Shown: positions 1 to 64,000 of the stretch, one piece after another
Numbering within the stretch: the stretch's first letter is position 1
How the letters are laid out: every line of letters begins with the position of its first letter
Assembly (NCBI GenBank): GCA_041497195.1
Contig: JBGQGB010000001.1
Span: forward strand, 73,904 to 137,903
Length of the DNA stretch: 64,000 bases
Direction of reading: 5' to 3'
Origin: Candidatus Doudnabacteria bacterium
GTDB taxonomy: Bacteria > Patescibacteriota > Doudnabacteria > UBA920 > 2-01-FULL-46-14
Position numbers and translations under genes: made by a program
Notes under the pieces: generated by a model
The model's input: the letters and a program-made list of their open reading frames with translations, nothing else
The model's database searches: none
What the model was told of the DNA's origin: nothing

Positions 1-1645
<1,645 letters not shown>

Positions 1646-1649
<4 letters not shown>

Positions 1650-2197
1650 AGGGTCATTATTTCCTTTTCTTTAGCCTCAGCCAGCTCTTTGATTTTTTTG
1701 TTATAATCCTCTACTGTTTCCTGCAACTTATTGTGCAACCGAAATTTGTCATCCTCGGAGATGACCTTGGCCTCTTCCTGTTTTTTGATTTCTTTCATCA
1801 AGTCTTCGCGCATGCTGCGAAGTTTTATCCGGGCTTCTTCCGCAATCCGGCCGGCTATTTTAGCGAGTTCCCGGCGGCGTTCCTCGGTCAATTCCGGAAT
1901 CGTCACCCGGATTTTGTCACCTTCGTTAGTAGGATTGAAACCCAAATCAGAATCCCTGATCGCTTTCTCCACGGGGGCGAGTGCGTTTTTGTCCCAAGGG
2001 GTGACCAGAAGCTGTCGCGGCTCGGGCACGGATATGCTTGCCAACTGCTTTACAGTCATCGCCGTATTGTAATAATTTACTTTCAAATCCTCAACCATTG
2101 CCGGGTTGGCTCGCGATGTCCGTAATTTCTGAAATTCCTTTTGTAAATTATCCAATATTTTATCAAATTCGTCTTTTTTTTCAGCAATCAGGTCCAT
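1646..2197 (-). CDS. frr: Ribosome recycling factor
   Basis: 183 aa, typical RRF length and charged coiled-coil composition. 4-nt overlap with rseP. Confidence 0.85.
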
Positions 2198-2205
2198 AAT
2201 CTGTT

Positions 2206-3234
2206 TTATTTAAGTCCGACGTAGATGCGGTTTGGTTCTGCCGAATCAATACTGATGACGCTGATGATCTGGTTCGTGGGCAAACTGACGGTGCGCCAAG
2301 TCGCCCCGAAATCATCGCTGCGATAAACGGTTGATCGGATGGCAGCAAAAATCTGTCGTGGGTTTTGTGGATTTATAGCTACCGCTGAAACATCGTTCGC
2401 CTCAGGTGTAGCCGGCAGCAAAAGTTGGACCCAAGTTGCCCCGCTATCCGAACTCTTGAACAGCCCTTTGTCGGTGGCCACATACAAATCCCCCACTGAA
2501 TCCAAAACAAAATCGTTATACTGGCCTGGGCCTGGCTTCACAGTGAGGGGAAAATTGGTCCAGGTTCGCCCTCCGTCCAAGGTCCGACGCAATCCATCAG
2601 TTCTACCCAAAACATACAAAGTATGTCCATCAGCGGTCGTGACCAGTTTGGAAACCCGATCCTTAAAATCAACGACCGAATTCCAATTAGCGCCATAATC
2701 AATGCTCTTGAGTACGGTACCGCTCGACAACCCGACAAAAATCTCGGCTGGGTTTCGCGGATCAAAAACTACCGAGGTTGCGACAGTTTTTCCAGGCGGC
2801 TCACTGTAAATTTGCGTCCACGTCCCGCCGGAATCAGCGCTTTTAAGAAGCACTGACTGACCGCCTCGGGCGCCCGCGGCAAAAATTTCTTTGTTATTAT
2901 CGGGGTTCAAAAATGCGTCGTAACCGGCAAAATTCGGCAAAAGGGCAAACCAAGTGCCAGCGCCATCGTTGCTGGCGTACACGCCGCTGTTTGCGGCCAC
3001 GGCCAAGAGATTTTTGGAATTGGTTCTATCCAGGACTATGCGGAGCACCTGAGCACCCGCCAAATTACTGGTTTTGTTGATCTTATTTGCTTCCTGCCAC
3101 GTCTGGCCGCCGTCTGTGCTCAAAAACACGCCCTTGCTGCCGCTGCCCTGGTTGCCACTGAGATCACCAAACAAAAAATTGCAGGCTTGGGCCGTCAAAA
3201 GTATCGGCAAGAGGACTAGCAAAACTTTTTTCAT
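2206..3234 (-). CDS. Secreted BNR/Asp-box repeat beta-propeller protein
   Basis: N-terminal signal peptide plus seven S-x-D-x-G-x-T-W repeats (STDGGQTW, SNDGAGTW, SADSGGTW, SIDYGANW, TLDGGRTW, SSDSGATW, SDDFGATW). Confidence 0.6.
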   Translation of the reverse strand: MKKVLLVLLPILLTAQACNFLFGDLSGNQGSGSKGVFLSTDGGQTWQEANKINKTSNLAGAQVLRIVLDRTNSKNLLAVAANSGVYASNDGAGTWFALLPNFAGYDAFLNPDNNKEIFAAGARGGQSVLLKSADSGGTWTQIYSEPPGKTVATSVVFDPRNPAEIFVGLSSGTVLKSIDYGANWNSVVDFKDRVSKLVTTADGHTLYVLGRTDGLRRTLDGGRTWTNFPLTVKPGPGQYNDFVLDSVGDLYVATDKGLFKSSDSGATWVQLLLPATPEANDVSAVAINPQNPRQIFAAIRSTVYRSDDFGATWRTVSLPTNQIISVISIDSAEPNRIYVGLK

Positions 3235-3251
3235 TGTCTTTGTATTTAAAA

Positions 3252-4067
3252 TTATGGCAAGAATAGATCGTCCAAAAGCAATTTGGTATTTAGATTGTAA
3301 GAAAGGCCACGAAACGCGGCTAGCAGCTTTTCTCCAAGCCCGCTACCGGCTGGCTCGGCGACTGCAGCCTGCATCGCGATTTTTAAAAAATCGGCAATTT
3401 GTTCGGTTTCCCACGAAGACAGCGTTTGTGCGGTCAACAGACGTCTATGGATAGAACCAGTCCGCAAAATCCCAGCGTACTCTCGAGATAGTTTGTAAAA
3501 GTCCAGAAGCTGCGGATCTTTTTTGAGTCTCTGAGCGAGCCCGATTTTTCCGGCTGCCAGCTCCACTATATTTTTCGATTGTTCAACATCTAGTTCAGTA
3601 TCTTTGATACTTCGCTTGACTTCCTCATCAGCAGCCGCCCCAAAATTTATCCGCCGGACACGAGAAGCGACGGTCGGCAAGAGGCTGTGAAAATTGACAG
3701 AGGTGAGAAATAAAACCGAATGCGCGGGCGGCTCTTCCAAGGTTTTCAAAAGCGCATTCCCGGCTGCTGGTTTCATCCTTTCAGCGTTGGCCACGATCAC
3801 GACCTTATGCCTGCCGATAGGAGTCAGGCTCAAGCGGGCTTGTAATTGGCGGGCTTGCTCGATATCCAAACCTTCCGGCGAGTCAAACAAAAACACATCC
3901 AATATCGGATCCGCTCCTAGATAATCTGCGGCTGCCGAAGCAAACGTCGTCTTACCTATATGCTCGGGCCCTATCAAAGCATAAGCGTGGCCCAATTTAC
4001 CGTTATTGACGGCCTGCTCGAATATTTTTTTTTGTTTGTCGTGGCCGACAACGCTCGAAAAAACCAT
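3252..4067 (-). CDS. holB: DNA polymerase III delta-prime subunit (AAA+ clamp-loader)
   Basis: GHAYALIGPEHIGKTT P-loop, clamp-loader-like box VVIVANAERM, sensor region. Start set at the internal Met (MVFSSVVGHD). The longest ORF reaches 4109 and would overlap the upstream permease. Confidence 0.65.
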   Translation of the reverse strand: MVFSSVVGHDKQKKIFEQAVNNGKLGHAYALIGPEHIGKTTFASAAADYLGADPILDVFLFDSPEGLDIEQARQLQARLSLTPIGRHKVVIVANAERMKPAAGNALLKTLEEPPAHSVLFLTSVNFHSLLPTVASRVRRINFGAAADEEVKRSIKDTELDVEQSKNIVELAAGKIGLAQRLKKDPQLLDFYKLSREYAGILRTGSIHRRLLTAQTLSSWETEQIADFLKIAMQAAVAEPAGSGLGEKLLAAFRGLSYNLNTKLLLDDLFLP

Positions 4068-4087
4068 ACTCAATATTATACCATAAA

Positions 4088-4879
4088 TCAGGTTGGGTGG
4101 ATAAACCACCCGCGTGCTTTAGCGTTGCGAAATCCTCTGACAAATAACCACAACCCAACACACAAATAAACCACATTCAAAAGAAAAATCGTTACCAAAT
4201 CTGCTGGGCTTGAAGGGCGCCCAAACACGATAATCGCCCGTAAACCCTCAAAAATATGGCTGATTGGCAAAAATTCCGCAATTCTTGCCAAAAAAGGTGG
4301 CAGAGTAGATAGTGGATAAAACACCCCGCTAATCGGATAAATAATGAGTATGAGCGACCAGGCGACTGCTTGGGCTTTTGTTCCAAAACGGAAAATCAAA
4401 GATGCGGTGAAATAGCCAAACGCCCAGCTAAACAAAAATATATTGAATATGTAAAAAAAGATTACAGTACCCACCTGGAAAATGCTGAAATGGAACACTC
4501 CCCAAGCGATGGCGAGAATAATCGCAATGATGACGCAAGCTTTAATCACGGAAATGAATAAGGACCCGAGGATGATCTCCGCGAGACGAAGCGGAGTAGA
4601 ATACAAATTGTACAAATTCCTACTCCACGCGTCGTCCAACACCGAAAAAGACATGTCCCGCTGAATATTATAAATCATCGTCCATAAAATGATTGCTCCA
4701 AGGATCGCGCCCGCGACGCCCGCCTGAACGTTCAGCTTGTTTATGTACACGGTCAAAAAACCGAACGTCAAAATATCAATCACCGGAAAAAAGAAAATAT
4801 CGGCCTTGCGGTCGAGACTCGCCCTGATTTCGTACAAATGCCGGAGCATATAAGCTCTGATGCGATGAAATTCGATCAT
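4088..4879 (-). CDS. ABC-2 type transporter permease
   Basis: Six predicted TM helices. Immediately downstream of the ABC ATPase with a 4-nt overlap. Confidence 0.6.
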   Translation of the reverse strand: MIEFHRIRAYMLRHLYEIRASLDRKADIFFFPVIDILTFGFLTVYINKLNVQAGVAGAILGAIILWTMIYNIQRDMSFSVLDDAWSRNLYNLYSTPLRLAEIILGSLFISVIKACVIIAIILAIAWGVFHFSIFQVGTVIFFYIFNIFLFSWAFGYFTASLIFRFGTKAQAVAWSLILIIYPISGVFYPLSTLPPFLARIAEFLPISHIFEGLRAIIVFGRPSSPADLVTIFLLNVVYLCVGLWLFVRGFRNAKARGWFIHPT

Positions 4880-5625
4880 TCTTCCACTTCTCCCCTGGCC
4901 AATTTAATAAAAACCTCTTCCATACTGGGCACGCGCAGAAACTTTTGTAAATTTTCTGGGCTGTCAATGCGATAAATCTGACCTTTGTCCAATAGGGCGA
5001 CTCGGTTGCACATCTGCTCGACCTCAGGCATGTTGTGCGAAGTCATCAAAATTGTCATTTGTCGTCTCTTCTGCAAATCGCGCAGGGTTTCGCGGACGAT
5101 TGCGGCAATAGATGGATCGAGGCTGGCGGTCGGTTCGTCCAAGAGCAGCAGCTCCGGATCGTTAATCAAGCTTTTGCAGAGATTGACTCTGGTCTTTTGA
5201 CCCGCGGAAAGTTCATCAAATCTTTCATTCCGCAAATGACTGATATCGAACTGCTCCAGTAGTTGTTCGATCTTTTTCTCATAATCAGCGACGCCGTACA
5301 TTAGCCCAAATATTTTCAAATTTTGATAGACGCTAAGGTTACTAGCCAAATCAGCGTAAGCAGTCGCGATATTCATCCGCGCTTTGATTTCTGATTCGTG
5401 AGCAAAAAAATTCTGCCCGAAAATTTTCACTTCCCCAGAGGTTGCCGTCAGTAGACCCATCAAAATATTGAGGGTGGTCGACTTGCCCGCTCCATTAACG
5501 CCCAAAATTCCGAAGATCTCCCCTTTCGCAACGGCAAAACTGATCCCCCGGAGCGCGACCACGGGATTTTTCTTCGCACTATAGACTTTCTCCAAATTTT
5601 TTACTTCGAGGATTGTTTCAGCCAT
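4876..5625 (-). CDS. ABC transporter ATP-binding protein
   Basis: Walker A GVNGAGKST, signature LSAGQKTRV, Walker B LLLLDEPTASLD. Start set at MAETILEVKNL. The long ORF extends to 5700. Confidence 0.85.
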   Translation of the reverse strand: MAETILEVKNLEKVYSAKKNPVVALRGISFAVAKGEIFGILGVNGAGKSTTLNILMGLLTATSGEVKIFGQNFFAHESEIKARMNIATAYADLASNLSVYQNLKIFGLMYGVADYEKKIEQLLEQFDISHLRNERFDELSAGQKTRVNLCKSLINDPELLLLDEPTASLDPSIAAIVRETLRDLQKRRQMTILMTSHNMPEVEQMCNRVALLDKGQIYRIDSPENLQKFLRVPSMEEVFIKLARGEVEE

Positions 5626-6322
5626 AAAGACGAAAATATTCGTACTTGAGCCACTCTTTGCCCAATTTTCCCGGCAGGCTATCAAAAATAGCACCTTCAT
5701 CCAATTGGGAGACGTGAAACCGGATCGTTTTTGCTTTAGTTGTGGAATTTATTTTAATTTTGAGATTTGGTTGCGCGTGGCGAATTTTATCCAGGGCGAT
5801 ATATTTCCCATATTTCCGGCGTTCACCCAAAAAACCTGGTGCTTTGGCCGCAATTTCCGGCGGGACGCAAAAACAACAAAATGGCACTTTTAATTTTTTC
5901 GCTACTTGGGCCGCAACCAAGCTGACAGCGATGTGATCCAAATGCCCCGAAATACCGTCTTTGTCAAAACTAAAAATGACGTCAGGACGATAGTTCCTGG
6001 CTATGCGTAGCAATTTCCCGAATAACTGCGCCTTGAACTTGTTTACCGACCCATCAGGCAAGCCAAGCAAATGCAGTTTTTTTACGTGTAGAAATTTAGC
6101 CGCTCTCTCAAGCTCTTTCCGCCGCAATGCCTTGACCTGCCGGACTGACAAGGGTCGCAGCAAATGTGAAGTCCCCCGCTCGCCCAAAGTGGCGCAGACT
6201 ATTACCGAGCTCCCGCCTGCCAAATAATTTTTGTACACTGTCCCCGCTGCGGCAAAACTTTCATCGTCCGGATGAGCAGTCAGAAACAAAAACTTTTTGC
6301 CGAAAATACTTTGTGCGTTCAT
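5618..6322 (-). CDS. PIG-L / LmbE family N-acetylglucosaminyl deacetylase
   Basis: AHPDDE motif near the N-terminus, later HxDH (GHLDHIAVS). Typical LmbE length. Confidence 0.75.
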   Translation of the reverse strand: MNAQSIFGKKFLFLTAHPDDESFAAAGTVYKNYLAGGSSVIVCATLGERGTSHLLRPLSVRQVKALRRKELERAAKFLHVKKLHLLGLPDGSVNKFKAQLFGKLLRIARNYRPDVIFSFDKDGISGHLDHIAVSLVAAQVAKKLKVPFCCFCVPPEIAAKAPGFLGERRKYGKYIALDKIRHAQPNLKIKINSTTKAKTIRFHVSQLDEGAIFDSLPGKLGKEWLKYEYFRLYG

Positions 6323-6325
6323 ATC

Positions 6326-7468
6326 TTAGGAGTTCAAAATGACATCTACCGTTTTCTTGGCAGTCTCGCTCCAATCAAACCTTCTGATATTCTCAAATCC
6401 CGCCTCTATTTTTTCTTTGCGGATCGCCTCATCGCTCCAAAGACTTTTGATAGCTTTGCTAATTTCCCACTCAGACCCTGGATCAACTATCAAAGAGCCG
6501 CGTCCTGCTATCTCTGGATTGCTTGCCGTATTGGACGTGATGACAGTGGTACCGCATGCCTGGGCTTCAATAATCGGTAAACCGAAACCTTCATAAAACG
6601 TCGGAAACAAAAAAATTCTTGCTCCAGAATATAGTGCTGCTTTGTCCAATTCTGGCACATATCCCAAAAATTTGATTCGGCTTTTCAAGTCTGGCTTGTC
6701 GGTCAAATATTGCTCCACATCAGAAATGCGCACTATGCGGCCAGCTAGAACGAGCGGTTGTTGAATCTGCGACTGCTCATAACCTTTTATAATTCCCAAA
6801 ATATTTTTCTTTGGCTCCAATCGCCCCACGAACAAAAGGTATTCTCTTGCCAGTAGACCATATTTTACCAAAGCCGAGGTTAACTCTTGGCTATCTGAAA
6901 CCTTGAATCTATTCTTATCAAACCCCAAATGAGTGACGGTAATCCTATCTTCCGGATAACCAAAAACTTCTGCGATGCGTTTTTTACTAAATTCGGACAC
7001 TGTAAACATATGAGCAGCGCTACGAGCTGCCAGCTTGGCCGCAAAATGGTGATACCACCGCGATAGACTATCATACAGCTCTGGATAATCTTCAAACCCG
7101 ATATCATGTAGGGTCGTCAGGGTTTTTTGCGGGTGGATCAAGGGAATCGTATGAGCCGGGCAGAACAAAACGTCCGGCGGGTGCAAAAGCATTTCCCAGG
7201 AAAGCCGCAGTTGCCCCCAAAAATACCGAAGCGGCCACCGCAAAATCTTTACTTCCCAGCCCGAGGCTGGTCCGCCTTGGGCGGAGAAATTTTTCGGCAG
7301 ACCCTCTGCCAAATCCTTTTCAAGGGGACCGCGCACGTATAAACGGACTTGAACGTCTTTTCGACCGGCCAATAGTTTCTTGAATTCTTGAATCAAATTG
7401 AAAGCATACCACTCTGTCCCGCTTCTGACCTTCCGATTCGCCTGAGATGCATCAATACCTAAGATCAT
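6326..7468 (-). CDS. GT4-family (GT-B) glycosyltransferase
   Basis: C-terminal EGFGLPIIEAQACGTTVI motif (the EX7E region of retaining GT4 enzymes). Confidence 0.8.
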   Translation of the reverse strand: MILGIDASQANRKVRSGTEWYAFNLIQEFKKLLAGRKDVQVRLYVRGPLEKDLAEGLPKNFSAQGGPASGWEVKILRWPLRYFWGQLRLSWEMLLHPPDVLFCPAHTIPLIHPQKTLTTLHDIGFEDYPELYDSLSRWYHHFAAKLAARSAAHMFTVSEFSKKRIAEVFGYPEDRITVTHLGFDKNRFKVSDSQELTSALVKYGLLAREYLLFVGRLEPKKNILGIIKGYEQSQIQQPLVLAGRIVRISDVEQYLTDKPDLKSRIKFLGYVPELDKAALYSGARIFLFPTFYEGFGLPIIEAQACGTTVITSNTASNPEIAGRGSLIVDPGSEWEISKAIKSLWSDEAIRKEKIEAGFENIRRFDWSETAKKTVDVILNS

Positions 7469-7669
7469 AGTGACAAAAATAGTTGCGATGCTGCTTTAGA
7501 TTTAACCACTACCGATCCGACTCTCACCCCGTAGTTATGCCAGAGGCATATACTACCGGGGTCAATGTCTAATACCATATAATCAATTATACTTATTTCT
7601 ACATAAATAAAGAAGGTGCATCCGGTCAATCTGAATGCACCCTCAAAAAATCCCGCTTTGGTTCACAGC

Positions 7670-7876
7670 TCATTTGAGCTCGTCGTCAGGGTCCCAGGAT
7701 GGCGACTGCTTCATTGCCATCGTCTGCATCACAGCGCAAACTTGCCTACAGTCTGCGCAAGCCTCGAGATGAGCACTGAGTTCTTTCTCAATCACTGGAT
7801 CAAGTGACCGATCGCGTTGCGATGAAACGAGCAAGTCAGCGTGGGCCTTTCTTGCTTCTCCACAATTCATATCCAT
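7670..7876 (-). CDS. Small stand-alone zf-HC2 (ZAS-type anti-sigma-like) zinc-finger protein
   Basis: MDMNCGEARKAHADLL...ELSAHLEACADCRQ, i.e. an HxxxCxxC ZAS signature. AAGGAGG Shine-Dalgarno 5 nt upstream of the ATG at 7876. The longer ORF starting at 7981 would overlap mreB, so I use the shorter start. Confidence 0.4.
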   Translation of the reverse strand: MDMNCGEARKAHADLLVSSQRDRSLDPVIEKELSAHLEACADCRQVCAVMQTMAMKQSPSWDPDDELK

Positions 7877-7905
7877 CCTCCTTTTGGAAATCGATGCTTC
7901 TCTTC

Positions 7906-8919
7906 CTACTTCGCGGCCAGGATACTTCTCTTGTAAGCTTCTAAGTTCTCCAGCGCCACTCCGGTGCCTTTCGCCACGCATAGTTCAGGCTGATCAGCCA
8001 CATAGCACGGCACGCCAGTGGCTTGCGCGAGGAGCCGGTCAATGTTACGCAAATTCGCGCCCCCGCCCGTAAGCACCATGCCTTTATCGATGACATCAGA
8101 GCTTAATTCGGGAGGGGTTTCCTGCAGCACTGAGCGGACCGCTTGAACGATCTCCCGCAACGGTTCCTGAATCGCCTCCACCACTTCATTGGTTTTTACT
8201 CGAATGGTTTTCGGCAAACCCTGCACTAGATCCCGCCCGCGGATTTCCATTTCCATCTCATCCTCCAAGGGCAGCGCTGACCCAACCTCTATCTTGATCT
8301 CCTCGGCCGAACGATCGCCGATGGCGAGCCCGTGTTTCTTGCGAATGTAGTCCGCGATGGCAGCGTCCATTTTGTTGCCTGCTACGCGCACAGAAGTGGA
8401 CGTGACAATGCCGCCTAGGGACAAAACTGCAATATCAGTGGTGCCACCCCCAATATCGATGACTAGATTGCCGGACGGAGTGCTGATGTCAATGCCAGCT
8501 CCAATCGCCGCGGCCACAGTCTCCTTGATCACATACGCAGCCTTGGCGCCCACGCCCTGGGCCGCGTCTACCACGGCTCGTTTCTCCGTGGAAGTGATTC
8601 CCCCCGGCACTGAAATCAAGACCTCTGGCCGCAAAAACCAAATATTGCCTATCGCTTTGGTGATGAAATATTTCAGCATGGCTTCGGTCACCCGATAATC
8701 CGCGATCACCCCGTCCTTCATGGGGCGATGTGCCACGATTGTTTCCGGGGTCCGGCCGAGCATTTCCTTGGCCTCAGCACCCACAGCCAAGACTTTGTTG
8801 TCCTCGACGCTGATGGCGACCACAGTCGGCTCGTTGATGACTATCCCTTTGCCCGGCACGAATACCAGGGTATTGGCAGTCCCCAAATCAATTCCAACTT
8901 TTTTTACAAACCACGGCAT
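7906..8919 (-). CDS. mreB: Rod shape-determining protein MreB
   Basis: [11 protein letters not shown] phosphate-1 motif, actin-fold motifs, 337 aa. Confidence 0.9.
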
Positions 8920-8973
8920 TTCGTATTTGTTCCAAATCTTGCCGCTTTCGCAAAAGCAAGATATTAATTTAGA

Positions 8974-10230
8974 TTATTCGACTCTTTGAATATTCGCGCC
9001 CAAGCTTCTGAACCGTTCATCCAAGCGCTCATAACCTCGATCAATTATCTCTGCATTATAGAGAATCGTCCGGCCCTTGGCAACCAGCGCCGCAATCAAA
9101 ATTGACGCACCGGCGCGGATATCCGGCGTCATGATTTCAGCGCCACGCAGCTCCGTGGGACCGAAAATTCGGGCGCGGTGCACATCCTCAAATTCCACCT
9201 TGGCGCCCATATCACAAAGCGCTTTCAAATAACCCTGGCGCCCCTCGTATATCCAGTCATGAATGCTCGTCTCCCCTGAGCTTTGAGTCGCGAGTACTCC
9301 CAAGAGCGGCTGTTCATCAGTCAGTAACTGAGGAAAAACTCCGGTAATGATTCTGGTGGCCTGGTAGGACCCGGCGGGAGGAAAAATTTTTATCTCGCTG
9401 CTTTCTGCGGTAAAATTGACTCCCATTTTTTCCAGGGCATTGAGCGGCGCATCCAAATTTTTCAAATCCACACCAGTAATTGTCGCCTCACCTCTAGTTA
9501 CTGCCGTCGCTACGCAAAAAGTGACTGCATCGATTTCGTCCGCGCACAGGGTGAAATTTGTCCCCACCAGCCTTTCCACTCCGGTAATGCGCAGCGTTGT
9601 CGTCCCCAACCCTTCAATCTTGGCGCCCATCTGTATGAGCGCACGGCAGAGGTCAAGGACGTGAGGTTCTGTGGCGGCCAGTCTTATTTCCGTCACACCG
9701 CGGGCCTTGATACTCGCCAAAACCAGATTTTCCGTCCCGGTCACCGAGGTTACCCCGAGCACAATTTTGGTGCCAGTCAAACTTGCAGCGCTGATTTCAA
9801 TCCCGCCTGCTTGCTCCACAACCTGGGCACCGAGCTTGCGGAATCCGTCGAGATGGACGTCGATCGGCCGTGCCCCGATGGCGTCCCCGCCGGGGAAAGG
9901 GAGACTGACCTCGCCGAACCTGGCCAAAAGAGGACCGGCAAACAAAATCGAGCCGCGCATGTTGCCGACCAAGCTTGTCGAAAGTTTTTGATTCTTCAAA
10001 TCGCGGGTGTCGATGTCAATACAGTGGTTGGCAAATTTTACTTCAGCCCCCATAACTTCCAAAACATGCAAAAAGTTGCGCACGTCACTGATGTCCGGAA
10101 CGTTCTGAATGCGGGACGGGCCCTCTGCCAGAATAGTAGCCGCGATGACTGGAAAAGCGGCGTTTTTGGAACCCTGAATCCGGACGGAACCCTGGAGCCT
10201 ATTTCCGCCTTCAATTACAAATTTGCTCAT
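8974..10230 (-). CDS. murA: UDP-N-acetylglucosamine 1-carboxyvinyltransferase
   Basis: MSKFVIEGGNRLQGSVRIQGSKNAA N-terminus, and the catalytic C (MurA Cys115 equivalent) in GNMRGSILFAGPL-like region (motifs LCADEIDAVTF / KALCDMGAK). Start set at MSKF (internal Met of the longer ORF). Confidence 0.9.
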   Translation of the reverse strand: MSKFVIEGGNRLQGSVRIQGSKNAAFPVIAATILAEGPSRIQNVPDISDVRNFLHVLEVMGAEVKFANHCIDIDTRDLKNQKLSTSLVGNMRGSILFAGPLLARFGEVSLPFPGGDAIGARPIDVHLDGFRKLGAQVVEQAGGIEISAASLTGTKIVLGVTSVTGTENLVLASIKARGVTEIRLAATEPHVLDLCRALIQMGAKIEGLGTTTLRITGVERLVGTNFTLCADEIDAVTFCVATAVTRGEATITGVDLKNLDAPLNALEKMGVNFTAESSEIKIFPPAGSYQATRIITGVFPQLLTDEQPLLGVLATQSSGETSIHDWIYEGRQGYLKALCDMGAKVEFEDVHRARIFGPTELRGAEIMTPDIRAGASILIAALVAKGRTILYNAEIIDRGYERLDERFRSLGANIQRVE

Positions 10231-10313
10231 TTCTTCGGGATTAGTTTTGCAAACCATCAAAATCCACAAACTATGCAAATTATAGCATTTTCTGGTAAAC
10301 TTATGGAGCAGCT

Positions 10314-11618
10314 ATGACAGTCAAAAAACGCGCCGCACTCATCATCTGCGGCATTATTATTTTCTCGCTGGCCGCCCCTGCAGCCATTTTTTTTGCAAGA
10401 GGCTACTATTTTGATTTTAGTACCCGCCGCATCGTTCAGACCGGCACACTTGCTGTCAAGACCGATCCGCGCGGAGCATCCGTTTCGCTCAACGGGGCAA
10501 AGCTCAAAGATGCGACACCCATCGCAGTACGTTTCTTGACACCCGGGGAATATGAACTCACTATCCAAAAACAGGGTTACCAATCCTGGAAAAAAACCGT
10601 AAATATCCGCGGCCGGTTCGTGACCTACGTGCCATCCGGAGACCGCGGAAAAATTTTTCTGCTTACAGACGCGCCTCAAGCGGCAACACTAGCCACGAAC
10701 ACTCGCGAAGTCCTGATGAAGGATGGCGGTGTTTTCGCTCTGGCCGAAAATAAAATTTACGAATATGACCCGGCAAACGGCTCGCACACGCTTTTAACCG
10801 CGACCTCAACTCTGGCGACGGCGCAAAATCTATTCGATGAAAAACCAGACCAGTCTGGCTCACCAACCTTTTTGATTGGAGACAAGGACCACCTAGAATA
10901 TCTCGATTCGACGAAAATTTTGGATCTTTCAGCCAATTTTAGCAAAGCCCAGTTTTGGGTAGGCAATAGTGTCCTCATTCTCACGGGAAAAAAACAACTC
11001 GAGCAATTTGACCTGGCAACCGGGCAAACCCAAATAATCGGACAAAACGTTTTGGATTTCACAGTGCAAGTTGATAGTCTTGGTTATCTGGCGCGCTCAG
11101 CGCAAAACTCAAACAATGTCGAACTGCTCCAACTCTCCTCCAATGGCCAGACAAAAACCGTGATTGCCAATTTGCCCCATTTCTCGCAAAGCCAGATTAT
11201 CAGGGCTCCAACCGGACAATTATTTCTCCTTCTGGATAAAGATTTGTACCAAGTCGGCGACAATTTGAACAAGATTAACAGCCAGGTCACGTACGTCAGG
11301 TGGGACAGCGAACTGCCTGGGCTAGTCTACGGCAATTTCCACGAAGCGTGGATCTACTCCACAGATAAAATCGAAAATCAACTCGTCACTCGAAGTTCAG
11401 AAAATTTGGGCCCTGCTTGGTACACCAAAAAAACCGGCTACGTCTTTGTCGTCGTCGGGCAAACCCTGGATGCGATCGAAGTCGACCCCGCAGGACAGTC
11501 AAACGTTTACCCACTGGCAAAAGTCCAAAACTCTGATACGCAATTCAGTGTCAGTTCAGCCGGTGATACTATAATCTACCTTGATGGTGTGAATCTAAAA
11601 AGTTTAAAAATCCGATAA
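10314..11618 (+). CDS. Membrane-anchored PEGA-domain protein
   Basis: N-terminal TM helix, then a PEGA-like segment (LTPGEYELTIQKQGYQSWKKTV), then a long predicted beta-rich extracytoplasmic region. Divergent from murA. Confidence 0.5.
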   Translation: MTVKKRAALIICGIIIFSLAAPAAIFFARGYYFDFSTRRIVQTGTLAVKTDPRGASVSLNGAKLKDATPIAVRFLTPGEYELTIQKQGYQSWKKTVNIRGRFVTYVPSGDRGKIFLLTDAPQAATLATNTREVLMKDGGVFALAENKIYEYDPANGSHTLLTATSTLATAQNLFDEKPDQSGSPTFLIGDKDHLEYLDSTKILDLSANFSKAQFWVGNSVLILTGKKQLEQFDLATGQTQIIGQNVLDFTVQVDSLGYLARSAQNSNNVELLQLSSNGQTKTVIANLPHFSQSQIIRAPTGQLFLLLDKDLYQVGDNLNKINSQVTYVRWDSELPGLVYGNFHEAWIYSTDKIENQLVTRSSENLGPAWYTKKTGYVFVVVGQTLDAIEVDPAGQSNVYPLAKVQNSDTQFSVSSAGDTIIYLDGVNLKSLKIR

Positions 11619-11622
11619 TACC

Positions 11623-12213
11623 TTAGCCGTCGCGATTAACAGCACGAGCAGCGATGGCAAAAACTATAGCACTGCTTACCAAAAGCGGGAACCAAACTTG
11701 CGAGTACCAGGGAGTAGGAATCAAAAACAAAACGTCCCGAGTCAGCAGCGAACCAGGCCACCTGATAATCGCCCATAAGCCAGCGTAATAAAAAATGTCC
11801 CAAAATGCGAAAGCCCACAGAAACGCCGCGACCCGAACGCGATTTTTTTTCGCACTCAAAACCGCTACGCTGAAAAGAATCAACATACTATATGCTTCGC
11901 GTGCCACTTCGACTGCAAGCAAAGTCCCCGGGAGATCGGTCAAGCGTAGCGGTTGTTGATAAAAACTGGCGCTTTTGCTGAATATTTCGGCAAACGACAC
12001 AGTATATCCTGGCAACAATCCTACCGCTGCGCGAAGATACACCACGACTGCCGCTTCAACCACTCCAAAACTCGCTCCAAAAATCGTCAGATAGACTAGG
12101 GTGATCCGCCGCAAACCAAACCCTCTTCTACCCAAAACAAAATAAAGCCATAAAGGTATTAAGATAAGAAGATTGACCCACCAAGGCTCTGCCAAAAGTT
12201 TAAATGTTTGCAT
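11623..12213 (-). CDS. Integral membrane protein, function unknown
   Basis: About six TM helices. No recognisable catalytic motif. Confidence 0.4.
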   Translation of the reverse strand: MQTFKLLAEPWWVNLLILIPLWLYFVLGRRGFGLRRITLVYLTIFGASFGVVEAAVVVYLRAAVGLLPGYTVSFAEIFSKSASFYQQPLRLTDLPGTLLAVEVAREAYSMLILFSVAVLSAKKNRVRVAAFLWAFAFWDIFYYAGLWAIIRWPGSLLTRDVLFLIPTPWYSQVWFPLLVSSAIVFAIAARAVNRDG

Positions 12214-12231
12214 GTTTATCTATCGCTTCGT

Positions 12232-13029
12232 TCACCAGCTAGTTTTATTGGCACTATTATCCACATATAATTCATAATAAGACAAAATAACGCTGCTACT
12301 TATCAAAACCCAAAAAAAGAATTCTTCGAACGGAAATTCAAGAGCAAATATTTTAATGGTCCCAACATAATGTCCAGGAAAATTCCATTGCCCCAGTTTT
12401 ACTGCGAGAAGCTCATACGCGAGAAAAACAAACACAAAAAATAGACTAACTTTGAGAAAATTAATTATCATGGCTGGTTTTTTCGAAATTAAATACAAAA
12501 ATGGTAGCATGGCGCATATCCCAAAAACCAGGTAGGCGTAATTTATTTTTAAAAAATGAGGATAATAAATATAGATAAAAAGAATTGCAACAATGGCGAA
12601 CAATGATGGAATCAGCGCGTGCTTATAACTGGGAGATATTGTGTCGGATGCATTCCTTTCTAGAAAATGCTCGTAAAAGACGATTATAAATATTATCCAA
12701 AGAACAAACCATAATGTTTCATCGAGCGGAACCAATCCTAAAATACGAAACTTGAAAACCAACTGATTATCCGGAACAAACCAAGCTCTGTTAAAAACTG
12801 CCAAAAAATCAAAAACAAAACCAAAAATCACACCGAACAAAAACGAGGAGGCTAAAACTCTATGTATTTTTCTTGGTTTCCAACTCAAAAGGTAAATAGA
12901 AGGAATTAAAAAAAAGTATATTGCTGAAACCAAAGGCCTTACCTGAAATTGTATGATCAAGGGGATGGAGAATAAAATTATTAATATGACGACTATTAAA
13001 TCAATCAGTCTTTTTTGATGTTTTTTCAT
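12232..13029 (-). CDS. Integral membrane protein with lycopene-cyclase-domain-like repeats
   Basis: Polytopic protein with two acidic PxEE/PFEE-type motifs (LVPLDETLWFVLW and LEFPFEEFFFWVL) of the kind seen in CrtYcd-type lycopene cyclase domain proteins. Confidence 0.35.
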   Translation of the reverse strand: MKKHQKRLIDLIVVILIILFSIPLIIQFQVRPLVSAIYFFLIPSIYLLSWKPRKIHRVLASSFLFGVIFGFVFDFLAVFNRAWFVPDNQLVFKFRILGLVPLDETLWFVLWIIFIIVFYEHFLERNASDTISPSYKHALIPSLFAIVAILFIYIYYPHFLKINYAYLVFGICAMLPFLYLISKKPAMIINFLKVSLFFVFVFLAYELLAVKLGQWNFPGHYVGTIKIFALEFPFEEFFFWVLISSSVILSYYELYVDNSANKTSW

Positions 13030-13432
13030 GTTTATCTATTGCCTCGTTCACCAACTTGTCCGCGAGGCGATTTTTTTCGCGCGGGATGTTTTGGTATTTT
13101 ATTTTCTTGAATTTTGTCTCAAGATTCCGCACACGCAAGAGCAACTCCTGCATGCGGCTGTTTCTGACTCGATAAATCCCAGTTAGCTGCCTCACGACGA
13201 GTTCGCTGTCCAGATAAAAAGACAGTTCCGAAGCACCGATAGCTGCGGCCAAACTCAAAGCCGCAATGACCGCCTCATATTCGGCCTCGTTATTGGTCCG
13301 CTCTCCCAGGTACTGGCTATGTTTTTTCAGAAGTTTGCCGTCCGCGCTGTAGACCGCCACGCCAATCCCGGCCGGGCCGGGGTTGCCGCGCGCGCCCCCG
13401 TCCGTAAAAATCTTAAGCTTCTCGACTGCCAT
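13001..13432 (-). CDS. rnhA: Ribonuclease HI
   Basis: TDGGARGNPGPAGIG (DxG catalytic Asp), NNEAEYEA (catalytic Glu), DSELVV (Asp), RExNxxADxL C-terminal motif. Start set at MAVEKLKIF. Confidence 0.8.
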   Translation of the reverse strand: MAVEKLKIFTDGGARGNPGPAGIGVAVYSADGKLLKKHSQYLGERTNNEAEYEAVIAALSLAAAIGASELSFYLDSELVVRQLTGIYRVRNSRMQELLLRVRNLETKFKKIKYQNIPREKNRLADKLVNEAIDKHEKTSKKTD

Positions 13433-15113
13433 TTCGAACCTCCAAATCAATGATTTTCAGCTGAACGGATTTTGTACCGTTCCATTCGTTAAACTGCGGC
13501 TCGCAAATAATGTCCATGTGAACGCTCGACGAAAGTTTTGCCGCCCAAAAGCCTTGATTAAAACCAATGCAACCCACGGTACCGTTTCGTGACTCAATCT
13601 CCAGGCGCAAATGCTTGCCTGCAGCCCCGATCGGCCGCGCTGATTTGATTGATAAATCATTCAGGCGGAATCGCGGCCTGGAATTGCCCTGGCCAAATGG
13701 CGCAAATTTTTCCAAAGTTTCGACAAGTGAAGGTGTTACCTCTTCAGCTTTCAGTTCCGCTTCATAAAAAAGCACTGGCTGCAAATCTTCTTCTGTGAGC
13801 ACTCGTTCCGCATGATCCAAAAGCTGTTGATGGAAAAGGGTGATATGCTCGGACAACAAAGTAAAACCCGCAGCCATCGGGTGCCCCCCGTATTTGACCA
13901 AAATCTCTTTGCTCTGTCCGATTGCCTCGATGATGTTGAAATTCCCGATACTGCGCGCCGACCCGGTCGCCTCGCTGGGACCCCGCTCTAGCACCAAAAC
14001 CGGCCGGTAAAACTCCTCAGTCAGCTTCCCGGCCACCAATCCGACGATGCCCTTGGGCCAGCCCTCCCCCGCTGCCAAAAGGACTTTCTTGTCGCCCGAG
14101 GCGACGAGCTGCTCCCGCGCCTCGCTCAAGATCTGCTGAGTCAGGTCTTGGCGATGACGGTTCAAATCCTCAAGTTTTTGAGCAAGCCCTGCTGTTTGTT
14201 CACTGTCATCACTAAAAAGCAATTCCAAAGCTTGATTGGCATGCTCAATCCGACCGGCCGCATTGATGCGCGGGGCGATAACGAATCCGATTTTGTAGGT
14301 ATCAAGCGCGGTGCCCCAAATCCCCGCCAGCTGCAAAAGTTTACGCAGGCCCGGCCACTGCGTTTTTTGCATCACCTTCAATCCCCATTTCACGAAAATT
14401 CGGTTTTCGCCCAAAAGCGTCTGGCAATCAGCTACAGTACCAATAGCCACCAAATCCAACAGCCACTTCTCCCAGCCATCGATAATTTTCAATTCTGTCC
14501 GCCCGGGTGGATTCAATTTTTTCACAAGAGCTTGCACCAATTTAAACGCTACACCCACGCCAGTCAAATCCCGAAAAGGATACGCGTCGTCCGGCCGATG
14601 CGGATTGACGACTGCCTGAGCCCGCGGCACGCCTCCGGTCAACTGGTGGTGATCGGTAATGATGACGTCCAGGCCCAGATAAGTTGCCAAATCCACAGCA
14701 TCAAAAGCATTGATGCCGCAATCCACGGTTATAAGCAGTTTGGTCCCGGAATTTGCCAAAAATTTGATGGCCTCGAGATTCATGCCATACCCTTCGGAAT
14801 ACCGATCCGGGATGTAGTAACTTAAATTTTCGTGTCCGAATTTTCGAAAAAAACGCAACAGCACTGCTGCAGCAGTAACCGCGTCGGCATCATAATCGGC
14901 ATAGATTGTGATTTTCTCCCCGGCAGCCATAGCTTGCCGAATCCGCCCCACGGCTTTATCCATGTCCGTGAGCAGGAACGGATCATGGGAGTCCTCATAG
15001 CGCGCGTTCAAAAATTGCTCCCCTTCCTGTACTGTAACTGCCCCGCGATTAGAGAGAAGAGTTGAGAGCAAATCAGGGCCTTCGGGCTGTTTCAATTTCC
15101 AAACTTTTTTCAT
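13413..15113 (-). CDS. recJ: Single-stranded-DNA-specific exonuclease RecJ
   Basis: DHH motif (ITDHHQ), DHHA1 region, 566 aa. Confidence 0.85.
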   Translation of the reverse strand: MKKVWKLKQPEGPDLLSTLLSNRGAVTVQEGEQFLNARYEDSHDPFLLTDMDKAVGRIRQAMAAGEKITIYADYDADAVTAAAVLLRFFRKFGHENLSYYIPDRYSEGYGMNLEAIKFLANSGTKLLITVDCGINAFDAVDLATYLGLDVIITDHHQLTGGVPRAQAVVNPHRPDDAYPFRDLTGVGVAFKLVQALVKKLNPPGRTELKIIDGWEKWLLDLVAIGTVADCQTLLGENRIFVKWGLKVMQKTQWPGLRKLLQLAGIWGTALDTYKIGFVIAPRINAAGRIEHANQALELLFSDDSEQTAGLAQKLEDLNRHRQDLTQQILSEAREQLVASGDKKVLLAAGEGWPKGIVGLVAGKLTEEFYRPVLVLERGPSEATGSARSIGNFNIIEAIGQSKEILVKYGGHPMAAGFTLLSEHITLFHQQLLDHAERVLTEEDLQPVLFYEAELKAEEVTPSLVETLEKFAPFGQGNSRPRFRLNDLSIKSARPIGAAGKHLRLEIESRNGTVGCIGFNQGFWAAKLSSSVHMDIICEPQFNEWNGTKSVQLKIIDLEVRNGSREA

Positions 15114-15122
15114 GTCCGGGCC

Positions 15123-16730
15123 TTACTGAATTTGTTGAAGAAGCAAGGGCAAAAGCGAAACTGCAGTCATGTCCTTTGGGATTGGCAGTCCCATCAAATC
15201 CAAAATGGTCGGGGCCACGTCGGAGAGGACTCCCTCTGGAACAATCGGAGGCAATTCCAAATACCCTTTGGATCTCGGAGTTTTTCTCGCCAGCCCGTTA
15301 CCGGCAATGATAAAAGGAACTGGATTGACGGTGTGTTCGGTGTCAACCATGCCCGTGCGCGTGTCAAAAACCGACTCGATATTGCCGTGATCGGCCGTAA
15401 CCGCCAAACATACCTCTCCCGCTTGCAAAACCGCCTGTAAAACCATGAGCAGCGCTTCATCGATGGACTGAACAGCGCGGATCGAGGCATCCCTGTTACC
15501 GGTGTGGCCGACCATGTCGGCGTTGGCAAAATTGGCCAAAATAAAATCAGTTCCGCCCTTCATTTTTGCCACAACTTCCTGGGCGATATCGGCCACGCGC
15601 ATCTCCGGCACGTCCTGGTACCGCTTTTGATAATGTTGAGGGGAGGTAATGATCTCCCGCTCTTCCAAAGGCCACGGCTCTTGGCGGCCGCCATTGAAAA
15701 AAGACGTCACGTGCGAATATTTTTCTGATTCGGCGATATGAAACTGCTTGAGATGATGCCCGCTGAGGATCTCGGTCAAGCAATTCTTGATTTCGATTTT
15801 CGGAAAAGCCACGGAGACCGGCAAATTTTTCTGGTATTCAGTCATGGTGACTACATACAGATTCTGCAAAAAGGGATATTTTTTGGAAAATTTATCAAAA
15901 GCGGGATCGGCGAGAGCAGAAGTGAGCTGGACCATCCGGTCGGGCCGGAAATTGAAAAAAATTACCGCATCTCCCTCTTCGACCCGGCCGACGGGCAGAC
16001 CGCCTGGCTCCATGATCGCAGTCGGTGGAATAGTCTCATCATAAATCTGCCGCTCGTAGTTTTCCTCTATGGCCTGCCGGGCTGACGTAGCCCCGGCCGC
16101 TTCCCCCAAAACCATGGCTTTGTATGCTTGTTCAGTCACTTCCCAATGTTTGGCCCGATCCATGGCAAAAAATCTCCCTATTACAGTCGCGATTTTGCCG
16201 ACTTTGTATTCCAAAAATTTCCTGGACAGCCGGTCCAAGCTCGACAAAGCCGCTTTGGGCAGGGTATCCCGGCCATCGGTAATCATGTGGACAAATACTC
16301 TCTCCAGATGTTCCTGGCTCGCCAAGGCCAGCAAGGCGTCAATGTGCTCCAAGGAACTGTGCACTCCTCCGTCGCTCACTAGCCCGACCAGATGCAATTT
16401 GGAATTATTTTTTTTGACGTGAGCGGTGGCAGCGAGGAAACTGGGATTTTTGAAGAAACTGCCGTCTGAGATGGAGCGGGAGATGCGCGGCAAATCCTGA
16501 CTAACGATCCGACCGGCGCCCAGATTCAAATGCCCTACCTCAGAATTACCCCGCTCCCCCCACGGCAAACCCACGGACGGCCCCGAGGCCTGCAGGGTGG
16601 TGGCTGGAAAATGGTCAACCATGTAGTTGAAATTTCTGGGATTGGCCACGTAAATCGCGTTGCCTTCCGAAGGCGAGGCAACTCCGAACCCGTCCAGAAC
16701 AACGAGAATCAATTGTTTGAATGTAATCAT
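15123..16730 (-). CDS. gpmI: 2,3-bisphosphoglycerate-independent phosphoglycerate mutase
   Basis: VLDGFGV N-terminus and the metal-binding His/Asp pattern of iPGM. 535 aa. Confidence 0.9.
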   Translation of the reverse strand: MITFKQLILVVLDGFGVASPSEGNAIYVANPRNFNYMVDHFPATTLQASGPSVGLPWGERGNSEVGHLNLGAGRIVSQDLPRISRSISDGSFFKNPSFLAATAHVKKNNSKLHLVGLVSDGGVHSSLEHIDALLALASQEHLERVFVHMITDGRDTLPKAALSSLDRLSRKFLEYKVGKIATVIGRFFAMDRAKHWEVTEQAYKAMVLGEAAGATSARQAIEENYERQIYDETIPPTAIMEPGGLPVGRVEEGDAVIFFNFRPDRMVQLTSALADPAFDKFSKKYPFLQNLYVVTMTEYQKNLPVSVAFPKIEIKNCLTEILSGHHLKQFHIAESEKYSHVTSFFNGGRQEPWPLEEREIITSPQHYQKRYQDVPEMRVADIAQEVVAKMKGGTDFILANFANADMVGHTGNRDASIRAVQSIDEALLMVLQAVLQAGEVCLAVTADHGNIESVFDTRTGMVDTEHTVNPVPFIIAGNGLARKTPRSKGYLELPPIVPEGVLSDVAPTILDLMGLPIPKDMTAVSLLPLLLQQIQ

Positions 16731-17959
16731 TTTTGCAAGACCTTCAATCCCGGCAAACTTTTGCCGGCTAGCATATCCAACATAGCCCCGCCGCCGGTCG
16801 ACAAATAATCAATATCGGCGCGCAAACCCAAACGCTTGATGACTTCCGAAGTCTGTCCTCCCCCCGCCACCCCGTACACTGCGGGCATGGCGCTGCGGGA
16901 AGCGAACAACCAAGCCAAAGCAAAAGTCCCGTGCGAAAAAGTTTTGTTTTCAAAATAACCCACCGGTCCGCCCCAGATGAGCGTCTTGCCTTTTTTCAAA
17001 TAGCCGCTGTAAAGACGGATCGTCTCCGGACCGATATCCAAAATCATCTGACTCGATTTGATTTTGTCTATCTTGACGCACTCCGGCTCTCCGTCACGAC
17101 TGCGGCTCACTACCACGTCCACGGGCAATACAATTTTATCTTTGTAGTTGCGCCACAACTGCCTGCCGAGCTTATCCTGTTTGCCTTCTTCGTACACTGA
17201 TTTACCGATTTCAAACCCCCGGATTTTGAGCATCATGTTGGCCAAACCGCCGCCTAGGAGCACATAATCGGAAAATTTTATGAGATTTTCCAGGGCTTCG
17301 GCTTTGTCCGACAATTTCACTCCTCCCATCATCACTACCACTGGTTTTTTCGGACGGGATATCACCTTGGTCAAAGCCGCCACTTCTTTCATGAGTCCCA
17401 AGCCGGCCGCGGATGGCAAGACTTGAGCAAGCCCGACTACAGAGGCGTGGACGCGATGGCAGACGGAAAAAGCTTCGTTCACGTAGGCATCGGCCAAACC
17501 GGCCAATTTTCTGACAAAACCGGGCGCATTCGTCGTTTCGCCGGAATAAAAACGTAAATTTTCCAGCACTGCCGCGTCCTGCTCGCGCATTTGCGAAATG
17601 AGGGGTTTCAGATCAGTCTCTTCCAGATTGTGCTGGAAAAAATATAAATGAGGAATCCCGTATTCGGGAAGCTTGGCGGAATCTTCAGCAACCACGACAA
17701 ACTTGCGATCCCAAAGCTCTGCCAATTTTTGGGCGACAGGCTCCAGGCTGAACTTTTTCTCCCACCCCTGAGGCCGCCCGAGATGGCTCACTATTAAAAT
17801 CTTGGCATTTTTTTGCGCCAAGTAATCAAGCGTGGGGATGCTCTCGGCAATGCGCGAATCGTCGTCAATTTTTCCTTTGTCGACAGAAACATCAAAACCC
17901 GTGCGGACCAGCACAGTTTTCCCTGCGACTTTCATGTCTTTTACGGAACGCAATTGCAT
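16727..17959 (-). CDS. pgk: Phosphoglycerate kinase
   Basis: VRTGFDVSV N-terminal motif, GGGA and hinge motifs, 410 aa. 4-nt overlap with gpmI. Confidence 0.9.
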   Translation of the reverse strand: MQLRSVKDMKVAGKTVLVRTGFDVSVDKGKIDDDSRIAESIPTLDYLAQKNAKILIVSHLGRPQGWEKKFSLEPVAQKLAELWDRKFVVVAEDSAKLPEYGIPHLYFFQHNLEETDLKPLISQMREQDAAVLENLRFYSGETTNAPGFVRKLAGLADAYVNEAFSVCHRVHASVVGLAQVLPSAAGLGLMKEVAALTKVISRPKKPVVVMMGGVKLSDKAEALENLIKFSDYVLLGGGLANMMLKIRGFEIGKSVYEEGKQDKLGRQLWRNYKDKIVLPVDVVVSRSRDGEPECVKIDKIKSSQMILDIGPETIRLYSGYLKKGKTLIWGGPVGYFENKTFSHGTFALAWLFASRSAMPAVYGVAGGGQTSEVIKRLGLRADIDYLSTGGGAMLDMLAGKSLPGLKVLQK

Positions 17960-18048
17960 TTGGCAGCTGTTTTTACATTTGGACTAAACAGAATTTGAAA
18001 ATACAAATATTGAGTGCCTAGGAAGTGGAAAATGGCTTTTTTGGAAAA

Positions 18049-19056
18049 TCAGGCGGGCGAGACGGTTTCGACTTGTTCGACCAAACGGTTGGCATAGCCC
18101 CACTCGTTGTCATACCAAGCCATGACTTTGACCAAATCTCCGTCCACCACCCTGGTCAGCGCCATGTCAACGATCGACGAGTACGAGCTCCCGATTATAT
18201 CCGAGGACACAATCGGATCCTCGGTCACCGCCAGAATCCCTTTGAACCGCGGCGTGCGGGCAGCATCGCGGAAAGCTTTGTTGACCTCGTCCACACTGAC
18301 CTTGCGATTCACCAGAAAAGTAAAATCAGTCAGTGAGCCGGTAATAGTCGGAACCCGGATGGCCACACCGTCAAATTTATTTTTGAGTTCGGGAATCGCG
18401 GCAATCACAGACTCAGCCGCTCCCGTGGTGGTCGGCACGATATTGGAGGCGGCCGCGCGCGCCCGACGCAAATCTTTGTGCGGCCCGTCCTGTAAATTCT
18501 GGTCTTGTGTATAACTGTGAACCGTCGTCATCATGGCTTTTTTGATGCCAAACTTCTCCAATACAACTGTGGCGACCGGACCGATATTGTTGGTTGTGCA
18601 TGACGCGTTGGAGATGACCGCATCGTCGCGGTATTTTCCATGGTTCACCCCTAGAAGATAAGTCTGAATCCCGCCCGTCCCTTTCGTGGGTGCAGAGACT
18701 ATGACTCTTTTCGCCCCGGCCTGCAGGTGCATTTTTGCGGACCCGTCTTTGACGAATGCCCCGGTGCATTCCAAAACCACATCCACTTTCATTTTCCTCC
18801 AGGGCAGCTTGGTCGGATCCTTTTCAGCCAAAACGGGAATATTGCGTTTGTCTACAATCAGAAAACCGTCTTTCGAAGACACTGACTGCTCATAAACGCC
18901 ATAGGCCGTATCATATTTGAGCAAGTGCGCGAGCGTCCTCGAATCCGTGAGATCGTTGATAGCCACGATCTCCATATTTTTTTTGCCAGTCGCGATTTTG
19001 AAAGCCGACCGGCCGATGCGCCCGAAGCCGTTGATAGCGACGCGGATTTTTGACAT
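18049..19056 (-). CDS. gap: Glyceraldehyde-3-phosphate dehydrogenase
   Basis: INGFGRIGR Rossmann motif, ASCTTN catalytic Cys motif. Confidence 0.9.
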   Translation of the reverse strand: MSKIRVAINGFGRIGRSAFKIATGKKNMEIVAINDLTDSRTLAHLLKYDTAYGVYEQSVSSKDGFLIVDKRNIPVLAEKDPTKLPWRKMKVDVVLECTGAFVKDGSAKMHLQAGAKRVIVSAPTKGTGGIQTYLLGVNHGKYRDDAVISNASCTTNNIGPVATVVLEKFGIKKAMMTTVHSYTQDQNLQDGPHKDLRRARAAASNIVPTTTGAAESVIAAIPELKNKFDGVAIRVPTITGSLTDFTFLVNRKVSVDEVNKAFRDAARTPRFKGILAVTEDPIVSSDIIGSSYSSIVDMALTRVVDGDLVKVMAWYDNEWGYANRLVEQVETVSPA

Positions 19057-19128
19057 ATTTTTATTTTCCTTTTTTATTACCTGAGTTTATCGAAGGCCTT
19101 CGACTTTGGCTCAGGCGCTACTGAAGAA

Positions 19129-20127
19129 TTAAATCTTTCTCACGTGATAGTTTTTAGGCGCTTTTTTCAAAAGATCTTGCATTTGTCCGCGAGTCAGCAA
19201 GCCTTTCTGCGCTCCGACCTGCTGCACTACCGACATCGAATTGACCGGTCCCCAACGCAAAGCGTCCGTGACTGATAGCCCGCGAATTAGTGCTGACAAA
19301 AAACCAGTTGCAAAAGCATCTCCTGCGCCGGTACGCTCCAAAGGGGCCTTCGGATCCGGGTATTTGGGCATGAAGTACTGTTTCTCACCGTCTGATCCGT
19401 AAGCCCCGTCTGGCCCGTCAGTAATGGCCACAATTTTGGGACCCAACCGGTGAAGCCCTTTGAATAAAACTTTGACACTGCTGTTTTTGATATTCAAAAT
19501 CCGCTGCGCTTCCTCGCGATTGACGAACAAAACCTCTGTCCGGCGGTAAATATCTTTGAGCGTCCTCACCCCCAATTTCAGCTGAAATGTTCCGGGATTG
19601 AAGGCCATGCGCACCTGCGGGTGGCTCTTGAGGTAGCGCGCGAGTTTGTGATGAAAAGCCAGGGTGTGGCTGCCCATTGAAGAAAAATAAAGCCAAAGGA
19701 CTTGGCCCCCGATGCGGCTCGGCTCAAAATAGGAAAAGTTTTGATGCTTGATGAGGATTGTTCGCTCGGCGTGAAAACTCAACACAAAATGGTAATTGGT
19801 CGGTAGCCCCAGGTTGCGCCTGACAAACTCTACTCCTACTTTTTCCTTTTGATACGCTGCCAAGACCTGTTTGCCGAAATAGTCCCCGCCGACTGCTGTA
19901 AACGCAGCACTTTTGAGGCCCAGACGAGCAGTACCGACAGCAACATTTGAGGAATTGCCTACAGCAGGAACCACGGTCAGGGATTCATAAGGAACTTTGT
20001 CCGCAAAGGACAAACACAGCTCGCAGTACTTGTGCCCGAGTTTGCAATGAACCTCAGCGTCATTTAATTTTATGAACGCATCAATGGTGCAATCCCCTAT
20101 GGAAACCAAATCGTATTTTTGTTTCAT
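19129..20127 (-). CDS. PfkB-family carbohydrate kinase (ribokinase/fructokinase-like)
   Basis: C-terminal TGAGDAF anion-hole motif, GG lid motif near the N-terminus. Confidence 0.7.
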   Translation of the reverse strand: MKQKYDLVSIGDCTIDAFIKLNDAEVHCKLGHKYCELCLSFADKVPYESLTVVPAVGNSSNVAVGTARLGLKSAAFTAVGGDYFGKQVLAAYQKEKVGVEFVRRNLGLPTNYHFVLSFHAERTILIKHQNFSYFEPSRIGGQVLWLYFSSMGSHTLAFHHKLARYLKSHPQVRMAFNPGTFQLKLGVRTLKDIYRRTEVLFVNREEAQRILNIKNSSVKVLFKGLHRLGPKIVAITDGPDGAYGSDGEKQYFMPKYPDPKAPLERTGAGDAFATGFLSALIRGLSVTDALRWGPVNSMSVVQQVGAQKGLLTRGQMQDLLKKAPKNYHVRKI

Positions 20128-20261
20128 TTGCTAATAAATTAGTGCGTTTATTATAACATAAAGCGGCCGCAGCCGCCAAAATACTGGAAAATAGAGAAAT
20201 GGAATTTTTGCTTAGTTCGACCTATTCTTCCTCATTAAAAATGCAGTTTTTTTTGACAAAA

Positions 20262-21251
20262 TTATTGTTTCCGCCTCAAAACCTTTTTTACTGCCTTTAT
20301 TATTGCATCTTTGCCCATGCCGTATTTCTCGATTAGTTCCCAGGGCTGGCCGGATTCGCCGAACGTATCCGGCATGCCGACCCGCTCGACCGGCACTGGA
20401 TATTCTTCAGCCAGTATTTCCATGACCGCACTTCCGGCGCCCCCATTGATCTGATGTTCCTCGACAGTCACGACCGCCCCGCATTTCCTGGCAGCTTGCA
20501 CCAAAGTCTTGCGATCAATCGGCTTGATAGTATGATTATTTACAACCATTGCCTCAATTCCCTCTTTGGCCAAATCCTCGGCCGCCTGCAGCGCCTCGTA
20601 TACCAAAATTCCCGAGCCCACGATTGCCACGTCCGCGCCATCTCGAAAGACTTCGGCGCGGCCGAGCTTGAAGGGCGAATCTATCGTGGTAAACTGGGCA
20701 GTCTTCTCGCGGCCAAATCGGATATACGCTGGGCCTTTGACTTCTTCGGCAATCGCCACGGTCGCCTTTTTTGCTTCAACAGCATCACATGGCACAACAA
20801 CGACAAGATTTGGAAGCACTCTGGTTATCGCGATGTCTTCCAAAGCTTGGTGAGTAGCGCCGTCCGGCCCGACAGAAATGCCCGCATGAGCTCCGGCCAC
20901 TTTGACATTGGCTTTGGAATAGCACACTGCTACACGAAACTGATCCCAGTTGCGGCCAGGGTTGAAAGTCGCATAAGAAGAAACAAAAGCGATTTTCCCG
21001 GAGAGGGCGAGGCCCGCGGCAATACCCATCATATTCTGCTCCGCCACGCCAACCTGGATAAACCTTTTCGGAAATTTTTCCGCAAACCAATGCGCCCGCG
21101 TGGACTCCACCAAATCACCGGCCAAGACGACGATATTTGGATTGCGCTCGCCCAATTCCACGAGAGCCTTTCCATATCCATCCCGGCCCGCCACCATCTC
21201 GATGTCGGGTTTAAAAAGTTTTTTGCTAAGTTTGGCGTTGGGATTGATCAT
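20262..21251 (-). CDS. tkt: Transketolase, C-terminal (pyrimidine-binding) subunit of a split enzyme
   Basis: Pyrimidine-binding and C-terminal domains (VGVAEQNMMGIAAGLA), 329 aa. Confidence 0.85.
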   Translation of the reverse strand: MINPNAKLSKKLFKPDIEMVAGRDGYGKALVELGERNPNIVVLAGDLVESTRAHWFAEKFPKRFIQVGVAEQNMMGIAAGLALSGKIAFVSSYATFNPGRNWDQFRVAVCYSKANVKVAGAHAGISVGPDGATHQALEDIAITRVLPNLVVVVPCDAVEAKKATVAIAEEVKGPAYIRFGREKTAQFTTIDSPFKLGRAEVFRDGADVAIVGSGILVYEALQAAEDLAKEGIEAMVVNNHTIKPIDRKTLVQAARKCGAVVTVEEHQINGGAGSAVMEILAEEYPVPVERVGMPDTFGESGQPWELIEKYGMGKDAIIKAVKKVLRRKQ

Positions 21252-22453
21252 TTAGTGAATTTCAGAGTCGAAAGAATGGCGTCCTCTAGGTTACTTATAC
21301 CATCATTATTATAGCCGTATTTGTTGGACAATTCATTATCTTGGGACTGACCGAAAGTGATCTCATAGGCTTTGGATAGGGGCATTATGTAAGCATCAGC
21401 TACCGGTCCGCTCAAATCTCCGTATGCTGGAGGAATTGGCAAATTTCTCAACCTATACATTTCCCCTTGGCCAGTCAGGGGCTCGAGCAGGAAGCTCCCG
21501 GCTGTTTTCAAGATGTCATTGATATCTACATTCTTCGAAAACCACTGGTTTAGAGAAAGCTTTTCAGGATTTGGCACAACGTGAAGGTCAAGCGTGTCGT
21601 AGAAGTCCCCGCCTGGCTCAGATTTATACTCCACTGCAACATGCTTGTCGTTTGAAGAGGTATAATAAAATATAGTTTCAACTACCTTTTGCTCAACTCC
21701 GAGGGCTGGATATTTGAATTCAAATCCATATTCGCTATTTCTATAGGTTTTCCAAGTCGAGGTGTCATTCGAGGGGTTCGGTTCAATAAATTTGAACGTG
21801 GAGAGCACGTTCTCCAAGACTGGGTTGCCTTCCTGCGGGATCGGTAACGTTTCAAAGTATAACAAGGCCACGTTACCGTTTTTTAATCCGACAACTGCTA
21901 CCGCTTCCCCGTCACAGCCTTCACAAAAATCGTTTTTGAATACATACGCTTCGTTTCCTGGGGAAAATAGACTTATGCGTTTGTCAATATTTACTTTTTC
22001 CCTTATGCCATTGAGATTGTTGCTTAGCTGCAATACCGAACCTTTAACAGAAAAATTATTATAGTCCATGAGAACTCCGCCTCTTTCTGCACAATCATTA
22101 TAATCTTTTGACCTGGCGACAAACGCCATTTTTTTATAAGACGCGAAGTATCCAAAAATTGAGAAGCCTTTCAAGGTACAGTTTGGGTCGATGTATCCAC
22201 CAAGGCTAGCAACGGCAGTTTTTTCGAAAGTCACATCACCCCACGACGCCGGGTAATTGAATGAAAATCCATATTCGGCATTGGTGTAGGTCTTCAAATT
22301 TAAGGTTTGTTCGAGCTGGACATGCTTGTCTGGATAAGGAATATATACCCCGTCAAACGGCCAGTTTTGATAGGTATAGGCCCAGGTCAGATAACCGACG
22401 AGAAAAGCTGCTACCAGGGTGATACTGAACCAAACGGAAAAGCGAATCTTCAT
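21248..22453 (-). CDS. Membrane-anchored hypothetical protein, two YGFSFxYP-type repeat domains (paralog of 22450..23085)
   Basis: N-terminal 45 aa about 80% identical to the adjacent gene (MKIRFSVWFSITLVAAFLVGYLTWAYTYQNWPFDGVYIPYPDK). Two repeats, YGFSFNYPASW and YGFEFKYPAL. Confidence 0.5.
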   Translation of the reverse strand: MKIRFSVWFSITLVAAFLVGYLTWAYTYQNWPFDGVYIPYPDKHVQLEQTLNLKTYTNAEYGFSFNYPASWGDVTFEKTAVASLGGYIDPNCTLKGFSIFGYFASYKKMAFVARSKDYNDCAERGGVLMDYNNFSVKGSVLQLSNNLNGIREKVNIDKRISLFSPGNEAYVFKNDFCEGCDGEAVAVVGLKNGNVALLYFETLPIPQEGNPVLENVLSTFKFIEPNPSNDTSTWKTYRNSEYGFEFKYPALGVEQKVVETIFYYTSSNDKHVAVEYKSEPGGDFYDTLDLHVVPNPEKLSLNQWFSKNVDINDILKTAGSFLLEPLTGQGEMYRLRNLPIPPAYGDLSGPVADAYIMPLSKAYEITFGQSQDNELSNKYGYNNDGISNLEDAILSTLKFTK

Positions 22454-23085
22454 TTCGTAAATTTGAAAGAATTCAGAATCTGCGTCAGCTTGGACCAGAC
22501 TTTTATTTTGTCCACCTCCGTGACCGAGCCGGCAGTGTAATTCCCTATGTTTCCGGTGTGAATCGTCAGCATGATTTCAAAACACGTGTCGCCGCGCTCC
22601 CCTCGGTATACGCGCGATTCATAGAGATTGCCAGCCCCTGCGTCGCTCACCTTCACAAAAGTAAATGGATTTCCGCTGATTTGCACCTGCTTGGCATCCC
22701 CTGAGGGCGGCACAGTAAATTGGGAGGTGCAATTGAGCGGCGACAGTCTAGCGCTGTTGACCGTGAAAAGAGCCTCCACCAAATTGGTTTTGGGATAGAG
22801 CTCTCGCGGAAAACTGACTTGTGCAAGTTGAGCCACCACAGCGCCGTCAAAAAAAGTTATAGTCGGCTCTTCCAAAACCGAGGCTTCGGGATATTGGAAA
22901 GAAAAACCGTAGCCTTGGTCTGCATAAGTTTTCGTGGTGTCAAAAACGCGCGGCTTGTCCGGATATAGAATCAGTACAGTATCAAACGGCCAGTATTGAT
23001 AAGTATACGCCCAGGCCAGATAGCCGACGATGAACGCGGCTACCAGAATGACGCTGAACCACACGCTAAAACGAATATGCTTCAT
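22450..23085 (-). CDS. Membrane-anchored hypothetical protein, one YGFSFxYP-type domain (paralog)
   Basis: MKHIRFSVWFSVILVAAFIVGYLAWAYTYQYWPFDTVLILYPDK, then YGFSFQYPEASV. 4-nt overlap with the downstream paralog. Confidence 0.5.
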   Translation of the reverse strand: MKHIRFSVWFSVILVAAFIVGYLAWAYTYQYWPFDTVLILYPDKPRVFDTTKTYADQGYGFSFQYPEASVLEEPTITFFDGAVVAQLAQVSFPRELYPKTNLVEALFTVNSARLSPLNCTSQFTVPPSGDAKQVQISGNPFTFVKVSDAGAGNLYESRVYRGERGDTCFEIMLTIHTGNIGNYTAGSVTEVDKIKVWSKLTQILNSFKFTK

Positions 23086-23221
23086 GATCAGGATTTTATC
23101 CTTGCTTAGACAGTTTTCAATTTATAGGTATTTACCAACCAGCCGGTCAATTTTCAATTAATCCAAGACGACCCAATATATTGCCTCCCCAATTCTTTGG
23201 GACTCCAGTCGGGCTTGCAAA

Positions 23222-23437
23222 TTATTTCTTGTGGTAAATCGCCCCGAGCTTCAGCCAGATGGCAATATACAAGAGTCCAGAACCGGCATAGTAAAAATCT
23301 TTGTGGTTAAACCTGCCAAAAGGATGGCCTTGCCAAAGGGCGATCAAAGCCACAACGTACAAAATCACTCCCACAAAGCCCGTTATGATGCTCCACCTCG
23401 TTAAAGTTTTTGGATCCATTTCGTCCATTTCTCTCAC
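23222..23437 (-). CDS. Small two-TM membrane protein
   Basis: 71 aa with two hydrophobic helices. Sits between tkt-N and the paralog pair. Confidence 0.3.
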   Translation of the reverse strand: MREMDEMDPKTLTRWSIITGFVGVILYVVALIALWQGHPFGRFNHKDFYYAGSGLLYIAIWLKLGAIYHKK

Positions 23438-23446
23438 CCCCTTTCA

Positions 23447-24316
23447 CTATTCATGTTCGCTCTTAATTTTCCCGCGCAATGTCCTCAATTCTTTCAAGGC
23501 AATTTTTGCTTGCTCGGCATTGGGCGGCACTCCATGCCAGTGGTAATTCTGCTCCATGAAATCCACACCCTTGCCCGGTACAGTATGCGCCACGATCATC
23601 ACTGGTTTCTCGTAGATGCCGTAGGCTTGGTTGCAAGCCTCTACCACCTGGCGGATGTTGTTCCCGTCGATCTCGATGACGTGCCAGTTGAAAGATTCCA
23701 GTTTGGCCCGTAGCGGCTCCAGCGGCATGATGTCTTCGGTAAACCCATCGATTTGGATATTGTTCCGATCAATGATGCCCGTCAGATTGTCGAGCTTGTT
23801 TTTGCCGGCGAACATCAGCGCTTCCCAGGGCTGCCCTTCGTCCAGCTCCCCGTCCGAAAGGCCGCAAAAAATCTGGTATTTTTTCCCGTCCATCTTCGCC
23901 GCCAGGGCCATGCCGATCGCCTGTGACAGCCCCTGCCCCAAAGGTCCGCCCGAATTCTCCACCCCCGGAGTGCTCAAGTTGTGCGGATGCCCTTGCATGC
24001 GACTGTTGATTTTCCGCAGAGTCGTGACAAATTCCTTGCGGGGAAAAAAGCCCCTATGCGCCAGGGTAGCGTACCAGACCGGGTTGATATGCCCGTTGGA
24101 GAGACAAAACCGATCCCGGTCCGGCCACCGCGGCTGCGTCGGACGAACGTTCAAAACATGAAAATACAAAGCGACAAAAACTTCCACCATGCCCAAGGGC
24201 CCGGCCGAGTGGCCGGAACCGGCGTTCAAAAGCGCCTTGATGATATCCTGTCTGATATCATTGGCGGTTTTTTCGAGTTTTTTAACCTTGGTTTCGTGGA
24301 TTTCTTCGCCTATCAT
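23447..24316 (-). CDS. tkt: Transketolase, N-terminal (TPP-binding) subunit
   Basis: GSGHSAGPLGMVE and SNGH motifs, GDG...N TPP/Mg motif, 289 aa. Confidence 0.85.
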   Translation of the reverse strand: MIGEEIHETKVKKLEKTANDIRQDIIKALLNAGSGHSAGPLGMVEVFVALYFHVLNVRPTQPRWPDRDRFCLSNGHINPVWYATLAHRGFFPRKEFVTTLRKINSRMQGHPHNLSTPGVENSGGPLGQGLSQAIGMALAAKMDGKKYQIFCGLSDGELDEGQPWEALMFAGKNKLDNLTGIIDRNNIQIDGFTEDIMPLEPLRAKLESFNWHVIEIDGNNIRQVVEACNQAYGIYEKPVMIVAHTVPGKGVDFMEQNYHWHGVPPNAEQAKIALKELRTLRGKIKSEHE

Positions 24317-24328
24317 GCCGCTACGGAA

Positions 24329-24982
24329 TTATGAATTTCGCAGTATTTCTAAAAACTGATAAATAGTCTGCTTCGGATCCGGCGTCTGCCAAATGCCGGA
24401 GCCAACATTGACTTTGTCCGCCCCCTGAGCGACTACCATCTCGACGTTTGCGAGCTTTAGGCCCCCGTCCACTTCAATTATGACATTTTGATGTTTCTCG
24501 CGTAAAGCTTTGACCCGCCCGAGCGTTTCCGGGACAAACACAGCTCCCTGGAAGCCCGGGTGCACGCCCATAATCAGGGTTTCATCGAGTACTGGCATGA
24601 ACGCATCGAAAATTCCCGTATCAGTATTGGGATTGATTGCCAGGCCGCAGCGCATCCCCACGTGCTTCGCATTCAGGAGCGCGGCGCTGACCTCCTGGTC
24701 ATTGTGGAAGCTTTCATAGTGAATAAAAACGGTTTTCACCCCCAACCGCTCCAAGTCATGAAAATATTGCTGCGGCTGCTGCACCATCAAGTGGGCTTCC
24801 AGATTTAGCCTGGTCGAAATCGGGCCGATAGCTTGCGGTACCGCCAGTTCGTTTGGTACAAATTTGCCGTCCGCAAAGTCTATCTGAACATCCTGCAACT
24901 CGGCGATACTCTCCAAAAATCGGATCTTCTCGAGAACCTCATCAGCCTGTTTGGTTAAAATGGAGGGAATGAGTTTTGCCAT
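24329..24982 (-). CDS. rpe: Ribulose-phosphate 3-epimerase
   Basis: SILTKQ N-terminus, HLMV, MGVHPGFQGA, EVDGG motifs. Confidence 0.9.
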   Translation of the reverse strand: MAKLIPSILTKQADEVLEKIRFLESIAELQDVQIDFADGKFVPNELAVPQAIGPISTRLNLEAHLMVQQPQQYFHDLERLGVKTVFIHYESFHNDQEVSAALLNAKHVGMRCGLAINPNTDTGIFDAFMPVLDETLIMGVHPGFQGAVFVPETLGRVKALREKHQNVIIEVDGGLKLANVEMVVAQGADKVNVGSGIWQTPDPKQTIYQFLEILRNS

Positions 24983-24985
24983 TGG

Positions 24986-25432
24986 TTATGCCCTTTTTTC
25001 AATTTCTAAAATCTCTTGCAAGCGCCGTTTGAAACGCGGCTCTGTGCCAAAAGACATATCCAAAAACAACTGCGCAATTTTTTCAACATCCTCGTAAACC
25101 TGGTAATCAGCCCCCAGGCACAAGACATTGGCATTGTCGTCGTTGCGAATTGCTTTGGCCATGGACTCGTCCCAGGCTTGAGCGGCTCTGATCCCTTTGA
25201 TTTTATTGGCCACGATGCACACGCCCGCCCCGGACCGGCACACCAAAATCCCACGGTTATTGGGGTCCTCAGCGGCCTTGACCCCCACCTTTTCGCCTAT
25301 CAGCGGATAATCGTCGTTTGCGTCTTCCGCGTGCGCCCCCAGGTCAGTAACCTGGTAACCACGGCTCGTCAGATAATCCTTGAGTCTGTTTTTATATTTG
25401 TACCCGCCGTGATCCGCCCCTAGATATATCAT
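24986..25432 (-). CDS. rpiB: Ribose-5-phosphate isomerase B
   Basis: IYLGADHGG N-terminus, catalytic Cys (LVCRSGAGVCI), 148 aa. Confidence 0.85.
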   Translation of the reverse strand: MIYLGADHGGYKYKNRLKDYLTSRGYQVTDLGAHAEDANDDYPLIGEKVGVKAAEDPNNRGILVCRSGAGVCIVANKIKGIRAAQAWDESMAKAIRNDDNANVLCLGADYQVYEDVEKIAQLFLDMSFGTEPRFKRRLQEILEIEKRA

Positions 25433-25450
25433 AAATTTAAAAATTAATTA

Positions 25451-26197
25451 TTACAAAGAGAAGCTTTTGACGATCTGCAAAAAATCCGCAGCCCGCAGCG
25501 AGGCCCCGCCGACCAACCCTCCCTGAATTGCTTTTTTCGCGGCAAAAGCGGGAGCATTGCGCCCATCCAGGCTGCCGCCGTAAATGACCTTGGCCTTGGG
25601 TAACAGCGAATGAATACGCCCAATCACCTCGGACGCATGCTCCGGTGTGACGGCTTTGCCATTCCCCAGGCCCTTGCTGATGGCCCATACCGGCTCGTAA
25701 GCTATGACCACTTTGGCTTTTTTCAGAGCCAGCCCTGACAAACCCGCGCGTAACTGGCGCTCCACCACTGATTTGATCGCAGTCAGGCTCGAGGTTTTCT
25801 TGGTGCCCCAGCCCACGCACAAAATCGGCTGAAGTTTGTTTTGCAGCGCCACTTTGACTTTGCGATTGATGAGCTCATCATCCTCCCCCAAAGCACGCCT
25901 CTCGGAATGGCCGATGATAGCATGGGTAACCCGGAATTCCCGCACTTGGACGGCGGAGATCTCACCCGTGAACGGCCCGGCCGCTTCGGCGGAAATGGTT
26001 TGCACGCCCAGACGCAAAAAGTAAGTATGGTGCTGCAGCACTGGTAAAAAAACAAAAGGCGGACAAATTACTGTTTCTACTTTGCCGCGGTCAATCCCGA
26101 CTGTCCCCAGCTCCACCTGGCTGGCCAAAGTACGGGCGTCTTCGACGGTTTGGGGATTGAGTTTCCAATTTGCGACTACCAGATTTGCCATAAACAA
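25451..26197 (-). CDS. tpiA: Triosephosphate isomerase
   Basis: VANWKLN N-terminus, AYEPVWAI, IYGGS motifs. Confidence 0.9.
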   Translation of the reverse strand: MFMANLVVANWKLNPQTVEDARTLASQVELGTVGIDRGKVETVICPPFVFLPVLQHHTYFLRLGVQTISAEAAGPFTGEISAVQVREFRVTHAIIGHSERRALGEDDELINRKVKVALQNKLQPILCVGWGTKKTSSLTAIKSVVERQLRAGLSGLALKKAKVVIAYEPVWAISKGLGNGKAVTPEHASEVIGRIHSLLPKAKVIYGGSLDGRNAPAFAAKKAIQGGLVGGASLRAADFLQIVKSFSL

Positions 26198-26204
26198 CTG
26201 AAAG

Positions 26205-27200
26205 CTAATGGAAAAATTTCGCCGCTTTTTCGGGCGCCATCACATTTACATAAACTTCGGTGCCGAGTTCAAAACCGGCCCAGACATTGACCCGGGGAAG
26301 AATGACGATATGCCAATGATAACTTTTGCTGTCATCATGGGTTTTCGACTCAGACACGCCGGCGTCAGGAATAGTATGAATGTAAAAATTGTAGGCGGGG
26401 TTGCGCATCCGTTCATGCAAGCGCAGAAAAACGTCCTTCATAGTCTGGGCCAAAGCCTGTCTCTCGGAAATGGTAATGTCCTGGAAGGATGGCCGATGTT
26501 TTTTGGGCAATATGTGCATTTCAAAAGGCATCTTTGACGCATAGGGTGCTACGACAAGAAAATCGGGGTTGTCCAGGACCACCCGCTCCAGGAAACGCTG
26601 CTCGTACAAAATAGTCTCGCAGTAGACGCAGGAGCCGTTGATCGAAAAAAAGTTTCGGGTCCCACGCAATTCATCGGCTATTCGCTCGGGCAAAAACGGA
26701 ATTGCAAAAATCTGAGAATGCGGATGCAAAATGGAAGCACCCGCCTGCACCCCGTGATTCTGGATGATGTGAATATAACGAACCTCATCGTGCTGTTTGA
26801 GTTCGGCGATCCGATCAATATAAACTTTCAGGGTCAGATCAACGAGGTCGGTATCCTGCAAAGCCAAGGGTTTGTTGTGCCACCTCGTGATGACCACTTC
26901 GTGATCCCCAATCCCGGGTCGGCTGACATAGAAATCCTCCTGCCGTTTGCCCAGCACGTGACCGACGGCTTCGTATTTATTCGGGATCACGCGAATGAGC
27001 CACGGTCCCTTGCTAGGATACAGGGTGATTTCCCCCACGGCCTGATGCTCGTTGCCGGGGCAAAAAGCGCAGTTTGCTGCAACCTCCGGCAGATTCGGCG
27101 GGGTGGCTGGCAGCTCCTGAAAATCCGAAGGGCGTTTGGCCCGGGATTCCGCGATCAAAACCCAATTTTTATTGACGATATCTTGGCGAAATTCAGACAT
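26205..27200 (-). CDS. galT: Galactose-1-phosphate uridylyltransferase (HIT family)
   Basis: CAFCPGNE zinc motif, HPHSQ active-site His motif. Confidence 0.8.
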   Translation of the reverse strand: MSEFRQDIVNKNWVLIAESRAKRPSDFQELPATPPNLPEVAANCAFCPGNEHQAVGEITLYPSKGPWLIRVIPNKYEAVGHVLGKRQEDFYVSRPGIGDHEVVITRWHNKPLALQDTDLVDLTLKVYIDRIAELKQHDEVRYIHIIQNHGVQAGASILHPHSQIFAIPFLPERIADELRGTRNFFSINGSCVYCETILYEQRFLERVVLDNPDFLVVAPYASKMPFEMHILPKKHRPSFQDITISERQALAQTMKDVFLRLHERMRNPAYNFYIHTIPDAGVSESKTHDDSKSYHWHIVILPRVNVWAGFELGTEVYVNVMAPEKAAKFFH

Positions 27201-27207
27201 GTTTCTT

Positions 27208-27717
27208 TTAAAATTTCACGCTGCTTAAGATTCGTTCAAATTTCCGCGCTTGTCCAGCAATATAATAAAGCTTGCTGCCGACCGGCACCAGCACGATATT
27301 GCTGGTAGCTGGATCGTTTGGATTCTTGCCTATGAGCCACGCGCCAGAATAACCGTCTACGACCACTGGTTTTTCCGATGATATCAAAAGTGAACTCCTG
27401 ATGATTTTCTCAAACTTCGGATCAAGGACAAAAATAGAAATATTCTCGGAGTTATTGTTCGGATTTTGCAAAGACACGGTCTGGGCAATTTCCGGATCTG
27501 TTTCGATTTGCCACGACCCCGGATAAACTACGGACACGCCCAAAGTTTTCGAATGATAAGTCTTCCAGAGCACGGAGCCCGGCGCCGTCATGGCGGAGGC
27601 TTGTTCGTCCAAATCATTGACTGTTTTGGAAATGGAAAAAAGCAAAAAAAGACCAATCGCCAAAATAATGGAAATGGTCCAGAAAAACCAACGGTTGGGA
27701 TGAATGACGCGAAGCAT
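27208..27717 (-). CDS. Membrane-anchored hypothetical protein with a YGFSFxYP-type domain
   Basis: N-terminal TM helix, then LGVSVVYPGSWQIE, the same motif family as the 21248..23085 paralogs. Confidence 0.45.
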   Translation of the reverse strand: MLRVIHPNRWFFWTISIILAIGLFLLFSISKTVNDLDEQASAMTAPGSVLWKTYHSKTLGVSVVYPGSWQIETDPEIAQTVSLQNPNNNSENISIFVLDPKFEKIIRSSLLISSEKPVVVDGYSGAWLIGKNPNDPATSNIVLVPVGSKLYYIAGQARKFERILSSVKF

Positions 27718-27740
27718 AAATTTTTGTCTTACGAAGATTT

Positions 27741-28154
27741 TTATTTTCTCAAGGACCGCAAAAAGGTTTCTAGGATAACCAAGGCGCTCATGCTATCGAT
27801 CTCTGACCTCCGGGCTTTTCCTCCGCCCTCGCGGAGTTTCCGTTCGGCTTCCTGGGTGGTCAATCGTTCGTCCCAATACTTCACCGGCATCTGCGGAAAT
27901 CGTTTCTCCAAGCGAGCACCGAAGCGCTGCACTGCCTCAGTCTGCGCCGTAGTCGTTCCTTTCATTGCCAGCGGCAAACCCAAGATAATCTGCTCGACTT
28001 CTTCCTGAGCAATGAGGTCAGTGAGGGCTCGCAGAACCTGCTTTTCGCTCCGGACTTCGAGGGCGGGCAGGATCCTCACTATGGTTTTTGTTTCATCCGA
28101 GAGCGCCAGCCCGATGCGCCTGCTGCCAAAATCAACAGCTAAAAATCTGGACAT
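27741..28154 (-). CDS. ruvX: Putative pre-16S rRNA nuclease / Holliday-junction-resolvase-like YqgF (RuvX)
   Basis: LAVDFGSRRIGLALSD N-terminus, RNase H-like fold, 137 aa. Confidence 0.8.
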   Translation of the reverse strand: MSRFLAVDFGSRRIGLALSDETKTIVRILPALEVRSEKQVLRALTDLIAQEEVEQIILGLPLAMKGTTTAQTEAVQRFGARLEKRFPQMPVKYWDERLTTQEAERKLREGGGKARRSEIDSMSALVILETFLRSLRK

Positions 28155-28157
28155 TTA

Positions 28158-29486
28158 TCATTGTGCTTCCCCGAGCGTTACTGATACTGTTTTTTCTTTG
28201 TTTTTGCTCAAAACTTTCAGCGTCACCCGATCACCGGGATTATGATTGCGCAGCAAGTCTGACAAAACGTTGTCCTGGGTGATTTTGGTGCCATCCAATT
28301 CGAGGATGATGTCATTCTCCAGCAATCCAGCTTTATCCGCCGGGCTGCCAGGTACGACCGCTGTATCCTGAGGATTGTCCCCGCGAACGATCCAGGCGCC
28401 GTAGTTGACTGTCAATTTGTTGGCTGAAGCGACGTCATCCGTGACGATCGTGTACCGGACCCCGAGGAAAGCCCGCCTGACCTTGCCGTACTGCTTAACG
28501 TCGCTGATGACTGTTTTTACCTGGTCAATTGGTATGGCAAAACCGATGAGCTGAGCCGACTGGTTGACCGCGGTATTGACGCCGATGACCTCGCCGGACA
28601 GATTCAAGAGCGGCCCGCCGGAATTGCCCGGGTTGATGGCCGCATCAGTCTGAATGACTTCGGAGAGCGTCTCCGGCTGATTGCCGCCTTTGGCGGTGAC
28701 AGTCCGGCCGATACCGGACACCACGCCGGTCGTGACCGTATTTTGAAACTGACCCAAAGCGTTGCCGATGGCGATAACCCGCTGGCCGAGCTTTAAATTT
28801 GTGGAATCCCCGAGGATGACAGTGGGCAAACCGGTCGCGTCGATTTTCAAAACTGCCAGGTCATTGAAAGGATCGGTGGCCACGATTTTGGCCTGGTATT
28901 TTTTGCCGTCCTTGGTAACTGCCGTATAGTCGGCGGTGGCATCCTCGACCACATGCTTGTTGGTCACAATCATGCCGTCAGAGGAGACGAAAAAACCGGA
29001 ACCGGCGCCGATGTTTTGTTTCTGCGTCTGACCGCTCGGCGAAGGCACCTGCAAATAAAATCCGCCGAACGGAGAACCGATTTGCTCGTATTTCGGCAAA
29101 TCTTTGCTGATGACTATGGACACGACCGCAGGATTGACTTTGTCCACGGCAGTAATCACGGCTGATTCTTCATCCAAAACAATCTGCTTGTTCGAAACAG
29201 TGCCGACCTGCTGGCCGGGAACTAGACGCAAAACATTTTGCTGATACCAGGGTGCCACGTACACTGCCCCGACCACTCCCCCGACCAGACCCAAAAACAA
29301 ACCAAACACCGCGCTGGTGGTGAGCATTTGCGAAGACAGGGTTTGCTGCTGCCTGTGCTCTGCTAGGTCTGAGGTAATTGCCGGTTTCAGAGGCGATTCT
29401 TGCTCGATTCTATCGGACTTCTGCTCCTCAATATCATCAAGCATTTGATTTTTCTTTCGAGTAGCCATAAACCAATTTGACTGCAA
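28158..29486 (-). CDS. htrA: HtrA/DegP-family serine protease with C-terminal PDZ
   Basis: N-terminal TM helix. Trypsin-like triad with GNSGGPLLN, followed by a PDZ domain. Confidence 0.85.
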   Translation of the reverse strand: MQSNWFMATRKKNQMLDDIEEQKSDRIEQESPLKPAITSDLAEHRQQQTLSSQMLTTSAVFGLFLGLVGGVVGAVYVAPWYQQNVLRLVPGQQVGTVSNKQIVLDEESAVITAVDKVNPAVVSIVISKDLPKYEQIGSPFGGFYLQVPSPSGQTQKQNIGAGSGFFVSSDGMIVTNKHVVEDATADYTAVTKDGKKYQAKIVATDPFNDLAVLKIDATGLPTVILGDSTNLKLGQRVIAIGNALGQFQNTVTTGVVSGIGRTVTAKGGNQPETLSEVIQTDAAINPGNSGGPLLNLSGEVIGVNTAVNQSAQLIGFAIPIDQVKTVISDVKQYGKVRRAFLGVRYTIVTDDVASANKLTVNYGAWIVRGDNPQDTAVVPGSPADKAGLLENDIILELDGTKITQDNVLSDLLRNHNPGDRVTLKVLSKNKEKTVSVTLGEAQ

Positions 29487-29569
29487 AACTTACTCAACAT
29501 TATAACAAAATAATGCTAAAAAATCAAAAAACGCCCCGGTGCCTAAACAAAGGACGTTTTTTGAGAAAT

Positions 29570-29908
29570 CTAACGCTTGGTAGTACTCAGTTGTTTCTTG
29601 ATAGCGACCCAGTGGCCTTTCAATTCTCGCAATGCCTGGCGAAACTCCCGACTGTCGACATGTTTGAGGGCCTCCAAGTGGGCGTCAAAATCTCCGGCCA
29701 ATTTAGCGTACGTCTTGGCTTGCGCGGCCTGCAACCTATGAGCCGTTTTTTTGATCTGCAGACCGACTTTTTTGGCGCCGCTACTGATTTTGGCGCGATT
29801 TTTCTCGCCGCGTTTACCGGTCAAATAATACGCCCCGGCCACGGCTGCTGCCGCGGCAGCAGCTATCCCTAATTTGAGGCCAGACTTCGATTTTTTTTGC
29901 TTGGCCAT
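29570..29908 (-). CDS. YtxH-like protein
   Basis: Ala/Gly-rich N-terminal helix followed by KRGEKNRAK, as in the YtxH family. 112 aa. Confidence 0.4.
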   Translation of the reverse strand: MAKQKKSKSGLKLGIAAAAAAAVAGAYYLTGKRGEKNRAKISSGAKKVGLQIKKTAHRLQAAQAKTYAKLAGDFDAHLEALKHVDSREFRQALRELKGHWVAIKKQLSTTKR

Positions 29909-29927
29909 ATGTTCGTTTGGGTTAAGG

Positions 29928-30197
29928 TTACTTGGACTTGGAATCGCGGGAAAAAATCTTCTTGCCGAATTTCACCAGCGGCTTCAGCTTGACGCCCTCT
30001 TTGCGGATCTCGTCTCTCAAATCGTCCATGTCCTGAGCGATGGCCTCGGTCTCGTCTTTGACTTTGCGTGAAATGCCTTTGAGGTCTTTGAGGATAGCGG
30101 CGACATAAGCCAAAATAATCGCAAACAACACGGAAATGACAATGACCGCGATCGTGGTGACAAAAAAGAAAATGTCCGCGTGGATGAGTTCGTTCAC
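29928..30197 (-). CDS. DUF948-like small membrane protein
   Basis: N-terminal TM helix plus a charged coiled coil. Adjacent to a YtxH-like gene, which is a common pairing. Confidence 0.4.
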   Translation of the reverse strand: MNELIHADIFFFVTTIAVIVISVLFAIILAYVAAILKDLKGISRKVKDETEAIAQDMDDLRDEIRKEGVKLKPLVKFGKKIFSRDSKSK

Positions 30198-30231
30198 ACA
30201 TTTATTCTAGCATACTTTCGCCCCCAAAGCC

Positions 30232-30909
30232 TTACTCCCGTGGCCCGCCATGATGGACGTGGCCGGGAAGATAATGATCCAGGCGCGAAGGCAAAATGTA
30301 ATAGATTGGCACCAGCGCGTAGATGACGAGGCTGATGTAGGGGTGCCACAAGCTCGCGAGGATTGCCATGACGTAAAGCGCGGGGGCCAAAAGCATCTGG
30401 AACCGGGCCAGACGCTGCAGGTCAGCGGGCAGGATTTCACCACCCATCACCAGCTTGTGCCGCAGAGCGTATTCCCAATTGGCATACAAAGCTATTCCGG
30501 CGATGATAAGATTGAGCCCATAAATGCCGATAGCGAGTTTGAGATGCGAGTAATGCCCCAGCAACGCGGCGGAAAAAGGAATAAAGCTGATGAATAAATA
30601 AAAGAAAATATTGATCCATAACGACGGCCGGTTGGAGCGGACAATGTAATGAAACTGGAGCCGATGGCCGGTCCAAAAAATCCCCAGAATCACGAAACTC
30701 AAAAAGAAGCTCACGAAATTGGGCCACAGTCCTTGCAAAGCGGACCACAGCGCCCGGCTGTTCACGGCACCCGTGAGCTGGGGCACGACCAGGTTCAAAA
30801 CCAGTAAAGTCATGACAATCGCAAAAATCCCATCCCCTAAAGTCTCGATCCGGTTGGTATCGAGATCGCGCTGAGAATTGTACTCAAAGTTTGGGTTTTG
30901 TTCAGGCAT
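30232..30909 (-). CDS. TMEM175 / DUF1211-family putative K+ channel
   Basis: RIETLGDGIFAIVMTLLVL matches the RxExFSDGVFAIAITLLVL signature of helix 1. Six TM helices. Confidence 0.65.
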   Translation of the reverse strand: MPEQNPNFEYNSQRDLDTNRIETLGDGIFAIVMTLLVLNLVVPQLTGAVNSRALWSALQGLWPNFVSFFLSFVILGIFWTGHRLQFHYIVRSNRPSLWINIFFYLFISFIPFSAALLGHYSHLKLAIGIYGLNLIIAGIALYANWEYALRHKLVMGGEILPADLQRLARFQMLLAPALYVMAILASLWHPYISLVIYALVPIYYILPSRLDHYLPGHVHHGGPRE

Positions 30910-30957
30910 AAACGCTCGATAAGTGCCCTAAAATCAAACCTGCTGTCCTCACTATAC

Positions 30958-30985
30958 CAAAAAATCGGCGGCAAGCCGATTTTTT
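30958..30985. terminator. Bidirectional intrinsic terminator
   Basis: aaaaaATCGGCggcaaGCCGATttttt: a 6-7 bp stem flanked by an A-run and a T-run, between two minus-strand genes. Confidence 0.55.
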
Positions 30986-31017
30986 GAAAGTAAACCCGAG
31001 AATAACTAAGCAATAAT

Positions 31018-31683
31018 TTACTTGCACTGCAGGGCGGCCAGACACTGCGCTCTCTGATCTGCAGCGACATTGTTGCAAGCAGCGCACTGCAAAGCCTTCA
31101 TATCCTGCGGCGAGGGCGGCGGGCTGCCCGGTGTGGGTGCTGGTGGCGTGCCCTGCGGCATCATGCTGGCGGTGTCAGTGAAGTTCACTCCGGCCGGCAA
31201 GTTGAATTTGGCAGAATCAACCGACCAGGAGGAGCACTTGTAATCCAGCTTACGGTTCGCATCCGCGGCCGCTGAATTCTGAGTGGCACCGCCCTGGCCC
31301 GTGGACATAATCACCTTGTAGCCAGTGCTCTGTCCCTCCATCCAGGTGTAAGCCGTGGTTCCATCGCTGATCATATGAGATGAGACATTCGTGCCATTGG
31401 CATTAGCCATGAAATCCCCGCGCATTTTCCCGCCCCCCACGTAAATGGTGCCGTTTGTAACCGCACCGCTGGTATCGTCAGCAAAAGTACACTGCTGGCT
31501 TTTCCCGGCCGCAAATAGGTCTGTGATGGACTGCGGCCCTGCAGTCTGGCTTTGCGGAGTCTGCGTGTTTGTGTTAGTGCCTGTCCCCGGAGCTTGCGCT
31601 GTTTGCGTGCGGGACTTGAGGGAGAAATAGCCGCCGACTATGACCAGAATAGCGACTAGTACCCAAGCGAGCTTTTTGTTCAT
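31018..31683 (-). CDS. Secreted hypothetical protein with Cys-rich C-terminus
   Basis: Signal/TM helix, Thr/Gln-rich linker, C-terminal CAACNNVAADQRAQCLAALQCK. Confidence 0.4.
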   Translation of the reverse strand: MNKKLAWVLVAILVIVGGYFSLKSRTQTAQAPGTGTNTNTQTPQSQTAGPQSITDLFAAGKSQQCTFADDTSGAVTNGTIYVGGGKMRGDFMANANGTNVSSHMISDGTTAYTWMEGQSTGYKVIMSTGQGGATQNSAAADANRKLDYKCSSWSVDSAKFNLPAGVNFTDTASMMPQGTPPAPTPGSPPPSPQDMKALQCAACNNVAADQRAQCLAALQCK

Positions 31684-31843
31684 AATTTGTGTCTCTAAAA
31701 ATTAATATTACTTTGTCCTCATCATATCGCTTTCCGGCTTTTCTGGGAAGTCAGTTTTCCCTATTGCTTGCGCAGGCTCTCCCACAACCCCAGGAGATTG
31801 CCTTCACTATCCTCAAAATAGGCAGTATAACCCATGTCCCCGA

Positions 31844-32575
31844 CTAATTATTTGAAGTAGCTTTTTCCGCAGGGTAAGTCCCGTCAAAATACAACTGGCC
31901 CTCCGAAAAGGTCAGGGAATGGATGGAAAAATTCGGCACTGACGCGATCCAGTCCTCTAGAAACTTCCCGCCCGCGGCCTGGGCCTCACTGCTGAAAAAC
32001 GAGGCAGGGACCGAGACTTTGCCTACGATGGCCTGCTGCAAATTTAGCTGTACGTGATTGTCAGTCACTGAGGCGACCCCACGCAAATAAATAGGCGGAT
32101 CAGAGGGAAGGTATTTCAAATAATCCTGTATCCTGGAAAGTTCTCCGGCAGGAAGGTTTTTCGCTTGGGCGAATCCTAGGAGATGGTCTTTATGCAAAAT
32201 CGCGGAGAGCTCTACCAAACCGTCATTGCTGATCTTCACCTGCGCGTCTGAGAGCGGAAAATATTTCCACTTGCCAGCATTGAGATTGGCCGTCAGCTCA
32301 CTTTCGGTAAAATCATGCTTGATGGCGACCTGGCTGGAAAACTTCAGACTCTGTGCTGGCGCCAAACCGGCCGGCAGATCGTCAACCTTCACCCCAGTCT
32401 TAGCGCGAAAACTCTCAAGATCAGCAGACGTATAGGCAACTCCGAGGTCGCGCGGCTTGTCTGAGCCAAACAGGGAGGACAGGCCTGGGACAAAACCGAG
32501 GTAGCCCAAGATGAGCAGGACAACCACTGCCAAAAATATAATTATTTTGAAAATAAATTTGAGAGATTTGAACAT
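31844..32575 (-). CDS. Membrane-anchored hypothetical protein
   Basis: N-terminal TM helix and a 200-aa extracytoplasmic region with no motif I recognise. Confidence 0.4.
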   Translation of the reverse strand: MFKSLKFIFKIIIFLAVVVLLILGYLGFVPGLSSLFGSDKPRDLGVAYTSADLESFRAKTGVKVDDLPAGLAPAQSLKFSSQVAIKHDFTESELTANLNAGKWKYFPLSDAQVKISNDGLVELSAILHKDHLLGFAQAKNLPAGELSRIQDYLKYLPSDPPIYLRGVASVTDNHVQLNLQQAIVGKVSVPASFFSSEAQAAGGKFLEDWIASVPNFSIHSLTFSEGQLYFDGTYPAEKATSNN

Positions 32576-32664
32576 TGAATTTTTTTAATAATGAAAGTGC
32601 GTCTTTATCATAAAGCGTTAGAGCAATTTACAAATGCGAGAGGGCGAAACAAATCAAGTAAAAT

Positions 32665-33063
32665 TTATTTCGCCCCCATGTCCCCACTGAAATTCCAACC
32701 TGCTTCGGTCAGGTAGACTCTCTTCTGAGGTCCCTCCTGATTACCTATTTCGACCAGACCCATATCTGCCATGACTAAGATATACACGTCCAGAGGCACG
32801 TCCTGAAAGATCTCACGTAGCCGCTGAATAGGAGCGGCAAGGCCTTCCTGGATGAGTTGATCAGCAATCAGCTCCATCGACTTCAGAGCCACGTCTGCAA
32901 GCCTCCTCGATCCGCGCAAATACTCTCGGCAGTTTTCGCAACGCAGCAGGTGTTTTCCCAGTGCTCGTCGGTCTGACTCGGTCAGCTCATCATAATAACA
33001 TTCCGAGATGAGCGAGCATAACCGCGACCGGGCCGCCTGACCACCAGTCTTTTGCCTGTTCAT
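32665..33063 (-). CDS. zf-HC2 (ZAS-type) zinc-finger protein with a C-terminal wHTH-like segment
   Basis: CSLISECYYDELTESDRRALGKHLLRCENCREYL fits the ZAS anti-sigma zinc-binding pattern (C...H...CxxC). No TM helix. C-terminal RVYLTEAGW is MarR-like. Confidence 0.45.
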   Translation of the reverse strand: MNRQKTGGQAARSRLCSLISECYYDELTESDRRALGKHLLRCENCREYLRGSRRLADVALKSMELIADQLIQEGLAAPIQRLREIFQDVPLDVYILVMADMGLVEIGNQEGPQKRVYLTEAGWNFSGDMGAK

Positions 33064-33164
33064 GTCCCCTCCTTGGCAAATCTCATCTTACCATTGGTCC
33101 GCCATCTGTCCAGTCAATAAACTTGGAAAAAAACATATTTGAATTTGCAGCTGTCGCTCTTTTT

Positions 33165-33317
33165 TTATTCCTCAGATTTAGTTTTGACCTCGGAGTGCTC
33201 ACCGTCATCACAATTGCACTCTAGAAGGGGCTGGCCTTGGAGCGAGCATCCTTCGGTGTCGCAATTTTTCGGGTGATCTGCTACCCCGCCGCAAGCCGGA
33301 CAAACGTAGTGAGTCAT
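33165..33317 (-). CDS. Possible small Cys-rich (zinc-ribbon-like) protein, 50 aa
   Basis: My translation gives MTHYVCPACGGVADHPKNCDTEGCSLQGQPLLECNCDDGEHSEVKTKSEE. It is below the ORF-track size cutoff and has no clear Shine-Dalgarno. Confidence 0.25.
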   Translation of the reverse strand: MTHYVCPACGGVADHPKNCDTEGCSLQGQPLLECNCDDGEHSEVKTKSEE

Positions 33318-33386
33318 GGGAGTTTAAAAATTTAATTGTTTCTATAATTCATTTTACTCCCTTTGCTCTCCCCTTCCAAACCGCTT

Positions 33387-33449
33387 TCACATTTGCGTCG
33401 GGATCACAGGCCTATTTGAGGTGATGGCAATCGCGTGCTCGGTGCGATT
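33387..33449 (-). pseudogene. map: Relic copy of the methionine aminopeptidase 3' end
   Basis: Reverse translation gives NRTEHAIAITSNRPVIPTQM*, versus the real map C-terminus FEHTIALTQNGPVILTV* at 34051... The DNA is about 67% identical over about 46 nt to 34062..34107. No upstream ORF is attached. Confidence 0.5.
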
Positions 33450-33459
33450 CCAGGGAGTC

Positions 33460-33488
33460 TTGACATTTTTTATATTGTCCCTTACAAT
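33460..33488 (+). promoter_or_regulatory. Near-consensus sigma70 promoter, antisense to the NYN gene
   Basis: TTGACA (33460-33465), a 17-nt spacer, then TACAAT (33483-33488). It is on the strand opposite to all neighbouring genes. Confidence 0.55.
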
Positions 33489-33494
33489 ATAGTC

Positions 33495-33557
33495 GAATCA
33501 TGACGAAAAAGCACTTCTTTGGGTTCCGTCCCTCAGCGGTGCTTTTTCATTTTGTAT
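33495..33557 (+). ncRNA. Predicted short promoter-driven transcript ending in a hairpin, cis-antisense to the 3' end of the NYN gene
   Basis: About 7 nt downstream of the -10 element. A 10-bp stem (gaaaaagcac 33505-33514 with gtgctttttc 33539-33548), a 24-nt loop, then ATTTTG. It overlaps the last 8 codons and the stop of the NYN gene on the other strand. An in-frame 41-codon ORF exists but looks non-coding. Confidence 0.35.
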
Positions 33558-34036
33558 TCCAGTCGATTTCTCAAGTTATTCAAAAAATCGATTTTATCTC
33601 GAGCGGACCTTTTCAGCAGAATTGAACACTTCTCCTTGTTTGGACTAATGACTTTTTCCAACTTTTTATTTTTATGCAAATACTCAACTAGAGAATAAAA
33701 ATCCCCGTCACTGGTGACGATCACGGCCTTGTGGTAATTGGGACAATCAAGCATCGCGCGCAACACCAAATCCGCGTCCACATTTCCTTTGACTAGCCCG
33801 TCTCTCGGTTTTAACACCGGTTTGAAAACCAGAACATAACCAGTCTCCTGCAGAAACTGATAGAGTGTCTGATTCTCCGGCATATAGCCTATGAATAAAT
33901 AAGCCTTGGTAACGGCGTATTTTTCTGACAGGTACACTCTGAATCTGGCATAACTCAGCTTCCAACCGAGAGACTGAACTCCGAGGTTGAGGTTTTGGCT
34001 ATCGATAAATGCGTAATTTTGTTCCTTTTTTTTCAT
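33533..34036 (-). CDS. NYN-domain (LabA-like, PIN-related) putative ribonuclease
   Basis: AFIDSQNL (N-terminal Asp) and VIVTSDGDF acidic motifs typical of NYN/LabA. 167 aa. Starts 14 nt after the map stop. Confidence 0.7.
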   Translation of the reverse strand: MKKKEQNYAFIDSQNLNLGVQSLGWKLSYARFRVYLSEKYAVTKAYLFIGYMPENQTLYQFLQETGYVLVFKPVLKPRDGLVKGNVDADLVLRAMLDCPNYHKAVIVTSDGDFYSLVEYLHKNKKLEKVISPNKEKCSILLKRSARDKIDFLNNLRNRLEYKMKKHR

Positions 34037-34050
34037 GACTGAAAAGCTTA

Positions 34051-34815
34051 CTAGACAGTGAGGATCACGGGTCCGTTTTGGGTGAGCGCGATGGTGTGCT
34101 CGAAATGCGCGGCCAGAGAGCCGTCCGCAGTGGCCACAGTCCAGCGGTCAAGCAAAAATTTTACCTGGTACGAGCCTGTGGTAAACATGGGCTCTATAGC
34201 CAGAACCATGCCGACCTTGAGTCGCGGCATCGAACCGGCGCGGCCGTAATTGGGCACGTTCGGCATTTCGTGGATCGCGTGCCCAACGCCGTGCCCGACC
34301 AGATCGCGGATTATCCCAAAACCAGCCTCGTCCGCCACTTTCTGGATGGCCGCGGCAATATCGCCGATGGTATGGCCTGGAACAGCCTGCTCGATCCCCT
34401 TCTCGAGCGCCAGCTCGGTGGTCGCGATTAGCTTGTGAGCGTCGCTGCTGACCGTGCCCACTGGCACGGTGATAGCTGCGTCTGTGTAGAGGCCCTGGTA
34501 TTTGATACCAAAATCCAGGCCGATGATATCGCCGTCTTTGAGTACCCTGGTCCGGCTTGGGATTCCATGGACCACCTCGTCGTTTATGGAGGTACACAAA
34601 ACCGCCGGATAGGGCGGTCCATCGGGTACGATTTTGTACCCTTCAAAAGCGCTAGTAGCGCCGGCTTTTTTTATTTCCTCCCGGGCCAGCTCGTCGAGTT
34701 CCCGGGTCGTGATTCCAGGTCGGACTCGTTTGGCCACAAGGCTCAGTATGGCCGCCAAAATCTTGCCCCCTTCTCGGAGTGTTTCGATTTCTTTTGCTGT
34801 TTTAACGAGGCTCAT
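34051..34815 (-). CDS. map: Methionine aminopeptidase, type I
   Basis: Pita-bread-fold metal ligands (D, D, H, E, E pattern), 254 aa. It is the last gene of the ribosomal superoperon. Confidence 0.9.
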   Translation of the reverse strand: MSLVKTAKEIETLREGGKILAAILSLVAKRVRPGITTRELDELAREEIKKAGATSAFEGYKIVPDGPPYPAVLCTSINDEVVHGIPSRTRVLKDGDIIGLDFGIKYQGLYTDAAITVPVGTVSSDAHKLIATTELALEKGIEQAVPGHTIGDIAAAIQKVADEAGFGIIRDLVGHGVGHAIHEMPNVPNYGRAGSMPRLKVGMVLAIEPMFTTGSYQVKFLLDRWTVATADGSLAAHFEHTIALTQNGPVILTV

Positions 34816-35389
34816 TTTCCTCCTCCGGAATATTCAACCACTTCTGGAAGGCCGCAATTATACTTTCAATGACCTGCTCCAAGCTATTAGCTGCAGTATC
34901 AACGACTAAGTCAAATTGCGTTTTATCGGTAACATCTATGCCGTACAAGCTGCGGTACCGCTCTTGCTCGCTTCTGACTCGTTTAAACGTGTTCTTCTGA
35001 ACTTCTTCGATTGACGCTCCAGCTTGGCTGGTTCTCCCTTCTTTCTGAATCTGCGCAAACGTCCGCTCAGCCGCTGTTCTGGGGTCAAGATCCAAAAAAA
35101 CTTTGAACGAATTTGGTATCCAGTGGTAAGCCGTGCGCGAATCGACCACGAGATGGTCCTGCTCCTTCCCTATTTTCTGCAGAAGCTGGTCGACTGCGTC
35201 ATCAATTTCTTTTTGTTTTTCAGCGAGAAAATTGAGTTGTTCCACAGTGACGCCCCTGTCTGCGGCCATTTTCCTGAACAAGTCGCCAGATGAAAAATGC
35301 TCGTATCCCAGTTTATTGGCAAGCACTTTTGCGGTGCTAGATTTTCCGCTACCCGGAAGCCCGGTAACGGTGATGATATGTTTTTTCAT
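34802..35389 (-). CDS. cmk: Cytidylate (CMP) kinase, archaeal-type P-loop kinase
   Basis: ITVTGLPGSGKSSTAKVLANKLGYEHFSSGDLFR is the same pattern as archaeal CMP kinases. Located between adk and map, as in archaea and CPR. Confidence 0.65.
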   Translation of the reverse strand: MKKHIITVTGLPGSGKSSTAKVLANKLGYEHFSSGDLFRKMAADRGVTVEQLNFLAEKQKEIDDAVDQLLQKIGKEQDHLVVDSRTAYHWIPNSFKVFLDLDPRTAAERTFAQIQKEGRTSQAGASIEEVQKNTFKRVRSEQERYRSLYGIDVTDKTQFDLVVDTAANSLEQVIESIIAAFQKWLNIPEEENEPR

Positions 35390-35464
35390 TTAAATCGATC
35401 TTTTGGGCAAAGGAAATCTTTAAGCCTGTGGATCGGCGGAAGGGACCAAAACAATGATTGGGTT

Positions 35465-36106
35465 CTAAAATCCTAATTTCTGCAAAATTTCCTGGTGCAC
35501 AGAATCGATCGAGGAAGCCCCGTCTACGGTGATGAGCTTGCCTTCCTTGACGAATTCCGCGATCATCGGCTGCGTCTCGCTCCGGTAAAGATCCAGGCGC
35601 TTGCGGATGGCTTCGGGCTTGTCATCATCGCGCTGGATGAGCTTGCCCCCGCAATTCTGGCAAGAATCGTACTGACCCGCAATGTAGACTGAACCGCACA
35701 GCTCGCAGGTCACCCGCATGGATAACCGGCGAATGCTTTCCTCCTCGGTCAAATCTATGAGCAGGGCCTGGTAATCCCCGCGCCCGGTCCCGGGCCAAAA
35801 CTCTCTGAGCAGCTGGTATTGCTGCAAAGTTCTGGGAAACCCGTCGATGATGATGCCTTGCTCCCGCGAGATTTTCAGAAGTTTCTGCTGGATGACTTCG
35901 GCAATGAGTGCCGGCTCCACGAGCTCGCCTTTGACATTGATGATTTCGTGGACGCGCCGAGCAAGGTCAGTGTCTTCCTTGGCCATCTCGCGCAAACTTG
36001 CCCCCGCGTCTATCACAACGAGATTGAGCTTGTCCGCCAGGAGCCGGGCCTGAGTCCCTTTGCCGGAACCCTGGGGTCCTAAAAAAAATAGATTAAAAAC
36101 CTTCAT
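35465..36106 (-). CDS. adk: Adenylate kinase (zinc-finger lid type)
   Basis: GPQGSGKGTQ P-loop. Lid CELCGSVY...CQNCGG (Cys4). Confidence 0.9.
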   Translation of the reverse strand: MKVFNLFFLGPQGSGKGTQARLLADKLNLVVIDAGASLREMAKEDTDLARRVHEIINVKGELVEPALIAEVIQQKLLKISREQGIIIDGFPRTLQQYQLLREFWPGTGRGDYQALLIDLTEEESIRRLSMRVTCELCGSVYIAGQYDSCQNCGGKLIQRDDDKPEAIRKRLDLYRSETQPMIAEFVKEGKLITVDGASSIDSVHQEILQKLGF

Positions 36107-37379
36107 AGTCGCGCATCACTAGCTGCGATTCGATCTGGTTCACTGTCTCAATCACCACTGCCACCACGATCAGCAGACTGGTGCCGCCGATGCTCAGGGA
36201 CTGGGTGTGGGTAAAAATCTGCATTAAAAACGGCAGTACCGCGATGAGGCCGAGGAAAACCGCACCAGCCAAAGTGATCCGGTTCAAGACCCGGTACAAA
36301 AACTCCGCGGTCTGCCGCCCCGGGCGCAGGCCCGGGATAAAACCGCCCTGTTTCTGGATGTTCTCGGCAATGTCTTCGGGATTAAAAACGACAGCCGTGT
36401 AGAAATATGTAAACACGACTACGAGAAAAAAATAGGCGAAGCCGTAAAAAGTCTGGTTTTGGAAAAGCGCGGCCATGCTTGCCGCAAAATGCGCGATGAC
36501 CGGAGTTTTGGCATTGACCAAAAAATTGGCGATCACCCCGGGAAACAGCAGGATGGAGATGGCAAAAATGATCGGGATGACGCCGGCGGTATTGATCCGA
36601 ATCGGCAAATGGGTATTGACCCCGCCGTAGAGCTTGTCGCCGCGCACCCGTTTGGCGTAAGACACGGGAATATTGCGAGTGGCTTCGGTCATGACGACAA
36701 CGCCCAAGACCACGACAAAAGCAATCACGACAAACCCGAGGATCGTCGGCAGCTGAGACAATTCAAAAATCTGGAGATTCTGGCCGATCGCGGTCGGCAA
36801 CCGGGCCACGATCCCCGCAAAAATGATCAGGGAAATCCCGTTGCCGATATTGTATTCGGTGATGAGCTCGCCGATCCACATCAAGATGAGCGTCCCGGCT
36901 GTGACGGAGAGAAGCATAATCACCCATTGCACCGGCGTCAAAAATCCGAGCACGCTGACCCCGCCGGTGCGGGCTCCGCGCGAGAGCAAAGTGATCGTAC
37001 CAAATCCCTGCAGCATGCCCAACGGCACGGTCAAATAACGGGTGTACTGGTTAATTTTGGCCCGGCCCTGATCGCCTTCTTTTTGCAGCTCAGCCAGGCT
37101 GGGAATGATGATGGCCATAAGCTGCAAGATGATCGAGGCGGTGATATAAGGCCCGACCCCGAGCATGGCGATCGAGAAATTGGAGAGGCCGCCGCCAGAA
37201 AAAATGTCCAGCAAGCCGAACAACTGATTTTGACTGAAAAATTGCCGTAAAGCCCCGACATTGACGCCCGGAATCGGGACCGCGGCCATTACGCGCGTCG
37301 CGGCCAAAAGCAAAAACACCATCAAAATTTTGATGCGAAGGTCTTTGAGTTTCCAAATTTGAAAAAGTTTACGAAACAT
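36093..37379 (-). CDS. secY: Preprotein translocase subunit SecY
   Basis: Ten TM helices, 428 aa, position after rplO. Confidence 0.9.
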
Positions 37380-37815
37380 CGAGAACTGTCCCTCCTGCTT
37401 TCTCGACTGCGGCTTTGGCCGCGGCCGACAATTTTACGCCTTTAATTTGGTATTTCTTCGAGATGCCGTCTTTGCCCACGATTTTGACCGGAGCGGTCAA
37501 AAAATCGATGAGGCCCTCGGCCCGCAAAGTTTTAGGCGAAACCAGGCTGCCGGTAGGAAACTTTGACTCGATCACCCTAAGCTGGATGGCTAAGGCTTTC
37601 GGGTAAATGGATTTGAAACCTCGGACTTTGGGCAATTGCCGAATAAGCGGCATCCGTCCGCCCTCAAAGCCGGGCCGGATGTAGCCGCCGCTTCTGGATT
37701 TCTGGCCTTTGATGCCACGGCCCGCGTACGTGCCGTACCCAGAACCGGAACCGCGGCCGACGCGCTTGCGGTCTTTCTTCGGCAATCTTGGTTTGAGATC
37801 TGATAGATTGAGCAT
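37369..37815 (-). CDS. rplO: 50S ribosomal protein L15
   Basis: [26 protein letters not shown] Gly-rich N-terminus. Confidence 0.9.
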
Positions 37816-37829
37816 GGCTGATAAATAGT

Positions 37830-38303
37830 TTAACTTGTAGGCTGCGGGAGTTTCAGCGGAGATTTCAGCCGCCGCAACGCCTCATAAGTGGCGCGCACGT
37901 TGCTGATTTTATTCGAGGAACCGAGCATCTTGCTAGAAATATTTTTGATGCCCGCCAGAATCAACACGGCCCGCACCGGTCCGCCCGCTATGATCCCGCT
38001 GCCAGGTTTGGCCGGTTTCAGGAGCACGTCCGCGGCTTTGTATTTGACCTGGATCATATGGGGAATTGTTCCGTCAATTATCGGAGTCTGGATGAGATTC
38101 TTCCTGGCCTGGCCAGTGGCTTTGCCAATGGCATCGGACACGTCGGTCCCCTTCTTCAGTCCGACCCCGACTCTGCCGTTGTGGTCCCCGATCACGACCA
38201 GAGCCCTAAAACGCATGCGTTTCCCGCCGGCCACCACGCGGGTGACCCTTTTTATCTCTACCACCTTGCTGTCAAATTCTTTTTTGATAACTTCGTGTTG
38301 CAT
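37830..38303 (-). CDS. rpsE: 30S ribosomal protein S5
   Basis: [29 protein letters not shown]. Directly followed by rplO, with no rpmD (L30) gene in the 14-nt gap. Confidence 0.9.
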
Positions 38304-38333
38304 CGTCGCAATTTTGGATTACCTGTTTATAAA

Positions 38334-38678
38334 CTAAATTTTCAGTCCAGCCTCGCGGGCGGCCTCGGTGACAGCCTTCACCCGACCGTGATATTTGTAA
38401 CCACCACGGTCAAATACCGCTTCTTTGATCCCTAGTTTGTGCGCCCGCTCTACCAGCAGTTTTGCCACTGCCGCAGCACCCGCGCCTTTGCCCTTTATCT
38501 TGGCGGTTTCCAGGGTGGAGGCCTGGGCGACAGTCTTGCCAGCCTCGTCGTCGATGAGCTGCAAATGGGTGTGTTGGTGGCTGCGGAACACGGAAAGACG
38601 CGGACGTTTGGCCGTACCGATGACTCTTGCCCGGATGCGTTTATGCCTTCTTATGCGGTTAACTTGTTTTTTCAACAT
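38334..38678 (-). CDS. rplR: 50S ribosomal protein L18
   Basis: RPRLSVFRSHQH motif, 114 aa. Confidence 0.85.
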   Translation of the reverse strand: MLKKQVNRIRRHKRIRARVIGTAKRPRLSVFRSHQHTHLQLIDDEAGKTVAQASTLETAKIKGKGAGAAAVAKLLVERAHKLGIKEAVFDRGGYKYHGRVKAVTEAAREAGLKI

Positions 38679-38689
38679 AATATTTAGAT

Positions 38690-39241
38690 TTAGCCGGCGC
38701 CCACGGCTTTGACGACTTTGCCGGCCTTTCTGCGAACGATTTCGTTCTGATATTTAATCCCTTTGCCTTTGTACGGCTCCGGTGGGCGCTGGCTCCTGAT
38801 GACAGCGGCAAATTCTCCCACAACTTGGTTGTCAGATCCGGCCACTGAGATGGTATTTTTTTCAACTTTCACCTCCAAGCCTTTGGGCACTGGCAGTTCA
38901 ATCGGGTGCGAATAGCCAAGGTTGAGGGTAAGTTTACCCGCACTCACCGCCGCCTTGTAGCCCACACCCACGATGTCGAGTTTGCGTTCAAAACCAGTAG
39001 TCACGCCTGCAATCATATTATACAAAAGCGAGCGCATCGTCCCCCACAGTGCTTTTTGCCTGCGGTCCTCGGGATTGTTGACTGTGACTTTGAGCTCTGG
39101 CCCGGACACGGTAGCCTGAACTTTCGGATGGATCGCTTGCTTGAGCTCCCCTTTCGGCCCGGTCACGACAGCCAAGCCGTCTTTGATACTGACGGTGACG
39201 CCACTCGGAATGACTATTAACTTTTTGCCGATTTTTGACAT
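38690..39241 (-). CDS. rplF: 50S ribosomal protein L6
   Basis: SKIGKKLIVIPSGV N-terminus, two-domain L6 length. Confidence 0.85.
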   Translation of the reverse strand: MSKIGKKLIVIPSGVTVSIKDGLAVVTGPKGELKQAIHPKVQATVSGPELKVTVNNPEDRRQKALWGTMRSLLYNMIAGVTTGFERKLDIVGVGYKAAVSAGKLTLNLGYSHPIELPVPKGLEVKVEKNTISVAGSDNQVVGEFAAVIRSQRPPEPYKGKGIKYQNEIVRRKAGKVVKAVGAG

Positions 39242-39242
39242 A

Positions 39243-39638
39243 TTACCAGATTTGACAAATTACTTCTCCGCCCATTTTTTCTTTGCGCGCCTGCTTGTCG
39301 GTCATGAGGCCTTTGGAAGTGGAAATAATGATGGCGCCCAGACCCGAGCTCATCCTAGGAATGTCGGCCACCTTGGCGTAAATCCGCTGGCCGGGTTTGC
39401 TCACGCGTTTGAGTCCGCTGATGGCAGGCTCGTCTCCGGCATACTGCAGCGTCAGCTTCAAAAATTTTGCCTTGCTTTCTTCTTCCACGATTTCGGCTTT
39501 GGAGAGCCAGCCCTGGGCCAATAGCAAATCCGCCAAACTTTTCTTTAGCGCAGAGTGCCGCACGACTACTTCCTGCTTTTTGACGGCAAGAGCGTTGCGG
39601 ATCTGAGTGAGCATTTCTGAAATTGGATCAGTCGTCAT
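39243..39638 (-). CDS. rpsH: 30S ribosomal protein S8
   Basis: DPISEMLTQIRNA N-terminus. Confidence 0.9.
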   Translation of the reverse strand: MTTDPISEMLTQIRNALAVKKQEVVVRHSALKKSLADLLLAQGWLSKAEIVEEESKAKFLKLTLQYAGDEPAISGLKRVSKPGQRIYAKVADIPRMSSGLGAIIISTSKGLMTDKQARKEKMGGEVICQIW

Positions 39639-39644
39639 ATGGAT

Positions 39645-39830
39645 TTACCAGCTGGCCTTAATTATTCCGGGGATTTCGCCCTTTTGCGCCAGTTCGCGGA
39701 AACAAATGCGGCACAGATCAAAATCGCGCATATAACCGCGGATGCGGCCGCAGCGCCAGCACCGCCTCATTTTGCGGGAGGAAAATTTGGGCGTCCGTTT
39801 GGCTCTTGCGATTTGACTCTTTTTTGCCAT
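39645..39830 (-). CDS. rpsZ: 30S ribosomal protein S14 type Z (zinc-binding)
   Basis: 61 aa with [23 protein letters not shown] (CxxC...CxxC). Confidence 0.9.
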
Positions 39831-39838
39831 AAAATTTC

Positions 39839-40381
39839 CTAATCGTTAAAGGGGAAACCGAATCTTTTCAAAAGTTGATAGCCGGCATCGTCGGTTTTGG
39901 CCGTCGTGACGATGCTGACCTCAACGCCGAAATTACCCTGCCCTTCTTCCTGGGCCATCTCCGGAAAAATCAAGTGTTCGCGCAATCCCAAAGAGTAATT
40001 CCCGCGGCCGTCAAACCCTCGCCGGGACACTCCCCGAAAATCACGCGTGCGAGGCAGGGCCGCGTTGATGAGTTTGTCCAAAAACTCATACATGCGCTTA
40101 CCACGCAAAGTCACGGCCAGTCCGACGATTTGTCCTTGCCGAGTTTTGAAGCCAGAAATCGCTTTCTTCGCCTTGGTAATGACTGGCTGCTGACCGGTAA
40201 TCTTTCTGACTGCTTCAACGAACCCATCGAGAGCTTTGGGTTGGGCCTGCAACTGCTTGCCCAAACCCGCGTTGACCACGACTTTCACGAGCCGCGGCAA
40301 AGCCAAAAGATTGGCTATCCCAAGGTCCGCCTTGAGCTGTGGTGCGATTTTCGTCTTGTATTGTTCGAGTAGTCTGGTCAT
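39839..40381 (-). CDS. rplE: 50S ribosomal protein L5
   Basis: 180 aa, position between L24 and S14. Confidence 0.85.
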
Positions 40382-40394
40382 TAGTATAAATCGG

Positions 40395-40706
40395 CTAAAA
40401 ACGGCGCTGACACTTTTTACAAACCCGCGTCTTCATCCCTTTCTCGTCAGTCAAATACCCCACGCGGGTGGGCTTGCGGCAATGCGGGCAGACAATCATC
40501 AGATTGGACGCGTCCATGGGCCTCGGAAACTGGACTTTTTGTCCTTTTTGCCCGCTCTGCTTCGGCTTCTCATGCCGGCTGTAAATATTGTGGCCCTCGA
40601 CAGTGGCTTGGCCGGTTTTGCCGGACACAAAAATGACCTTTCCGGTTTCGCCCCGGTCTTTGCCGCTGAGGATTTTGACTGTATCGCCCTTTTTTAGCGT
40701 CAACAT
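40395..40706 (-). CDS. rplX: 50S ribosomal protein L24 with an unusual C-terminal Cys4 zinc-ribbon
   Basis: KOW motif (KKGDTVKILSGKDRGETGKV), then CPHCRKPTRVGYLTDEKGMKTRVCKKCQ. Start set at MLTLKKGD. Confidence 0.8.
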   Translation of the reverse strand: MLTLKKGDTVKILSGKDRGETGKVIFVSGKTGQATVEGHNIYSRHEKPKQSGQKGQKVQFPRPMDASNLMIVCPHCRKPTRVGYLTDEKGMKTRVCKKCQRRF

Positions 40707-40707
40707 A

Positions 40708-41079
40708 TTAAATAACTTCCGGCGCAAGGCTAATAATCTTGGTAAAACCGAGGTCTCGCAGCTCGCGCGGGATCGGCCCGAAAATCCGAGTTCCTTTCGG
40801 TTCCTTGTTGTCTTTGTTTATCAAAACCGCGGCATTTTCGTCAAACCGGATATACGATCCGTCTGCCCGGCGCGTCTCTTTGCGCGTGCGGACGATCACG
40901 GCGTAGACTTTCTCGCCCTTTTTGACCTGACCGGAGGGAGCCGCGATTTTTACGGAAGCCACCACCACATCACCGAGTTTCGCATGCCGGTTTGAATTCT
41001 TGCCGGACACGCTGAAAAGCGCAATCTCTCTTGCGCCGGTGTTGTCCGCTACCGTCAACCTGGAACGTAAATGAAGCAT
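40708..41079 (-). CDS. rplN: 50S ribosomal protein L14
   Basis: [17 protein letters not shown]. Start set at the internal Met. The 14-aa N-terminal extension of the long ORF is spurious. Confidence 0.85.
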
Positions 41080-41090
41080 ATTATTGAAAA

Positions 41091-41327
41091 TTATTTCACT
41101 TTTCTTAATACTCGCCACCGTTTGCCGGAAGACAAAGGCTTCGTCTCTTCGATCTCCACTATATCGCCGGTATGAAATTCCGATTTGTCGTCATGGGCTT
41201 TGTAGCGCTTGTGAATCGTATAGCGTTTGTGATACTTCGGGTGCCGTTTGACGACCGTGACTTTGACCACCACGGTTTTCTGCATCTTATCGCTGACGAT
41301 TTCTCCGAGAAGTTTCTTATTCGGCAT
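41091..41327 (-). CDS. rpsQ: 30S ribosomal protein S17
   Basis: [16 protein letters not shown], 78 aa. Confidence 0.85.
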
Positions 41328-41511
41328 GTTTTTGCTCCCCCAAGATAGTTAGTATGCGGGCGACATCTTTCTTGGCCTGCCGCATCAGTTGGTGATTTTT
41401 GACCTCTTTGCTGGCGATGCGAAAACGCAAAGTCCGGACGTTGTCCTTGAGCTCGACTAGGAGCTTGGCCAGATCTACAGAATTTTTTTTGCGAAGTTCT
41501 TGAATCTTCAC
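41317..41511 (-). CDS. rpmC: 50S ribosomal protein L29
   Basis: 64 aa, ELRKK start. GTG start preceded by AGGAG. A 97-nt gap separates it from rplP. Confidence 0.8.
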   Translation of the reverse strand: MKIQELRKKNSVDLAKLLVELKDNVRTLRFRIASKEVKNHQLMRQAKKDVARILTILGEQKHAE

Positions 41512-41608
41512 CGTAGTGAGCTCCTGTGCCGGTTTAAGGATAGGCGCAAATTTGAATTGCGGAATTTTTTCATGGCAAATCTTCGCTCAGAATAAAAACT
41601 AAAAGTGT

Positions 41609-42022
41609 TCATACCTGCTGCCTTTCTTCAAAACTGGTTTTCACCGGCAATTTGTGAGAGGCCAAACGCATAGCCTCCTTGGCCTGATTCACGTTGACTC
41701 CGTCAATTTCAAACAGGACCCGGCCTTTCTTGACTACTGCTACAAAATGATCCACCGCGCCTTTACCGCCGCCCATGGGAATTTCGTTGCCTTTGGCCGT
41801 GATCGCTTTGTCCGGAAAAATTCTAATCCAAATCTTACCGCCGCGCTGGACGTAGCGGGTCATGGCGCGCCGGGCTGCTTCAATCTGCCGGCTCGTCACC
41901 CAGCCGTTGGTCGTGGCGCGTAAACCGTAATTGCCGAAGCTCAAATAATTTCCCGCCATGGCTTTGCCTTTGGTGTTCCCGCGGTGATGTTTCCTGTGTT
42001 TAGTTTTTTTAGGGATGAGCAT
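41609..42022 (-). CDS. rplP: 50S ribosomal protein L16
   Basis: [16 protein letters not shown]-terminus. Confidence 0.9.
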
Positions 42023-42039
42023 ATATAAATAAACAGTGT

Positions 42040-42726
42040 TTAGCGACCCAGCCGGCGTTCCGGCTTGGCTGCGGCGGCGTCTGGCTTCTGGGAAGCAAAA
42101 ATCTCGCCTTTGTTAATCCAAACTTTGATACCGACCGTTCCGTAAGTCGTAAATGCGGTGGCTTTGGCAAAATCGATCTGTGCCCGCAGGGTATGCAGGG
42201 GCAGCTTCCCTTTGTACAGCCATTCGGTCCGCGCGATCTCCGCACCCCCAAGACGGCCGGCCATCATAATCTTCACTCCCAAAGCACCCGCGTCCATAAT
42301 CTGTTCAATCGCGGTCTTGATGGCTCGACGGAACGCCATCCGCTTTTCGATCTGCTCAGCCAGCGTGTGCGCCCAAACCTGGGCTTCCAGGTTGAAATGT
42401 TTTGACTCTTCAATCGTAAGTTTCAGTTCGTGTTTGAGCTTCAAGGTCTTCTTCATCTGCTTTTTGAAATCTTCCACGCCCATGCCGCCTTTCCCGATAA
42501 TCATACCGGGTCGCGTCGAATGAACAATCACGTTGATTTCCTGATTCAACCGCTCTACATCGATGCGGATAATGCCGGCTTTGGCAAATTTTTTCCAGAC
42601 AAAATCGCGAATCAAGCTGTCCTCCTGCAAAGTCTGAGAAAATTTCCGGCCACGGGCAAACCAGCGCGATTTCCACGTTTCCGTAATATTGAGTCTCAGG
42701 CTGGTCGGATTGACTTTGTGTCCCAT
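42040..42726 (-). CDS. rpsC: 30S ribosomal protein S3
   Basis: [12 protein letters not shown]-terminus, KH domain, 228 aa. Confidence 0.9.
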
Positions 42727-42766
42727 TGTCGTAATTTAAAAATCTGCCTTAGAAATAAACATTTTA

Positions 42767-43387
42767 CTACATGCTCCCCCGGCGATCAAAACCCGTATAG
42801 TGCTTTCCCTTGGTGTCTTCCTTGGGCGGCACTTGCGAGCCAGTGCCAGCCTTGTCTTTCTTGCGCCAAAAAGCGAAACGGGATTTCTTTACCGGAGCTT
42901 CCATCTTTGGTTCCGGTTCTTGCCTTTCCGCCTGTTCGATTTGCGCCTCCCGCTTGGCATCAGTCTTGGTTTCTACTTTTGCCGCGGCTAAGAACGGTTT
43001 GCGCTTGGCCGAAAGTTTGGTTTTGCTCACACCCAAGATGAGGTTGAGGTGACTGGTGCGCTTGCGCACCGGCATGGCCCGGCCTTGCGCCCGGGGGGTG
43101 TAGCGGAAAAATACCCGGCCGCCGTCGACGGAAAAATGTTTGATAAACAACCGCTCGGATTCGATTTGAAAATTGTGCGAAGCATTGGCGACCGCGGAGT
43201 GCAGAAGCTTCTTGATCGGCAGAACTGCCTTTTTGCTCAAAAAATCCAATTGCACCAAAGCCTCGTCCACAGGCATATTCCGCAGCAGGTCCACGACCAA
43301 ACGCGCTTTTCGCGGCGACACATGGACGCGCCGGGCAAAGGCTTTGACTTCGACTACTTCAGCTTTGGTCCCCTTTTCTTCTGCCAT
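42767..43387 (-). CDS. rplV: 50S ribosomal protein L22 with a 90-aa Lys/Ala/Glu-rich C-terminal extension
   Basis: AFARRVHVSPRKARLVVDLLR core. Tail ...KRKPFLAAAKVETKTDAKREAQIEQAERQE... Confidence 0.85.
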   Translation of the reverse strand: MAEEKGTKAEVVEVKAFARRVHVSPRKARLVVDLLRNMPVDEALVQLDFLSKKAVLPIKKLLHSAVANASHNFQIESERLFIKHFSVDGGRVFFRYTPRAQGRAMPVRKRTSHLNLILGVSKTKLSAKRKPFLAAAKVETKTDAKREAQIEQAERQEPEPKMEAPVKKSRFAFWRKKDKAGTGSQVPPKEDTKGKHYTGFDRRGSM

Positions 43388-43392
43388 AAATA

Positions 43393-43734
43393 TTATTTCT
43401 TCTCAGGTGTAGTTTCCTGCGCAGCCTGGATTTTCGCTTTCTCCGCTTCTGCGGCTGCCGTTGCTTCCTCTCTAGCCATCCGGCCACCATGCTTTACGAA
43501 TTTGCGGGTCTGCGCAAACTCGCCCAGCTTATGGCCGACCATATCTTCGGAGACGAAAACGTCAATAAAGGTTTTGCCGTTGTGCACGGCGAAAGTCAAA
43601 CCGACCATATCGGGCGTAATCGTACTGTCCCGCGACCAGGTTTTGATAGGCGTCTTATCGCCCGGTTTCTGGTTCTGGATTCTTTTGACTAGGTTCGGGT
43701 CGACAAACGGCCCTTTTTTCAGAGATCGACTCAT
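43393..43734 (-). CDS. rpsS: 30S ribosomal protein S19 (C-terminal extension)
   Basis: [12 protein letters not shown]-terminus, GHKLGEF motif. Confidence 0.9.
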
Positions 43735-43753
43735 GGTTTTGTGAAGTTAAAAA

Positions 43754-44587
43754 CTATTTGCGTCGCTGAAGAATAAACTTGTTTGAGGCTTTGTGCTTGC
43801 GCCGGGTTTTCACGCCCAAAGCATGCTTGCCCCACGGAGTCTTAGGATATTTCAAACCAATCGGGTTGCGACCCTCGCCGCCGCCATGAGGGTGGTCCAC
43901 AGGATTCATAGCCTTGCCGCGCACGGTCGGCTTGATGCCCATGAGGCGCTTGCGGCCGGCTTTGCCAATGCGGACATTGAGATTATCAACGTTGGAAATC
44001 TGTCCGATTGTCGCCATGGTCTCTACCAAAAAACGGCGCAGCTCGCCTGAGGGCAATTTCAAAATAGCGTATGGCCCTTCGACTGCCATGATCGTGGCGT
44101 ACGAGCCGGCGCCTTTGACCACCTGGCCGCCTTTGCCCGGCTCGAGTTCGATATCGTGCACGAGGGTCCCGGCGGGAATATTCGTAAGCTTAGTCCGATT
44201 GCCCGGCTTGATCTCGACTTTTCCCTGTGAACTCATCACCTCTTGGCCAATCACCACTTCGTGAGGAGCCAAGATATATCGCTTCACTCCATCCCGGTAG
44301 GACAGGAGCGCTAAAAAAGCGGAACGGTTTGGATCGTATTCGATAGAAACTATCTTGGCGGGAATATTGAATTTCTCTCGCTGATTATCGATGATCCGGA
44401 TTTTTTTCTTGGAGCCGCCGCCGATGTGCCGGACCGTGATTTTACCTTGCTGGTTGCGCCCGCCGGACTTGGCTTTGTTGAAAAACAAACTGCGCGGCCC
44501 TTGCGGTTTTTTAGCCACACCCGAATAATCGATGGTCGAGGTCTTTCGCATTCCCGGGGTGGTAGGTTTGTAAAATTTTAGTGCCAT
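43754..44587 (-). CDS. rplB: 50S ribosomal protein L2
   Basis: [15 protein letters not shown] start, GGGEGR motif near the C-terminus. The 25-aa N-terminal extension of the long ORF is spurious. Confidence 0.9.
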
Positions 44588-44592
44588 ATATT

Positions 44593-45036
44593 TTATCCGA
44601 CTGACTCGATTATTCCCGGGATTTTTTCGCCTTTGGCCACAGTGACAATCGCCTTTTTCCACGCCGAAGTCCGGCCGACGCTGCGGCCGTAACGCCGGGC
44701 TTTACCCGGCTGCTTGACGATACGAACCGCTTCGACATGAACATTGTAAACCCGCTGAATGCTCTTTCTAATCTCTGATTTGTTCGCCTTGGTATGCACG
44801 GCGAAAACATATTTTCCCGAAGCAGCCAGGTGGGTGCCTTTCTCGGAGAGAATCGGACGCAATAAAACCTGATAAGCCTGGCTGGCGCCCAAATTTGGCC
44901 TCGCCTGTTGACGCGGGGCGCTAGATTCTACGGGAGTTTCCGGCTTGAGCGCTTTGCTCTCCGTCTTTTCCAGCGCAGGTTTTGCCGGCGCTGCTTCTAC
45001 TTTTTTCTTCAAACCCAGTTTATTGAGTATTCCCAT
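44593..45036 (-). CDS. rplW: 50S ribosomal protein L23 with a 50-aa Lys/Ala/Pro-rich N-terminal extension
   Basis: C-terminal L23 core ([11 protein letters not shown]...[18 protein letters not shown]). Confidence 0.8.
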
Positions 45037-45042
45037 ATCAGT

Positions 45043-45729
45043 TTATTTAACTTGTTTGATACTGCCCACTTCCACAACATCGCTGGTTGCGTCAGCGAGG
45101 TAAGTTTTTTCCATGACTGGGAGTGCATTTTTTAAGATCAAAATATTGTCACTCCAAAGCAAATCCAAAAGATTGAGATTGTTCGCCTGGGCAATTTTGA
45201 CATTTGCCAAATTTCTCGAGGAGCGAATCAAATTTTCCTGTTTATCGGCCGTCAGAATCAAAACTTTACGGCCTTTCAGAAGCTTCTCCAATCCCTTGAG
45301 CTTGCTTTGCAGTTCCCTAGTTTTCGATTGAGCGGTGACCAAATCTTCGAGCACGACGATGCGACCATCTTGGGCGCGGTCACTCAATACGGAAAGAAGA
45401 AGGGCACGCTTGGTTTTGCGATTGACCTTTTTGTGGTAATTTCTGGCCGGACTCGGGCCAAAAATGATTCCGCCTCCGCGCCATAAAGGCGAACGGATGG
45501 ATCCGACGCGGGCCCGACCAGTACCTTTTTGCTTCCACGGTTTTTTTCCTCCTCCGCGGACGTTACCGCGAGTTTTGGTGGATGAGATCGGTTGGCGCAG
45601 ATTCGCGAGCATAGCCGTGACCACTAATTGCAAAACTGCCGGATTGACTTTGGCCTTGCCGAAAAGTTTGGCACTAAGTTCCATTTCCCCGACATTCGCC
45701 CCCGTATCATTGTAGACAGTACTTTTCAT
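45043..45729 (-). CDS. rplD: 50S ribosomal protein L4
   Basis: 228 aa, position between L3 and L23. Confidence 0.85.
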
Positions 45730-45735
45730 AAAAAA

Positions 45736-46365
45736 TTATTTAGCCGCCTCCTTGGCCTCAGCGGCCTCTACCTTGGCCTCTTCTTTTTTGTAATCGGCTA
45801 ATTTCGGCATCTGTTTGATCTTGCCGGTCGTGACTATTTTCAATAAACCTTGGGGAGCTCCCGGAACGCCGCCTTTGACGAAGAGCAATTTCTTGCCCGG
45901 CTCCACCGCGACGATCACGGAATTTTTCACACTGGCCTTGGCAGCGCCCATATGCCCGGCCATGCGCAACCCCGGCCGCACGTGCTGAGGAAAACGCTGA
46001 CCAATCGAACCGACGGCGCGCGGATGATCGTGGCCGTGGGTGGCGGGTGCTCCGTGAAATCCATGCCGCTTTACTGCCCCAGCAAACCCGCGACCCTTGC
46101 TGATCCCGGTAACATTGATGACCTCACCCGGGGTAAAATCGCCAACAGTCAGTTCCTGACCGACTTGATAGTCACCGGCAGTGATGCGAAATTCCCGTTT
46201 ATTCTTGCCAAACACAACCTGGACCGCCTGGTATTTATCTTTCTCTGTAGTTCTGACCATTGTCACTTTGCACTCAGGCACCTCCAAAACCGTGACAGGT
46301 ACGACTTTGCCGTCATCGGTGAACAATTGGGTCATATTCAGTTTGCGCGCCAGAATAAATGTCAT
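45736..46365 (-). CDS. rplC: 50S ribosomal protein L3
   Basis: ARKLNMTQLFTDDGKVVPVTVLEV aligns with E. coli [24 protein letters not shown]. Start set at the ATG at 46365. The longer ORF to 46404 would run through a terminator-like hairpin. Confidence 0.85.
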   Translation of the reverse strand: MTFILARKLNMTQLFTDDGKVVPVTVLEVPECKVTMVRTTEKDKYQAVQVVFGKNKREFRITAGDYQVGQELTVGDFTPGEVINVTGISKGRGFAGAVKRHGFHGAPATHGHDHPRAVGSIGQRFPQHVRPGLRMAGHMGAAKASVKNSVIVAVEPGKKLLFVKGGVPGAPQGLLKIVTTGKIKQMPKLADYKKEEAKVEAAEAKEAAK

Positions 46366-46370
46366 GGGAT

Positions 46371-46396
46371 TTAAAAAAACTGGTCCGACCGACCAG
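46371..46396 (-). terminator. Terminator/attenuator-like hairpin plus T7 run immediately upstream of rplC
   Basis: On the minus strand, CTGGTCggtcgGACCAG followed by TTTTTTT, ending 5 nt before the rplC ATG. It lies in an unusual 175-nt rpsJ-rplC spacer. Confidence 0.45.
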
Positions 46397-46540
46397 TAAA
46401 GCAAAATCTATCTTAAATAGACTTTCTACTGGTAAATCGTTATCCCGAGTTGCAAGCGGTTTGGGCTTTGCACCGACTCAAGAACCTATTTACCGATCTT
46501 AACCTGAAAATTTAGCAATAAACTTTATTCTTTCTAAAAC

Positions 46541-46873
46541 TTACATCTTTATCTCGATATCCACGCCAGCGGGAAGATTGAGATTGGTCAGTGAATCAAT
46601 GGTTTTCTGGGTGGGAGCCAAAATATCAATGAGCCGTTTGTGGATCCTCATCTCGTACTGATCCCGAGAATCCTTGTGGACAAACGTCGAACGCAATACC
46701 GTATATTTGGTCTTTTCCGTGGGCAAGGGTACTGGCCCGGAAATGGTCGCCCCGCTCTTTCTCGCCGTCTCCACTATCTGCTTCGCGCTCTGGTCAATAA
46801 GCTTGTGATCATAAGCGCGGATCTTGATGCGAATTCTTTGATGTTCTTGTACGACGTCTGTTTTGGCCTTCAT
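46541..46873 (-). CDS. rpsJ: 30S ribosomal protein S10
   Basis: [14 protein letters not shown] motif, 110 aa. Confidence 0.9.
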
Positions 46874-46875
46874 TG

Positions 46876-48060
46876 TTACTTGGTAATCTTGGTAACCACT
46901 CCCGCCCCGACCGTATGCCCGCCTTCGCGAATGGCGAAACGACCCTGTTCCTCAAGCGCTACCGGCACAATTAATTTGACCTGCAGATTGATGGTGTCGC
47001 CGGGCATGACCATTTCTTTGCCGGCAGGGAGGGTCACGTCTCCTGTCACGTCAGTGGTTCGGATATAAAACTGCGGTTTGTATCCCGTGAAAAAAGCTGT
47101 ATGCCTGCCACCTTCGTCTTTGGTCAAGATATAGACCTCCGCGTCAAATTCGGTATGAGGGGTAATGGAGCCGGGCTTGGCCAAAACTTGTCCGCGCTCG
47201 ACTTCTTCCTTTTTGGTACCGCGCAAGAGCACTCCGGCGTTGTCGCCAGCGCGGCCTTCGTCCAATGATTTATTGAACATTTCGATACCGGTCACAACGG
47301 TCTTTTGGGTCGGCTTCAAACCGACGATTTCTACTTCATCATTGAGTTTGACCATGCCCCGCTCGATCCTGCCCGTCACTACAGTCCCGCGGCCTTCAAT
47401 GGAGAAAATATCTTCAATCGGCATCAGGAACGGCTTGTCTGTCTCGCGTTTCGGTTCCGGGAAATAGGCATCCATAGTTTCCAGAAGTTTTCCAATAGAC
47501 TCCAAAGCAGCCGGATCATCCTCGGTCGCCTTCAAAGCGGAACCGCGGATAATCGGGGTGTCCTTGCCCGGGTAATTGTATTTGTTCAAAAGTTCGCGCA
47601 CTTCCTCTTCCACCAGATCGATGAGCTCCTTGTCATCCACCATGTCGACTTTATTCAAAAAAACGATGATATCAGGCACGCCTACCTGCCGAGCCAAAAG
47701 AATGTGCTCGCGGGTTTGCGGCATCGGACCGTCAGCAGCGGATACGACGAGAACAGCACCATCCATCTGAGCGGCACCCGTAATCATGTTTTTGATGTAG
47801 TCCGCGTGTCCGGGAGCGTCAACGTGGGCATAGTGGCGTTTCTCAGTCTCGTATTCGACGTGCGAAGTATTGATGGTGATTCCGCGCTCTTTTTCCTCAG
47901 GAGCGTTGTCGATGGAATCATAAGACCGCTCTTTGGCCAAGCCTTTTTTGGCTAAATAATGGGTAATTGCCGCGGTCAATGTGGTCTTGCCATGGTCAAC
48001 GTGACCAATGGTGCCAACGTTAATGTGCGGTTTAGTTCGGTCAAATTTCCCTACTGCCAT
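46876..48060 (-). CDS. tuf: Elongation factor Tu
   Basis: [19 protein letters not shown] motifs, 394 aa. Confidence 0.95.
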
Positions 48061-48135
48061 AGCTTTTGTCCTTACTCTATAGATTAATAAAAAATAAATA
48101 TTTAAGTGTTCACAATATAACAGATTTGTCCCGGT

Positions 48136-48408
48136 CTAGTCAAGCGGCTCGATTTTAATCTCATCAGGCAGGTCCTGGATGACTTCTTCCCGCAAATCCA
48201 GAAGCTGCGCATGAGTGACCTGCTCATTGACTCGTTCAATTTGCTCGAGGCGCTTGCGCAAACGGGAAGCCGCCTCGGGAACCGCCAGATCCTGAAACTC
48301 CTGGTAATCCATCAGGACGGCGCTGGGCTTGCCGTCTTCGACAATGATGAACTTGCCGCCAATGAGTTTCAAAAGGCGAAATAAATTGTCCATTTGCCCT
48401 GACTGCAT
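48136..48408 (-). CDS. Phd/YefM-like antitoxin-fold small protein, with no partner toxin
   Basis: KFIIVEDGKPSAVLMDYQEFQDL resembles the YefM/Phd N-terminal beta-hairpin region. 90 aa, between fusA and tuf. Confidence 0.4.
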   Translation of the reverse strand: MQSGQMDNLFRLLKLIGGKFIIVEDGKPSAVLMDYQEFQDLAVPEAASRLRKRLEQIERVNEQVTHAQLLDLREEVIQDLPDEIKIEPLD

Positions 48409-48460
48409 AATTTAATCGAATTTACTTCTTAATCCGTCCGGGAACAATTACTCTTAAAAA

Positions 48461-50584
48461 TTATCTATTCTGACCGACGCGGATCTTGACGCCATCTCCA
48501 ATCATCTTTTCCGCAATGTGTTTCGGCACTTCGGCATAGTGGGAAAATTCCATAGTGTACGAAGCTTGTCCTTGCGACATGCTCCTGATCGCAGTAGCAT
48601 AGCCGAACATTTCGCCCAAAGGAACCTCGGCATCGATCACCTTGTTGCGCGCCCGTTCCGTCATTTGCTTGATCTGCCCGCGCTTGGAGGAAATGTCGCC
48701 GATCACGTCACCCATGTACTCCTCCGGGGTGACGACTTCAACTTTCATGACCGGTTCGAGAAGTATCGGGTCCGCTTTTTTGACCGCATCCTGGAAAGCT
48801 TTTGAGGCGGCGATTTTGAAAGCAATTTCCGAGGAGTCCACCTCGTGAAAACTGCCGTCATACAAAGCGGCCTTGAAATCCACGACTGGAAAACCGGCGA
48901 TAACGCCGTTGTCCGCCGCTTCCATGATGCCCTTTCCGACAGCCGGAATATATTCCCGCGGGATAGTGCCGCCCACGACTTCATCGAGAAACTCCCGACC
49001 CTTACCGCGCTCTTGCGGCTCCAGCCTCAGCCACACATGCCCATACTGACCGCGTCCGCCAGTCTGGCGGATGTATTTGCCTTCTTGCTCGACGGTTCTT
49101 TTGAAAGTTTCCTTGTAAGCGACTTGCGGCGCGCCGACATTGGCTTCGACTTTGAATTCGCGTTTCATCCGATCCACGATAATTTCCAGATGCAGTTCCC
49201 CCATCCCGGAAATGATAGTTTGCCCGGTCTCCTCATCGCCTTTGATGCGGAAAGTCGGATCTTCTTCCGCCAGCTTCTGCAAGGCAATGCCCATTTTTTC
49301 CTGGTCTGCTTTCGTCCTGGGCTCGATGGCCTGGGAAATGACCGGCTCGGGGAACACAATTGACTCCAAGATTATCGGCTGATCCTCGTCAGAGAGCGTA
49401 TCGCCCGTAAAAGTATCTTTGGGCCCGACCAGGGCGGCAATATCACCGGCGTAGACTTCTTTGATTTCCTCACGGTCGTTAGCATGCAAACGCACCAGAC
49501 GGCCGACTCGCTCCTTGTTCCCGGATCGCGTATTTAAAATATAGGAGCCGGCTGACAGGGTGCCGGAATAAACGCGAAAAAAAGCCAGTTTGCCCACAAA
49601 TGGGTCAGTGGCAATTTTGAAAGCTAGGGCGCTAAACGGATCCGCGTCAAGAGGATTTCGCACCAGCTCGGCATCAGTCTTGGGATCCTTGCCCTTGACC
49701 GGACCTTTGTCAGTGGGGCTTGGCAAAAAATTGGTGACCGCGTCTAGGATGCTTTGCACGATGATGCCCCGACCATCCCCCCCGAGGACCGGGTAAAACT
49801 TTCCGCTCTGCGCCGCTTTTCTGATGGCAACCAAAAACTCCGGCTGGGAAATTTCCTGACCGGCCAGATATTTTTCCAAAAGAACGTCATCGCTTTCGAC
49901 GACTTTTTCCAGGAGATTGTGCCGATATTCTTCGGCTTTGACCCGTAGATCAGAGGGAACTTCCCCGACCGTAAAATCTTTGTCCATATAGTCTTTATAT
50001 GTATAGCCTTTCATCTGGACCAAATCGACAAAGCCGACGACGTCCTTTTCGAAACCGATCGGAATTTGGATGGGAAGTGCATCCTCGGACAACCGCTTGT
50101 GGATGGAATCAAGGCTTTTGTAAAAATCCCCACCCGTCTGGTTAATTTTGTTGATGAAACACATCCGCGGCACGTGATATTTGTCAGCTTGGCGCCAGAC
50201 TGTCTCGCTCTGCGGCTCCACTCCCATTTTTCCGTCAAATATGACCACGGTGCCGTCGAGCACCCGAAGCGACCGCTCCACTTCCACGGTAAAATCCACG
50301 TGGCCGGGCGTGTCGATGATGTTGATGCGATACTTTTTCTCTCCGTCGATGCGGTTGAATTTCGGAGTCCAGTAGCAAGTCACGGCCGCAGCAGTGATAG
50401 TGATCCCACGCTCGCGCTCCTGCTCCATCCAGTCAGTCGTGGTATCACCCTCATGGACCATGCCGATTTTGTGAATCAAGCCAGTATTAAACAAAATGCC
50501 TTCCGTGACCGTGGTTTTGCCAGCGTCAATGTGGGCAATGATGCCAATATTTCGAGTTTGTCCAATCGGCAGCTCTCGCGCCAT
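48461..50584 (-). CDS. fusA: Elongation factor G
   Basis: [17 protein letters not shown] motifs, 707 aa. Confidence 0.95.
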
Positions 50585-50587
50585 AGT

Positions 50588-51073
50588 TTATCTCCTATTA
50601 AACCTCGCGAAATGAGCAAACGCCCAGTTGGCCTCAGCCATCCGGTGAGTGTCTTCTTTCTTTTTGATAGCCGTGCCTTGATTGTTAAAAGCAGACATAA
50701 TTTCCTCAGCCAGCTTGACATGCATAGGCTTGCCTTTCGTGCTGCGGGCCGCGCCGATGAGCCACCGCATCCCCAGAGTGGTTTTGCGCGGCTCCACGAC
50801 TTCTAGAGGCACTTGATAGTTGGCTCCGCCGATACGCCGGCTTTTGACTTCCAAAAGCGGGCTGACATTTTTCAGCGCAGTGTCGAAAATTTGCCGCGGC
50901 TCGGTATTCATCTTTTCCTTGATGTAATTGAAAGCCTCGTAGACGATTTTTTGGGCAACGGATTTTTTGCCGCGCTCCATGACGTGGTTTATGAACTTCG
51001 CCACTTTGACGTTGTTGTATTTGGGATCGGGCTCAATCTTGTGTCGTTTATATGTGCGACTTTTTCTAGGCAT
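50588..51073 (-). CDS. rpsG: 30S ribosomal protein S7
   Basis: 161 aa, MPRKSR... start, after rpsL. Confidence 0.9.
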
Positions 51074-51162
51074 TGATTTAGCTTGTAGGAATTAGCTTGC
51101 AGCTTGTTTTGGTTCTGGGGAAATTCCCTACCACCTACAAGCTACCAGCCATACCCTAATAA

Positions 51163-51579
51163 TTATTTCGGTCGTTTAGCTCCGTATTTACTCCGACTGC
51201 GGCGACGATTTTCCACTCCGGCGGCATCGAGCTTGCCGCGGATAATATGGTACCGCACGCCCGGCAAATCTTTGACCCGACCGCCACGAATCATGACCAC
51301 TGCGTGCTCCTGCAAATTGTGGCCGATGCCCGGGATGTAAGCAGTCACTTCCTGACCGTTGGTCAGACGCACGCGGGCGACTTTGCGGATGGCGGAGTTC
51401 GGTTTTTTCGGCGTGGTAGTATAGACCTTGATGCAAACGCCACGTTTGAACGGCGACCCTTTGGGCAATTCCACCGGCCGGTTTTTGATCAGATTGAAAG
51501 CGCGCTGCAAAGCCGGGCTCTTGGACTTGTATTTGAGCGGGTGCCGGCCTTTTCGGATTAATTGGTTGATTGTAGGCAT
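51163..51579 (-). CDS. rpsL: 30S ribosomal protein S12
   Basis: [12 protein letters not shown] start (an alternative ATG is 3 codons upstream), PKKPNSA motif. Confidence 0.9.
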
Positions 51580-51628
51580 GGATTTCAATAAAAAGTACGC
51601 AAGCTCAGCGCCTCGTACTGTGTACGAA

Positions 51629-51657
51629 CATCATAACAAGGTCGAAAACTTTCGTCA
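51629..51657 (-). promoter_or_regulatory. Candidate sigma70 promoter of the str/S10/spc superoperon
   Basis: On the minus strand: TTGACG, a 17-nt spacer, then TATGAT. About 40 nt upstream of the rpsL start. Confidence 0.45.
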
Positions 51658-51720
51658 AATCCCAAAAATGCTTCTGCGACTTTGATTGACAGACAAAGCC
51701 GCGCTTTGTAGAAATCACTT

Positions 51721-52293
51721 TCACCACACGAAGGGAATGAAAGTCTTGACCTGTTTTTTGTACTCTGGGTAAACATCGGGGAATTGCGCGCTCATAATCT
51801 CTTCCTCCATTGGTATGCGCACTACAAAGGCAACCAAACCCAGAAGCACTCCAAGAAAACTGGCAACTGTCCCGATAGTGAGCGCAGTTCCAAGCATCGC
51901 GAAAAATAATCCCGTATAAATGGGGTGGCGCACCAGCGAATATGGTCCTGACTGCACGAGTTCGTGACCTTCTTTGACTGTTGCCACTGAACCGGACCAA
52001 TTCTTGCCAAGCTTTATGCGCGCCCAGATAGCGAATGCGGCGCTAATGATACACAGGGCAGCTCCGACAACGCCGAAAAGTACGCGCTGAAATGTTATCA
52101 ATATCCCGAGAGTGCCGGGAAACTCCCGACTGAACAAAAAGAAAGCGCCGATTGCTAATAGGAGAGTTGTACCGAAGTATTTTGCCAGATGAGGTCTCTG
52201 CACTGTTCTTTTATTGCCGAAATGGCCGGCCAGCCAAACGAGTCCGATCACCGGCCAGCACCCATATGCGATTTGCGTATAGATAGTGATCAC
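51721..52293 (-). CDS. Isoprenylcysteine carboxyl methyltransferase (ICMT) / phospholipid methyltransferase family membrane protein
   Basis: VQSGPYSLVRHPIYTG SAM-binding motif in a polytopic membrane protein. Confidence 0.65.
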   Translation of the reverse strand: MITIYTQIAYGCWPVIGLVWLAGHFGNKRTVQRPHLAKYFGTTLLLAIGAFFLFSREFPGTLGILITFQRVLFGVVGAALCIISAAFAIWARIKLGKNWSGSVATVKEGHELVQSGPYSLVRHPIYTGLFFAMLGTALTIGTVASFLGVLLGLVAFVVRIPMEEEIMSAQFPDVYPEYKKQVKTFIPFVW

Positions 52294-52336
52294 CTTGGAA
52301 TTGATTGGCTGGCCTTATGGGACGGAGTTGGAACGA

Positions 52337-52834
52337 CTATACAACTTTGCCAATGTTAGCCTTTATAATTTCTAGTGCAGCTTTATGTAAATGCAAACTA
52401 CTATGACTAGCTGACAGGTTTTTAAAAACTACCACCTTGAACCCTCTGTAAAAAGCGTCTCTCGCAAAAGTAAGAACACAGTTTTCTGTATCAATACCAG
52501 CTAATTCAACTTGCTCAATTTCATTATCTTTAAGATAAGCGAGTAATTTATCATCCACAAAACTACTATAGGTATATTTTAAATAAAGATTGTTACTTTG
52601 AATAAACCCTTTAAGTTCATCAACAATATCTGTTTGTTTATTATTCAAGAACCCTTTCCAATTTAAATTTTTAGCAAAATTACTACTTTTACGGTTCATA
52701 TATTTTGTAAAAATAATCAGTTTATAGTTCTTTTTATTCTTTAGAATGAAGTTCCTAACTTTTGAAGGAACCTTGTTTGTTAATTTATTTACAAAACCTT
52801 TTTGAATGTCAATTATGATTAAGGCTTTTTTCAT
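52337..52834 (-). CDS. Isochorismatase-family cysteine hydrolase, in an AT-rich segment
   Basis: ALIIIDIQKGF (catalytic Asp), GIDTENCVLTFARDA (catalytic Cys). Roughly 30% GC versus about 50% in the flanks. Confidence 0.7.
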   Translation of the reverse strand: MKKALIIIDIQKGFVNKLTNKVPSKVRNFILKNKKNYKLIIFTKYMNRKSSNFAKNLNWKGFLNNKQTDIVDELKGFIQSNNLYLKYTYSSFVDDKLLAYLKDNEIEQVELAGIDTENCVLTFARDAFYRGFKVVVFKNLSASHSSLHLHKAALEIIKANIGKVV

Positions 52835-52865
52835 AAAAATGTTGGCTGCCCTGACAGTGCAAAAA

Positions 52866-53492
52866 CTAAAAAATCGAAAATCCCAAGAACAGTTTGGAGA
52901 GCACGGATAGAATGGGGACCAGAACCGCGTTGATAAGGCCCAAATAGAGAAACAAGATTATCAAAATAAATCCATATCGTTCCAGAGAGAAAATTTTGTA
53001 CATGATTTCATCCGAGAACAGGCTCGCCACTACTTTTGATCCGTCCAGAGGCGGAATCGGCACCAGATTGAAAATCCCCAGACCCAGATTGAGGATGGTT
53101 CCCTGCAGCAAAATCCCGTAAGCGAAACTTGACTCTGCCACCAAACCCAGACGGATCGGCAGCGCAAACGCCAAAGCCAGGAGAAAATTCGCCCCCGGCC
53201 CGGCCAGCGAGACCAAGGCCATATCCCGCTTGGGATTGCGCAGGTTAAAAAAGTTCACTGGCACGGGTTTGGCCGAGCCGAAGAGTATGGGCGAGTGAAC
53301 CAAAAATAAAAACGCCGGCAACAACACTGAACCAAACAGGTCCAAGTGCGGCAGCGGATTGAGAGTCAGCCGCCCGGCCCAGCGCGCGGTATGGTCGCCA
53401 AGGTAGTCAGCCACGACCCCATGGCAAAGTTCGTGCAACACGACTGAAAAAAGCAGAATGACGAGCGTGATTACTATTGACCACAAATCCAT
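52866..53492 (-). CDS. M50-family site-2 metalloprotease (small, SpoIVFB-like core)
   Basis: HELCHG (HExxH) in TM1, LDGS-type motif later, 208 aa. Confidence 0.7.
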   Translation of the reverse strand: MDLWSIVITLVILLFSVVLHELCHGVVADYLGDHTARWAGRLTLNPLPHLDLFGSVLLPAFLFLVHSPILFGSAKPVPVNFFNLRNPKRDMALVSLAGPGANFLLALAFALPIRLGLVAESSFAYGILLQGTILNLGLGIFNLVPIPPLDGSKVVASLFSDEIMYKIFSLERYGFILIILFLYLGLINAVLVPILSVLSKLFLGFSIF

Positions 53493-53531
53493 AATCTGTT
53501 ATCCTGAGAAAGACACATTTTAATTTTCCTC

Positions 53532-53747
53532 ATGTCTTCACCAAACAAAGCTTGCGCCATTTGCGGAAAAGGATACATGCGGTCTTTCAGTCGCTCCCAC
53601 TCGATGCAGTCCACGATCCGCCGCCTCCAGCCTAACCTACAATGGTTGCGCCTACCCTCGGGAAAACGAGTCAGAGCGTGTACTAAGTGTATCAAAAGCA
53701 TTTCCAAGGGTAAAATCAAAAACGAGCTCTTGGCGGTCACGGTCTGA
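53532..53747 (+). CDS. rpmB: 50S ribosomal protein L28
   Basis: CAICGKGYMRSFSRSHSMQSTIRRLQPNLQ...ACTKC matches the L28 pattern with a Cys4 zinc site. The overlapping minus ORF 53474..53740 is rejected. Confidence 0.8.
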   Translation: MSSPNKACAICGKGYMRSFSRSHSMQSTIRRLQPNLQWLRLPSGKRVRACTKCIKSISKGKIKNELLAVTV

Positions 53748-53784
53748 ATTTTCGTCCCGCTCCCAGCGAGCGGGATTTTGAATT

Positions 53785-54537
53785 ATGAAATACCGACTTT
53801 TTCACCTCAATATCCTCAAAGGACGCCTTTTGGGCCGGCTAATTCCATATTTGCTAAACAAACAGTACGACTTTTTGAATCTCCAGGAGGTCGCGGGCGG
53901 AAAGATGGGCTTTGACGGACGAGACAGTTTCACCATTATCAAAAACGCGCTCGGCTATGACGGCCGGTTAATAATCAATGAACAAACCGTGGGTGATGAG
54001 CAATCGTATTCGGGAAACGCAATGTTCTTCAAAAAGTCTATCGCCGCGGGACCAGCCGAAACTTTGTGGCTCAAAAAATTTCGAAAAATCACCGACGCCA
54101 CTTTGGTGCAAGACTATCCCCACGCGCTCATGAGCCAAATTTTCAAACTCAACGGCAAACCAATACAAATCATCAATTGCCACCTCGCCTGGGGCCCCAC
54201 CCCCAAAGACAAAAAATTCAAACTCATCCAGGGGCGCAGACTCGTTGAGTACGTGAAAAAGATCCGGATCCCCTTTGTCCTTAGCGGAGATTTCAATCTC
54301 ACAGCCGACTCGCGGATCGTCAAAGCACTAGACCGGCTGGTGCGTAATCTCACAGTGGAAACGAAAATCCCCAACACACTCAATGGCCATATCCACCGCA
54401 TCAAACGTCTGTTTCCCAAAGGGCTGGCTGTTGATTTTGTATTTGTCTCCAAAAGCATTAGGGTAAAAAAATTCCAACTCGTGGACAAACCTGATCTGTC
54501 GGACCACTACGGCTTGGCTTTGGAATTTGAAATCTAG
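53785..54537 (+). CDS. Endonuclease/exonuclease/phosphatase (EEP) family protein
   Basis: SGDFNL and SDHYGLALEFEI C-terminal motifs of the EEP fold. Confidence 0.7.
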   Translation: MKYRLFHLNILKGRLLGRLIPYLLNKQYDFLNLQEVAGGKMGFDGRDSFTIIKNALGYDGRLIINEQTVGDEQSYSGNAMFFKKSIAAGPAETLWLKKFRKITDATLVQDYPHALMSQIFKLNGKPIQIINCHLAWGPTPKDKKFKLIQGRRLVEYVKKIRIPFVLSGDFNLTADSRIVKALDRLVRNLTVETKIPNTLNGHIHRIKRLFPKGLAVDFVFVSKSIRVKKFQLVDKPDLSDHYGLALEFEI

Positions 54538-54545
54538 CGAAAATC

Positions 54546-54582
54546 AAAAAAAACCGCCCGACATATTAAGGGGCGGCTTTTT
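54546..54582. terminator. Bidirectional intrinsic terminator between convergent genes
   Basis: aaaaaaaaCCGCCCgacatattaagGGGCGGcttttt: a GC-rich stem between an A-run and a T-run. Confidence 0.65.
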
Positions 54583-54591
54583 ACCTCCAGG

Positions 54592-55839
54592 CTAAAGACT
54601 TTTGTAATAATCAGCTGCTGTCGAAAAACAGGTGTCCTGGACTTCTTTTTCCGTTATAGCCGAGCACAGGGCTTTGCCTTGGGTGTCTGAATGGTAATAA
54701 GAAATAAAATCTTTGACGGCACCGATGAAGCAATTTGTCCGCTGCTGCAGGTCTTTGCCGAGGTTGCAGCCGGCGATGGTTTGCGCCACATTGCTTGAGC
54801 TCAAACCGGAGACGTCGCGGCCGAGACTCTGGTAGCAGGTGTCCGTGTACTGCGGCCCCACTGTCGCGCAAAGGCCGAACACTTTATTGAAATCGTGATT
54901 TTCGACTTTGAGCATATAGGAAGTCTGCATCATATAGCAGGTGTTGCGGTAGGCCGGTTCCACCGCATCGCAGGGGTACAACGGGTCCGAAGGCGTCAAA
55001 AACTTGGTGAAATGGTTTTTGTTATCCACGATGACATTTTCCATGAACACCCCGCTCCAACACGATAGCCGCTCCCATTGGTCATTGAGGACGTCGCAGG
55101 TTTTGAGCGAATCAAAAAGCTCATCGTTGCTGATGGCCATGATGCCGTGGCCGAGGCCGTGGGCGCAATTATAATGATCAAACCCGTATTTTTTATACGG
55201 CGCCACTGTCAATGGAGTGCAGATGGAATTAAGCTGGGCATTGAGATGGGACGGACCGATACGTCCGATTACCCCCTCCAGCACTCCGTGGTAGTAGCCG
55301 GACCAGCAAAAACTGTCGCCTTGGGCGTAGGCCTCGGCCACGTTCGGATATTTATCGACTGCGGCGCGGCCAATCACGTGAACGAGGGGATGGCACTGCG
55401 ACACCACGTAACCGTTGGCTCCATAGCGCGCTCTCAAATCGGCAAACGCCGCTTGCACGCCTCCCTGCTGCACCAGTTGCATATAATATGTCTGGTAACA
55501 ATCAAAATTCTGGGCGTCTTGGCCTGGGCAAATCAAAGTGCTTCCGGGTGCGCCTGGCGAGGAGGGTGGTGCTGCGGGTGCAGTTTGTTTGCTTGTTGTC
55601 TGCTTTGCAGTGGACGTAGGGGTGTCATTTCCGACAGTACCGTTATTCTGCTGGGAAGGTGGCTGGTCGCGCGTTTCCACTAAACTTTGATTCACAAAGT
55701 GTCCGAGCTTGTCCAAATTGGCCGAGGAAATTTGGGAGCGCGATTCTTGCCGCCATCGATACAAAGCAAAACCTGCGACAGCCACGATAATGACTGCCAG
55801 AGTTACCAAAATTCTTAAATTCGAAAACTTGCCTTTCAT
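54592..55839 (-). CDS. Membrane-anchored hypothetical protein with a Thr/Pro/Ser linker and a Cys/His-rich extracytoplasmic domain
   Basis: TM helix, then a PTSTAKQTTSKQTAPAAPPSSPGAPGS linker, then about 18 Cys and His pairs (CHPLVHVIG, NCAHGLGHG). Start set at MKGKFSN. Confidence 0.45.
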   Translation of the reverse strand: MKGKFSNLRILVTLAVIIVAVAGFALYRWRQESRSQISSANLDKLGHFVNQSLVETRDQPPSQQNNGTVGNDTPTSTAKQTTSKQTAPAAPPSSPGAPGSTLICPGQDAQNFDCYQTYYMQLVQQGGVQAAFADLRARYGANGYVVSQCHPLVHVIGRAAVDKYPNVAEAYAQGDSFCWSGYYHGVLEGVIGRIGPSHLNAQLNSICTPLTVAPYKKYGFDHYNCAHGLGHGIMAISNDELFDSLKTCDVLNDQWERLSCWSGVFMENVIVDNKNHFTKFLTPSDPLYPCDAVEPAYRNTCYMMQTSYMLKVENHDFNKVFGLCATVGPQYTDTCYQSLGRDVSGLSSSNVAQTIAGCNLGKDLQQRTNCFIGAVKDFISYYHSDTQGKALCSAITEKEVQDTCFSTAADYYKSL

Positions 55840-55861
55840 AAATCCAAAGGGCACAAAAGGC

Positions 55862-56929
55862 CTAGCGGGTGAAGTATACGAATTCCAAAACAATCAGGAT
55901 GAACCAGCCGATTTGCAGGACGAAAAAAGCCCCGATTTGGATAAATTCCAAAACCTGCATGCGCGACATTCCCAAATTTTCCGAAACGATCGTGTAGACA
56001 TCTTCCAAAGATTCGAGCTTGTCGCGAATTGTTTGCCGCCATTCTCCCAAGCGGAATTTCCGGGAAAGCGCTTCGTACAATCGGGCCGAATACCAGTCAC
56101 CGATAAGTTTGATTTCTCGCTCCAATGCCTCGAAATGGGCGATGGCGTCTGCGCGAATTTTTATCACTTCCCGAAACGCTTGCGTGACGTCTTTTGTCCG
56201 GAACCATCGGCTCGTGTCGGTTTTCACCAGCTGATAGGCGCGCCCCAGCTGTACGTCAAGACGCTGATCCAGCATACGATACCGCAGCAACTGATAGTTC
56301 GCCAGCTCCAGCAGTTCCAGCGTTTCGCCAAACTCCCCTTCCGGATCAAAAACAAACGCACCGTCCCAATCATAAATTAAAAGGTCGTCTTTGGCGTACT
56401 TCAGCTGGTGCGCCAAAGTGTGTTCGACTTCTTTCTCATCCAATTCCAATTTTTCCGATTTGAGCAGGCTGGCAATTTTGGAAGAGTTTTTTTCCAAAAA
56501 CAATTCCGGATCACCCTGATAAGCAGAAATCTGGTAGACTGTGTACTCTTCACTTGGCTCTTCTTTGCCGCCAAATTTCCCGGCGAATTTATAGCACATC
56601 TGCAAAAGTTGTTCCTTCAGCTCGAGTATGTCGCTACCGAACATGTCCGGCACTTCAATACTCCCTTCCACCACGACAACATCCGGGGAATAGGCTTTGG
56701 CTAGGAGTTCTACATCTAGAGTCCCGAGCTTCGCTTTTTTTTGCCCCACAATCGACTGAGCAGGGACTGATTGTTCGAAATAATGCGGCGCGCTACGGAC
56801 CGGCAAAGTCGGCGGAGCTTCTTTGCCCCGTTTTGCCACAACTGCTTCAGCTATTACGAAAGAAGTAATCTTATGCATAACGATTTTAAATGATGAGTTC
56901 GTCCAATCCATGGTCGGGCTGCTGGTCAC
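55862..56929 (-). CDS. Hypothetical protein with C-terminal TM helices (GTG start)
   Basis: Large soluble, acidic, coiled-coil-rich N-terminal region, then a C-terminal hydrophobic hairpin. No motif I can name. Confidence 0.4.
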   Translation of the reverse strand: MTSSPTMDWTNSSFKIVMHKITSFVIAEAVVAKRGKEAPPTLPVRSAPHYFEQSVPAQSIVGQKKAKLGTLDVELLAKAYSPDVVVVEGSIEVPDMFGSDILELKEQLLQMCYKFAGKFGGKEEPSEEYTVYQISAYQGDPELFLEKNSSKIASLLKSEKLELDEKEVEHTLAHQLKYAKDDLLIYDWDGAFVFDPEGEFGETLELLELANYQLLRYRMLDQRLDVQLGRAYQLVKTDTSRWFRTKDVTQAFREVIKIRADAIAHFEALEREIKLIGDWYSARLYEALSRKFRLGEWRQTIRDKLESLEDVYTIVSENLGMSRMQVLEFIQIGAFFVLQIGWFILIVLEFVYFTR

Positions 56930-57028
56930 CGCCTTTGGCGGGATCCCGCCTTCATCTAAAACTTAATAGCTGGGGCGGGAGAATTGATTCGCCGCGGCGG
57001 ACTATATGCCCGCCTGCCATCGCCTCAA

Positions 57029-57099
57029 TCGGGGTGGGGAGAATCGAACTCCCACTACATGCACCCCATGCATGCGTACTACCACTATACTACACCCCG
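57029..57099 (-). tRNA. tRNA-Pro (GGG)
   Basis: Cloverleaf folded by hand: acceptor CGGGGTG/CACCCCG with the C1:G72 pair typical of bacterial tRNA-Pro, D-arm GTAT/AGTGGTA/GTAC, anticodon arm CATGC/ATGGGGT/GCATG (U33, GGG, G37), T-arm GGGAG/TTCGATT/CTCCC, discriminator A. No encoded CCA. Confidence 0.75.
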
Positions 57100-57202
57100 A
57101 TGGTTAACAAACGTATCAATTCATTGTAGCCTTTGTGCGTTTTTAAATAACGTTCCAGGCTTTGGCCTCTAGCTCAATCGTATAACTTTCTTGATTTTAG
57201 CA

Positions 57203-57243
57203 TTTTCTTCGCAAAAATAAAAAACGGGGAGACGCGCACTGCG
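57203..57243 (-). terminator. Intrinsic terminator downstream of the tRNA gene
   Basis: On the minus strand, CGGGGAGATGCGCAGTGCGCGTCTCCCCG followed by TTTTTTATTTTT. Confidence 0.65.
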
Positions 57244-57283
57244 CATCTCCCCGGCTCAATCAAGCTCCTCCCGGAGGAGGAAT

Positions 57284-57358
57284 TGACTAGGTTTGGAGCG
57301 CACTAAGGGGTTTGAACCCTTGACCTTCTCCTGAGCAAGGAGTTGCTCTACCACTGAG
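57284..57358 (-). tRNA. tRNA of uncertain identity (anticodon GCU by my fold, atypical)
   Basis: Acceptor GCGTACT/AGTGCGC, canonical D-arm GCTC-AGTGGTA-GAGC, T-arm AAGGG-TTCAAAC-CCCTT, discriminator U, encoded CCA. Anticodon arm ACTCC-TTGCTCA-GGAGA has an A:A mismatch at 27:43, C at position 37 and a short variable loop, which would be unusual for tRNA-Ser(GCU). Confidence 0.55.
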
Positions 57359-57392
57359 CTAAGTACGCCCCGTTAAATGTCATTGTGCAAGC

Positions 57393-57671
57393 CTATTGGT
57401 CCGCAGTTTCGCGAAATGCGTCTGATGGCCGTAGCAGTCTCCAGCCGTCAGGACCTTTGACCACCACAAGACGCACGCTAACGCTATGATGCTCCGAACA
57501 TTTGGGACCGTGCGGGTGAGCAAAGGTTAGCCTGGCTGGACAGACTTGCCCGGCCGGAACGATCTGTCCCACTTTAAGCTTGGCAGAACCGACCACGTGG
57601 GAGAACAGGGAATACTCCACATCTTTGTTTTCTGGCAACGGTCTTCCCTCCTCTTTAAATTTTTTCAGCAC
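57393..57671 (-). CDS. Hypothetical protein (92 aa)
   Basis: ORF only. The sequence is not low complexity, but I see no motif I recognise. Confidence 0.3.
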   Translation of the reverse strand: MLKKFKEEGRPLPENKDVEYSLFSHVVGSAKLKVGQIVPAGQVCPARLTFAHPHGPKCSEHHSVSVRLVVVKGPDGWRLLRPSDAFRETADQ

Positions 57672-57881
57672 ACTGGGCCAGTGGTTCCGGGAACTGGTTC
57701 TTCGCCTTTCGACAACTGCTGAGAACCACGCTCCTGGCTCGGATCAAAATCTTGGCAGATTGGCAGTTGGCCTTGTGGTAGCAACGACTTTTGTAGTCGC
57801 GGTTCAGGTTGGTAGTTATCTGGTCTGGGCTCAGCAATAGGCTCAGGTATCTGGCGGGAAGTCTCTGTCATCTTCGTCCAC

Positions 57882-58199
57882 CTAGGATATGCCAGGAACC
57901 AATTGCTGAACAGCTACATGAACGCGATCGGGTTGACCGCGCAGCCAGTTCTGGTAAATAGACGCTTTGACTTGCTGCCGCCATGCTGGCCCTTCGCATG
58001 CCTTGTAAATACTCAACATATCATGATAACTCCTGGCCAGGGTTTTTCTCTGCTTGGCAAGCTCCCGCAAAGTGGCAGGACTGTTTGGCCCAGACTTGGC
58101 AACTTCCTCGCGTCGCAAGTTATTGTGTTTTGTCAAAACTTCCTGCAATCGACATAGCTCCCGATAAAGCTCTGGCAACTCATCACGCATCTTTTGCAT
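57882..58199 (-). CDS. Hypothetical protein, gene 4 of a GC-rich cassette
   Basis: 105 aa. Same orientation as the three ORFs upstream. Confidence 0.35.
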   Translation of the reverse strand: MQKMRDELPELYRELCRLQEVLTKHNNLRREEVAKSGPNSPATLRELAKQRKTLARSYHDMLSIYKACEGPAWRQQVKASIYQNWLRGQPDRVHVAVQQLVPGIS

Positions 58200-58267
58200 G
58201 CTCCCCTCCTATGGGTGGTAGTTGAGGGTTGGCGGTTTCGCGTCCGAGGCTTGCGACGCAGCGCGTT

Positions 58268-58528
58268 TCAGTCGTGAAGTCCTTTCTCGCGGTGGTTGTG
58301 ATGCAGCTGCAAATAGAGCTTCAGCGCCACGTCCAATTGCCTGATTTGCTCTTTTAGTGAACTCAAGCTTGCCTGAGTGGCCTGATCAAGCTCGCCCTTT
58401 TTGGCTGTCTCACCCTTGAGCACTTTTTTCAGCTTACGGATTTGCCTTCTTAGACTAGGGATTTCCTGAAGGACATGCTTGGCATGCAACTTCATACGTC
58501 CGTGGTCCGGGTGATGGGTTTTATTCAA
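58268..58528 (-). CDS. Hypothetical coiled-coil protein, gene 3 of the cassette
   Basis: 86 aa. Its start overlaps the upstream stop in an ATGA arrangement. Confidence 0.35.
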   Translation of the reverse strand: MNKTHHPDHGRMKLHAKHVLQEIPSLRRQIRKLKKVLKGETAKKGELDQATQASLSSLKEQIRQLDVALKLYLQLHHNHREKGLHD

Positions 58529-58896
58529 CGTACCTCCTCGGTTTGGGTTGGGCGGCCCGTAATGCGCTGTCCGCTGCGGACAAAAGATTGTTGCTTGTGA
58601 CTGGAACTGACTGCAGCAGGTTCACACGGCATGGTCAGAAACCAAGTCTGTGGAACTCCACATTTGTAACACCGCATAAATGCAGTGTGCAAATGATGAT
58701 GAGCCAAAGGCGTATGGCCGTTGAACTCATCAATCGCTGCTGCTTCTCGCTGCACAGATGAGGGCAGGAAAAACCGCCCGACGAGTCGATCTAGAACATC
58801 GATGGCACGAATTGCCTGCCACCTGATTCTGCCTCGACGTTTATAGCGAAGAAAATCCCGCTGCGAAGTTTGAAACGACCAGGCACGTTGGATCAT
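58525..58896 (-). CDS. Hypothetical protein with His cluster (HHHLH) and CYKCG, gene 2 of the cassette
   Basis: 123 aa. Its start overlaps the upstream stop in an ATGA arrangement. Confidence 0.35.
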   Translation of the reverse strand: MIQRAWSFQTSQRDFLRYKRRGRIRWQAIRAIDVLDRLVGRFFLPSSVQREAAAIDEFNGHTPLAHHHLHTAFMRCYKCGVPQTWFLTMPCEPAAVSSSHKQQSFVRSGQRITGRPTQTEEVR

Positions 58897-59087
58897 TCCC
58901 GCAACCCCTTTGGCGACATGGAAGAGCGATCCGTGCTCCTCCCCGCAGCTTTCACAGCTTGGGCGTGCAGATCAGTCGCTTCGGGACAAATTTCTCGTTT
59001 GTTCGGATCCACTCGCTTCCCGCAAAACATGCACTGGTTTGGTTTGCCTGCAAGGGTAACATGAAACTTTGCCGCGCGTGCCGTCAT
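58893..59087 (-). CDS. Small zinc-ribbon-like protein (CMFCGK...C), gene 1 of the cassette
   Basis: 64 aa, CxxC plus a downstream Cys. Confidence 0.3.
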   Translation of the reverse strand: MTARAAKFHVTLAGKPNQCMFCGKRVDPNKREICPEATDLHAQAVKAAGRSTDRSSMSPKGLRE

Positions 59088-59507
59088 ATGTGGTGGCTCT
59101 CCTCTAAGTTAACTTACTAGGCTTGCACCTAGTCCTCCATTCGATTTGTAAAGATCCATCCGGAACAGAGGCAGAAACAGCCGAAATTTGCGGCTGTTTC
59201 TGCCCCCGCTCCAGGCTCGCAACACCTCCTGCTAAAAACCAAAATTCCGCTTTCTGGCGGAACTTTAGGTTTTTGCTGCGAGTTTAGACTAAACTTTTAG
59301 CTTACACATAAGTTCCGCTTTGATCTGCTAAGGATCAAATTAATGCTAAACATGCGGACAATAGTTTGTCCGGCAGGTTTGGCATTCCAGATTCTCTTAG
59401 CTGATGCGGATTTGCTCATGCTTAAGCCAAAAATTAATCTTAGGAATCATCATAGCATAAATTGAATATCTGTCAAGACGAAACTGCGAACTTTTCCACA
59501 ATCAGGC

Positions 59508-60458
59508 TCAGGTAAACTTGCTTACGATATCATTGAGCTCTTCATCCGAGTAAAATTCGATGGTGATTTTGCCGCCTTTGGCCCCTTTGTTGACTGCCAC
59601 ACGGGTGCCCAATTTATTGCGCAGGAGGTTTTCCAGTGATTCCAGAAACGGGTCGGGCGTGAACATCTCCTGGACTTTGATCTTGCGCTTTCTGATCTCG
59701 CGGACTTTTGACTCGATATCACGCACTTTCATCTGATCACGCACGACTATTTGAAACATTTGCAGCATTTCTTCGTTATCCCGCAGCGACAGCAAGGGCC
59801 GGGCTTGCCCTTCGGAAATCACTTCTTCGATAAGAGCGCGCTGAATCTCAACCGGCAGATTCAAAAGCCTGATGAGATTGCTGATCGTCGAATCGTGTTT
59901 ACCGACGCGCTGCGCAATTTGCTGGAGGCTGAGGCCAAACTCCTGCTGCAGCCGCTGGTAGGCGCGGGCCTCCTCAACGGGATTGAGATCTGCCCGCTGA
60001 ATGTTTTCGATGAGCGCCACCTCAAGCTTCGCTTCATCGGAGAGGCTGGCGTTGACAAATACTGGCACGCGGCTGAGGCCAGCCAGCCTGGCAGCGCGAA
60101 AACGCCGCTCGCCCACGACGATTTCGTATCTGCCGTCTGTGCGCTTGACCACCACGAGCGGCTGAATGATACCGTGTGCTCTGATGGACTCAGCAAGTTC
60201 GTGAAGTTTTTCTTCGTTGAAAATCCGACGCGGCTGAAATTCATTGGGAACAATTTGTTCCAATTCGATTTCCAGAAACGGCTGCCCAGCGCTGGTATGG
60301 AATTTGGGCTGCGGGTCAGACGCTACGTTTGGGCGCTTCATGATCGGTTGCCCGGCGCTCTGGGCTTTCGTCGGTGCTCCTGCCAAATCATCCAAATCAT
60401 CCAGTCCATCTGAATTTTCCATCCCGCCAAAATTGCCCAGTCGAAATGAATCGTCCAT
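59508..60458 (-). CDS. parB: ParB-family partition protein
   Basis: GIIQPLVVVKRTDGRYEIVVGERRFRAARLAGL ParB box, HTH region. No adjacent parA. Confidence 0.85.
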   Translation of the reverse strand: MDDSFRLGNFGGMENSDGLDDLDDLAGAPTKAQSAGQPIMKRPNVASDPQPKFHTSAGQPFLEIELEQIVPNEFQPRRIFNEEKLHELAESIRAHGIIQPLVVVKRTDGRYEIVVGERRFRAARLAGLSRVPVFVNASLSDEAKLEVALIENIQRADLNPVEEARAYQRLQQEFGLSLQQIAQRVGKHDSTISNLIRLLNLPVEIQRALIEEVISEGQARPLLSLRDNEEMLQMFQIVVRDQMKVRDIESKVREIRKRKIKVQEMFTPDPFLESLENLLRNKLGTRVAVNKGAKGGKITIEFYSDEELNDIVSKFT

Positions 60459-60512
60459 ATCTAAAAAAATTATCTCTCTGCCTGCAATCTAGCAGAATAA
60501 ACTCCCTGGGGC

Positions 60513-60546
60513 AAGCAAAAGTCCCGCAAAACTGCGGGACTTTTTT
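60513..60546 (-). terminator. Intrinsic terminator after the sigma/anti-sigma operon
   Basis: GTCCCGC-aaaact-GCGGGAC hairpin (60521-60540) with flanking A and T runs. Confidence 0.55.
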
Positions 60547-60566
60547 CTAAAAACTTTTTCTCTCGG

Positions 60567-61730
60567 TCATTTCGACTCTACCTCGGGCTTTTCGTGCAAA
60601 ATGGTCGAGGACGGGGTCGAGGTGGGAAAAACGTTGAGTCTCAGACCAAAATCCTCTTTGCTTCCGCCCGAGCCTTGAGATTGATCCCCTGAATGGGTTT
60701 GCCCCTTGTTTTCCTGCTGCTGGTCATTTACTGACGGGTTGTCATCCTGGAACTTAAGATTCAATCTGAACCGAAAACCCGCCCCCAAAACCAGCTTGAG
60801 CCGCCGTACTATCCGCTCCGACTGCTGAAATTTGGCAAAAGCGGCCCCATAATCTTTGGCAAAGAGTTTTGCGCTCCCATCCGCGTATGCTTTGGCAGCT
60901 TGATCGAGTTGGGCTTGGCCCTGCGTGCTGACATCTGTAGTGAGACTGCCCTTCACGCTGTCAAAATAAGCCCGGGCTTTCGCGATCGCATCAGCGGCTT
61001 CGCTCGAGCTAGCTTGGACGGATTGCTCAACATTCGTTTGGGCGGAAACTTTTGCTTCGTCCTCGGCTCTGACAGATGCAGTACTCTCTCGATCGACTTT
61101 CACTTTGCCCAAGAGCTGAGTGATTTGATTGTCTTCGTTCTGGTCATTCTGCTCCAGGCCAGCCAAAATTTGTTCATGCGCGCTCAACGAGGCTTCGAAA
61201 GTGGAGCCCAAATCCGCTGCGGCCTGGGTATCTCCCTGCGCCTGGAGTGCGGTGACCCTGTCCTTGACGTGTTGAGCGTGCTTGTGAAAATTTGCTTCCA
61301 CTTCCCCGCGGACTGTTGAGTTGAGCTTGCCCTCGGCAGAGAGTTGTTCCGCCTCATCCAGCCGTTTCTGCGCTAGCGCCATCTGCAAATCGGCACTTGA
61401 CTGGGGAGAAAAAGTCAGAGCCTCTTGAACGCCTTCATTGACCTGCAGCTTCACGGGATAGAGAGTATCGCCGGGCAGAGATTTTTCAGCGGCTGCAGAA
61501 AGGGATCCGCCGAGGATTAAAACCCCCGCCAAAACGATTGGTACAGGTTTCCGCATAAAACTCAAAAAAGAAAATGCTAGCCGTTGCTGCGGGAACGCCT
61601 CTACTTCAGGGCTTTTCACTGGATGAGTTTTGATGAAATGCAAAATCTGCTCGCGCATCCGGGCACGTTCATCCGGGCGCAAGGAAATTTTTCTGGCTTG
61701 TTCAAATATTTTTTCAAACTGCTCGCTCAT
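60567..61730 (-). CDS. Putative anti-sigma factor: cytoplasmic N-terminus, single TM helix, Ala/Gln/Glu-rich extracytoplasmic domain
   Basis: Its start overlaps the ECF sigma stop in an ATGA arrangement. TM helix PVPIVLAGVLILGGSLSAAA around residues 60-80. DUF5667-like composition. Confidence 0.5.
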   Translation of the reverse strand: MSEQFEKIFEQARKISLRPDERARMREQILHFIKTHPVKSPEVEAFPQQRLAFSFLSFMRKPVPIVLAGVLILGGSLSAAAEKSLPGDTLYPVKLQVNEGVQEALTFSPQSSADLQMALAQKRLDEAEQLSAEGKLNSTVRGEVEANFHKHAQHVKDRVTALQAQGDTQAAADLGSTFEASLSAHEQILAGLEQNDQNEDNQITQLLGKVKVDRESTASVRAEDEAKVSAQTNVEQSVQASSSEAADAIAKARAYFDSVKGSLTTDVSTQGQAQLDQAAKAYADGSAKLFAKDYGAAFAKFQQSERIVRRLKLVLGAGFRFRLNLKFQDDNPSVNDQQQENKGQTHSGDQSQGSGGSKEDFGLRLNVFPTSTPSSTILHEKPEVESK

Positions 61731-62218
61731 GATCTCGAAATTAATTCACGCAATTGCTGAACGGCTCGGTGTAAACGCACGGAAATGACGTTTTCCGATT
61801 CTCCCAACATATCTGCTATTTCTTTTGGCCCCAAGCCATCGATGTACCGCATCACCACGACCAGCTGACTTTCGGGCTTCAATTCCACCAAAACCCGCAG
61901 AACCAGTTTGGCGTCCACTGCGCTCTCCATCTCGGGCCTCGGATCCAAAGACGGGTCAAACCCGCTTTCGGCCAGCTCCTCGAGCGATACGGTCCGTCTT
62001 TTCCTGGAGTTATCAATGATCAGATTGTTGGCCACGCGGTACAAAAAAGCACGAATATTGTCTATTTGCCGCCCCTCCGCAGCATACTCCCAAGTCTTCA
62101 TGAAAGCCTGCTGGGTAAGATCCAGCGCAAGCTCGCGCTCGAAGACTCGGTAAAAACAATGCCGGAAAATCGCATCGGAAAAACGCTCATAGGCCTCGGT
62201 AAATTCAGCTTCGGTCAT
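61727..62218 (-). CDS. ECF-type RNA polymerase sigma-70 factor
   Basis: Region 2 (FMKTWEYAA, YLYRVANNLIID) and region 4 (LVVVMRYIDGLGPKEIADMLGESENVISVRLHRAVQQLR), 163 aa. Confidence 0.85.
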   Translation of the reverse strand: MTEAEFTEAYERFSDAIFRHCFYRVFERELALDLTQQAFMKTWEYAAEGRQIDNIRAFLYRVANNLIIDNSRKRRTVSLEELAESGFDPSLDPRPEMESAVDAKLVLRVLVELKPESQLVVVMRYIDGLGPKEIADMLGESENVISVRLHRAVQQLRELISRS

Positions 62219-62337
62219 TTGGGTTTTTCACTATGATATGACGCCACAGTTCCGGCAATCTTACAACACGGCAAGCTCCTTTCGGGAGCTTGCGAAACGC
62301 GCTCATGAAGAGAGAGCTGCTCAACATTTCGTCAGGA

Positions 62338-62754
62338 TTAACCAAACAAACCTTTGTCCAAAAGCTCTTTGAAATAAATGTCCAATTTATCTAAAGTCTT
62401 TAACTCTTCAAGGGAAAACCATTTATAAGCGATGTGATCCGCGTCCAGGCGAGGCTCCCCTTCGATACTTGCAGTATAAGTCAAACGCACGACATGCTTT
62501 TCCGAAAGTCTCATAATATCCTGAGCGGCGACCAGCCGTGGTTCTTCTTTCAACTCTAACTGGGTTTCTTCCATAATCTCGCGTTTCAGATTCTCCACAA
62601 GGGTGAATTTGACGTCAATCCTACCGCCAACAATATCCCAGACGTCACCAAATTTCCAAACCTCAGGATATTTCTCTGGCGAGCGCTGCAACAATAAATA
62701 TTTCCCTTCCCGGTTTTGAAGCAGTACCTTGACTCCGACTTGTAATTCAATCAT
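62338..62754 (-). CDS. NUDIX hydrolase
   Basis: Nudix box GGRIDVKFTLVENLKREIMEETQLEL (Gx5Ex7REUxEExGU). Confidence 0.8.
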   Translation of the reverse strand: MIELQVGVKVLLQNREGKYLLLQRSPEKYPEVWKFGDVWDIVGGRIDVKFTLVENLKREIMEETQLELKEEPRLVAAQDIMRLSEKHVVRLTYTASIEGEPRLDADHIAYKWFSLEELKTLDKLDIYFKELLDKGLFG

Positions 62755-62889
62755 ACAATCAATCTATCAAACTCTGCTGACATTATCAACCTGATGAAAT
62801 CCTTCCAAGCCTTGGCGCAGAAAGACAAAAAAACAAGGGCGTTCGTGCCTCCAAACGAACGCCCCAATGTAGATTTGCCTGCGACCAGC

Positions 62890-63978
62890 CTAGTGGCCGA
62901 AAAAGCCGCGTACAACTCGGTCTGGGCCGGCAATCAAAGCAATGCCTTCCTGCTCGCAGAACGAGACGATCTCGTTCCAGATGGACTCGCGCGGACTTCT
63001 GGAAGTGAAAATAACTTTTACCCGCATTGCGTGCAGCTGCGCAACTGCGTCCAGAAACGGAAAGAACGAATCACTGTATGCCACCGCGCCGTCCAACTGC
63101 TCAGAATCAACTGTCCTTGCTTCTGCCAGCTGAGCGGCTCCAATACGGGATTGCTGCCCGACTGCATTAGCCAAGGTCCTCCCATCTTTGGCTACCGTAA
63201 TGGTGTTGCTGTTGCTAGTCGAGCCAACTGCCCAGGCCAACACTATATCACGAAGAACCTGCTCGGTCGGCTTTGGCCCGTACCACTCGAGCTGCTCGAC
63301 TATCAAGTCAAGCACAAAATCATACGGCCCTTGCTTGAGTCCCCCGCCCCTGACCGGCCGAAGCTGTAGAGATCTGTCGAGTGAATCCATCCCGAGATTG
63401 CCGATGGCTTTGTTGACGAAAACACGACAACGATTGTCTTTTCGCTCAAGTACCTTGAGCGCTTCGGGCGTGACTGCTGGCGCAATTACCACATCGAGAA
63501 TCCGCGGCACCGTACCCTCAACTTCGTAACGGCGCAGGATTTCTGCGGTCTTGGCATCGATCGGGAAATTGGTCATCACAAACCCGCCGAATAAATCCTG
63601 CGGGTGGCCTGACACCATCTCGCGGATGACTGTTTCAACGTCTTCCCCGACTGCTGCACCGCAAACATTTCCATGTTTAACCCCGACGCAAATGAGCGGA
63701 ACTGAACGGAAATTGAGTTCAAATCCAGCAGCGATATGCGTCACAGTCATCAGTAATCTGTCGAGGTCGGTTTCGTTGATGTAGCCTGGCTCCCCGCCAT
63801 CGATTTGCTCGAAGCGGGGCACTGCGAAGGGGTCCATGTCACCGAGAGTTCGATATAGCCGAGCGTCGCCCTGCCACCGATTTTCGCCATAGCCGAGAAC
63901 CTCAACGCGCTCTCCGACCCAGCCAGTATACTCGCCCCGACCTAAATATTCGGAAATGGCAATGTGGTAGTTAGCCAC
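62890..63978 (-). CDS. Stand-alone AICAR-transformylase (AICARFT) domain protein; no IMP-cyclohydrolase/MGS domain
   Basis: ICVGVKHGNVCGAA corresponds to the KHxNPCG motif, and the C-terminus AVAYSDSFFPFLDAV...VIFTSRSPRE...GPDRVVRGFFGH corresponds to the PurH tail SDAFFPF...GGS.RD...RHFRH. 362 aa. Confidence 0.65.
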   Translation of the reverse strand: MANYHIAISEYLGRGEYTGWVGERVEVLGYGENRWQGDARLYRTLGDMDPFAVPRFEQIDGGEPGYINETDLDRLLMTVTHIAAGFELNFRSVPLICVGVKHGNVCGAAVGEDVETVIREMVSGHPQDLFGGFVMTNFPIDAKTAEILRRYEVEGTVPRILDVVIAPAVTPEALKVLERKDNRCRVFVNKAIGNLGMDSLDRSLQLRPVRGGGLKQGPYDFVLDLIVEQLEWYGPKPTEQVLRDIVLAWAVGSTSNSNTITVAKDGRTLANAVGQQSRIGAAQLAEARTVDSEQLDGAVAYSDSFFPFLDAVAQLHAMRVKVIFTSRSPRESIWNEIVSFCEQEGIALIAGPDRVVRGFFGH

Positions 63979-64000
63979 ATGGGCTTGTGCTTTCGCGGCC

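Follow-up and report, generated by a model that had tools for sequence, protein, structure and literature searches.

The 3' end of map in this Doudnabacteria genome carries an inserted cassette of ~0.58 kb (about 33454-34036), lying between two copies of the map end and containing an NYN open reading frame and the gene for a predicted small RNA of ~60 nt, both conserved by comparison with 80 other NYN loci. The window, meaning the whole 64-kb stretch of DNA analysed, derives from the CPR/Patescibacteria, a group with tiny genomes that accounts for a large part of bacterial diversity and has hardly been studied by experiment. The cassette is probably a selfish or defence-type module of nuclease plus RNA, with the second copy of the map end as a duplication of its target and with host recombination as the route of entry.

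The intact map gene, encoding a type I methionine aminopeptidase (34051..34815, minus strand; Pfam Peptidase_M24, 7e-46), is the final gene of the ribosomal-protein/secY/adk/cmk operon, and its product, which ends in ...FEHTIALTQNGPVILTV*, is 60-66% identical to Doudnabacteria-like MAPs. The relic, a decayed map 3' end (33387..33453, minus strand) recovered by alignments, a MAP profile and a repeat search, lies 0.66 kb past the true map end and translates to ...TEHAIAITSNRPVIPTQM* in a frame that has no start codon. Its functional counterpart in direct repeat D1, delimited by global alignment, comprises the last ~66 nt of map and ~14 nt past the stop (34037..34116, minus strand). The initial annotation had already described a decayed second copy downstream, and this repeat is real: 34116-34037 and 33453-33372 share 54 of 74 positions, with a global score reached by none of 5000 shuffles. 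It is longer than the 33387-33449 first given, and homology may extend ~15 nt beyond the relic stop, down to 33372. Local DNA alignment of the map 3' end with the relic scored 30 (shuffles 18.4 +/- 2.2; 1 of 2000 as high), and the repeat search returned 41 nt at 73% identity with a spacing of 661. At the protein level the relic scored 49, compared with a cross-locus null of 25.2 +/- 4.5 and a maximum of 42. When a profile of the MAP C-terminus built from 84 relatives was run against all 2223 six-frame fragments of the window, the relic ranked second (E 0.059; next fragment 7.6), behind map itself, and it is the best case of a gene tail repeated downstream among the window's 81 genes.

The motif N.PVI is common to map and relic and occurs in none of the 84 relatives, which indicates that both copies derive from the window's own lineage. 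As far as the two sequences can tell, duplication in place would fit the pair as well as an end supplied by a donor. An argument for selection from the codon positions of the map/relic differences (5:3:8 by hand count) was dropped, the test not being significant, and a search upstream of htrA for a third, older map relic found none that was significant.

The NYN gene (33533..34036, minus strand; 167 aa) begins with an ATG 14 nt past the map stop and has no promoter of its own inside the cassette, so that it is presumably transcribed from the map operon. Its identification as a LabA-like, PIN-fold protein was borne out by an HMM search against Pfam (NYN PF01936, residues 10-146, 54.9 bits vs a cut-off of 24.2, E 1.8e-14). 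The AF2 model (pLDDT 86) has 2QIP as its best PDB match in Foldseek (TM 0.73, E 3e-9), followed by the MARF1 NYN domain 5YAA, and 2QIP is also matched by the NYN profile at 4.7e-12. Residues D12, N15, N85, D87, D110 and D112 are invariant across 27 homologues, whose alignment holds 48 invariant columns; the acidic catalytic set appears to be intact, and the protein is a predicted nuclease. NYN was the sole domain detected when a homing-endonuclease family was sought in the reading frame. There is no integrase or recombinase in the 0.58-kb cassette, no recombinase domain in the flanking ORFs and no transposase at the locus, and terminal inverted repeats were not found in the window copy of the cassette. 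The protein has no match in NCBIfam and a domain-level match to the PADLOC NYN model (6e-8), in keeping with the earlier view that no described toxin-antitoxin (TA) or defence family fits. From gene neighbourhood, NYN genes of bacteria have been tied to tRNA/rRNA processing, their function being unknown, and the wider LabA-like family lacked nuclease tests as of that report (PMC5499597).

The promoter opposing the NYN gene, noted in the initial annotation, turns out to be a conserved part of the cassette that is predicted to drive a structured small RNA. This sigma-70-type promoter (TTGACA-17-TACAAT; 33460..33488, plus strand) matches 11 of 12 positions in a promoter scan and is kept, together with the hairpin downstream of it, in 69 of 69 aligned cassettes, across which both the -35 (GTCAA invariant) and a TGnTATAAT-like -10 are conserved. 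The predicted RNA of ~60 nt (33494..33556, plus strand), whose putative ends were set by reference to the -10 box and U-run, would converge on the NYN 3' end and lie antisense to it. A conserved hairpin followed by a U-run (33505..33548, plus strand; inverted repeat I1, supported by fold and covariation) would form the terminator or body of this RNA, and overlaps both the final 5 codons of NYN and the 3' UTR. Its fold has an energy of -21.9 kcal/mol (z -4.3). RNAalifold gave no prediction on the full 141-column alignment, and the hairpin was set by hand and then passed covariation controls, with compensatory changes in 11 of 17 pairs and 105 cells vs 34 +/- 4 in shuffles. G·U pairs number 111 on the promoter strand vs 6 on the NYN strand, which argues that the structure is selected in the promoter-strand transcript. 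The hairpin nucleotides AAAAAGCACCGC are retained whether translated or not, and the apical loop UUUCGU, which includes a YUNR-type UUCG, is also conserved.

Covariance model R1 has a single match in the window (78.5 bits, 33442-33549), about one per NYN gene in the 80 NYN loci and none in 902 kb of non-NYN loci; the covariance models of Rfam 15 gave chance-level matches alone (E >= 0.24, far under gathering scores). Two of the 80 loci, L123 and L146, carry the RNA gene in tandem with NYN rather than antisense to it, so simple cis-antisense control cannot explain everything. A 13/15 match of the RNA to the start region of NYN was seen in the window only, and such pairing was rejected as a feature of the family (same-locus 5.46 vs cross-locus 5.36, p 0.19). 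A 41-aa ORF on the RNA strand (33500-33625) was likewise set aside as a candidate peptide toxin, its start codon not being conserved in other cassettes.

A database search found more than 6400 NYN homologues, the best 120 of which are 65-75% identical and belong to Berkelbacteria, Kuenenbacteria and other Patescibacteria. The same cassette was recovered at 80 other NYN loci in varied contexts across CPR bacteria; these contexts are unrelated (247 neighbouring ORFs fell into 215 clusters), and a map neighbourhood was found at none of the 80. Neighbours include R-M, Fic, GIY-YIG, a reverse transcriptase and other NYN paralogues, and the upstream neighbour is co-directional with NYN in 58 of 69 cases. 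Tandem or multiple copies occur in L168, L150 and L156. Phage origin was rejected, with 2 matches in 2.9 million viral contigs vs at least 591 in metagenome contigs, as was a diversity-generating retroelement, with its template/variable repeat at a gene's 3' end, given the lack of a reverse transcriptase and a distribution of repeats that takes in 5' ends and intergenic DNA.

At about 12-18 of 78 other NYN loci (about a fifth) the cassette is flanked by direct repeats of its target, 30-243 bp long, and together with one empty site they uphold the view of the NYN gene as foreign cargo between directly repeated copies of the map 3' end. These repeats adjoin the cassette: copy 1 mostly stops 0-30 nt upstream of the ATG (in a few loci, as far as ~250 nt away), and copy 2 begins just past the -35 box. 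The edges are thus sharp and recurring, the left at the ATG and the right at the -35 or at a DnaA-box-like 9-mer (TTATCCACA) that marks this edge; the window relic begins ~12 nt beyond the -35 box, at the usual right edge. The repeated targets are 3' ends (map, gyrB, aspS, hsdM), 5' ends (aspS, alaS, priA) and intergenic DNA, and a duplicate of the host-gene C-terminus lies downstream of the NYN ORF in the window, L119, L165, L129 and L095. The repeat had at first been read as the signature of integration into gene 3' ends. That reading does not hold: 5' ends and intergenic DNA carry repeats too, as do the flanks of cargo that lacks NYN, so that the scar reflects no special 3'-end mechanism; nor, given the same varied targets and cargo, does it prove that NYN moves the cassette.

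The empty site is the gyrB-secE junction of L174, the counterpart of the filled L119, in a GyrB background that is 90% identical. The gyrB repeats of L119 are near-identical (117/119, junction included), and this locus holds nested, successive insertions at one gene end, the second unit being a gyrB relic with non-NYN cargo. Its outermost gyrB relic has the TAG stop and CAG codon of the empty-site relative, the working copy ending in TGA; counts of characters shared between the copies and the relative are about equal in all three directions.

At the map locus, the closest relative (L172) also has a map relic, with other cargo that lacks NYN; a decayed NYN gene was sought in this insert and none was found (best HMM E-value 0.5). 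The two inserts are alike in length (~0.6 kb) and differ in cargo, both relics start at AHFEHT, the most conserved MAP motif, and the junctions lie ~3 nt apart, which suggests either a site preference or a single ancestral event. Each relic is closer to the map gene of its own genome (67% and 75% of 48 nt in the window and L172, by hand comparison) than to the other relic (58%). Map relics are missing from four further members of the clade, L173 and L179 among them; in L179, map runs straight into htrA-ruvX-galT, an arrangement colinear with the window. In each of the six close relatives the stretch beyond map is a different one, and the cassette is absent there in 6/6. Close relatives in this comparison reach at most 57% identity among GTDB representatives and at most 66% in a large protein database; no empty map site with the same downstream gene was found for the window, and the 11-12 contigs of the organism itself are 100% identical.

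The lack of infA-rplQ after map had also been taken as a sign of insertion at this junction. A search by name for infA indeed found none anywhere in the 64-kb window, and the genes checked downstream of map, between 22.4 and 33.3 kb, include no ribosomal gene. Of 18 CPR-labelled map loci, however, 17 are without the infA-rpmJ-rpsM... continuation, as is every one of the six close relatives, and its absence is instead a trait of the lineage.

The favoured course of events begins with a ~0.58-kb cassette entering at the map 3' end, which would have doubled the 66-80 nt spanning the insertion point; the upstream copy would keep map intact, and the downstream copy would have decayed since as an untranslated relic. 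NYN would be transcribed from the map operon and the structured RNA convergently from its near-consensus promoter. The best guess for their relationship is a toxin-antitoxin, addiction or abortive-defence pair in which the small RNA restrains the nuclease, either through the NYN mRNA 3' end or, considered because the RNA gene also occurs in tandem orientation, through binding to the protein. The earlier notion that the module is a minimal one of selfish or addiction type fits a conserved, predicted structured RNA with its own promoter beside NYN, and a TA-like reading is further suggested by the compact layout of a nuclease gene next to a strongly promoted small RNA, the neighbouring genes (R-M and Fic among them) and the PADLOC domain match. 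The NYN protein is unusually conserved for a toxin, which speaks against this reading and would also suit a housekeeping RNase. Entry is more likely to have proceeded by host recombination of imported DNA than by a cassette-encoded enzyme, possibly with one homologous and one illegitimate end, or by a single crossover with a circle, and the duplications seen would be the survivors beside essential genes in compact genomes. Like relics around non-NYN cargo (map in L172, gyrB in the second unit of L119) and the diversity of targets favour such a host-mediated route. Sharp edges, and repeats in about one fifth of loci, exceed what random illegitimate recombination would be expected to leave; sharp recurring edges and frequent repeats hint at a dedicated insertion mechanism.

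An unlikely explanation makes NYN itself the mobility enzyme, as a homing-like mobile ORF or as a transposition nuclease with widely staggered cuts, possibly acting with the small RNA; at gene ends it would carry a cleavage-resistant replacement end or make a long target duplication. DNA nucleases exist among PIN-fold enzymes, the edges are sharp and repeats frequent, the relics of two lineages start at AHFEHT ~3 nt apart, and the outermost gyrB relic of L119 shares its TAG stop and CAG codon with the relative where the working copy has TGA. The architecture is, moreover, identical to that of fungal mitochondrial mORFs, whose copies are 64-81% identical (PMC3630166). Site-specific homing nevertheless misfits the unrelated targets of NYN proteins that are 60-75% identical, the same scars surround cargo without NYN, terminal inverted repeats were not found in the window copy, and NYN is not among the known homing-endonuclease families. 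The young repeats of L119 are near-identical including the junction (117/119), where a site-specific cutter would re-cut its own host. A bolder proposal, improbable to a slightly greater degree, is that the cassette represents a new class of autonomous CPR mobile element, in which nuclease and RNA, possibly cued by DnaA, cut or nick DNA and insert with long, variable target duplications; if true, this would be a previously unknown homing or transposition mechanism with a nuclease family new to such mechanisms.

NYN and the small RNA could instead be an ordinary, domesticated CPR housekeeping pair, for example an RNase of rRNA/tRNA processing or mRNA decay with a regulatory RNA, found in variable positions by chance. 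The relic would then have arisen, without any tie to selfishness, when the recombination-prone end of the operon was rearranged locally. This has a rather low probability: the very high conservation of the protein, its nearness to and shared direction with housekeeping genes (58/69 upstream neighbours), the variable region downstream of map in 6/6 close relatives and the published neighbourhood link to tRNA/rRNA processing (PMC5499597) speak for it, but conserved synteny is wholly absent, target duplications hug the cassette edges, the empty gyrB site lies in a 90%-identical background, copies occur in tandem or in multiples (L168, L150, L156) and the cassette is missing at the map locus in 6/6 clade relatives. 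It is very unlikely that the relic is older than the cassette, dating from a single insertion in an ancestor shared by the window organism and L172, with later turnover of cargo and occasional gene conversion, such that NYN landed in an existing gap. Junctions ~3 nt apart around different cargo of similar length (~0.6 kb) would agree with this history, and L119 proves that nested, successive insertions at one gene end do occur. Against it, each relic is nearest to the map gene that it accompanies (67% and 75% vs 58% over 48 nt), a relic is lacking from four further clade members (L173 and L179 among them), and the window relic starts at the usual right edge of the cassette, with copy 1 ending at the NYN ATG as elsewhere.

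As an inserted nuclease-plus-RNA module, a unit of 0.6 kb with thousands of copies that leaves the ends of essential genes unbroken would rank among the smallest selfish or defence units, and the widespread, uncharacterised LabA-like NYN family would gain a concrete, testable partner RNA. No published description of an NYN-small RNA cassette was found. The scars at gene ends, including map relics in two lineages and nested gyrB relics, reveal uptake of cargo at essential genes of compact genomes; they provide datable markers of insertion in uncultured lineages, and may lead gene callers and phylogenies of single genes astray, as happened in fungal mitochondria.

Among known systems, islands integrated at the 3' ends of tRNA or protein genes likewise have a direct repeat bracketing foreign DNA and an intact gene. 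Unlike tyrosine- or serine-integrase islands, the cassette has no integrase in or near it, carries a cargo of just 0.6 kb and is found with repeats of variable length (30-243 bp) at many unrelated sites; duplications of this range also differ from the short, fixed-length duplications of insertion sequences and transposons. Homology-facilitated illegitimate recombination, or insertion-duplication, in naturally transformable bacteria (PMC3240628) offers a concept in which foreign DNA enters beside a homologous anchor without an enzyme of the element, which could account for scars around unrelated cargo. That process, however, usually yields deletions rather than duplications, and leaves the sharp edges and the first arrival at a new locus unexplained.

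The closest architectural parallel in the comparison is that of fungal mitochondrial mORFs with a carboxy-terminal duplication, known from Allomyces atp6 and Glomus atp6, atp9, cox2 and nad3 (PMC3630166). In both cases an intact gene with a working C-terminus is followed by a nuclease ORF and a silent C-terminus duplicate, the duplicates are similarly diverged (64-81% identical in mORFs, about 67-73% in the window) and essential, conserved genes are struck near their ends. The window ORF differs in being NYN rather than LAGLIDADG or GIY-YIG and in its bacterial chromosomal setting, the cassette adds a small-RNA gene, and repeats of the cassette type are also known from 5' ends, intergenic DNA and the flanks of non-NYN cargo. 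On the mORF model the working C-terminus would be foreign and the relic would match close relatives; both window copies carry the lineage-specific N.PVI. Homing endonucleases differ further in that the cassette has no single conserved target, related NYN cassettes being found at many unrelated sites.

Type III TA systems (ToxIN, CptIN, TenpIN) similarly combine an endoribonuclease-type protein, predicted in the present case, with an adjacent structured small RNA, and neutralisation of the protein by RNA would explain how the RNA could work in either orientation. They differ in having tandem antitoxin repeats upstream of the toxin gene, set off by a terminator; no tandem repeat is present in the cassette, just 14 nt lie between map and NYN, the cassette RNA has a single hairpin and its own promoter downstream of NYN, and the NYN fold is unrelated to ToxN. 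Type I TA systems include pairs with convergent RNAs and a bidirectional terminator (par/Fst RNAI-RNAII, bsrG/SR4, txpA/RatA) and pairs with nuclease toxins (SymE/SymR, RalR/RalA). The cassette resembles them in that a protein gene appears to be opposed by a strongly promoted small RNA overlapping its 3' end, the overlap being the RNA's terminator hairpin with its conserved apical loop. In contrast to the small (<60 aa), usually hydrophobic type I peptides, NYN is a soluble protein of 167 aa, and the tandem RNA gene of L123 and L146 indicates that antisense overlap is dispensable. The protein shares domain, fold and conserved acidic residues with LabA-like NYN proteins (PF01936, COG1432, 2QIP); unlike its other members, the present set forms a tight CPR subgroup of 160-180 aa without an OST-HTH domain, which is mobile and always followed by the small-RNA gene.

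The 167-aa ORF that follows map in the window and the predicted sRNA gene beside it form an inserted, horizontally spread cassette, whose duplicated target survives as a decayed second copy of the map 3' end (the relic). The surrounding genes lie on the minus strand in the order rplO, secY, adk, an archaeal-type cmk, map and the 167-aa ORF, followed by small lineage-specific ORFs. The type I methionine aminopeptidase gene map (34051-34815, minus strand; Pfam 7e-46) is normal, and the 167-aa ORF (33533-34036, minus strand), whose ATG is 14 nt past the map stop, encodes a predicted NYN/LabA-like PIN-fold nuclease. The NYN domain that the initial annotation had assigned to this protein is matched by Pfam (1.8e-14) and by the PADLOC NYN model (6e-8), the top solved-structure matches of its AF2 model (pLDDT 86) are 2QIP (TM 0.73) and then the MARF1 NYN domain, and six residues of catalytic type (D12, N15, N85, D87, D110 and D112) are invariant across 27 homologues. 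The archaeal-type (d)CMP kinase gene (34802-35389, minus strand; TIGR02173, 113 bits, above the cut-off) is placed between adk and map with a 14-nt overlap with map, and in relatives this position holds the same cmk or a second adk-like gene. Elsewhere in the window, two neighbouring genes (21248-23085, minus strand) encoding 401-aa (PsbP_2-like) and 211-aa proteins share a nearly identical N-terminal hydrophobic segment of about 27 aa (IRFSVWFS...AYTYQ), suggestive of tandem paralogy or of a duplicated 5' end.

The initial annotation had proposed a degenerate copy of the map 3' end beyond the NYN gene, and this copy is real: the score of its local DNA alignment with the map end was met by one of 2000 shuffles and that of the global alignment by none of 5000. 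The relic (33387-33453, minus strand) is a frame without a start codon that ends in TEHAIAITSNRPVIPTQM before its stop, where the real map ends in FEHTIALTQNGPVILTV. The repeat search recovered a direct repeat of 41 nt (73% identity, spacing 661), and the full repeat extends from CTGG (34116 in map, 33453 in the relic) to about 14 nt beyond the stops, with 54 of 74 identities. Against a profile of the MAP C-terminus from 84 other proteins, the relic ranked second of 2223 six-frame window fragments. The motif N.PVI is common to map and relic and occurs in none of the 84 relatives, indicating that the relic derives from the map of its own lineage or a very close one and not from a distant donor. 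Decay is evident from two replacements in NGPVILT, G to R and L to P, both at strongly conserved residues, and a hand count of map/relic differences per codon position gave 5:3:8, a count that does not separate neutral decay from divergence under selection.

L179, a relative whose map is 63% identical, shares the gene order of the window on either side of this region. In L179 map is followed after 33 nt by htrA-ruvX-x-galT, whereas the window has an additional 4.6 kb between map and htrA (29487-34050), with the cassette and relic at the map-proximal edge and, besides these, a 50-aa Cys-rich ORF, an anti-sigma-like zf-HC2 protein, two other proteins, a TMEM175-type K+ channel and two small ORFs. 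The operon ends at map in all six closest relatives and the genes after map differ in all of them, making this space a hotspot of variation within the clade. The absence of infA-rplQ, initially read as fitting a rearrangement or insertion, is instead a lineage trait, since infA is missing downstream of map in 17 of 18 CPR-labelled loci and the operon stops at map in all six closest relatives. L172, the closest relative, likewise has a map relic (FEHTVAITENGHLVLTR before the stop) 650 nt past map, with a junction about 3 nt or less from that of the window and an insert with neither NYN nor the R1 element (the hairpin-promoter region of the cassette); no further map relic was found in 85 map loci. 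A 48-nt hand comparison gave 67% and 75% for relic against own map and 58% for relic against relic. In the L172 segment (4766-5470) the relic is well preserved (5417-5467), the cargo comprises 77-aa and 63-aa ORFs and a GC-rich hairpin cluster (5030-5180), and the gene that follows takes a TTGACA -35 box from the final relic codons GTA TTG ACA.

Homologues of the NYN protein number more than 6400; the top 120 are 65-75% identical and derive from Patescibacteria. The closest map is only 66% identical. Among 80 NYN loci fetched from metagenomes none is near map, and their 247 neighbouring ORFs form 215 clusters; almost every one of these loci carries the conserved cassette DNA. Cassette length is about 565-720 nt, and no conservation was found upstream (left) of about NYN codon 7. 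Small selfish or defence-type genes often adjoin the cassettes (L125 1557-1886, L142/L143, L134 54-1010, L129/L170), by sequence appearance a four-helix-bundle '23S rRNA IVS' protein, GIY-YIG proteins, a reverse transcriptase and a Fic protein, and in L129 a Pfam-supported type I R-M methylase. A 1039-bp unit of two 50-aa ORFs, NYN and sRNA is duplicated in tandem in L168 (4520-6630; 511/512 identical), and L150 and L156 have additional, more divergent NYN paralogues beside the cassette. The spacer 3' of NYN in L098 (2651-2980) contains two TTGTCAA boxes about 230 nt apart with hairpin-rich DNA between them, pointing to a nested insertion or to what is left of a second cassette.

The conserved DNA 3' of almost every NYN gene has the form GAAAAAGCACCGC-yyrr-GGACGAAACC-yyrr-GAGGTGCTTTTTC, a hairpin adjoined on the strand opposite to NYN by the promoter TTGACA-17-TGnTATAAT, which is matched at 11 of 12 positions in the window (33460-33488, plus strand). 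Compensatory changes occur in 11 of the 17 hairpin pairs; 105 cells are compensatory, where shuffles give 34 +/- 4 and slid controls 7-27. The decisive point is the strand bias of the non-Watson-Crick cells: read on the NYN strand, just 6 are G·U and 111 are A·C, equivalent to G·U on the opposite strand, indicating that the structure is selected in an RNA from the conserved promoter. The predicted sRNA (about 33494-33556, plus strand) comprises an 11-nt leader, the hairpin (-21.9 kcal/mol, z -4.3) and a U-run. The window hairpin covers the last five NYN codons, and cassettes with an earlier NYN stop keep the same hairpin nucleotides untranslated. The R1 covariance model has one match in the window (78.5 bits), roughly one for each NYN gene across the 80 NYN loci and none in 902 kb of non-NYN loci, and an Rfam search returned nothing resembling this RNA; L114, L151 and L156 have second, weaker matches. 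In the related loci L123 (1079-1191) and L146 (5481-5595) the sRNA gene and promoter lie in tandem with an intact NYN on the same strand, so the role of the RNA cannot rest on antisense overlap alone. In the window alone, the 5' part of the sRNA (33498-33512, plus strand) is complementary at 13 of 15 positions to the NYN start codon and preceding 11 nt (34033-34047, plus strand); over 69 loci the window is the top outlier and this is not a family feature, and the complementarity may reflect chance or local adaptation.

No more than 40 nt past the sRNA -35 box, at the right edge of the cassette and in either orientation, 28 of 70 cassettes (L092-L171) have the DnaA-box consensus 9-mer TTATCCACA or its complement TGTGGATAA with at most one mismatch (for example L119 5581-5589 and L157 1214-1222), against 0.009 expected per locus; the window has only the degenerate CCTGGAATC (33446-33454). 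This 9-mer could regulate the sRNA promoter or mark the element end.

The scar seen at map recurs at other NYN loci, which establishes that the cassette was inserted. At a threshold of z > 8, 18 of the 78 loci scanned have direct repeats around NYN, and roughly 12 are clean cases; the repeats span 30-243 bp at 76-99% identity. In the clean loci repeat 1 stops 0-30 nt (in a few up to about 140 nt) 5' of the ATG and repeat 2 begins shortly past the -35 box. The repeats cover gene 3' ends (gyrB in L119, 117/119; aspS in L165; hsdM in L129; a GLUG protein gene in L095) or gene 5' ends and upstream regions (aspS in L167, priA in L093, alaS in L157), and others are intergenic. An empty site is present in L174 (4487-4720; pheT-gyrB-secE), whose GyrB is 90% identical to that of L119. 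In L119 (4880-8465) the gyrB-secE gap is 3.4 kb and consists of two nested units, each ending in a gyrB 3' relic (5606-5724 and about 8419-8465): the inner is the NYN cassette and the outer comprises a 486-aa ORF and an M19 peptidase. The outer relic has an apparent internal deletion, and its junction is about 17 nt or less from the inner junction.

Identical scars around unrelated cargo, together with the diversity of targets, argue against site-specific homing catalysed by NYN and favour host recombination of imported DNA, in which selection would retain only the events that leave essential genes whole. The sharp cassette edges, the frequent repeats, the near-coincident map junctions of the window and L172 and the DnaA-box 9-mer at the right edge leave a low probability to an insertion mechanism encoded by the element itself. 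The observation of the initial annotation is confirmed, and its reading as foreign cargo with a relic and a selfish-looking module was right in essence. It was mistaken about the operon break, and the replacement 3' end that it attributed to the element is conjectural. At the family level the finding extends beyond a one-off to a NYN-sRNA cassette that is widespread and accompanied by long target duplications.

A toxin/antidote or abortive-defence role is plausible for this cassette, at slightly below even chances. The NYN/LabA family is without an assigned molecular function (PMC5499597), and no account of the cassette was found in open-access papers and bioRxiv searched for NYN together with CPR, toxin-antitoxin or antisense RNA. 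Its layout of a nuclease and a strongly promoted RNA is most like type I loci with convergent RNAs or type III protein-RNA pairs, but it lacks some defining features of each of these types of toxin-antitoxin system. The best structural analogue of the cassette and relic is the fungal mitochondrial mORF with its carboxy-terminal duplication (PMC3630166).

Follow-up and report, generated by a model that had tools for sequence, protein, structure and literature searches.

On the minus strand of the window, by which we mean the whole 64-kb stretch of DNA that was analysed, lies a gene for an NYN protein, and facing it on the plus strand is a group of signals that together have the appearance of a small-RNA gene (Table 1). 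A promoter of TTGACA, a 17-nt spacer and TACAAT, a 10-bp stem, a U tract and an overlap with the 3' end of the NYN gene had been named in a preliminary description of this DNA, and each is present exactly where it had been placed. In the stem, GAAAAAGCAC (33505-33514) is perfectly paired with GTGCTTTTTC (33539-33548), after which come A and TTTT (33549-33553). The 3' arm and U tract of the predicted RNA cover the last six NYN codons and the stop, and the CA that interrupts the U tract lies opposite bases of NYN codons, to which it is complementary. That the plus-strand signals make up one small-RNA gene, with a near-consensus promoter, a 5' tail, one hairpin and a U tract, convergent to NYN and overlapping it at the 3' ends, is our reading of the sequence.

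Table 1. Positions of the predicted small-RNA gene and the NYN gene in the window
Feature	Position	Strand	Remark
-35 TTGACA	33460-33465	+	sigma-70-type promoter of the predicted small RNA
-10 TACAAT	33483-33488	+	17-nt spacer after -35; whole promoter 33460..33488
Predicted small RNA, ~59 nt	33495..33553	+	ends placed from promoter and terminator geometry
5' tail, single-stranded, 10 nt, GAAUCAUGAC	33495..33504	+	
Imperfect hairpin, 44 nt	33505..33548	+	
Outer stem	33505-33515 with 33538-33548	+	includes U33515·G33538 wobble
Conserved U·C mismatch	33516/33537	+	
Inner stem	33517-33523 with 33530-33536	+	
Apical element GG-UUCCGU-CC	33522..33531	+	hexaloop UUCCGU 33524-33529
U-rich tract UUUUUCAUUUU	33543..33553	+	terminator tail of the predicted small RNA
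NYN gene, 167 aa	33533..34036	-	stop TGA at 33535-33533
Overlap of small RNA 3' part and NYN 3' end	33533..33553		21 nt

The promoter agrees with the consensus at 11 of 12 positions and had the top score within 28-40 kb in a consensus scan. It had been called the best promoter in the window; it is indeed the sole 11/12 match on the plus strand, and shares that score with two other matches among the three found in the whole 64 kb. By a rough estimate, chance would yield about one such match, and the hexamers by themselves are therefore not significant. Among 116 related loci, a promoter of at least 10/12 was found in 80%, compared to 0.8% of control windows. The hexamers are kept at orthologous positions with a spacing of 16-18 nt, and their distance from the hairpin is fixed, the -10 element ending 20-25 nt from the hairpin core. 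Judged from this geometry, the small RNA would start at G33495 or A33496, 7-8 nt past the -10 element, and its 3' end would fall within the U tract; columns 51-60 of the RNA alignment are mostly U. The 5' tail has the family consensus (U)AGAAU-NNNN-A, with A in column 5 of 110 of the 117 sequences and U in column 6 of 97. A discrete unit giving an RNA of roughly 60 nt, as proposed earlier, is thus what the conserved promoter and hairpin predict.

The folding energy of positions 33494-33560, which the preliminary description had suggested computing, is -25.1 kcal/mol (z = -6.1), better than that of any of 200 shuffled sequences. Pairing between the 5' and 3' tails, seen in the MFE structure of the window sequence, was set aside; across loci about 38% of it is paired, no different from shifted registers. 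The hairpin also has the form of a Rho-independent terminator in both directions (A5-GCAC...GUGC-U5, then CAUUUU on the plus strand), and was missed by a simple terminator scan because its loop region is above the 3-8-nt limit of that scan. A 41-residue open reading frame on the plus strand (33500-33625) was rejected as a gene: it starts inside the RNA, its ATG (columns 8-10 of alignment A3) is not conserved, the terminator lies inside it, and it has no Pfam match. Rfam gave no match at gathering thresholds over the window, and E values of 2 to 8, at chance level, in a permissive local search; no tRNA or tmRNA was found at the locus.

The NYN protein matches PF01936 with E=1.8e-14 and 54.9 bits (Pfam cut-off 24.2) and is of the LabA/COG1432 type. 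Acidic residues D12, D87, D110 and D112 do not vary, and D89 hardly does. Its AlphaFold model (pLDDT 86.6) has the NYN fold, matching 2qip (TM 0.72, E=4.7e-9) and the NYN domain of MARF1. With the Pfam score above cut-off, the active-site acidic residues in place and the fold as modeled, the protein looks catalytically competent. Relatives at 65-75% identity number in the thousands. No strong conserved promoter was found for NYN; the best matches reach 6-10 of 12 at variable positions, and in some loci a -10 box lies 4-9 nt ahead of the NYN ATG. According to a classification of PIN-like proteins, none of the roughly 8,700 LabA-type NYN proteins has an assigned function or a demonstrated nuclease activity, and NYN proteins are predicted to take part in RNA processing; for the NYN.COG1432 cluster, neither an RNA partner nor a toxin-antitoxin role is named (PMC5499597).

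Conservation of the RNA and its linkage to NYN

Among 117 distinct sequences of the RNA, 93% of cells pair and 10 pairs have changed on both sides, a result equaled by none of 500 shuffles; the smaller set of loci reached through NYN (n=17) gave the same covariation result. Read on the window plus strand, G·U pairs exceed A·C pairs by 121 to 11, an excess which places the RNA on that strand, and a covariance model (R1) gives the RNA of the window 76.4 bits on the plus strand against 24.9 bits on the minus strand. R1 has a single copy in the 64-kb window, the one in Table 1. Two details stand out beside the stems. The U·C mismatch is kept in 112 of 117 sequences although the search pattern allowed a pairing G at that position. 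The apex has the invariant family consensus GG-UUYYGU-CC; in the metagenome set the apex was fixed by the search pattern, which makes conservation at pattern positions there circular, and the same element is present in the NYN-anchored loci, whose discovery did not depend on it. On this comparative evidence, the small-RNA gene is confirmed as real and conserved beyond chance.

The same RNA lies on the antisense strand in 20 of the 21 loci reached via close NYN homologues. Where NYN is at least 52% identical, R1 detects the RNA in 14 of 15 genome loci, and in the one left over a divergent hairpin can still be recognised; in additional NYN-anchored loci it was present in all six (62-82 bits). 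Promoter and hairpin are conserved wherever this NYN subfamily occurs, which answers the question of conservation raised by the preliminary description, and the subfamily is almost never seen without the RNA. Seven assemblies with an identical NYN protein are 100% identical throughout the region, and hence uninformative. A DNA-pattern scan of metagenomes added at least 119 further loci; one pattern match (L062), inside a long open reading frame and lacking a U tract, was discarded as a chance hit.

Some 104 of the RNA-anchored loci were informative: 73 have an intact convergent NYN gene, 3 a tandem one, 9 NYN fragments, and 19 no detectable NYN. About 27% of the RNA genes are therefore without an intact NYN, a share that is biased upward by the choice of metagenome loci on the RNA pattern. 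The NYN remnants beside these orphans are internal or 5' deletions, and the orphan RNA genes keep the promoter (at least 10/12 in 70%), the outer stem (6.7 of 7 pairs) and the U tract. An RNA gene of this small size could also survive deletions by chance.

The asymmetry, with NYN almost never alone and the RNA often alone, resembles the decay of toxin-antitoxin pairs. An analogy to toxin and antitoxin had been drawn earlier, and the survival of the RNA after NYN deletion, together with the rarity of NYN without RNA, lends it support of an indirect kind. NYN relatives in Saccharibacteria (41-52% identity) sit in a stable neighbourhood without the RNA, which indicates that NYN proteins are not inherently in need of an RNA partner; the RNA-linked NYN subfamily is distinct from this syntenic one.

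The two genes are convergent with overlapping 3' ends in 80 of 83 intact or contig-truncated modules (about 96%). Such a preference is a better fit to a mainly antisense mechanism than to protein binding. Relative to the RNA core, the NYN stop falls at about -14 to -7, +6 to +8, +20 to +22 or +35 to +38, in several frames, and this variety of offsets and frames means that the coding sequence does not account for the conservation of the RNA. Were the NYN transcript to extend into the hairpin, its 3' UTR would be complementary to the hairpin in full. The three tandem cases belong to one clade and are effectively a single event; one (L123) has a premature stop, and the other two (L067, L085) have an intact NYN with all catalytic Asp residues kept and the RNA co-directional and downstream. 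In the tandem loci, the best duplexes between the RNA and the NYN message in trans did not surpass those of shuffled controls. The start of NYN translation gave no sign of pairing either (means: cognate -16.2, shuffled -17.2, non-cognate -15.8 kcal/mol). The two intact co-directional modules suggest that cis-antisense pairing is not obligatory. The earlier proposal of an antisense RNA at the NYN 3' end thus holds for the layout of about 96% of intact modules, and the pairing may not be the mechanism.

Genomic setting and comparison with known systems

Genes around the module vary from locus to locus and none is conserved; no protein-coding neighbour that could be a third component was found across the compared loci. 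In the window, the module follows map at the end of a ribosomal-protein operon, a placement seen in this window only. The suggestion of a riboregulator of operon-end transcripts is thereby made unlikely. In the nearest Map relatives (66% identity) the same operon lacks both NYN and the RNA. Elsewhere, the module lies inside an atp operon (L171). In a Manganitrophaceae chromosome its neighbours are a serine recombinase and an AAA_15/21 ATPase; in a Bacteroidota MAG they are MazF and an S24 repressor. Viral contigs gave no match to the RNA pattern and phage records none to the NYN protein; plasmids yielded only NYN proteins at 27% identity. The sole PADLOC match was a weak one to a generic NYN model (E=6e-8), and an NCBIfam search returned nothing. 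To judge from these sequence contexts, RNA and nuclease make up a self-contained, horizontally mobile module of two parts. Insertion into core operons (ribosomal-protein, ATP synthase) of very small genomes suggests a selfish, addiction-like persistence.

Several known systems share features with the module. It is like txpA/RatA, bsrG/SR4 and bsrE/SR5 of Bacillus subtilis in having convergent units with a 3' overlap, and like type I systems of this layout in its short RNA with a strong promoter and a terminator hairpin at the end, its small size, its mobile or accessory contexts and its decaying copies. However, a type I toxin is usually a hydrophobic peptide, typically of fewer than 60 residues, whereas the protein here is a soluble 167-residue enzyme of NYN fold; the RNA is only ~59 nt long, is essentially one hairpin, and is conserved in sequence and structure across phyla, and in some intact modules it is not antisense. 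SymE/SymR and RalR/RalA of E. coli pair a nuclease-type protein with a small RNA regulator and are a precedent for an RNA antitoxin controlling an enzyme toxin. The overlap of SymR with symE is at the 5' end and takes in the ribosome-binding site, while the pairing of RalA occurs in trans and involves Hfq; the module differs from both in its 3' overlap, the lack of pairing with the translation start, and the NYN fold.

Type III systems (ToxIN, CptIN, TenpIN) combine an endoribonuclease-type protein with a dedicated structured RNA that neutralises it directly, as we propose here, and as in the module the association does not depend on antisense geometry. Their antitoxin consists of 34-40-nt tandem repeats that lie upstream, separated from the toxin gene by a terminator, are co-transcribed and are processed by the toxin. 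The RNA of the module, in contrast, is a single unrepeated hairpin with its own promoter, located downstream and usually convergent, and the protein has the NYN fold (2qip, MARF1) and not that of ToxN/AbiQ. By PF01936, fold and acidic residues, the NYN protein of the window belongs with the LabA/COG1432 proteins, of which 2qip is one. Regnase-1 (Zc3h12a), a eukaryotic protein whose domain is of a different PIN-like family (PF11977), regulates itself via a stem-loop in the 3' UTR of its own message, on the sense strand. Regnase-1 is of the PIN-like superfamily and falls in the NYN group as first defined in 2006 (PMC5499597). The module resembles Regnase-1 in that the message of a PIN-like nuclease has a conserved stem-loop associated with its 3' end, but here the strand evidence favours an antisense RNA.

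Possible modes of action

We think that the module is probably an undescribed RNA-controlled nuclease system of a toxin-antitoxin-like kind, and we hold with middling confidence that the RNA is a dedicated antagonist of the NYN nuclease, in an antitoxin-like role. In this view, which goes beyond the conservation, strand and linkage shown above, the small RNA would be transcribed, NYN would be toxic, and the RNA would inhibit the protein and be in contact with it. The small RNA would be made in excess from its strong promoter, and NYN from weak, variable ones. The hairpin would be recognised as a structure, through the GG-UUYYGU-CC apex and the U·C mismatch; NYN itself is the likeliest partner, and for it the RNA could be an inhibitor or a decoy substrate. 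In the convergent layout, antisense control would come on top of this, through full complementarity to the NYN message at its 3' end, and both transcripts would probably be terminated by the same hairpin. With moderate confidence, we take recognition of structure to be favoured over purely antisense control by the invariant loop, the kept mismatch and the intact co-directional NYN genes without complementarity. A more specific version is tentative and, on the whole, rather unlikely: a new, repeat-free class of type III-like toxin-antitoxin or defence module, in which the ~59-nt RNA would directly bind and silence, or license, NYN, which would spread horizontally through Patescibacteria and into Nitrospirota and Bacteroidota, and whose orphan RNAs would provide immunity against re-invading copies (anti-addiction).

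A rival reading, the one put forward in the preliminary description, is that base pairing alone accounts for the module. In such type I-like control, which would be like that of RatA/txpA or SR4/bsrG but with an enzyme for a toxin, the RNA would pair with the 3' end of the NYN message and lead to cleavage of the duplex, decay of the mRNA or blocked termination. The convergent, 3'-overlapping layout of 80 of 83 modules speaks for it, as does the strong RNA promoter beside weak NYN promoters. The sense and antisense hairpin loops are complementary and have G/C closing pairs, and the conserved mismatch would favour an intermolecular duplex over the hairpins. Since the RNA keeps its sequence, an orphan copy might also pair with the message of an NYN gene that comes in. 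Against this, the complementarity exists by construction and does not account for the covariation of the stems, nor for a loop that is invariant and a U·C mismatch that is kept across lineages; conservation of loop and mismatch is unnecessary for cis-antisense pairing. The co-directional RNAs of L067 and L085, moreover, have complementarity no better than shuffled controls, and extra pairing with the NYN translation start is lacking. We regard pure antisense control as an unlikely reading, less so than those that follow.

It is improbable that the small RNA serves its own function in the cell, be it as trans regulator or structural RNA, with NYN as its processing or turnover enzyme or a frequent passenger and not as a toxin kept in check by it. 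The roughly 27% of RNAs without an intact NYN that keep promoter, stem and terminator, the conserved AGAAU of the 5' tail and the conserved loop, both single-stranded as seed regions are, and the predicted part of NYN proteins in RNA processing (PMC5499597) would all suit such a role. Yet the RNA is absent in the nearest relatives of this genome and in Saccharibacteria NYN loci, its contexts are patchy, mobile or of toxin-antitoxin type and unlike those of a housekeeping RNA, and no trans target was found. A NYN remnant was present beside every orphan examined, which indicates that the RNA arrives together with NYN.

A site acting at the level of DNA or single-stranded DNA (for recombination or attachment, or marking where a mobile element ends) is highly improbable, in spite of a mobile module that is often beside recombinases, integrases or reverse transcriptases, of several contigs that break at the element, and of the tolerance of single-stranded DNA hairpins for G·T pairs; the hairpin is preceded by a conserved consensus promoter, set to start transcription ~10 nt upstream of it, and followed by a U tract, which speaks against such a site, and neither viral contigs nor phage records had matches. 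The least probable reading is a bidirectional intrinsic terminator of NYN only, with the hexamers fortuitous or serving something else. The GCAC...GUGC core between A5 and U5 is terminator-like both ways and one 11/12 promoter match is no more than chance could give in 64 kb, but hexamers at a fixed distance occur in 80% of loci against 0.8% of controls, terminators do not keep a loop and a mismatch across proteins 50-70% identical, the G·U bias favours the strand opposite NYN, and the element is kept after NYN deletion. The remark in the preliminary description that the hairpin may be simply the NYN terminator consequently falls short as a full explanation, opposed as it is by promoter, invariant loop, mismatch and strand bias.

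Full-text searches of the published literature found no description of this RNA or of any NYN-RNA pair, and to our knowledge few small RNAs have been described in Patescibacteria (CPR). The RNA would be a widespread small-RNA family new to Patescibacteria, matching no Rfam family or located paper. For LabA-type NYN proteins, a dedicated RNA partner and the testable hypothesis of a toxic nuclease would give research a first starting point. Should the RNA prove to be an antitoxin, RNA antitoxins would reach a new toxin fold, in a layout between type I and type III. Covariance model R1 and alignments A3 and A5 can be used for annotating modules in metagenomes.

A predicted small RNA gene at the 3' end of the NYN gene

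Nearly all genes of the window are on the minus strand, where the gene order rplO-secY-adk-(second kinase)-map, followed by NYN, forms the end of a ribosomal-protein operon. The tandem adenylate or cytidylate-kinase-like genes between secY and map (34802-35389 and 35465-36106, minus strand) are also found as a pair in the nearest relatives. The gap from map to NYN is 14 nt and has no obvious Shine-Dalgarno sequence. The NYN ORF (33533-34036, minus strand) encodes a NYN domain (PF01936, E=1.8e-14) with D12, D87, D89, D110 and D112 invariant or nearly so, and in fold its AlphaFold model (pLDDT 86.6) resembles 2qip, a LabA-like structure, as well as the NYN domain of MARF1. PADLOC gave just a weak generic NYN match. 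In the classification of PIN-like domains the NYN.COG1432 group has unknown function and no RNA partner is given (PMC5499597).

Features of the small RNA gene and of the genes downstream of it in the window
Feature	Position	Strand	Basis or remark
-35 box, TTGACA	33460-33465	+	sequence
Spacer between -35 and -10, 17 nt		+	sequence
-10 box, TACAAT	33483-33488	+	sequence
Outer stem, 5' arm, GAAAAAGCAC	33505-33514	+	perfect pairing with 3' arm
Outer stem, 3' arm, GTGCTTTTTC	33539-33548	+	perfect pairing with 5' arm
Apical loop UUCCGU, GGG/CCC clamp around it	33524-33529	+	fold
50-aa Cys-rich protein (CxxC...C...C...CxC), likely a zinc ribbon	33165-33317	-	directly downstream of the module
132-aa protein	32665-33063	-	weak zf-HC2 (anti-sigma-like) and winged-helix matches

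The coordinates of promoter, stem and T tract in the preliminary description proved exact when re-read from the sequence. Its call for a folding energy is answered by a value of -25.1 kcal/mol (z = -6.1) for 33494-33560, and the claimed overlap of the RNA 3' arm with the NYN end is borne out, as the stop and last six codons (33533-33553) lie beneath that arm and the U tract. The sequence ATTTT directly follows the 3' stem arm; inward of the outer stem, a U·G wobble is followed by a mismatched U·C (33516/33537) and then by an inner stem that is partly paired. The promoter, described as the best in the window, is the sole 11/12 match on the plus strand but one of three in the 64 kb; since, by a rough estimate, chance alone would give about one match this good, it is by itself no proof. 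An Rfam search found no RNA family at the site and ARAGORN found nothing there; no description of the element or of the NYN-RNA module was found in Rfam or the searchable literature.

An operator-like 19-bp palindrome (ATATTGT-CCCTT-ACAATAT, 33472-33490, plus strand) spans the -10 box; it may be lineage-specific or due to chance, since the promoter spacers differ among related loci. Another good promoter-like site (TTGATT-17-TATAAT with extended TG, 10/12) is at 29499-29573 on the minus strand, and the hairpin directly after it is a weak match (18.9 bits, E=0.4) to R1, our covariance model of the RNA; this hairpin is probably unrelated and terminator-like.

Conservation of the RNA and its promoter

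The NYN protein is identical in seven assemblies, as is the DNA here, so their comparison is uninformative. A search for NYN relatives in species-representative genomes yielded 38 loci. The preliminary description had proposed looking for the promoter and hairpin wherever the NYN gene occurs: a hairpin of the same sequence type was present at the NYN 3' end in 15 of 15 loci with at least 52% NYN identity (L008-L022), and R1 detected the RNA at 14 of them. In most of these 15 loci the antisense strand also carries TTGACA-16/17-TATAAT, some 45 nt past the NYN stop. Six further homologues, picked solely for long contigs, all had the RNA (62-82 bits). R1 did not find it at the Saccharibacteria NYN genes (41-52% identical), which have a conserved neighbourhood beside a PIF1-like helicase. 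These loci (L023-L045) represent a second NYN subfamily, without an RNA partner, whose proteins are about 190-210 aa long and end in a basic tail; its synteny with a PIF1/RecD-like helicase (15 of 21 loci) hints at a role in DNA or RNA metabolism.

The search pattern CACCGC-N4-GGACRRAACC-N4-GNNGTG (NYN-sense) matched at least 120 metagenome stretches, and 119 of those listed fit the element; viral contigs gave no match. One candidate, L062, was rejected as a chance match within an ORF. In alignment A3 (117 distinct sequences) the 18-pair hairpin is 93% paired and ten pairs have changes on both sides; none of 500 shuffles and no slid register came close. The covarying columns 14/55, 18/51, 19/50, 26/43 and 29/40 had been left free by the pattern. 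The NYN-anchored alignment A5 (17 sequences), which was fitted to the covariance model, gives the same structural picture. Read on the window plus strand, the hairpins have 121 G·U pairs against 11 A·C mismatches, and R1 scores 76 bits on the plus strand versus 25 on the minus strand. The RNA is thus on the promoter-bearing strand, antisense to NYN.

The apex GG-UUYYGU-CC is invariant, and the U·C mismatch is kept in 112 of 117 sequences although the pattern permitted a pairing G there. The single-stranded 5' tail has the consensus AGAAU-N4-A, and no pairing between it and the 3' tail was found across loci. The NYN stop falls before the stem, in the 5' arm, within the inner hairpin or beyond it (offsets of about -14 to -7, +6 to +8, +20 to +22 and +35 to +38, in different frames), and the RNA nucleotides are kept between NYN proteins just 50-70% identical. 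As judged from these alignments, conservation of the RNA is independent of coding.

When the 46 nt before the RNA were scored for -35/-10 matches, the best one reached 10/12 or more at 80% of 116 loci, compared with 0.8% of random windows of the same loci. From the end of the -10 box to the hairpin core there are 20-25 nt, a spacing that places the predicted start at the conserved (U)AGAAU (33495/33496 in the window). At the level of sequence comparison, these data demonstrate a conserved, structured plus-strand RNA element whose promoter and terminator are its own and likewise conserved; we infer that it is transcribed, into an RNA about 59 nt long. Promoter-like sequences of NYN itself are weak and variable. 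A -10-like box (TATAAT or TAGAAT) 4-9 nt before the NYN ATG in L051, L060, L083, L107, L112, L121 and L132 suggests that the NYN messages of some lineages have no leader or almost none.

Loss of the NYN gene and mobility of the module

Among the loci found through the RNA, 73 have an intact convergent NYN, 7 a NYN cut at the contig end, 3 a tandem arrangement and 9 NYN fragments only; 19 have no detectable NYN with enough DNA present, an orphan share that is inflated by the RNA-based finding of loci, and in 8 the flanking DNA is too short to classify. At the fragment loci, deletions have left remnants: in some, 'NNYAFIDSQNLNLG...' of the N-terminus is joined to '...LEYK' and the RNA is kept, and in others just the C-terminal 'FMDNLRKKLEYK' is left. 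Among the genes now adjacent are those for Fic, HsdM, an integrase, a reverse transcriptase and a RelE-like toxin. In the features left free by the search pattern, orphans are as good as intact modules: a 10/12 promoter is found in 70% versus 80%, and outer-stem pairing is 6.70 versus 6.68 of 7; orphans also retain the U tract. Conversely, no intact NYN of the RNA-linked subfamily was found without the RNA among the loci of at least 52% identity and the six further homologues. Indirectly, this asymmetry is the pattern expected if NYN were harmful without the RNA.

In several remnants (L113, L140, L100, L162, L122, L118 and L080) the initial 10-60 codons are joined in frame to the final few ('...LGW-NLEYK...'). 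The L113 junction is between two similar peptide stretches, WKLxY (residues 25-29 of the NYN encoded in the window) and KLEYK, the latter close to the C-terminus; this suggests recurrent NYN deletion between short repeats.

No conserved protein-coding neighbour of the module was found among the loci compared. It occurs in an ATP synthase (atp) operon (L171), by transporters and pilin genes, and elsewhere near Mrr and HEPN_AbiU2. Downstream of it in the window are small unannotated genes, among them those for the 50-aa and 132-aa proteins, and neither of these two is beside NYN at the other loci. Some NYN relatives are in records with the label Manganitrophaceae or Bacteroidota. In the former, a 4.6-Mb chromosome, the module is flanked by genes for a large serine recombinase and an AAA_15/21 ATPase; in the latter, by those for a MazF toxin and an S24 repressor. 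The closest relatives of Map (34051-34815), at 64-66% identity, keep the order secY-adk-adk-map, and their loci have neither NYN nor the RNA. In a collection of 5.8 billion proteins, the identity of Map to any protein other than itself does not exceed 66%, whereas NYN has a best match of 75% and thousands of relatives at 65-70%. The accessory protein is thus better conserved than the housekeeping enzyme, and this, together with the varying context, points to horizontal transfer of the module. Across these loci the element is tightly and asymmetrically linked to the NYN nuclease gene in what the comparisons show as a mobile module. L171 (3113-5799), where NYN, the RNA and unannotated ORFs of 110, 183 and 393 aa are between atpA and atpG, is a second instance of the module inside a core operon.

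Possible mode of action

We infer that the RNA antagonises NYN. Control by antisense pairing alone, as in type I systems and close to the parallel drawn in the preliminary description, is a serious rival, and the convergent overlap in about 96% of modules speaks for it. However, in L067, L085 and L123 NYN and the RNA gene share a strand, with the RNA gene downstream. The NYN of L123 has a premature stop, but those of L067 and L085, clearly diverged from one another, are intact with all acidic residues. The RNAs of the tandem loci have no complementarity to the NYN message above shuffled controls, and at canonical loci the pairing of the RNA with the NYN start region is likewise unremarkable. 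Antisense overlap is therefore strongly preferred yet not obligatory.

We favor recognition of the hairpin as a structure, with NYN itself as the probable reader, because the apex is invariant, the mismatch is conserved, the stems covary, some modules depart from the usual orientation and orphan RNAs are retained. In the usual layout, antisense overlap and a common bidirectional terminator would add a second layer; that the element is simply the NYN terminator, an alternative raised earlier, is unlikely, as is a site acting at the DNA level. The module would work like an RNA-antitoxin system but falls outside the defining tests of both known types: unlike type I, its protein is an enzyme instead of a small peptide and pairing of RNA and message is not universal, and unlike type III, it has no repeats, a different layout and a different protein fold.

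Follow-up and report, generated by a model that had tools for sequence, protein, structure and literature searches.

Transcription attenuators of the trpL type, and those that respond to ribosomes stalled by antibiotics, are built on one plan: a promoter-proximal upstream open reading frame (uORF), mutually exclusive pairings 1:2, 2:3 and 3:4 of RNA segments, a terminator directly before the regulated genes, and a uORF stop placed such that the terminating ribosome masks segment 2. The locus described here, found within a window of 64,000 nucleotides (the whole stretch of DNA analysed) and belonging to a CPR/Patescibacteria bacterium, follows this plan in its predicted features. However, it departs from known attenuators in several respects. 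Its uORF is long (34–41 codons across loci), spans an entire rod closed by 5'-3' pairing, and lacks both a run of regulatory codons and a Shine-Dalgarno sequence. An invariant single-stranded block lies between rod and terminator, and what follows is not a set of genes for biosynthesis or resistance but hypervariable ORFans and a tRNA. Rfam has no entry for this RNA family, and in one lineage the RNA persists although the uORF is gone.

Three further types of described systems invite comparison. Flexible genomic islands likewise have conserved flanks (here the leader and tRNA-Pro), unrelated content and a sharp recombination boundary, whereas the slot studied here measures only 0.4–2.7 kb, holds nothing but tiny soluble basic proteins, has neither integrase nor att sites and is predicted to stand under a single conserved, regulated promoter. 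The toxin loci hok/sok and aapA/isoA share a small ORF within the mRNA, an initiation region sequestered by 3' pairing and a terminator hairpin; in contrast, hydrophobicity varies among the peptides encoded at these loci, there is no sign of a gene for an antisense RNA, and downstream genes are proposed to depend on read-through. Finally, the first gene of the slot resembles rubredoxin and zinc-ribbon knuckle mini-proteins in its CxxCG knuckle followed by a second Cys-Pro site, yet it has three cysteines only and no significant family match.

To our knowledge, CPR/Patescibacteria combine tiny genomes with a short list of known regulators, and hardly any regulatory RNA has been described in them; our literature search gave no account of an RNA of this kind in CPR bacteria. 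The leader RNA is previously undescribed and absent from Rfam. A conserved attenuator-type leader would give a testable handle on gene regulation in these organisms.

Layout of the locus

The minus strand from 59500 to 57225 carries a predicted transcription unit consisting of promoter, leader, second hairpin, six ORFs (g1–g6), an atypical tRNA and a terminator (Table 1). The first-pass annotation had described this region as a cassette of four co-directional ORFs of 64, 123, 86 and 105 aa (59087-57882) plus one further ORF, with two tRNA genes directly 3' of it. All of these are present; however, the co-directional ORFs number six and not four plus one, as g5 had been overlooked. Likewise, the proposed ATGA overlaps at the first two junctions hold for g1/g2, whereas g2/g3 is a TTGA overlap. 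The gap at g4/g5 is 10 nt. At g3/g4 it is 68 nt, thus this pair is not coupled; apart from it, the block is, as read from the DNA, a translationally coupled operon.

Table 1. Predicted features of the locus, in window positions, from promoter to distal boundary.
Feature	Position	Strand	Description
DnaA-box-like motif	59492..59500	minus	TGTGGAAAA; just upstream of the -35; one mismatch to TTATCCACA
Sigma-70-type promoter	59449..59476	minus	TTGACA-16-TATGAT, extended -10 TG; 11/12 matches
Structured leader RNA	59234..59441	minus	~210 nt; rod, 5' arm 59440-59421 pairs with 3' arm 59305-59286
uORF	59297..59419	minus	40 codons (MSKSASAKRIWNAKPAGQTIVRMFSINLILSRSKRNLCVS), inside rod; first five codons = segment 1 (59420-59406)
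Segment 2	59307..59318	minus	GCGGAACTTATG; uORF end; pairs with segment 1 (rod) or terminator 5' arm (antiterminator)
Single-stranded conserved block	59266..59285	minus	AAACTCGCAGCAAAAACCTA; CGCAGCAAA invariant in 9/9
Intrinsic terminator	59234..59268	minus	segment 3 AAGTTCCGC (59265-59257), loop, segment 4 GCGGAATTTT (59250-59241), then GGTTTTT
Second long hairpin	59162..59212	minus	25-nt arms; 5' UTR of g1; repeat I1
g1	58893..59087	minus	64 aa, pI 9.8; CxxCG...CP knuckle; first slot gene; AGGAG Shine-Dalgarno
g2	58525..58896	minus	123 aa, pI 11.0; ORFan; start overlaps g1 stop (ATGA)
g3	58268..58528	minus	86 aa, basic, helical; TTG start 58528; GAGGAGG Shine-Dalgarno; TTGA overlap with g2
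g4	57882..58199	minus	105 aa, basic, helical; AGGAGGGGA Shine-Dalgarno
g5	57665..57871	minus	68 aa, acidic, Pro-rich; missed by first-pass annotation
g6	57393..57671	minus	92 aa from GTG or 81 aa from TTG 57638; TTG behind GAGGAGGG Shine-Dalgarno
Atypical tRNA	57294..57368	minus	anticodon GCU, C37, short variable arm, Gly-like acceptor stem, U73
Strong intrinsic terminator	57225..57253	minus	closes unit; 13 pairs, 10 G-C, then TTTTTTATTT
tRNA-Pro(GGG)	57028..57100	minus	distal slot boundary; downstream of slot in every relative with contig reaching there

Nine distinct related loci with ParB proteins 67–84% identical carry promoter, rod, CGCAGCAAA block and terminator once each, always directly after parB, and they share the order parB, promoter, rod-like leader, slot of small ORFans and tRNA-Pro(GGG). 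Comparing the stretch from parB to the tRNAs among relatives, as had been suggested, showed that the layout is kept while the slot content (0.37–2.7 kb) is unrelated, and the tRNA-adjacent region is indeed strain-variable. Even the closest relative (ParB 82% identical) shows no BLAST-level conservation of g1–g6. Two strains with identical ParB drop sharply from 100% to ~80% identity inside the slot. The slot proteins are small, mostly basic and soluble, and turn over fast between lineages and even strains. Given conserved flanks, unrelated content and evidence of recombination, the slot is a predicted flexible genomic island. A metagenome scan anchored on the downstream MJ0711_N yielded 65 loci, none with an upstream parB or leader except a fragment identical to L012, so the parB–MJ0711 synteny is limited to the window and L012. 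The slot shows that even a genome of roughly 1 Mb keeps a dedicated place for gain, loss and exchange of small proteins, which bears on how ORFan genes originate and persist.

The promoter is the sole strong promoter-like site in 56900-59600, and its -35 and TGnTAnnAT elements are kept in 9/9 relatives. No promoter-like site was found between the leader terminator and g1, further on ahead of g1–g6, or on the opposite strand. Motifs resembling TGTGGAwAw occur shortly upstream of the -35 in 7/9 related loci; a regulatory role of this DnaA-box-like motif is inferred only. An origin of replication at this parB-adjacent site was considered and rejected: there is one imperfect DnaA box here, and such boxes cluster elsewhere in the window.

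The leader RNA

The first-pass annotation had rightly noted strong structure in the parB-proximal spacer, where the rod reaches a minimum free energy of -62 kcal/mol (z = -8.2 against dinucleotide shuffles). The view of a passive 420-nt gap has to be given up, since this is the best-conserved part of the locus and probably its regulatory core. Conservation at the DNA level runs beyond the parB stop into the leader, and the rod fold was found independently in 9/9 sequences (z -2.7 to -10.2). The basal helix covaries (GAUUA/UAGUC, GGUUA/UAACC, GGUAA/UUACC), while most leader helices have both arms invariant and covariation comes from few events in 8–9 sequences. The terminator helix 3:4 is paired in 97% of cells over 8 relatives. 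Downstream, the CAGAG/CUCUGU base of the second hairpin is kept in L012, L105 and L112.

With the Rfam covariance models only the two tRNAs pass; within 59080-59520 no match exceeds 20 bits, while the cut-offs begin at 50. SRP RNA, 6S RNA, tmRNA, RNase P RNA and riboswitches were rejected as identities of the leader, which has no Rfam support, an unconserved apex and no central bubble. Protein-coding conservation behind the conserved blocks was rejected as well, as the same block is read in two frames.

The uORF is open from its conserved ATG to segment 2 in 6/8 relatives (P ~3e-4 against shuffles). Its peptides are poorly conserved, cross the GCGGAACTTATG block in two different frames and have an N-terminal MSK- as their sole common element. 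No regulatory codon run recurs, and just 2/7 peptides have Pro codons of the type that tRNA-Pro(GGG) reads. Where segment 2 is present (8/8 RNAs), segment 3 has no better upstream partner, and the 2:3 pairing (-10.3 to -13.7 kcal/mol) is of similar stability to the terminator hairpin (-10.2 to -14.4). The 2:3 helix has 96% paired cells and two compensatory pairs, a level reached by 4/500 shuffles. In six RNAs the uORF stop lies 13–21 nt past the start of segment 2.

One might ask whether the uORF encodes a type I toxin-like small membrane peptide whose mRNA is locked by 5'-3' pairing in the manner of hok or aapA, as an addiction or stress module by parB. A peptide of 34–41 aa, a rod in which the stop region folds back onto the 5' UTR and the start, and the transmembrane-like peptides of L109 and L111 (KD(15) ~3) would fit. 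However, the maximum KD(15) exceeds 2.9 in just 2/7 peptides, the C-termini are read in two frames, no antisense promoter or Pfam/NCBIfam toxin match was found, and L106 and L107 lost the uORF while retaining the rest. We regard such a toxin as very improbable.

A putative attenuator

These features suggest that the locus is a uORF-dependent attenuator gating a hypervariable operon of small proteins and a tRNA, a reading that we favour while giving it somewhat less than an even chance. Without translation, segment 1 (the first uORF codons) would pair with segment 2 (the last codons), the terminator 3:4 would form and transcription would stop at ~59234. A ribosome engaged or stalled within the uORF would free segment 2 for the 2:3 antiterminator, and RNA polymerase would read through into g1–g6 and the tRNA. 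A ribosome at the uORF stop would cover segment 2 and restore termination. Under this proposed mechanism the cargo appears to be expressed according to the translation state.

The arrangement fits in two points: the uORF precedes an intrinsic terminator, and a conserved antiterminator, exclusive with that terminator, overlaps the uORF end that a ribosome would cover. A third hallmark was not found: the uORF shows neither regulatory codons nor a defined signal for stalling. Furthermore, L106 has lost both uORF and segment 2, keeping P1, conserved block and terminator, and in L107 the uORF is broken; attenuation thus cannot be the sole conserved function. Nor does the model assign any task to the invariant CGCAGCAAA block. 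In the window a terminator precedes tRNA-Pro, so that this conserved tRNA does not necessarily belong to the unit.

There is a second reading, which we consider doubtful: the leader might be an independent gene with its own terminator, either a dual-function sRNA and small-protein mRNA or a trans-acting sRNA with a CGCAGCAAA seed, the cassette being separate or reached by incidental read-through. A hairpin, a conserved single-stranded block and a Rho-independent terminator are typical sRNA architecture; the most conserved element is precisely the block that attenuation leaves unused, L106 retains little else, and the uORF is kept in most lineages. On the other hand, matches to the complement of the block in the window are marginal (18 versus 10.5 expected; 3/100 shuffles reach this count) and no target is enriched. 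An independent leader would also leave g1 without a promoter-like site after the terminator. In L106, L107 and L111 the Shine-Dalgarno sequence of the first gene follows the terminator by only ~20–30 nt, too short a distance to fit a separate promoter. Finally, segment 2 looks like a copy of segment 4, and the 2:3 helix shows covariation.

Carrying attenuation further, one might speculate, with considerable reservation, that a clade-specific RNA next to parB senses ribosomes via a rod-folded 40-codon uORF, its promoter flanked by a DnaA-box-like motif, and gates a recombination hot-spot, a constantly replenished pool of very small basic proteins, zinc-knuckle and coiled-coil, and of non-standard tRNAs in ultra-small CPR bacteria. 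If this were true, such a small-protein diversification cassette could serve host/phage interaction or control of nucleoid or translation. Independent of such ideas, there is a warning for annotation: what looks like an intergenic spacer is a conserved functional element, and gene callers overlook g1, although no other slot gene is as well supported across lineages.

Genes of the slot

The claim that these are real, operon-organised genes is borne out by well-placed Shine-Dalgarno sites, a start/stop overlap, and an in-frame codon score that is the best of six frames for each ORF. The opposite view holds that g1–g6, or most of them, are nonfunctional transient ORFs (proto-genes or decaying remnants) in a fast-turnover spacer transcribed by read-through. 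It can draw on the lack of BLAST-level conservation in the closest relative, on g2 and g4, which have no homologue beyond themselves, on the absence of family matches, on low-confidence AF2 models and on the codon scores of g1, g2 and g5, which are near zero and below those of all 28 long window ORFs used as reference. Against it, the share of the strand covered by ORFs of 60 aa or longer is 95%, whereas in 2000 shuffles it averaged 29% and never exceeded 75%. Strong, well-spaced Shine-Dalgarno sites precede 4/6 ORFs (background 8.8%), one junction is an ATGA overlap, and g3, g4 and g6 have host-like GC at the codon positions (g3: GC1/2/3 = 0.60/0.28/0.59). Moreover, two equivalent slot genes of L112/L114 have dN/dS of 0.12 and 0.35 in frame and ~1 or higher in shifted same-strand frames; they are, by this measure, under purifying selection. 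The g1 family occurs in four lineages. We therefore hold transient ORFs to be unlikely. For g1–g6 themselves dN/dS is not computable, since all contigs carrying the window's proteins are 100% identical; L104 and L012 likewise differ from each other at only 6 sites.

In L012, L105 and L112 the slot opens with a positional homologue of g1 (shuffle z 4.6–4.8), and the homologues of L105 and L112 match each other with E = 1e-16. The family, the only recurrent slot member, shares the pattern CxxCG..CP..A[IV]KxAG..RSS; its CxxCG knuckle is invariant in 5/5 members and a single Cys-Pro forms the second site in 4/5, the L109 member being without the second knuckle. A zinc ribbon, which takes its four metal ligands from two CxxC/CxxH knuckles, had been proposed for g1: the CxxC...C motif is present, but three cysteines would make a knuckle rather than a full four-ligand ribbon. 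Profile matches are weak (Pfam DZR_2, E = 0.063; rubredoxin/rubrerythrin knuckles, E = 0.016–0.05) and none is significant. Public gene calls lack g1.

The ORFan status of the slot genes was borne out, as Pfam, PHROGs, PADLOC, NCBIfam and PDB sequences gave no family match. Searched exhaustively with HMMER, 1.84 billion representatives yielded for g2 only the protein itself and P0003, a spurious hit in which weak matches to 13 identical tandem repeats are summed. A likeness by eye between g2 and a 173-aa protein of L112 was discarded on alignment statistics (z < 2.2). The single-sequence AF2 model of g2 is helical and of low confidence (pLDDT 53). In g3 the first ATG is codon 12. Genes 3 and 4 had been called coiled-coil; both are basic and helical, and the Pfam matches of g3 are of coiled-coil type and all below threshold. 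The two are weakly paralogous (E = 0.01, z 4.5). Against 5.8 billion clusters g4 found only itself; it is weakly similar to a 106-aa slot ORF of L012 (z 2.8–3.0), and the N-terminus of g5 is weakly like the last L012 slot ORF. For g6 the start at TTG 57638, also used by public gene calls, is more likely; its AF2 model (pLDDT 44) is uninformative. In sum, the composition of the cargo suggests small nucleic-acid-binding proteins.

Origin of the block

The block might derive from a mobile element or prophage that integrated at the tRNA locus, either as its cargo or as what is left of it; the first-pass annotation had raised such an origin as one option and had pointed to IS91-like HUH enzymes. 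Variable content beside tRNAs, the atypical extra tRNA, small GIY-YIG ORFs adjoining tRNA-Pro in three relatives and a GC content slightly above the flanks might speak for it. However, throughout the clade slot and leader hold a fixed place in the chromosome. The supposed GC-rich island is weak: compared with same-size windows (sd 2.75), the block (52.8%) stands at the 89th percentile above a window mean of 50.0%, and parB itself has 53.0%. IS91-like transposases are characterised by a Y2_Tnp/HUH domain with an HUH motif and paired catalytic tyrosines, an N-terminal zinc-binding domain and a length of ~400 aa. Pfam detected no integrase, transposase, recombinase or HUH/Y2 domain in g1–g6, in the concatenation of g1–g4 or in the six frames of 57371-59110, and the HHHLH and CYKCG motifs that had prompted the comparison of g2 with HUH/Y2 enzymes match no family. 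The refuting case set out in the first-pass annotation is only half borne out, as the ORFs are barely conserved but no degraded gene was found in any frame. No direct repeat of either tRNA occurs in 56900-59600, and tblastn against phages and plasmids gave no match. In viral contigs the scan with the g2 protein was null and the DNA pattern of the leader core gave three chance matches without terminator. Consequently, integration at the tRNA is largely refuted, and we give it next to no credence. A defence system fares no better: PADLOC matches no known or candidate system, returning two coiled-coil-type matches for g3 (E ~0.01–0.02) and nothing for the others.

The tRNA genes

The atypical tRNA starts 24 nt past g6. 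Bacterial tRNA-Ser has a long variable arm and a purine at position 37. The tRNA at the end of the unit has a variable region of 5 nt and a C at position 37, and the call as tRNA-Ser is probably wrong. Its acceptor stem and discriminator resemble those of tRNA-Gly.

Gene content of the cassette

The stretch between parB and the tRNAs is most defensibly read as an operon under the control of a leader, with genes for small, basic, lineage-specific proteins and an atypical tRNA; it fills a clade-conserved hypervariable slot running from parB to tRNA-Pro(GGG). What is new here is mainly the RNA family of the leader and the unusual nature of its cargo, rather than the ORFs themselves. We are confident that the anatomy is as described in the table, and we hold any specific function of the cargo with low confidence.

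Features of the parB to tRNA region (window coordinates)
Feature	Coordinates	Strand	Description	Basis
parB	end at 59508		ParB_N + HTH_ParB + ParB_C	domains
DnaA-box-like TGTGGAwAw	59500-59492	-	shortly upstream of -35; 7/9 loci; one mismatch in window	
Putative promoter TTGACA-16/17-TGnTAnnAT	59476-59449	-	11/12 matches in window	
Leader RNA			90-270 nt across loci	alignment of relatives
Segment 1	59420-59406		CAUGAGCAAAUCCGC, first five uORF codons	
uORF	59419-59297	-	40 aa	
Segment 2	59318-59307		GCGGAACUUAUG, among last uORF codons	
Invariant block	59266-59285	-	CGCAGCAAA, within ...ACUCGCAGCAAAAACC...; single-stranded; 9/9; between rod and terminator	
Predicted intrinsic terminator	59268-59234	-	(A)AGTTCCGC-loop-GCGGAATTTTGG	alignment of relatives
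Segment 3	59265-59257		AAGUUCCGC, terminator 5' arm	
Second long hairpin	59212-59162	-	25-nt arms; between leader terminator and g1	
g1	59087-58893	-	64 aa, ATG start	ORF listing
g2	58896-58525	-	123 aa, ATG start	ORF listing
g3	58528-58268	-	86 aa, TTG start	ORF listing
g4	58199-57882	-	105 aa, ATG start	ORF listing
g5	57871-57665	-	68 aa, ATG start	ORF listing
g6	57671-57393	-	92 aa, GTG start (alternatively 81 aa, TTG 57638)	ORF listing
Atypical tRNA	57368-57294	-	ARAGORN call 'Ser(gct)'	ARAGORN, Rfam
Predicted terminator	57253-57225	-	13-bp, G+C-rich; end of cassette	
tRNA	57100-57028			ARAGORN, Rfam

The first-pass annotation had described a GC-rich cassette of four ORFs joined by two ATGA overlaps, with one more ORF beside the tRNAs, and this observation was partly confirmed. 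All ORFs that it listed are present, but it overlooked g5, and six consecutive ORFs (g1 to g6 from the parB side) are found in all. The g1/g2 junction (..GGGAATGATCC..) is a true ATGA overlap, whereas g2 and g3 overlap by TTGA (..CGTTGAATAAA..) through the TTG start of g3, which follows GAGGAGG at a distance of 4 nt; within g3, no ATG occurs before codon 12. The block is GC-rich only in a weak sense: its GC content of 52.8% compares with 50.0% for the window (about 1 sd above the mean, 89th percentile), while the flanks have 47.8% and 50.9% and parB, with 53.0%, is higher still. The comparison of block and window does not support a compositional island.

At least most of g1-g6 are probably real genes. 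ORFs of at least 60 aa span 95% of the minus strand of 57393-59087, as opposed to a mean of 29% and a maximum of 75% in 2000 shuffles. Properly spaced GGAGG/AGGAG motifs precede g1, g3, g4 and g6 (TTG start), and AGGTGGA precedes g5; the background frequency of such Shine-Dalgarno motifs is 8.8%, and strong ones occur in three of the 13 flanking genes having public start calls. When all six frames of each ORF were scored by codon usage learned from the long ORFs of the window, the annotated frame scored highest for each of g1-g6. The long ORFs range from 0.01 to 0.29; g3 (0.13), g6 (0.06) and g4 (0.03) lie towards the bottom of this range, and the scores of g1, g2 and g5 are close to zero. Hydrophilic, strongly basic products (pI 9.8-11.0) that lack transmembrane segments are encoded by g1-g4, while that of g5 is acidic and Pro-rich. 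Public gene calls vary by pipeline, one of them giving just a 75-aa g3 and g4. On the contigs identical to the window (L001-L009), these calls lack g1, the sole cassette gene with positional homologues across lineages.

Homology searches

None of g1-g6 gave a significant match in Pfam, PHROGs, PADLOC, NCBIfam or PDB sequences; g3 and g4 produced sub-threshold matches of coiled-coil type only. With HMMER against 1.84 billion representatives, g2 recovered itself and one artefact, a 1170-aa protein of 13 identical repeats, and g4 recovered itself alone from 5.8 billion clusters. Relatives were likewise not found among phage genomes, plasmids and viral contigs. Single-sequence AF2 models were of low confidence (g2 pLDDT 53, helical; g6 pLDDT 44).

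The interpretation first offered for the cassette is partly supported. Its suggested likeness to HUH/Y2 (IS91-like) enzymes found no counterpart: neither the six-frame translations nor the g1-g4 concatenation contained a degraded domain or any such resemblance, which excludes an IS91/HUH remnant. A defence system, also proposed, is not recognisable in PADLOC. As to an element integrated at the tRNA locus, there is neither a recombinase nor an att repeat, and the position on the chromosome is fixed throughout the clade; we therefore regard this origin as very unlikely.

A variable slot at a fixed position

Contigs encoding exactly the proteins of the window are all 100% identical, and thus represent one strain sampled several times. 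Nine distinct related loci were reached via ParB (67-84% identical to the ParB of the window), namely L012 (the organism of L104 and L039), L105, L106, L107/108, L109, L110, L111, L112/113 and L114; the ParB relatives that led to them carry the labels Saccharibacteria, Doudnabacteria or Parcubacteria, all groups of the CPR/Patescibacteria. All nine share one layout of parB, a conserved non-coding element, small unannotated ORFs and tRNA-Pro(GGG), the last being scored where the contig extends far enough. Element and tRNA-Pro are as close as 0.37 kb in L111 and as far apart as 2.7 kb in L112, and the content of the slot is essentially unrelated across lineages. Even in the closest relative, L012 (ParB 82%, MJ0711_N 74% identical), blastn and tblastx aligned parB, the element, tRNA-Pro and MJ0711_N, the downstream neighbour, but no part of g1-g6.

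Selection was visible in one pair of relatives. L112 and L114 have identical ParB proteins, and their DNA is 100% identical until about halfway through a slot gene of 173 aa, where a sharp recombination boundary lies (locus coordinates about 5800-7000). Beyond this switch identity is 78-93% without frame-breaking indels, and the sequences are then unalignable until tRNA-Pro. The dN/dS of the 173-aa gene is 0.12 in frame and 1.4 and 5.1 in the same-strand shifted frames; for the 194/192-aa gene it is 0.35 in frame, 0.81 and 1.06 in the same-strand shifted frames and 0.94, 0.37 and 1.68 in antisense. Thus, slot genes in this clade are genuine and, in these relatives, under purifying selection; the slot acts as a hot-spot of recombination.

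Kinship of g1-g6 with slot ORFs of relatives appears weak at the sequence level. The clearest case is g1: it is similar, with Smith-Waterman z of 4.6-4.8, to the genes that come first in the slots of L012 and L105, and it can be aligned with that of L112 as well; the L105 and L112 genes are clearly homologous (E = 1e-16). The four proteins have in common C-x(1-2)-CG...(P/I/F)C(P/L)...A[IV]KxA[GS]...R[SN]S, and the family profile weakly matches rubredoxin knuckles (E = 0.016-0.05). The pairs g4 with L012-o106 and g5 with L012-o59b are marginal (z 2.3-3.0), being leads only after multiple-testing correction. Within the cassette, g3 and g4 have (D/E)(L/I)P-x-L-x-R-x-(L/I)...VL in common (E = 0.01, z 4.5) and seem to be distantly paralogous.

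Two further ORFs occur at the tRNA-Pro boundary of relatives and are missing in the window. A small GIY-YIG-domain ORF (88-89 aa) adjoins tRNA-Pro(GGG) in three of them (L106 5741-6007; L107/L108 3393-3662; L110 7082-7351) and could contribute to rearrangement there. Between tRNA-Pro and the MJ0711_N gene, L012 (2704-3093) and L104 (2807-3196) carry a 129-aa ORF, which holds four of the six SNPs that separate them, three of these non-synonymous.

The leader element

The blastn alignment with L012 extends beyond the parB stop as far as 59233. The element is present in a single copy per locus, always directly after parB, and was found neither in the rest of the 64-kb window nor in 65 MJ0711-anchored loci. 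Rfam, including a permissive scan of 441 nt, gave no match to the leader, and the complement of the CGCAGCAAA block is not clearly enriched at any site in the window.

The DnaA-box-like site suggests DnaA input to the putative promoter. Outside the window such sites were seen in L105, L106, L107, L109, L110 and L112, with a perfect TGTGGATAA in L105 and L107. An oriC at this place was rejected, as there is just one imperfect box here and boxes cluster at about 11.9-12.7 kb. This cluster (11954-12701; also 4096-4319) contains the sole perfect TTATCCACA of the window, at 12257, and may be a replication origin; in the whole window, DnaA-box matches, allowing one mismatch, are about two times as numerous as expected from shuffling. 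A sharp AT-rich trough lies at about 52400-53000 (GC 0.28-0.30 in 400-nt windows vs about 0.50 elsewhere).

Folded singly, nine leaders each formed a rod by pairing of their 5' end with the stretch just before the conserved block (window MFE -62 kcal/mol, z = -8.2; other loci z -2.7 to -10.2). Its basal helix covaries, reading GAUUA/UAGUC in the window, L012, L107 and L109, GAUUA/UAAUC in L106 and L110, GGUUA/UAACC in L105 and GGUAA/UUACC in L112. A 13-bp hairpin closed by a 3-nt loop is all that L106 retains of the rod. The rod of the remaining eight leaders encloses a uORF, which begins at a conserved ATGAGCAAA and encodes 34-41 aa in six relatives, being broken in L107. The frame is open up to segment 2 in six of eight, while shuffled interiors are open in 11-28% each (joint P ~3e-4). 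The peptides are unconserved (only two are transmembrane-like), and translation of the conserved GCGGAACTTATG block gives AELM in three lineages but, in another three, (K/E)RNL. With the uORF nevertheless kept open, the constraint is on the RNA and an open frame, not on peptide sequence.

The leader can adopt alternative pairings. Segment 1 pairs in the rod with segment 2, which nearly copies segment 4 (GCGGAAUUUUGG, the terminator 3' arm) and is the best partner of segment 3 in the whole upstream RNA in all eight RNAs that have it. The energies of this 2:3 antiterminator (-10.3 to -13.7 kcal/mol) compare with -10.2 to -14.4 for the terminator hairpins. In an alignment of the 3' halves, 96% of the cells of the 2:3 helix are paired (slid controls max 51%), and two pairs differ on both sides (C-G replaced by U-A in L107, A-U by G-C in L110), a result that 4/500 shuffles equal. 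The 3:4 terminator helix hardly varies, with 97% of its cells paired. Together, these pairings have the classical 1:2 / 2:3 / 3:4 layout that is known for ribosome-dependent attenuators from trp-type and antibiotic-sensing leaders. In six RNAs the uORF stop comes 13-21 nt after segment 2 begins, so that a ribosome terminating on the uORF would cover segment 2. No promoter-like site was found between the leader terminator and g1, and in L106, L107 and L111 the Shine-Dalgarno of the first gene follows within about 20-30 nt after the terminator; cargo expression would then be coupled to the leader.

From these comparisons, we consider a uORF-dependent attenuator possible, at slightly below even chances. 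Some features misfit: the uORF lacks regulatory codons and a Shine-Dalgarno, the invariant CGCAGCAAA block plays no part in the model, and L106 retains the leader RNA without uORF or segment 2. It is therefore plausible that the leader has a dual role, the terminated RNA also acting as an sRNA. Besides the attenuator, the second hairpin may be a regulatory structure in the g1 5' UTR: its CAGAG/CUCUGU base and the following GGAGGA are kept in L012, L105 and L112, exactly the relatives with a g1-type first gene.

The atypical tRNA

The atypical tRNA lies 24 nt after g6 and ahead of a strong terminator. Rfam scores it at 61.9 bits, and its cloverleaf is good. Despite its ARAGORN name it cannot, judged from its sequence, be a normal bacterial tRNA-Ser: C occupies position 37 (anticodon loop UUGCUCA), A27 and A43 are mismatched in the stem, and the variable region comprises just 5 nt. 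Its acceptor stem (G1-C72, C2-G71, G3-C70) and U73 resemble those of tRNA-Gly. At the equivalent position L012 has an ordinary tRNA-Trp(CCA).
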